Below are positions 1 to 19,356 of a DNA stretch of 19,356 nucleotides, piece by piece (position 1 is the first letter of the stretch; the number at the start of each line of letters is the position of its first letter). Origin of the DNA: Tolypothrix carrinoi HA7290-LM1. GTDB lineage: Bacteria > Cyanobacteriota > Cyanobacteriia > Cyanobacteriales > Nostocaceae. A program made the position numbers and the translations under genes. Below the pieces are notes generated by a model. The model did not search any database. It saw only the letters and a list, made by a program, of their open reading frames with translations, and was not told where the DNA came from. The DNA lies in assembly GCA_019358935.1 (NCBI GenBank), contig JAHHIK010000136.1, positions 1 through 19,356 of the forward strand, given 5' to 3'.

Positions 1-123
1 GCTGCTCACCAGTTATTTCAACCCGGATACTTGAGATACGTCCTTGCATGTCTGATTTTTATGCCACCCTACAAAAAATATCCTCCTCTATTTCCGACCC
101 TTTTTTGCGGTGACATGTACTTA
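1..123 (-). mobile_element. Probable left end and transposase N-terminus of an IS630-like element running off the window
   Basis: Minus strand begins TAAGTACATGTCACCGC at 123. ATG at 49 opens MQGRISSIRVEITGEQ..., resembling IS630-type HTH N-termini. It abuts the truncated IS630 at 121. Confidence 0.35.
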
Positions 124-717
124 GTTGAGGTTAGGCAACCCAAGCTCCTGAACCCGACCAACCAGAGCGTAGGAGGTGCGAGTATAAGCGTAAGGGCAGT
201 GTTAATTTGTTTGCGTATTTTCAACCATTAGCGCTCCTGGCGACATATTGAAGTTACAAACCAGCGCACGCTCGTTTGATTTTGCAAAACTTCGGAAGGA
301 TTTAGTAGATATTTATTGTCTGGAGGCTGACGTTATTCTATGGATAGTCGATAACCGCGCACATCCACAATCCAGCGGCGTTGTATGAGGTTTTTGAGCC
401 GCAAGAAGCACGTAGGATTGTTCAAAAATTAGAGCTTCACTACACCCCAAAACATGCCAGTTGGCGCTCACCAGGTGGAGATTGAATTGTCCGTTTTATA
501 GGAGTCAATGTTTAGAGAGACGAATTGGCGTTCGCGCAGCGTGTCCCGAAGGGACTCTCGCCAATTATTAAAGTCAGAAATCGCAGCCTGGGAGCAACAG
601 CGCAATTGTGAGCGAGCAAGTGTAAATTGGCGCTTTCAAACCACGGTTGCACGTAAAAAGATGGAGCGCTTATATCCGACTCTCTGACCCCGCAAAGTTT
701 GCTTGGTGGACTACTAG
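121..717 (+). pseudogene. IS630-family transposase C-terminal remnant (frameshifted) with right end
   Basis: Stitched frames read EYKRKGSVNLFAYFQPL, ALYEVFEPQEARRIVQKLELHYTPKHASW, VEIELSVL, SEIAAWEQQRN, VNWRFQTTVARKKMERLYPTL* (TGA ~685-687). Ends ...GGTGGACTACTAG. Confidence 0.85.
528..561 (+). repeat. Small hairpin insertion (SDR-like) in a HIP1-like site of the IS630 remnant
   Basis: GCG+TTCGCGCAGCGTGTCCCGAAGGGACT+CTCGC, with hairpin GTCCC-GAA-GGGAC. Removing the 26 nt restores the transposase frame (RRIG.RQLLKSE). Confidence 0.7.
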
Positions 718-1203
718 TACGGCTAGGGCGTGTTTTCAAACTAGAACCATAACAAAATGCAGGCGAGCGTAATCATAGCTGTATAATTTGCAGCAAGCTT
801 TTCATATCGGGTGGCGATGCGGTGAAATTGCTTTAGTCGATTAATGGCACGTTCAACAATATTACGTTGACGGTAGATTTCACGATTAAACGAACCACGC
901 CGTGGAACAGAGCGAGAGTCGTGGGATTGTTAGACGAATACCACTTTAAGGGCGCAGGTAATTACGACGGATGCGACGACCCGTGTAACCTTTGTCTCCA
1001 ACCAGTCTCAAAGGGCGAATACGCGGACGACCTCGACCAGAACGCTTAACTGTACCTTGTTCCATTAATTGTTCAAGGAAAATTGACTTCATAAGCTGAC
1101 CTGGACTGAGAAGAAAAGTCATCGGTTTACCTTTCCCCTCACAACGTATGTGTATTTTTGTACTGAACCCTTAGCAAGAGAACGACCTAGTTTCTCGTCT
1201 TCT

Positions 1204-1231
1204 TGTGCAAAGCACACGCTTGCGCGAACGC
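1204..1231 (-). repeat. Small hairpin repeat (SDR-like) in the IS5 remnant
   Basis: Minus strand GCGTTCGCGCAAGCG-TGTGC-TTT-GCACA; shares its first 11 nt with the 528 element. Confidence 0.55.
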
Positions 1232-1322
1232 CCCTTTTTTCCACCAGCCGCATGTTGGTGGGCGCGTATCACTGTTCCATCAACGCTCCGGAACCGTCAC
1301 TACGAGCTTTCCTTGTTCGTCA

Positions 1323-1351
1323 GCGTTAGCGAAGCTTACCGAAGGTATCGC
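1323..1351 (+). repeat. 21-nt insertion splitting a HIP1 site (SDR5-like)
   Basis: GCG|TTAGCGAAGCTTACCGAAGGT|ATCGC. Adds in-frame PSVSFAN to the transposase (LQAI-PSVSFAN-ADEQGKL). Confidence 0.8.
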
Positions 1352-1524
1352 TTGCAGATGCTCCAAGATTTGGTTCCAAACTCCAGCTTTTTGCCACCGA
1401 TAAAACCGTGTTGCTATACTTTCCCACGAACCATAATGTTCTGGTAGATCTCGCCACGATGCCCCAGTTCTTAGTATCCACAGAATGCCATTTATCACCG
1501 CGCGGTGGTCTTTATTTGGCTTAG

Positions 1525-2156
1525 GGAGAACCATAAAAATACTACTCAGGTAAGAAGAAAATGCATAATGAAGAAAAATCAATTTATTGTCTTACCTGGG
1601 GGTCGGGATATAGTCGATGTTTGTATTGGGCAGTTAGGCAAAATCAGCGATATTACATTATTCAGAAATAATCGAGATCAACTAGATATAAAATAAAGAT
1701 TTTTAGGAGATAAAGCATATATTGGAGAAGAACTGATTACCACACCTTATAAAAAGCCGAAAAAAGCAGAGCTTTCGGAGTTACAAAAACAGAATAATCA
1801 GGAACTATCATCTCGCAGAATAGGAGTTGAACATTTAATATGTAGGGTTAAAACTTTTCGAGTAGCTGGGGAAGCGATTTCGGCTAGCTCGACATCGTTA
1901 TAGCCAGGTAATAATGGCAGTATGCGGATTAGTTAGGTTACATCTACATTCTTCATTTATACTAAACCATAATATTTGATTTGTATGCGAGCGCATTTAA
2001 TATTTCACAAAGCTATGTTTCTCAAAACTTTTAATATTTTCGATATTTTTACCATCAAAACCTTATTTTTACGTTCAGTTAGAAAGATCATTTTATCGCA
2101 GTTGTAACTCCTGTAAAGCTCTCAATGTAAGCTTTTTATCTTTTGTGGACAAGTCT
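1525..2156 (+). pseudogene. IS5-family ISL2-like (DDE_Tnp_4) transposase remnant with right end
   Basis: YYSGKKKMH, KNQFIVLPGGRDIVDV, FLGDKAYIG, RRIGVEHLICRVKTFR, VIMAVCGLVRL; internal stop at 1694-1696. End TTTTGTGGACAAGTCT followed by ATT. Homologous to 6150-6725. Confidence 0.85.
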
Positions 2157-2604
2157 ATTGGTCGTCCATAGTCTTCGGGTAGCGAACATGCAAGCGCGAA
2201 CAACTCAATTACTTGCTCCATACTAAATTTTGCAGGTGCGCCACCCCGTTCTGCATCGCTCAATTTTTTCATCACTGGGAAAAAGGCGATCGCCTTTTTC
2301 TAACCATCGGTTTCGCCACGTCCTTTGCATATCTCTACTAATATTCAACGTTCGAGCAATGTCATGGTTATTTTTGCCCTCCCAAGCAAGTAGAATAATT
2401 TTTGCTCGTAGTCCGATTTGCTGTGGTGTACTGTGCCTCCTGAGTAAATGTTGCAGTTCGTCCTGTTCACCACAGAGCAATTCTAATGATTTTGGAGCTA
2501 ACCTTGCCACACCCTGATTCCTTAAAAACTACCTATAAAAGTTTTGACCCTTCTTACTTAGTCTCTCACAAAAATGGTCGGTTTATTTCCGCCACCCTGT
2601 ACTA
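2157..2604 (-). pseudogene. IS630-family transposase N-terminal (HTH) remnant with left end
   Basis: MARLAPKSLEL...LRAKIILLAWEGKNNHDIARTLNISRDM..TWRNRW, frameshift, LSDAERGGAPAKFSMEQV..ALACSLPEDYGRPI. Truncated at the ISL2-like end. End TAGTACAGGGTGGCGG at 2604. Confidence 0.85.
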
Positions 2605-2850
2605 GTGAACAAAATCCTTAACAGTAACAAGTAGAACCGAAATAATGCAAACTTGCTCCGAAAAATAGACCATTGCGGTTCTAATTTGCACCTCCTAAAA
2701 TTACATAATCAATACTTAAAAAAGCGTGGTCATTCGCCGCTTGTAGTCATAGGCGGAGATGCCGGGATTAAGTATCAAGCTATGGATGTGCTGATTGCAG
2801 GTGACTTAGTCCCGTTTGCGAAAGTGGTTTCTGATGAAAAATCTCCAAGA

Positions 2851-3791
2851 TACAGCAAATTGCAGGTTTATGAGGTACAGTAACAGCAGTGTGTAAACCA
2901 GTTTTTTAAATGTTTGGAATTCACCTTTCTTGTGTGCAGTTGTGATGAGAATATCAACCAATGAGTGTCGTAGTTGGAGAGAATTGACGTAAAAAAGCTT
3001 TCAGTTGTGACCACCAATGTTCGATCGGATTAAAATCAGGAGAATATGGTGACAAGTTTTGAACACGAACACCGAATGATTGAATTAGAGGTTCTATTGC
3101 AGCGAGCTTGTGGGCTGGGACATTATCCATAACAACCACAGCACCCGGCCATAACTCAGGAAGTAAATATTTTAAGGGTAAAAACTTCATTCCTCGTTTC
3201 CACCCATCGATCCATTCAAAGTCATTACCGCTAAAACTCGGTCTAGGCTAATGGCTCCAAAAACCCGTGACTTTCGCCCCTCTATAAAACGGTTTTAGGT
3301 CATATACTCTTTGTCCATAAGGACTTCGGGCTAGGGAGCGTATTAATCCCAATAAAACACCCATTTCATCCAAAAATACAAGATTTTTTGGGTCTATGTC
3401 TTTAACTTGCTCCCAGTACTCAATTCTTCGGTTTTGAACACTAGCGGTCGGCGCTTGACTGCTGCATAATGTCTTTTTTTAGTGTCAGATGCTCTCGTTG
3501 CAATACACGACACATAGTACTGGTACTTACCCATTTATCGTAGGCGTTTCCCCAATATTCACAGTATTCAGATAAAGTTGCGTCTGGGTATTTTTCTACC
3601 ATCTGATTGAGTTCAATTTCATACCCAGCCAAATCGCTTTTCCTCGCTCCACCTTGTTTTCCAGGTGTCACATGACCTTGAGTTTTCTTCTAAAGGTCGC
3701 GAAGGCATCAAAAAGTTTTTTCACGAATACATGAGCGTGATTGGTACTATTGATGTCAAATCTATCGACTTTACTTAATTTGAAAATGCTA
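2851..3791 (-). pseudogene. IS630-family two-ORF transposase, decayed
   Basis: PDATLSEYCE..VSTSTMCRVL..LTLKK with an A7 slippery run (T7 at 3474-3480 on +), LVFLDEMG, VVVMDN..AHK, LSPYSPDFNPIEHWWSQLK, KNWFTHCCYCTS* (stop 2868-2870). Extra frameshifts and a damaged 5' end. Confidence 0.88.
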
Positions 3792-4151
3792 TTTTTTACC
3801 AAACCACCTTCAATTGCAATCTTGGTCTAGCGACAGCTGGGGTTGCTTGGACTATGCAGGATGGCAAAATTGCTAATCACTTTGGTTTTTGGGTTTAGTG
3901 CAATCCTGTACTTCATCAACGGTTTGGCATTCTTTAGACACTTGCAAGATAAAACGTGCTGGAGTGGCAGAGCAATAATGCCCAAAGAAAGGTTCGTCCG
4001 CTCCTGGTTCCTAACTTGACAAACGTAATACTGTTGCAAACAATCAGCAATACCCTACCCTCATAGTTAGAACTGCCTTAACCTGAGCAATCGGTTCTGA
4101 TGCTTTGCTCCAAATTGTATTCATCCATCAAGACTTTAGCAGAGCTGTAAC

Positions 4152-5555
4152 ATGACAAACATCGTAGATGCTTTACGCCAGATGCCGCTGTTTGCGAATT
4201 TAACCGATGAGCAATTGCACTGGGTAGCTGCACAGGGCATCCAGTTGTGGCTGCGGCAGGGCGACACATTTGTCAAGCAAGGAGAACCTGCCGAGCAATT
4301 CTACATCCTTCTGGCAGGTGAACTTGAATTTACGACCAAAGAGTTCGGCGACCAAGAGGTGCATGTCATTAACTTGGATCCTGGGTCATTTTTCGGTCCA
4401 GAACTGTTTCTATTAGACATTCCGGTGTTTCTAGGCACCGGACGTGCTGTCCGCGACAGTCATCTGTTCCGGTTGGAAGAGACGGCTTCTTGGCACATGC
4501 TGGCGACGTTCCCTTCGATCACCCGTGAGGTGCTGCGCGCTGCGGCGCGACTGTGGCAGAACTATGAGGAAGTCCTCCTACATCACGGCAAGCTGAATGC
4601 ACTCGGTACTTTATCCGCAGGTCTCGCCCATGAGATGAATAACCCAGCCGCTGCGGTCAGTCGGGGCGCAGAGCACCTGGAAAAAATCTTTCAAGCGTTG
4701 CCATCCTTGGCACTTAAACTGCATCAGCAGCACCTGACCCAAGATCAACTGACCTTTCTCGCTGACTTACCGCGCAACGCGACAGCACAGGCGAAAACGG
4801 CCTCTTATCTCGATCCACTGACGCAGAGCGACCGGGAGGATGAGGTCACAGACTGGTTAGAGTCCCATGGCGTCTCCGAGGGGTGGCAACTAGCTTCTAC
4901 CCTATTCGGGGCAGGACTAGACACCCAGTGGCTCGACACTGTTGTGGAGCAGATGCCGCTCAGATCCCTTAGCGACGTAGTGGCTTGGCTAGAGGCGACG
5001 CTAACCGGAGTTGGGCTATTGTCTGAGATTAAACAGGGGGCTGCACGTATCTCCAATTTAGTCAACGCTGTTAAGGAGTACTCATACATGGATCGAGCTC
5101 CGCTCCTAGAGGTCGATGTCCATGAGGGACTAGAGAGTACGCTAACAATCTTAGAGCACAAGCTCAAGCCCAGGGTGGTTGTGATCCGTGAGTATGACAC
5201 TCGCCTGCCGCGCATCTACGCTTATGGCAGTCAACTCAACCAGGTCTGGACGAATCTGATTGACAATGCGATTGATGCGATGGATGAACAGGGACGGCTC
5301 CGGGTGCGCACGGTACGAGAGGAGGAGCGCATTGTGGTGGAAATCGCCGACAACGGTTCCGGCATTCCTTCAGAGATTCAAGCTCGAATTCTTGAGCCGT
5401 TCTTCACCACCAAAGATATTGGGAAAGGAACTGGGTTAGGGTTAGATATCGTTCGCCGCATCGTTGTCGGTCAGCACAAGGGGAGTATCCGCGTCTTTTC
5501 CCAGCCAGGGGACACTCGCTTTCTGGTGTGTATCCCCATCAATCTTTCCCATTAA
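4152..5555 (+). CDS. Soluble sensor histidine kinase: cNMP-binding-like domain, HisKA with helical insert, HATPase
   Basis: LRQMPLFANL..GEPAEQFYILLAG (Crp-type cNMP fold); H-box LAHEMNNP; N-box [35 protein letters not shown]. No obvious transmembrane segment. Confidence 0.93.
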   Translation: MTNIVDALRQMPLFANLTDEQLHWVAAQGIQLWLRQGDTFVKQGEPAEQFYILLAGELEFTTKEFGDQEVHVINLDPGSFFGPELFLLDIPVFLGTGRAVRDSHLFRLEETASWHMLATFPSITREVLRAAARLWQNYEEVLLHHGKLNALGTLSAGLAHEMNNPAAAVSRGAEHLEKIFQALPSLALKLHQQHLTQDQLTFLADLPRNATAQAKTASYLDPLTQSDREDEVTDWLESHGVSEGWQLASTLFGAGLDTQWLDTVVEQMPLRSLSDVVAWLEATLTGVGLLSEIKQGAARISNLVNAVKEYSYMDRAPLLEVDVHEGLESTLTILEHKLKPRVVVIREYDTRLPRIYAYGSQLNQVWTNLIDNAIDAMDEQGRLRVRTVREEERIVVEIADNGSGIPSEIQARILEPFFTTKDIGKGTGLGLDIVRRIVVGQHKGSIRVFSQPGDTRFLVCIPINLSH

Positions 5556-5753
5556 GTACAGGACAAAAGCTTGCAAATGCGGTAGGAGAGGGGGGTTAAT
5601 GAGATTTAACTTTCTCCTGAGAACCCGTTGGGTGCATCCAGAACATCAGTTTAGTAATTACCATCATGGGTAAGGGTGAAAACGCCCCGTTAACTATTAC
5701 TGAACCGACGCTCTAGATGCCAGATTGAGATTTCAGTTTTGACACTTCCCATT

Positions 5754-6887
5754 GGACCTGTTCGGAATATTATCTGGGTGTCAAAAAAATGGTATAACGG
5801 AATTTTCACCGTCTACCAAAAATGAAAAATCCACTTCATTATATTCAACAATATCCGCACCGCGCAAAACAAATGCTCGGAATAAGCAACAACCAGTTTC
5901 GAGACTTGTTAGCCCAAGCCGAGATGCATCATAAACAAATTCAAGCTGAGATAGAAGGTAATAAGGTGCGTATAAATCAGACTCGTAGGAGGGCGTAAAC
6001 CGAAACTAGAGATAAAAGAAGAGGTATGTTTATGTTTATTTTACTTAAGACAAATGCCAACATTTGAGGTTTTAGGGTTACACTTTGGAATATCAAAAAC
6101 TGAGGCTAATGATACGTTTCATTACTGGCTAGGGATATTACGGTAGATATTGCCTGCTAGCCTGATCGAGCAAGTTGAAAAACATGACAGTGACTACGCG
6201 ATCACTTTAGAACTATTGAAAGAATTTAAATTAATAGTGGACAGCATGGAACAACGACGGGAAGGCCCTTCCGACAATCAGGAACAGAAAGAGTATTTCT
6301 CAGTAAAGAAGAAACAACACACATTTAAAAACCAATTTATTACCCTACAAGAAGGAAAAGATATTGTCGATGTAGAGGTGGGAGAAAAGGGATCGACCAG
6401 TGACATTAGCTTGTTTCGAGAGCAACAAAAAAAGTTTGAAACCGACCAAATATTTGAAGGTGATAAGGCATATAAAGGAGGAGAGAATATTACGACCCCC
6501 CAGAAGAAACCACCCAAAGGAGAATTAACTACAAAGCAAAAAGCAGAAAACAAACAATTTTCGAGTAAACGCATCTTTGTTGAACACGTAATTAGACTCG
6601 TCAAAATTTTCCAGATTGCACGAGAAAGGTTTCCACTTAATTCTCGCTCCTTAGAGCAGGTAATTTTTACCATTTGTGGATTGGTTCGGCTCAGAATTGG
6701 TGCGCTAACTTTGCCATTTTCATAAAATTTGTAAACATGAGGTAGGTTATGAATTAGCTATCAACCTTTTTACAGATAGTTGCTATCAGTAACTATCCCA
6801 AACTATTATTCTTACATTGGATCTGGTTAACAGTCAACGCTGTCCAAAACCAGGCTCAGAGCGTGTTGCAAATTTTCGGACGAGTCT
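5754..6887 (+). mobile_element. ISL2-like IS5-family element, full length, transposase pseudogene (~5822-6725)
   Basis: MKNPLHYIQQYPHRAKQMLG.., GGRKPKL..CLFYLRQMPTFEVLGLHFGISKTEAND, in-frame stop, IVDSMEQ, GDKAYKG, RIFVEHVIRLVKIF. Imperfect IRs GGACCTGTTCGGAA / TTTTCGGACGAGTCT flanked by ATT at 5751-5753 and 6888-6890. Confidence 0.88.
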
Positions 6888-6998
6888 ATTCATGTCTCAC
6901 TTTTTTCGACCTTTGATTTGTGGTTCTTCAGTTTATGTTTATTTACTTTCAGTTGAAATGCGATTAGTGCTTTACTCAAAAGCACTATCTTCCCATTC

Positions 6999-7226
6999 TT
7001 ACTCAAAAATGGTTAATTCTTTTGGCTGGCACTGCTTAATTTGGAGACGAATTTCTTGACATCTCTCCTGTTCTAGATCCTCAACGTAGCCAGGTAGAAA
7101 CCGTTCAGCTTCGTGTGAACTAAAAAAAGGTCCAAAGTAGTAGGTACAGCAAGGCTGATTAGTGATTATTTCCACCCACCAGGCAAATTCTAACTGCTCC
7201 TCTTTAAAGGTTTCTGTCAACTTCAT
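6999..7226 (-). CDS. DUF1816-family small cyanobacterial protein
   Basis: Signature WWVEIIT..PCCTYYFGPF.S..EA....PGYVEDLEQE..IKQCQPKELT. Confidence 0.88.
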   Translation of the reverse strand: MKLTETFKEEQLEFAWWVEIITNQPCCTYYFGPFFSSHEAERFLPGYVEDLEQERCQEIRLQIKQCQPKELTIFE

Positions 7227-7500
7227 ATGGTGTTTTCGCGAGTTAAAAGTATGACTATATGACGTAAGTAGATTGGTCTAAATAAACATCAAATGTCAGT
7301 AAATCGCAAAGTTTTCCCAATGGGTGATCGCTAACTTAACTCTACGTACAATTAAGTTGCAAAAACTACTATTAATATAAGTTTTAGTTATATTTGCAAG
7401 AAGGGTTTCAAAAAAATGAAATTATAAAGGATGTAAGCCCTACCAAAGAATTGCTTGGCGATCGCTCTCTTTGAGAAAAACTTTTCGATTTACTGAATGT

Positions 7501-7562
7501 GGAATCAGGGAATGGGCAATGGGTCTTTTCCCATTGCCTATTACCTCTTGCCTATTGCCTTG
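7501..7562. repeat. Inverted pair of STRR-like heptamer tracts forming a hairpin
   Basis: GGGAATG GGCAATG GG - TCTTTT - CCCATTG CCTATTA CCTCTTG CCTATTG CC. 13-bp stem 7511-7523/7530-7542 with one G-T pair. Confidence 0.7.
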
Positions 7563-7864
7563 TATCGGGAGTGCAGTTTTTTTGTGCCTACCCACTTAGG
7601 GACTTTTTCTTAAGCTGGTCGTTGACTGTCTCAATAAGAGATCGCAATCTATCGCAAAATTTTGTCCATCAGTGGCGGCAAGCGGTTTGGTTCCCCTCAG
7701 CTTTACCCAGAGTAGTGTCAACTCCTTAGTCACCCGTAGTTTTTCCTGACTGCAACTTCCAATAGGGATTAGGTGTTGGACTGGCGAAACCTTCATTTGT
7801 ACCCATGAGGATACTCGTTATTTTTGCAACAGAGCCTAACGCGGTGCAGATTCCGTCATGACGA

Positions 7865-8122
7865 TTAGATGTAGGTCTTGTCAATATAGCACCAGCCCCA
7901 ATCCTCACCCACCTCGAAGGACTTTATAATCGGATGACCGGTGGCGTGGAAGTGCTTGATGGCATGCTTATTCTTCGAGGAGTCGCAGCAGCCGACGTGC
8001 CCACAAGTTTGGCAGATGCGCAGATGCACCCAGGTATCCCCAAGTGCCAGACATTCTTCACAACCATACGCGCTGGGTGTAACCTTGTGGTTTAGATTGA
8101 GATGTGTACAAATTGGATTCAT
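7865..8122 (-). CDS. Stand-alone UBP-type zinc finger protein
   Basis: CTHL..GCEECL..WVHLRICQTCGHVGCCDSSKNKHA.KHFHATGHP..W.WCY.D. Start overlaps the kinase stop (ATGA, 8119-8122). Confidence 0.9.
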   Translation of the reverse strand: MNPICTHLNLNHKVTPSAYGCEECLALGDTWVHLRICQTCGHVGCCDSSKNKHAIKHFHATGHPIIKSFEVGEDWGWCYIDKTYI

Positions 8123-9537
8123 AGAATCTTCCTTTTTATAGGTTGTTTGGATAAATTGATGGGCAACCGCACCTGAAAGCGGGTGACACCCGGCTTGGAA
8201 AAGAAGCTGATGTCGCCGTGGTGTATCCCGACCACAACGCGGTAGCAGATGTCTAGACCTAACCCGGTTCCCACCCCCACACCCTTGGTGGTGAAGAACG
8301 GCTCAAATATACGGGGCTGGATATCTGGCGGGATGCCCGGCCCATTGTCGATGATCTCCACCAGCAAGCAATTATTTTCCCGTAAAGTGCGTATCCAAAT
8401 CTGACCCCGTCCACCCATCGCATCAATGGCATTGTCGATCAGGTTAGTCCACACTTGGTTGAGTTCGCTCCCATACGCTCTGATGCGCGGCAGGCTCCAT
8501 TCATACTCGCGCGTCATGACCACCCCCCGCTTGAGCTTATGATTCAGGATGGTCAGCGTACTTTCGATCCCCTCATGCACGTCCACCTCCTGTAGCGGGA
8601 CTTGATCCATGTACGAGTAGTCCTTAACAGCGTTGACCAGAGCGGAAATGCGCTTCGTGCTCTGCTCGATCTCGGACAACAGCCCATCCCCTGTCAGTGT
8701 CGTCTTCAGCCAGTTTAGTACGTCGCCCAGCGAGTCGGCGGGCACTTTCTCCACAACGGCGTCCAGCCACTCAGTGTCCAGCCCTGCCTCTACGAAGGTT
8801 GCGGCGAGTTTCCACCCATGAGCCACGCCGTGCGCGTCCAGCCAAGCTGTGACCTCATCCTCCTGGTCGCTCCGTGTCAGTGGATCAAGTTGTAACGGTG
8901 TTGTGGCGTGCTCTGTCGCGTCGCGCTGCAAGTCTGCAACAAACGCCAGTTGCGTTTTCGTCATCTGCTGCTGATTGAGCTTGAGTACGAGGGATGACAA
9001 CCCTTGAAAGGTTTCTTGTAATTGCCCCGTGGCCCGGCGGGCAGCTGCGGCCGGGTTATTCATCTCGTGGGCGAGGCCAGCGGCTAAGGTGCCGAGTGCA
9101 ATCAGCTTTTCGTGCTTTTGTGACACTGACTCCAGCATTTGTACCCGCTGCGCCATGATGGTCAGAAGCTTGCGGGTAATTGAAGGATAGGTTGTGAGCA
9201 TTTGCCAGAAAACACCCGCTTCCCACTCCAACAGATGGATGGAGTTCAAGGCACGGCAACTGGCAAGGTAAGGCGTATTTAATAAGATAAGCTCAGCAGC
9301 TAAAAACGTTCCTGGTTCAAAGGTGATCACATGCCTCTGCCCATCGCCGACTTTTTTCGTGAGCTGAAGCTTACCTTCTAGCAGCACGTAGAAGTTGTCA
9401 GCCGGATCTCCCTCAGTGTAGAGGAAGTCCCACCGATCCAGCCATACCTCGCTGCCGTGTTCGGACAACCAGTGCAGTTGCTCAGCTGTCAATTCTGCGA
9501 AGAGGGGCACCTGGCGTAAAGCGTCGAGGTCGATCAT
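8119..9537 (-). CDS. Soluble sensor histidine kinase: cNMP-binding-like domain, HisKA with helical insert, HATPase
   Basis: [68 protein letters not shown]. Starts 2 nt after the upstream stop. Confidence 0.93.
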
Positions 9538-9539
9538 GT

Positions 9540-11219
9540 TTACACCTTGCTGAGATATTGATGGATGAACTGAACGGCGATCGCACCCTCGCCCACCCCG
9601 GAAGCGACTCGCTTTACCGACCCATAACGCACATCTCCAGCGACGAAGATGCCGGGTACACTCGTCTCAAGTAAAAAGGGATCACGATCCAGCGTCCAGC
9701 CTCGCGGGCAACGGCGTTCACGCATAAAGTCAGGTCCAGACAGGATAAACCCTTGTTTATCTCGCTCCACAACACCATCCAACCAATCGGTACGCGGCAG
9801 CGCACCGATTAAGATGAACAGCGAAGTTGCAGGAACAGTTTGCTTATCGCCAGTGACGATATTAGCGATCGCGATCGCCTCCAGGCTGGTCTCACCTTTG
9901 GCTTCGACGACACTGGAATGCACCCTTACTATGATGTTGTCTGTCGCCGAAATCTGCTCAATCAGGTACTGTGACATACTTTTAGCGAGGGAGTCGCCGC
10001 GCACCAGAATGGTTACTTTGCGGGCGTACTTAGAAAAGTACATCGCCGCCTGTCCAGCCGAGTTCGCCCCACCGACGATATAGACCTCTTCACCGCTACA
10101 GGCGATCGCTTCGGTCTGCGCTGCACCGTAGTACACGCCAGCCCCAGTCAGCCGCTCGATGCCGGGCATGTTGAGCTTCCGCCACGCCACGCCGGTCGCA
10201 ATCATCAGCGCGTGACAGCTGATCTCGCTCCTATCCGCCAGCTTGACAATCCGATACGGATCCTCCACGCGAACACCAGTCACCTCCTGAGGTGTGAGGA
10301 TCTCCACGCCAAACCGTCTAGCCTGAGCAACAGCGCGCCTAGCCAAGTCCCCTCCACTAAGTCCAACTGGAAAGCCCAGGTAGTTTTCGATGCGGGAACT
10401 CGACCCCGCCTGCCCCCCTGGAGCCTCTCGTTCAATCATCACCGTGCTTAACCCTTCAGATGCCCCATAGACCGCTGCTGCCAGACCAGCTGGACCAGCG
10501 CCCACGATGACCAAGTCGTAGAACGGTCGTTCAGCCTGCGTCCTCAGCCCAATTTTCTCAGCAATTTGGACGTTCGTCGGCTGTATGAGAGGCGAACCGT
10601 CAGGAAAGAGTACAAGCGGTAGGTGTTGCGTATTATCAGACTCGGCGTATGTAACTAGGCGGTGCGCCTCTTCATCCATCTCGATGTCCAACCACTGATA
10701 GGGCACCTGATTGCGACCCAAGAAGTCTTTAACTTGATGGGACTGAGGCGACCAGCGATGGCCAATGACGCGAATCCCTGCAAACGGGGGACGGAACGAT
10801 GAAAGCCAGTCATCGAGCAAATCATTCAGAACGGGGTACAAGCGTTCTTCGGGCGGATCCCATGGCTTCAACAGGTAGTAGTCAATCTTCACGGTGTTGA
10901 TAGCACGGATAGCAGCATCGGTGTCCGCATACGCCGTCAGCAAGGCTCGTTTAGCCTCGGGGAAGAGTTCCATTGCTTCTTCAAGAAACTCCATGCCACT
11001 CATCTGGGGCATCCGCTGGTCTACCAACAACAGCGCCACTGGCAGGTTGCGCAGTTTCAGCTTTTGTAGCACCTCCAAGGCTGTTGCACCTGAGTCCGCT
11101 CGCAGTACCCGGAAGCGCTTGCCGTACTCGGTTCGGAGGTCACGCTCTACTGACCGCAGGACTTCGGGGTCGTCGTCTACCGTAAGCAGTGCAGGCTTAG
11201 CTAGTACAGGGTTAGCCAC
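9540..11219 (-). CDS. Fused response-regulator receiver / glutaredoxin-like / thioredoxin-reductase-like FAD oxidoreductase
   Basis: Receiver VDDD, D67 (LVDQRMP), T95, K118. FAD motif GAGPAG, IENYLGFP, ATG, GGANSA, TSVPGIFVAGDV, ASGVGEG. GTG start with AAGGAG RBS. Confidence 0.92.
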   Translation of the reverse strand: MANPVLAKPALLTVDDDPEVLRSVERDLRTEYGKRFRVLRADSGATALEVLQKLKLRNLPVALLLVDQRMPQMSGMEFLEEAMELFPEAKRALLTAYADTDAAIRAINTVKIDYYLLKPWDPPEERLYPVLNDLLDDWLSSFRPPFAGIRVIGHRWSPQSHQVKDFLGRNQVPYQWLDIEMDEEAHRLVTYAESDNTQHLPLVLFPDGSPLIQPTNVQIAEKIGLRTQAERPFYDLVIVGAGPAGLAAAVYGASEGLSTVMIEREAPGGQAGSSSRIENYLGFPVGLSGGDLARRAVAQARRFGVEILTPQEVTGVRVEDPYRIVKLADRSEISCHALMIATGVAWRKLNMPGIERLTGAGVYYGAAQTEAIACSGEEVYIVGGANSAGQAAMYFSKYARKVTILVRGDSLAKSMSQYLIEQISATDNIIVRVHSSVVEAKGETSLEAIAIANIVTGDKQTVPATSLFILIGALPRTDWLDGVVERDKQGFILSGPDFMRERRCPRGWTLDRDPFLLETSVPGIFVAGDVRYGSVKRVASGVGEGAIAVQFIHQYLSKV

Positions 11220-11224
11220 AATCG

Positions 11225-11230
11225 CTCCTT
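11225..11230 (-). promoter_or_regulatory. Ribosome-binding site of the receiver-oxidoreductase gene
   Basis: AAGGAG 5 nt upstream of the GTG at 11219. Confidence 0.7.
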
Positions 11231-11251
11231 AAAAATTTTTTGCAATAGAAC

Positions 11252-13426
11252 CTATACACTTGCTATCTCGACACTCTCATACTTATCCAACACGGTGACG
11301 CCCTCGCAGAATGCACTCATCTTGAGGAAATGCAACACATGCTCAGGTGCACCAACTACATAGATTTCAACATCGGCACCCAGCTTTTGCTTAGTGAAAA
11401 TAAGGGCCCGCAGACCAGCACTGGTTATACATTCCAGGTTTTGTAGCAACAAGACGAGGCGTTTGATTGGCTTTTGCGTTGCTTTCTGCAACTCTTCTTG
11501 AAGCAGTTGTACAGCACTTGCATCCAATAAGCCAGTTAAGGATATCTTGGCAGTACCTTCAATTACATCTAGCAAAGTTGCGTTAAAAAATATCTGAGTG
11601 GGAAGAAGCCTCACTCTAACTTTCAGTTCGTCTTGAGTAGATGGCAGTTTGACAGTCAGGCTTTCGGCATTAAAATCCGAATACAGTTGCCCATTAATCC
11701 ATACTTCGCCAATGCGCACGCTGCCAGGTGGAAGAATATCTGGCCCAACCCGCAGGATGTTGTCCTTAAAGCCTCCAGGCTTCGGTTTAAAGTACAGATC
11801 CATCGGCTGTTTAGTAATCAGTAGGTTCGTATAGACACAAGCCAAGTAGGCCAGCTCGAACGAGTGGTAACCGCTCATCGCGTGGCTGCCCTTGCCTCGC
11901 TCAGTTCTTCCCAGTAGGTAGGGAAGTCCATTGGCAAAAACATTGAAGTAGATACCTCCAACTTCGGTATCAAGGAAGTAAGAGTTATAAAAAGCTGCCG
12001 ATTCACGGGCCAACCTTTGATACTCAGGGTTCCCAAGTGAGCCAGCCAGGATCAGGTAGGCTAAGATAGCCTGTTCCTGCTGCCACCAAGCCTTGCGGTT
12101 ATGCCATACAAAGCGGTGTACCTCTTCCCCTGGTTCTAGTATGCGTTCCACGACGTCGTACCACCCGCCACGCTGTTGGTCGCTACCAACAGCAGGCATA
12201 ATTCTTGCAATCTTTTCGGCCAGGGCTGCGTACTTTTCTTTTGGTTTCAGGTGGTGCATACGCATGAGGTTCCAAGCAATTTTGAGGTTGTGGCCCACAA
12301 CTGCTCGGTTCTGCTGCCATCCCCAAGTCTTGTCGTGGCTCCAATCCTCATAAAAACGTTCCTGAACAAACGGGCTATGCTCGTAATCCGGGAAATGCTT
12401 TTCAATTGTGTCAAACGTGTACTCAAGCAAATCGGCGTATTCGTCCTTACCTGTCGCCAGCCAGAGATTGATTAGATAAGCTGGGGCATGGTCTCCTACC
12501 GAGTTCCAGTTCTTTTTCGCGCGGTTATGGTTCAAAGACTGGCAGTGGGGGCTGAGGGTAATCGGATCAATGTGTGAGAAAAACCCCCCTTTGTCCGTTT
12601 TGTCCAGGAAATATTTGTTAAACAGATTGATGGTCAACTCAATGTCATTCGTAATGCGTGGATCGCCCGTTACCCGGCAAGTCTGGGTAAGGCCAGCCAG
12701 TGCATAAATCTGCTCATAAGCTGGGATAGCATCATAATCATCCCCAAATTCTGAGGAAAATATTTTCTGCTCGCTGCCATCTGGCTGAACGTCAACTGCA
12801 TGATACCAATAGCAAATTCCTTCGCCCTCATCGAGAAAACGCATGTGTTCACGCAGGTATTCAGTCCCTTTTTCGGCTGCCTCTAGGTAACGGTCTTCCC
12901 CAGTCATCAGGTAGGCTGTGGCAAAACCGTAAACCAGACGCGAAATGGTGTCGGTTTCCTGACGATTAGTTCCTCGCTTTGTACCAACCCAGCCTAGCTC
13001 AGTGCGATATTTTCGATAATCAATTTCGCCATCACCGAATTGCGCTTTTAGATAAAAATTGGCAAGACTTTGTATCTGGTTGACCCACCAATTTTGTTTT
13101 TCAAAAACATACTCACTTTCTGTTCTGCCCAGAAAGACTATATGTTTGCCTTCAAACTTGTACTGACCCGCCTCAAGATAGAAAATGCCATACACGAAGA
13201 GATACCGACTTGTCCCAAGCATTGATCCAATTTGGCTAGTACAATCGTAGTAAGGCTCTCCAAGATTGCGCACCAGTTCAGCAGAGGTCATTGAGGTTAA
13301 TGCTACCTCAATTTTCCTGCCATCTGACGTGTTGAGGCCGAAAGTACCAAAAGCTCCCTTTTGTGAGTCAAAATCACTAATATAACCAGCGATCGAATCT
13401 GAAAACGAAAAGCCCATGTTACTCAT
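11252..13426 (-). CDS. AGE (N-acylglucosamine 2-epimerase/cellobiose epimerase-like) family protein with C-terminal STAS domain
   Basis: SRLVYGFATAY, YEQIYALAG, WNSVGDH, VGHNLKIAW, AWWQQEQA, GYHSFEL fit the AGE alpha6/alpha6 barrel pattern. Last 115 aa (11252-11599) contain LTGLLDAS..LECITSAGLRAL (STAS). RBS AGAGGA upstream. Confidence 0.85.
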   Translation of the reverse strand: MSNMGFSFSDSIAGYISDFDSQKGAFGTFGLNTSDGRKIEVALTSMTSAELVRNLGEPYYDCTSQIGSMLGTSRYLFVYGIFYLEAGQYKFEGKHIVFLGRTESEYVFEKQNWWVNQIQSLANFYLKAQFGDGEIDYRKYRTELGWVGTKRGTNRQETDTISRLVYGFATAYLMTGEDRYLEAAEKGTEYLREHMRFLDEGEGICYWYHAVDVQPDGSEQKIFSSEFGDDYDAIPAYEQIYALAGLTQTCRVTGDPRITNDIELTINLFNKYFLDKTDKGGFFSHIDPITLSPHCQSLNHNRAKKNWNSVGDHAPAYLINLWLATGKDEYADLLEYTFDTIEKHFPDYEHSPFVQERFYEDWSHDKTWGWQQNRAVVGHNLKIAWNLMRMHHLKPKEKYAALAEKIARIMPAVGSDQQRGGWYDVVERILEPGEEVHRFVWHNRKAWWQQEQAILAYLILAGSLGNPEYQRLARESAAFYNSYFLDTEVGGIYFNVFANGLPYLLGRTERGKGSHAMSGYHSFELAYLACVYTNLLITKQPMDLYFKPKPGGFKDNILRVGPDILPPGSVRIGEVWINGQLYSDFNAESLTVKLPSTQDELKVRVRLLPTQIFFNATLLDVIEGTAKISLTGLLDASAVQLLQEELQKATQKPIKRLVLLLQNLECITSAGLRALIFTKQKLGADVEIYVVGAPEHVLHFLKMSAFCEGVTVLDKYESVEIASV

Positions 13427-13464
13427 CGAATTTCCTCTATTCGTGTAAATTAGTTACCTGGAAA

Positions 13465-15615
13465 CTATTTGGAAATTAGAACGACAACGCTATAGCCTTT
13501 AACAAGACAGACATCATCTGAAACCATAATCTCTTGACCCGGTTCCACAATATCCATGGGGGAAGACTCAGCAGTGTCTACAACTTTGTACCATTCCCTA
13601 TCCTGAAGAAAGGGAAGTTCAAAGTGGAGATCCTCCCAGTACATATTGAGCATGACGTGAATATCTACTGATCCTTCAAAGCCCCCTACAGTAAATGCAA
13701 GAACTCTGGCCTGAGGGTCGTCCCAACCCGGGTTAAATAATTTACAACCATGCCAAGAGATGTCTGCTAGACCGCGCTCATTCACTTCGCCGCTGAAGAA
13801 ATGGCGGCGACGTAAGGCAGCATGACAATAGGACTTGCGGAAATTGAACATTAGCTTGAAGAACCTGAATATATCCGAGTTCTTCTCCACAAGATTCCAG
13901 TCAAACCAACTAATCTCGTTATCCTGGCAGTAAGCATTATTGTTGCCCTTTTGGGTGCGTCTGACTTCATCACCAGCCAGAATCATTGGTACGCCCAGGG
14001 ACAGCAAGAGAATGGCTGCGAAATTTTTAATTTGTCGCCGACGCAATGCATCGATTTCTGGATCTTCAGTCTCTCCTTCAACGCCACAATTCCAGCTCAA
14101 ATTGTCATTGATGCCATCCCGATTGTCTTCACCATTGGCTTCATTGTACTTGTCGTTGTACGAGACCAAATCATTGAGGGTGAACCCATCATGACAAGTG
14201 ATGAAATTGATACTGTTGATCGGTAAATGACCGCTGCTTTGGTAAAGATCGGCACTTCCGGCAAGGCGCCAGGCGACTGCGCCGACCAGTCCTGGATCTC
14301 CTTTGACAAAGCGCCGGATGTTGTCTCGGAAGTGTCCGTTCCATTCTGCGTAACGATATCCAGGGAATTTGCCAACCTGATAGAGTCCGCCGGCATCCCA
14401 AGCCTCAGTAATGATTTTGGTCTCAGCTAGGACTTCGGATGTTTCAATATGCCAAAGTACCGGTGACTGCTCTGTTGGTAATCCGTCCTGCCCACGGGCT
14501 AGGATAGAACCTTCATCAAACCGGAAGCCATCAACGTGCATCTCTCTCACCCAAAATTTCAGACAATCCACAATCAACTTATTCACCATAGGGTGGTTGC
14601 AGTTGAGGGTATTCCCACACCCGGAGTAGTCCATGTAGTACTGACTGTCGTGGGATACGAGGTGATAGTAGACGCTATTATCAAGGCCTTTGAAGTTAAT
14701 GGTTGGACCCTGATGGTTGCCTTCGTTGGTGTGGTTAAAGACCACATCCAGGATGACCTCAATCCCAGCTTTATGTAATGCCTTGACCATATTCCGAAAC
14801 TCCCTAATGGGGCTTCTTTCAGTAGGAGAAGCACAATACGAGGTTTCAGGAGCAAAGAAGCTGAGCGGGTTGTATCCCCAGTAGTCTTTCAGTAGTTTGC
14901 CGTTAACTTCTCGGATAAAGTCCTTTTCATCAAAGTCAAATATCGGCAGGAGTTCAACAGCTGTTATTCCTAACTCTTTCAGGTAAGGGATCTTCTCGAT
15001 GATTCCATAAAAGGTACCGGGGTGTTTACAGCCTGAGGAAGGTGACTTAGTAAATCCGCCAACATGCACCTCATAAATGATGGTTTCACTCATTGGTCGG
15101 TTGAGGGGACAGTCACCTTCCCAGTCATAATCTGAGATATCGATGACTACACTGCGCATAGAGGTCGTCAGGTTGTCTTTTGGTCCCAAAGCATCGATGC
15201 GGTTCCAAAGGGCATTGCTATTGCTCTTAGCGTAGGGATCAATCAGTACCTTGTTTTTGTTGAAGCGGTATCCTGCCCCGTGTAAATCCTGAGGACCATC
15301 AACTCGATAGGCATAGGCAGCGCCGGGTTTCAATCCTCTGACATAGACATGCCAGAAGTGGAATGTTTTATTTATTTTTGGATTGAATTTAATAATCTGT
15401 ATAGGTTCTGGGTCATCATGCTTATCAAACAACAACAATTCGACAGATGTGGCATGCTCTGAAAAGATTGAGAAGTTTACTCCGTCTTTGTCCGGAGTCG
15501 AACCCAAAGGATGTGTACTTCCCGGTTCTACTTGGTACGTAGTTTTAGCTAATTCCGTCTGATATTTAGGTGTTGTTGCAGTCATTTTGCCATTCTTCTC
15601 ACTATAGAGTGTCAA
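13465..15615 (-). CDS. glgX: Glycogen debranching enzyme / isoamylase (GH13 with N-terminal CBM48-like domain); true start may be the ATG at 15585
   Basis: GVNFSIFSEHA, YAYRVDG, IIYEVHVGGFT, YWGYNP, DVVFNHT, DGFRFD (nucleophile), EAWD (acid/base), HDGFTL.D, GNNNAYCQDNEISW. Catalytic triad intact. Confidence 0.93.
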   Translation of the reverse strand: MTLYSEKNGKMTATTPKYQTELAKTTYQVEPGSTHPLGSTPDKDGVNFSIFSEHATSVELLLFDKHDDPEPIQIIKFNPKINKTFHFWHVYVRGLKPGAAYAYRVDGPQDLHGAGYRFNKNKVLIDPYAKSNSNALWNRIDALGPKDNLTTSMRSVVIDISDYDWEGDCPLNRPMSETIIYEVHVGGFTKSPSSGCKHPGTFYGIIEKIPYLKELGITAVELLPIFDFDEKDFIREVNGKLLKDYWGYNPLSFFAPETSYCASPTERSPIREFRNMVKALHKAGIEVILDVVFNHTNEGNHQGPTINFKGLDNSVYYHLVSHDSQYYMDYSGCGNTLNCNHPMVNKLIVDCLKFWVREMHVDGFRFDEGSILARGQDGLPTEQSPVLWHIETSEVLAETKIITEAWDAGGLYQVGKFPGYRYAEWNGHFRDNIRRFVKGDPGLVGAVAWRLAGSADLYQSSGHLPINSINFITCHDGFTLNDLVSYNDKYNEANGEDNRDGINDNLSWNCGVEGETEDPEIDALRRRQIKNFAAILLLSLGVPMILAGDEVRRTQKGNNNAYCQDNEISWFDWNLVEKNSDIFRFFKLMFNFRKSYCHAALRRRHFFSGEVNERGLADISWHGCKLFNPGWDDPQARVLAFTVGGFEGSVDIHVMLNMYWEDLHFELPFLQDREWYKVVDTAESSPMDIVEPGQEIMVSDDVCLVKGYSVVVLISK

Positions 15616-16270
15616 TTAGTCATTTACCTCAATTCCGCAGCTAATTTCTTCCTTGATACGTAGGCAATTGCAGGGAATCTTATCCGATAGAATTGCACTG
15701 ACCATCATGCCCGTATGAATTTCCAGTTGAGCGATCAGCAACGCTTCAAACAAGAGATGTTGTCCTGGGAAAATAACTCGCTCAAAGTACCAATTTGGAA
15801 TATTCGCGATCCGAATCACCTGAATAAGGTTAGTAGCATTAACTTAGCTACAAAGAAGTTTACCGGAATGTTCAGAAGGCAGAGGATCAAGAATTTGAGC
15901 CATAATTGCAGGACTTATGCTAAATCATACTGCTAATTAGCAACCTTATATTTCGGGCGTTAACCCTGTTTTTGAACTGAACCCAAGGACTCGGCCTTTC
16001 ACTTTACTCGTGTAATCGTGAAGGTCAGATAAACAAGGATGGCCTGTTCATACTGCCAGAAGGTTTTAGTGTTGAACCAAGGAAAATCCAGACACATCTT
16101 TGTGCAAAAATGTAAGATGCTCTCCTCCGTTTTTATCGCTTACTCAGGGAACCTTGTTGTACCTCTATTGAGACTGGACTTACACTAGGAAGGTAATTGA
16201 CTTTTGGCTGACTATTAGAGCTATATGCACTCTTAAGTACAACTTATACATAATAAGTCCTCTTGGTTGA

Positions 16271-16285
16271 TTTTCGGATAAGTCT
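16271..16285 (+). mobile_element. Orphan ISL2-like right terminal repeat
   Basis: TTTTCGGATAAGTCT+ATT matches the ends at 6873-6887 (TTTTCGGACGAGTCT+ATT) and 2141-2156. Confidence 0.5.
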
Positions 16286-16392
16286 ATTAATGATTAAGTT
16301 TAAGGAGCGCTAAGCCTGCTCGCAAGGGTAAATATTTTGAAACTAGTTTGTATTCTTTCGGTCGTGCTTGGTGCCGAGCTAGTCGGTTGTAT

Positions 16393-16517
16393 ATTGCAGT
16401 GATTTCATTAGATTTTTCGTTGACTTTAACTTGTCCTAGTACTAATCTTTGAGATGTTATCCATGCACTAACCATATGGATAGCACCTTTATCATTCTTC
16501 GTATCGAAAGAATGACG
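16393..16517 (-). pseudogene. ISAs1-family transposase internal fragment
   Basis: RHSFD...GAIHMVSAW..SQRLVLGQVKVNEKSNEITAI is the ISAs1 signature; interrupted by the IS66 end. Confidence 0.8.
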
Positions 16518-17874
16518 GTAACCGTTCAGGAGGGGGTAGGAGAGCGATCGCAAACAATGGTGATCAAAATCTGATAAATTAAGTGACATGGAACACAAGC
16601 GCGTCAATCATCTTGAGCAGATACCCCCTGATGATTGGGGAAAAACTCCAACCAGTGTCAAGAAACTGGTGGAAGAGATGGCGCAGCAAATAGAACAACA
16701 GGAAAAGAAACTAGCGGAAGTCCTGACAGTTCAAGAACAGCTATTAGAAAAAGTTAATCAGACATCAAAAAACTCATCATTACCCCCCTCCGTTGACCCA
16801 CCTGGGTTGGAAAAAAAGCTGCCGACTAAGCGCAAAAGCAGTAAAAAGCGAGGGGGCCAACCAGGTCATAAAGGTCATAGTCGGGACTTATACCCAATAA
16901 AAGAATGTAGCCAAGTCATAGACCATCATCCACAAGAATGCGCTAGTTGTGGAGAAACCCTCAGTGGAAAAGATACAAACCCCTATCGGCATCAGATAGT
17001 AGAAATTCCACCAATCAGTCCCATAGTCATCGAGCATCGTTTGCATCAATTAACTTGTACTGTGTGTGGCGCGACGACTCGTGCAAAGTTCCTGAAGACG
17101 TGAACCAAAGTGGCTACGGGGTAAGAGTGGTAGCTCTGGTTGCATTGCTAAGTGGAGTGTACCGCAATAGTCATAGGATGGTGCAAAGTGCCATGCTAGA
17201 AGTATTTGGAATCTCAATATTTTTGGGAATCGTAAACAAACTCCGACTTTAAGCCAGCGATGCAGTTGCAACCTGTGTGGATGAAGCAAAACAATACATC
17301 CAAAGCTCAAACGTTGTAGGAGCAGATGAAACGAGCTTTAATCAAGCTAATCTCAACGGTTGCAATCCCCAACAGAGAAAGGCTTGGCTATGGGTTGCAG
17401 TTACACCTTTAGTAACATTTTTTGAGATTGCCCTTAGCCGTTGCACCCAAGCGGCTCAGAATTTATTGGGTGAAAACTTTGGTGGGGTTTTAAACTCTGA
17501 CCGTCATGGTGCATACAATTGGGTAGACCTAGAACGTCGGCAATTGTGTTGGGCGCATCTCCGACGTGAATTTATCAAAATCTCGGAGCGTCCTGGAGTT
17601 TCGGCACAATTAGGAACTGCACTGGTTAAACAGCAGGAAAAGTTATTTGAACTCTGGCATCGAGTTAGAGATGGCACATTATCTCGTTGTGATTTTGGTG
17701 AGTTGGTTCCAGAAATTCGCTCATCAATCAAAGCAACTTTACAAGAAGCTGAGAACTATTCCATTGGTACACGGGAAAAAACACCCCTGGCAAAAACGGT
17801 TCGCACCTGTCGTCAACTACTCAAAGTTGAGCCGGCGATGTGGTTGTTCGTGACTACTGTTGGTGTTGAGCCGA

Positions 17875-18858
17875 GAACCTATCCCACTAATAAAATTCTT
17901 TGAATCCAGATATGGATAGTAGCAAGGTCGATGAATGCATCAAAATATACTTTGCGTCGCTCCCAGCGAACAGCCAAACGACGATATTTACGTAAAGCTC
18001 GCCGGGGGGAGTATCCCCCCGGCGAGCTTTACGTTGATACCAGGCAAAACAACGCTCTTGTTGAAATCTAGGAACCGAGATTTTGATCGGTCAAACGAGT
18101 GTTTTTCTTAGTTTTCCAAACTCGTTTTGGTATTTGGGGTCGAATCCCTCGTTTGCGTAGGCTCGCACGTTGTTGTTTCGAGTCATACCCTTTAGACCTC
18201 AGCCAACACCTTGAGTCGTTTACGTGCAAAAAGCCGCGCTTCAAAGTTTTTAATTTTACTTTATCTAGTAAAGGTAATACCTGTTCTCTCTCGTTACCGT
18301 TGGCTGGAGTTGTGGAGTTAGCCAGGGGCATTCCATTACCTTCAGTAAGGGTGTGAATAAGAATACCTTTCCCTTTGCCTCCATATGCACGCCAGGTGCT
18401 ACAACGGGGGGAAAATACGCAACGCACTGGCTCAACTTCTTCACCTCCTCCCTTCCCAGGGGGAAAAAGACCCGTCAACCGCGCCAAAGTCCCAATTTAT
18501 TAGTTTTTTCTCCGAAGCGATCGCTAATACACGCGCCTGTAAATGTTCAAATCTTCCATCGTCGCGCCACCGTTTTAACCATCGGTGGGACGAGCTTTTT
18601 GATGCCCATGTATTGCCCCGTGGTAGGTCACACCATCGACACCCAGTAATCAGAATGTACAGCAGACTATTTAATACATAGCGATATGGTGCATGAGGCA
18701 TTCCTTTACCACGCTTGGATGGCTCCTGGGGAAATATATCCGATAAACTTCTTCCATTCTAGGTCGCTCAATCCTTCAAAACGTCCAGCCATCAACTGAT
18801 ACACCTAACAAAGAGTGATAACTAGATTACCAGATTTGGGCATTAGTGGGATAGGTTC
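17875..18858 (-). mobile_element. IS5-family element with perfect 17-bp IRs and 2-bp TSD; transposase (17879-18792) frameshifted
   Basis: IRs GAACCTATCCCACTAAT (17875-17891) / ATTAGTGGGATAGGTTC (18842-18858); GA duplicated. MAGRFEGLSDLEWK, LLYILITGCRWCDLP, AVDGSFSP, KGYDS, ERCFAWYQRKYRRL. Confidence 0.92.
17990..18034. repeat. Perfect 21-bp-arm palindromic insertion
   Basis: ACGTAAAGCTCGCCGGGGGGA-GTA-TCCCCCCGGCGAGCTTTACGT. Confidence 0.9.
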
Positions 18859-18932
18859 GACTAACAATGCTGCTGAAAGGGCTATTCGTCCCGCAGTTAT
18901 CTGGCGACGTACTAGTTTTGGTTCTCAAACTG

Positions 18933-19229
18933 CAATACGGTTCAGTTAAGGGTGAAAGTCGTGTAAATTAGGCATTGTTCCCAAGAATGGAAATTAAGTG
19001 TGGTGCATCTCAAGGATTTCTCATTGGTGTCTCCAGATATACAAAGTAGGGACGTACTTAAAGCAATCGAGACAGCGATTCCACCTTTTGTGATCGAAGA
19101 GGCGATCGCTAATACCAAAACCTTTATAGGAACGCTCATGGATCGCTACCAGCACAATTAGTGGTCAGTCTGGTAATAGCAATGAGTCTTTGGTCTAGAG
19201 ACTCGATGCGTGATGTACTTAAAAACTTG
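18933..19229 (+). pseudogene. IS4-family element left end with N-terminal transposase fragment
   Basis: End CAATACGGTTCAGTTAAG. From ~19003: HLKDFSLVSPDIQSRDVLKAIETAIP..SLPAQLVVSLVIAMSLWSRDSMRDVLKNL, then truncated. Confidence 0.8.
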
Positions 19230-19356
19230 GGTTCTTCAGTAATTGATATGCCAAAAAGTTAGTTTATTTAACAATAAAAGATAAACAAATATATATAAAT
19301 AATCTTGAAAGCTTTCCTAGGCTTGACATTTGGGTAATTTAATCGTTTTTTGAGAT

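Follow-up and report, generated by a model that had tools for sequence, protein, structure and literature searches.

In Synechocystis sp. PCC 6803, the icfG cluster (slr1852-slr1862) encodes an AGE enzyme (Slr1855), the STAS proteins Slr1856 and Slr1859, the debranching enzyme GlgX (Slr1857), the phosphatase IcfG, and the kinase Slr1861 (PMC8670252; PMC12329169). PmgA is reported to interact with both Slr1856 and Slr1859 in this organism (PMC12329169). A different mode of control is described for the STAS protein RsfA, in which a disulfide acts as the switch (PMC7693655). Censuses of two-component systems list a 'TrxB' class of response regulators, an example being SCO7298 with its kinase SCO7297 (PMC9739842; PMC9953108), and expression of sco7298, the gene for this Streptomyces coelicolor regulator, is induced by polysulfide (PMC9952706). 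We met no assigned function for TrxB-class response regulators in the literature. TrxR-like enzymes without a CxxC motif are reported to reduce ferredoxin or flavodoxin, or bacillithiol disulfide (PMC10294844).

The window, a stretch of 19,356 nucleotides from Tolypothrix carrinoi HA7290-LM1 (contig JAHHIK010000136.1), carries five intact open reading frames on its minus strand (7865-15615): glgX, AGE::STAS, REC::Grx-like::TrxR-like, a cNMP-like kinase, and ZnF-UBP. The genes are spaced by 38, 32, and 2 nt down the operon, followed by a 4-nt ATGA overlap between the kinase and ZnF-UBP. A preliminary description of the locus had given this order, co-orientation, and spacing, all of which were reproduced when the ORFs were checked. 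Its picture of five intact genes amid decayed IS elements also held, as the flanking IS66, IS5, IS4-like, and IS630-type ORFs are fragmentary and one of them contains an in-frame stop. Pfam and NCBIfam profiles support the domain assignments of the operon proteins. The five genes form a mosaic in which two modules already catalogued can be recognised: A, consisting of glgX-AGE::STAS, and B, consisting of the REC::Grx-like::TrxR-like protein and the cNMP-like kinase, with or without ZnF-UBP.

The split between kinase and UBP is not an assembly error, because a public run (possibly the source of the assembly) holds the whole stretch in one piece with 0 differences and an independent biocrust contig spans the junction with 0 gaps. 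Overlaps of 4 nt of this type also occur at loci L128, L155, L168, and L178, and we therefore claim no direction, whether fusion or fission. GC3 steps between the two halves of the operon (0.49 against 0.61-0.66); as a general mark of recent joining this step was dropped, being confined to the window's sub-branch. A promoter and terminator scan returned counts under the shuffle expectation (10 against 16.1 and 9 against 12.9). Among assembled RNA-library contigs of relatives (85-97% alike), which cannot show a transcript, one spans the glgX-AGE junction, and no piece among the matches listed spans the AGE-flavoprotein junction.

glgX (13465..15615, minus strand) encodes a GH13 isoamylase-type debranching enzyme in an Slr1857-like position. 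It scores 721 against TIGR02100, above the cut-off of 641, and the catalytic motifs D367/E404/D476 are present. Translation from the TTG at 15615 gives 716 aa and from the ATG at 15585 gives 706 aa, the length usual in relatives. Upstream, glgX adjoins a DUF1830 gene (15616..15903, minus strand) that is broken by an in-frame stop at 15844-15846 and that lies intact in the same place in relatives. This broken gene, the GC3 step, and the loss of both flavoprotein CxxC motifs had been overlooked in the preliminary description. AGE::STAS (724 aa; 11252..13426, minus strand) comprises a Slr1855-like AGE-fold (alpha/alpha)6 barrel with N-terminal and C-terminal beta domains and a fused STAS domain. 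The best fold matches of the AGE region are glucose and cellobiose 2-epimerases (Foldseek, E 5e-15 to 8H1N), and its N-terminal beta domain gave no usable Atlas match. The H313, H379, and H521 motifs of the barrel are kept across a 100-row alignment, and we infer that they are equivalent to catalytic residues. The protein scores under the EpiA and AGE equivalog cut-offs, is at most 20% identical to solved members, and shares 67% identity with its Synechocystis salina counterpart (L073).

The sugar half, which had been presented as undescribed, is a reduced icfG cluster of the slr1855-slr1859 type, and glgX is found in 70/80 AGE loci. Neither an IcfG-type PP2C nor an Slr1861-type kinase is encoded in the window or in any of the 22 linked loci, where A and B lie together; RsbW/PP2C genes occur in 33/43 loci with a free STAS gene versus 0/22 linked loci. 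Both are also missing from each of the 15 remaining loci that have no free STAS gene, so their loss goes with the fusion and not with module B. The idea that the flavoprotein replaced the kinase and phosphatase is weakened by the same fusions, which lack the flavoprotein and both enzymes alike.

The fused STAS domain (11252..11599, minus strand) is closest to the STAS encoded after glgX in icfG clusters. In the STAS alignment, S669 (11420-11422, minus strand) occupies the SpoIIAA phospho-Ser column, and C666 (11429-11431, minus strand) and C707 (11306-11308, minus strand) are lineage-specific. Flavoprotein-linked STAS domains have C666 in 38/38 and C707 in 35/38 copies, versus 0/80 in free icfG STAS, all 80 of which have Y or F in the C666 column; distant fusions with either cysteine number 0/14. 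The phospho-site is Ser in 80/80 free STAS. Linked copies are divided between Thr (23), Ser (11), and Ala (4), such that Ser or Thr is retained in 34/38, with Ser in the window's copy. As judged from the alignments, the new element here is the pair of conserved cysteines in flavoprotein-linked STAS, combined with a variable phospho-Ser. The pattern suggests that C666 and C707 form a thiol switch, a reading confounded by the possible single origin of the lineage. Locus L093, in the same clade and without the flavoprotein, keeps both cysteines; L094 has no flavoprotein and neither cysteine, and L012 has no flavoprotein and has lost one. L094 is a basal branch of the clade and may therefore retain the ancestral state. 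New cysteines are also fixed in GlgX of this lineage, at 3/122 diagnostic sites compared with 4/43 in AGE::STAS.

The third gene (9540..11219, minus strand; GTG start) encodes a TrxB-type response regulator of 559 aa, in which a REC domain precedes a Cys-less Grx-like domain and a CxxC-less TrxR-fold FAD/NAD(P)H domain. The REC residues D15, D16, D67, T95, and K118 are present, the phospho-acceptor being D67, as already named in the preliminary description; D67, T95, and K118 occur in 128/128 sequences. Motifs of the REC and of the FAD/NAD(P)H domain are likewise kept, and CxxC is found in 0/128. The CxxC column of 7JYP aligns with GVYYGAAQTEA in the window's flavoprotein, and the acidic residue after the lost motif, E370, is retained in 126/128. 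The Grx-like domain is putative, being assigned from sub-cut-off matches (PF00462, TIGR02200) and the secondary structure of a predicted model. Its active site contains no Cys: it reads WSPQS here, WSP is found at 156-158 in most of the 128 sequences, and no column has more than four Cys. With neither a CxxC nor a CxxS site, the domain lacks the active site of glutaredoxins and mycoredoxins. It scores 218 against TIGR01292 (low-Mr thioredoxin reductase; cut-off 343) and 74 against TIGR04018 (Bdr/YpdA; cut-off 340). The modelled structure is predicted to adopt the TrxR fold (TM 0.93 to 5MH4 over the target), and the sequence is nearer to true TrxR than to FNR. The fusion of REC to a TrxR-fold domain throughout the 128 sequences supports the earlier proposal of an enzymatic rather than DNA-binding output. 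Elsewhere, flavoprotein loci show a redox setting: egtB/egtD-like genes (8/106 loci) or DsbA-like genes (6) lie nearby, and further neighbours include AhpC-like, glyoxalase, and aldo-keto reductase genes.

A soluble histidine kinase of 472 aa (8119..9537, minus strand), made up of a cNMP-like sensor, an H-box, a helical insert, and a HATPase domain, is encoded 2 nt from the flavoprotein gene, which itself combines a phosphorylatable REC with a TrxR-like domain as in TrxB-class pairs. The flavoprotein-kinase pair also occurs in Deinococcus and Caballeronia, and the flavoprotein-kinase-UBP order on a Streptomyces plasmid. The H-box, with H157 at 9067-9069 (minus strand), is present in 121/121 family sequences; intact H-box and D67 sites argue for the His-to-Asp relay put forward earlier. 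The sensor has the cNMP-binding fold (PF00027, 54.6 against a cut-off of 27.5). The phosphate-binding cassette of cNMP domains consists of Gly-Glu and an Arg. The Gly is present in 117/121 family members and is Ala here, and the Arg column is occupied by Y, F, H, W, or S; a pocket without the cAMP-binding Arg supports the predicted non-cAMP sensor. The kinase was recently exchanged relative to close relatives. A second kinase of the same family, 60% identical, lies on the plus strand (4120..5555; kinase 4152-5555) behind a 31-nt remnant of a flavoprotein 3' end, by which it is recognisable as the relic of another module.

The final gene (7865..8122, minus strand) encodes an 85-aa ZnF-UBP protein (PF02148; E 2.5e-36 to the bacterial 2IDA), an optional accessory domain with an extra invariant Cys46. 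In other bacteria, ZnF-UBP is found joined to kinases of this family; antiporters, diadenylate cyclases, TerC, and MFS proteins also carry it, a spread expected of a roving regulatory domain. In HDAC6, the Arg of the CGR motif, after the third-pair Cys, binds the ubiquitin tail. The corresponding motif is CCD or CCN in 25/25 sequences, whereas alignments to HDAC6 and USP49 show CGR.

The linkage of A and B was surveyed in 201 genomes of the family. The flavoprotein gene lies 36-1303 nt downstream of 29/31 close AGE::STAS fusions, versus 0/46 unfused (classical icfG) AGE copies and 0/4 distant fused copies. The linked cluster is found in 26/201 genomes, with UBP following it in 6/31 copies. B does not need A, since sugar genes do not precede 93/122 flavoprotein copies, among them a second B module in the window's own genome (C13), and glgX or AGE occurs at 0/80 metagenome flavoprotein loci. 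Co-conservation, for which the preliminary description had proposed a gene-neighbourhood check, holds in one lineage. With UBP so often missing, most flavoproteins free of sugar genes, and halves that diverge semi-independently (distance correlations of 0.86 and 0.89 within halves, 0.45-0.66 between them), a single five-gene system is not what these comparisons point to.

Within its lineage, the linkage persists to 59% flavoprotein identity, extends to Nostoc and Gloeothece plasmids, one of them conjugative, and is found in a second family (G038). The A-B gap of 32 nt in the window is similar in L002; other relatives have 90-450 nt with hairpins. In an even draw of 400 class-level genomes, the 32 with a match (G000 included) yielded no additional representative of the linked lineage, and 1/5 non-cyanobacterial AGE::STAS genomes has a full-length flavoprotein, at a locus without sugar genes. 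The best tree places the linked flavoproteins on one side with support 55. They may all derive from one capture, so the linkage counts are not independent. Repeated independent recruitment of the flavoprotein is not supported, with 3 changes on an 81-row tree and 1 on a 35-row tree.

In the filamentous cyanobacteria that carry this trimmed cluster, glucan breakdown is likely tied to redox state rather than to a classical phosphorylation switch, because the kinase and phosphatase have been lost, a kinase-flavoprotein pair lies downstream, and the STAS domain has two cysteines. We tentatively propose that the trimmed icfG cassette and the widespread TrxB-type module are expressed together as a redox-stress unit; the thiol state of the cell, in place of the lost IcfG/Slr1861 phospho-switch, would govern glucan mobilisation. 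The kinase would phosphorylate D67 on sensing a redox cue or a small molecule other than cAMP, with UBP serving as an optional zinc or thiol accessory. Phosphorylated REC would then gate electron flow from NAD(P)H through FAD to an external acceptor, the mechanism of the CxxC-less enzymes FNR and Bdr. Maltodextrins freed by GlgX would be broken down to yield NADPH, the sugar at their reducing end would be altered by the AGE enzyme, and the fused STAS would tune that enzyme in cis via C666 and C707. A and B would be coupled indirectly, by sharing a transcript and a redox pool, and their coupling would date from one ancestral capture.

Alternatively, two independent stress cassettes may once have become neighbours on a mobile island and have been co-inherited since without functional coupling, with the STAS cysteines a product of lineage drift. 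The patchy distribution of the cluster, its presence on plasmids and amid IS debris, the possible single origin, the recombination of the halves, the many other neighbours of B, and the cysteines gained by GlgX all fit such hitch-hiking. We nevertheless regard it as unlikely: the link is missing in just 2/31 copies despite free turnover of the kinase, of UBP, and of the genes upstream, the A-B gap has shrunk here and in L002, and every linked copy has C666 where every free STAS has an aromatic residue.

Less probable still is a direct His-Asp-flavin-disulfide circuit, in which the icfG cassette, having lost IcfG and Slr1861, captured a kinase-gated Cys-less Grx-TrxR flavoprotein that uses C666/C707 as its missing dithiol. 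Once phosphorylated, the flavoprotein would reduce or oxidise a STAS disulfide, either C666-C707 or a mixed one involving C666; the STAS domain would lend it a dithiol in trans, and the sugar epimerase beside the glycogen-debranching enzyme would be switched. Confinement of the Cys pair to the flavoprotein-linked lineage, the states of L094 and L012, the conserved E370, and the RsfA precedent (PMC7693655) speak for it. However, three quarters of flavoprotein copies lack such a STAS and have the same active-site residues, which means that their usual acceptor must be a different one, and the basal position of L094 weakens its testimony. Complex prediction of the flavoprotein with FAD and STAS scored 0.00, in runs without controls, and counts neither way.

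Partner switching, part of the preliminary description, is doubtful because the kinase and phosphatase are missing from 22/22 linked loci and the phospho-Ser is no longer invariant; its survival in trans, with an unlinked RsbW/PmgA-type kinase still phosphorylating the fused STAS and B merely co-regulated in the same regulon, draws on the retained S/T, on three RsbW-type kinases and several SpoIIE-like phosphatases elsewhere in the genome, and on the PmgA interactions in Synechocystis (PMC12329169), but is improbable given the Ala in 4/38 copies, the free S/T exchange, and a genome without a match to Slr1861 (two icfG-cluster queries, E 1e-6).

One short operon joins two long-open questions: the role of the icfG sugar enzymes and STAS proteins, and what Cys-less TrxB-class regulators reduce. 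Under the favoured redox-stress reading, it would be a case of a regulatory domain whose input chemistry changed upon exchange of signalling partners, and the linked lineage offers residue-level predictions at C666, C707, S669, D67, and UBP C46. A direct dithiol circuit, if true, would provide the first substrate for TrxB-class response regulators; if the modules merely hitch-hike, the finding is that two known cassettes adjoin.

Compared with described systems, the locus shares with the icfG cluster the grouping of an Slr1855-type AGE, glgX, and STAS, and many linked relatives also have DJ-1, CMD, and slr1852-like genes upstream. Here, however, glgX precedes AGE, the single STAS is fused to AGE and has two extra cysteines, and a two-component redox module follows in place of phosphatase, kinase, and second STAS. 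Mycobacterial RsfA is similar by description in having two STAS cysteines instead of strict phospho-control; the disulfide is putative here, the STAS is fused to an enzyme, S/T is mostly kept, and no anti-sigma partner is encoded nearby. Low-Mr TrxB (7JYP, 5MH4) and AhpF share the fold and the FAD and pyridine-nucleotide motifs with the flavoprotein, which differs in its missing CxxC, its sub-cut-off score, and its added N-terminal REC and Cys-less Grx-like domains. CxxC-less FNRs and Bdr/YpdA offer a functional analogy, having a TrxR fold without CxxC and passing electrons from FAD directly to an external acceptor (PMC10294844); the flavoprotein falls far under the TIGR04018 cut-off. The ZnF-UBP protein shares PF02148 with bacterial 2IDA and with eukaryotic HDAC6 and USP5, and has CCD where HDAC6 has CGR. 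Set beside SCO7298/SCO7297 by description, the flavoprotein and kinase have the same arrangement, a REC with a TrxR-like output and its cognate kinase adjacent, and differ in that the window's pair sits behind a sugar cassette.

The window forms the whole of contig C136 in a genome of 7.96 Mb with 42.3% GC. Re-examination returned the same five minus-strand ORFs, strands and spacings as the preliminary description: glgX, an AGE::STAS fusion, a REC::Grx-like::TrxR-like flavoprotein, a cNMP-like kinase and a ZnF-UBP protein (UBP). The domain assignments were borne out by Pfam and NCBIfam, and the surrounding IS elements are indeed decayed, the flanks consisting of IS fragments. The kinase/UBP overlap is spanned gap-free by an independent contig, and an identical copy of the window stretch is present in a public run, which may be its source. 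Scytonema sp. PCC 10023 is the closest named relative across glgX-AGE (96% nucleotide identity). Immediately upstream lies a DUF1830 gene broken by a nonsense mutation, and just ahead of a second kinase (4152-5555) a short piece survives from the end of the flavoprotein gene. A DUF1816 gene (6999-7226) lies downstream; it is also near the cluster, in either orientation, in compared loci L001, L018, L089, L217 and L221.

Linkage between the sugar half (glgX and AGE::STAS) and the signalling half (flavoprotein and kinase, with or without UBP) was counted in the same 201 family genomes for all genes. For AGE, 81 of 96 rows were used: 15 that were distant or fragmentary were left out, and two with internal stops scored as unfused. 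The flavoprotein count took 122 of 145 rows, excluding 21 that lack REC and two partial ones, and the UBP count 39 of 69 rows (the rest being below 65% identity or partial). In these genomes, a flavoprotein lies immediately downstream of 29 of 31 close AGE::STAS fusions, none of four distant fusions and none of 46 unfused clusters. The five genes are not one conserved system: the complete order occurs at just 6 of the 31 close fusions (and in G038, a genome of a different family), and 93 of the 122 flavoproteins have no AGE gene in front. The four-gene form is plasmid-borne in Nostoc edaphicum, where it is interrupted before the kinase, and in Gloeothece verrucosa. Linked AGE proteins, those with a flavoprotein behind, form a single FastTree clade (42 rows, support 97). 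Linked flavoproteins are compatible with one origin in a tree of 35 of the 128 rows (support 55); an 81-row tree needs three changes. Window and L001 kinase DNA is just 72-75% identical, compared with 92-97% for the other genes. Distance correlations across 26 linked loci are 0.86 and 0.89 within halves and 0.45-0.66 between them. Linkage counts, trees and distances therefore point to a core of four genes that a single lineage has conserved, with turnover of its kinase and of UBP. In genome G218 (L098-L099) and a further four genomes from genus g5, a classical split icfG cluster is preceded, at a distance of about 21-23 kb, by a stand-alone flavoprotein module.

Both halves are already known or catalogued; the literature searched (main texts, with few subscription papers covered) yielded no account of their joining or of the STAS cysteines. 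Our best reading of the operon, held tentatively, is a co-expressed redox-stress unit. From the gene content and residues observed, we infer that the kinase would phosphorylate D67, the REC phospho-acceptor; that phosphorylation would gate the passage of electrons from NAD(P)H through FAD to an external acceptor; that debranching would provide carbon for reductant; and that the fused STAS would sense thiol state and tune the AGE enzyme. Hitch-hiking of two cassettes is unlikely, though it is the strongest rival.

The signalling half is a widespread, already catalogued module. REC::Grx::TrxR-like proteins appear as the 'TrxB' class in tables of response-regulator censuses (PMC9739842, PMC9953108), and Streptomyces, Deinococcus and Caballeronia have the flavoprotein with the same kinase family. 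Among 80 flavoprotein metagenome loci, many on short contigs, the kinase occurs in 54, UBP in 14, and glgX, AGE or STAS in none. The flavoprotein retains its REC phospho-site and FAD/NAD(P)H motifs across 128 sequences, and CxxC is absent from both the TrxR and Grx-like domains, which makes the classical dithiol route impossible; the predicted fold is that of TrxR. CxxC-less relatives pass FAD electrons to ferredoxin/flavodoxin or bacillithiol disulfide, according to an excerpt of PMC10294844. The redox theme of the operon derives from the module's neighbours and from the polysulfide induction of sco7298 (PMC9952706, in excerpt), whose product is presumed homologous to the window flavoprotein from its census class.

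A second complete module in the genome (C13:87255-93351) comprises a flavoprotein (78% identical), a PIN-type toxin-antitoxin insert, two kinases, UBP and LtrA. Its neighbours are Old Yellow Enzyme-like and rubrerythrin-like ORFs (named by sequence reading only), MFS and glyoxalase; sugar genes are not adjacent, and about 26 kb separate the module from a GH63 gene on its upstream side. A REC-less, Cys-less Grx-TrxR form stands alone at C81:11704-12987, and in L120 it is fused to a cNMP domain and followed by UBP. Among 106 flavoprotein-module loci, egtB-like and egtD-like (ergothioneine) genes adjoin eight each (e.g. L153, L159, L160, L169, L175, L177, L181), DsbA-like genes six and SpoIIE phosphatase genes five. 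A GH63 glycosidase, sometimes with amylo-alpha-1,6-glucosidase, lies near the flavoprotein with or without glgX-AGE (L105, L112, L151; L005, L007, L008, L010, L027-L029), and one locus from a metagenome shows the same. This gives the module a second connection with the hydrolysis of glucans or solutes.

The H-box is invariant in 121 kinase sequences. Their cNMP-like sensor varies, and what we take to be the phosphate-binding Arg is missing from it. UBP is, judging by its sequence matches, a roving domain; among the best 120 longer matches of 6061 it is fused to this cNMP-kinase in 17, other partners being antiporters, diadenylate cyclases, TerC and MFS proteins. The kinase-UBP fusions belong to the group containing both window kinases, and their linkers are resembled by the kinase frame end (INLSK plus a short tail) and by TTYKKEDS before the UBP Met. 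UBP (7865-8122) has an extra Cys46 that is invariant in 25 of 25 and adjoins a predicted zinc ligand; the eukaryotic domains carry Gly at this position, and the Cys is a candidate redox thiol. At C118:20743-22158 of the same genome, a kinase of this family has a receiver-like N-terminus replacing the cNMP-like sensor and is followed by LtrA. This membrane protein, absent from the window, is the additional neighbour seen most often: 10 of 22 linked loci have it downstream of the kinase, and it occurs in Deinococcus too.

C666 occurs in 38 of 38 and C707 in 35 of 38 distinct linked STAS domains, and neither in any of 80 free STAS proteins of icfG clusters. The L011 flavoprotein is truncated by a contig end; counting that locus as linked changes n to 39, with C666 in 39/39 and C707 in 36/39 versus 0/14 distant fusions, and both cysteines are absent from three further distant fusions. 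Clade members without a flavoprotein have two cysteines (L093), one (L012) or none (L094), L093 and L094 branching at the base of the linked AGE clade. The cysteine pattern is one evolutionary event, with the caution that GlgX of the linked lineage fixed cysteines as well. An excerpt of PMC7693655 describes RsfA, a STAS protein with a disulfide switch. Direct reduction of STAS by the flavoprotein is improbable, and STAS phospho-control in trans has equally poor prospects. The SpoIIAA phospho-Ser column is Ser in 80/80 free STAS and T23/S11/A4 among 38 linked domains. Two further cautions on the cysteine pattern are that S or T is kept in 34 of these domains and that three RsbW-type kinases are encoded elsewhere in the genome. 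Distant fusions without a flavoprotein often have D or E at the phospho-site or beside it (L095, L210, L211, L037, L046, L250), which would resemble a fixed phosphomimic.

The sugar half is, on sequence comparison, a reduced icfG cluster. Its AGE protein is predicted to fold as an (alpha/alpha)6 barrel, with glucose and cellobiose 2-epimerases as nearest folds. AGE/CE enzymes have a Glu three residues after His; in the motif GHNLKIAW (residues 378-385, window 12284-12292 region) a Lys is conserved family-wide at that position, possibly indicating a different reaction. The N-terminal all-beta domain (13091-13426) has no Pfam or Atlas match. In the best 80 of 591 confirmed AGE stretches, glgX is present in 70 and free STAS genes in 43, accompanied in 33 of the 43 by an RsbW-type kinase or a SpoIIE phosphatase; kinase and phosphatase are missing also from AGE::STAS fusions without a flavoprotein. 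The free-STAS arrangement with kinase/phosphatase matches the slr1852-slr1862 icfG operon as presented in excerpts of PMC8670252 and PMC12329169, and is visible complete in L073 (Synechocystis salina). Compared with that operon, the window has an alternative layout, glgX followed by an AGE::STAS fusion, in which the fused STAS matches the STAS behind glgX in icfG clusters.
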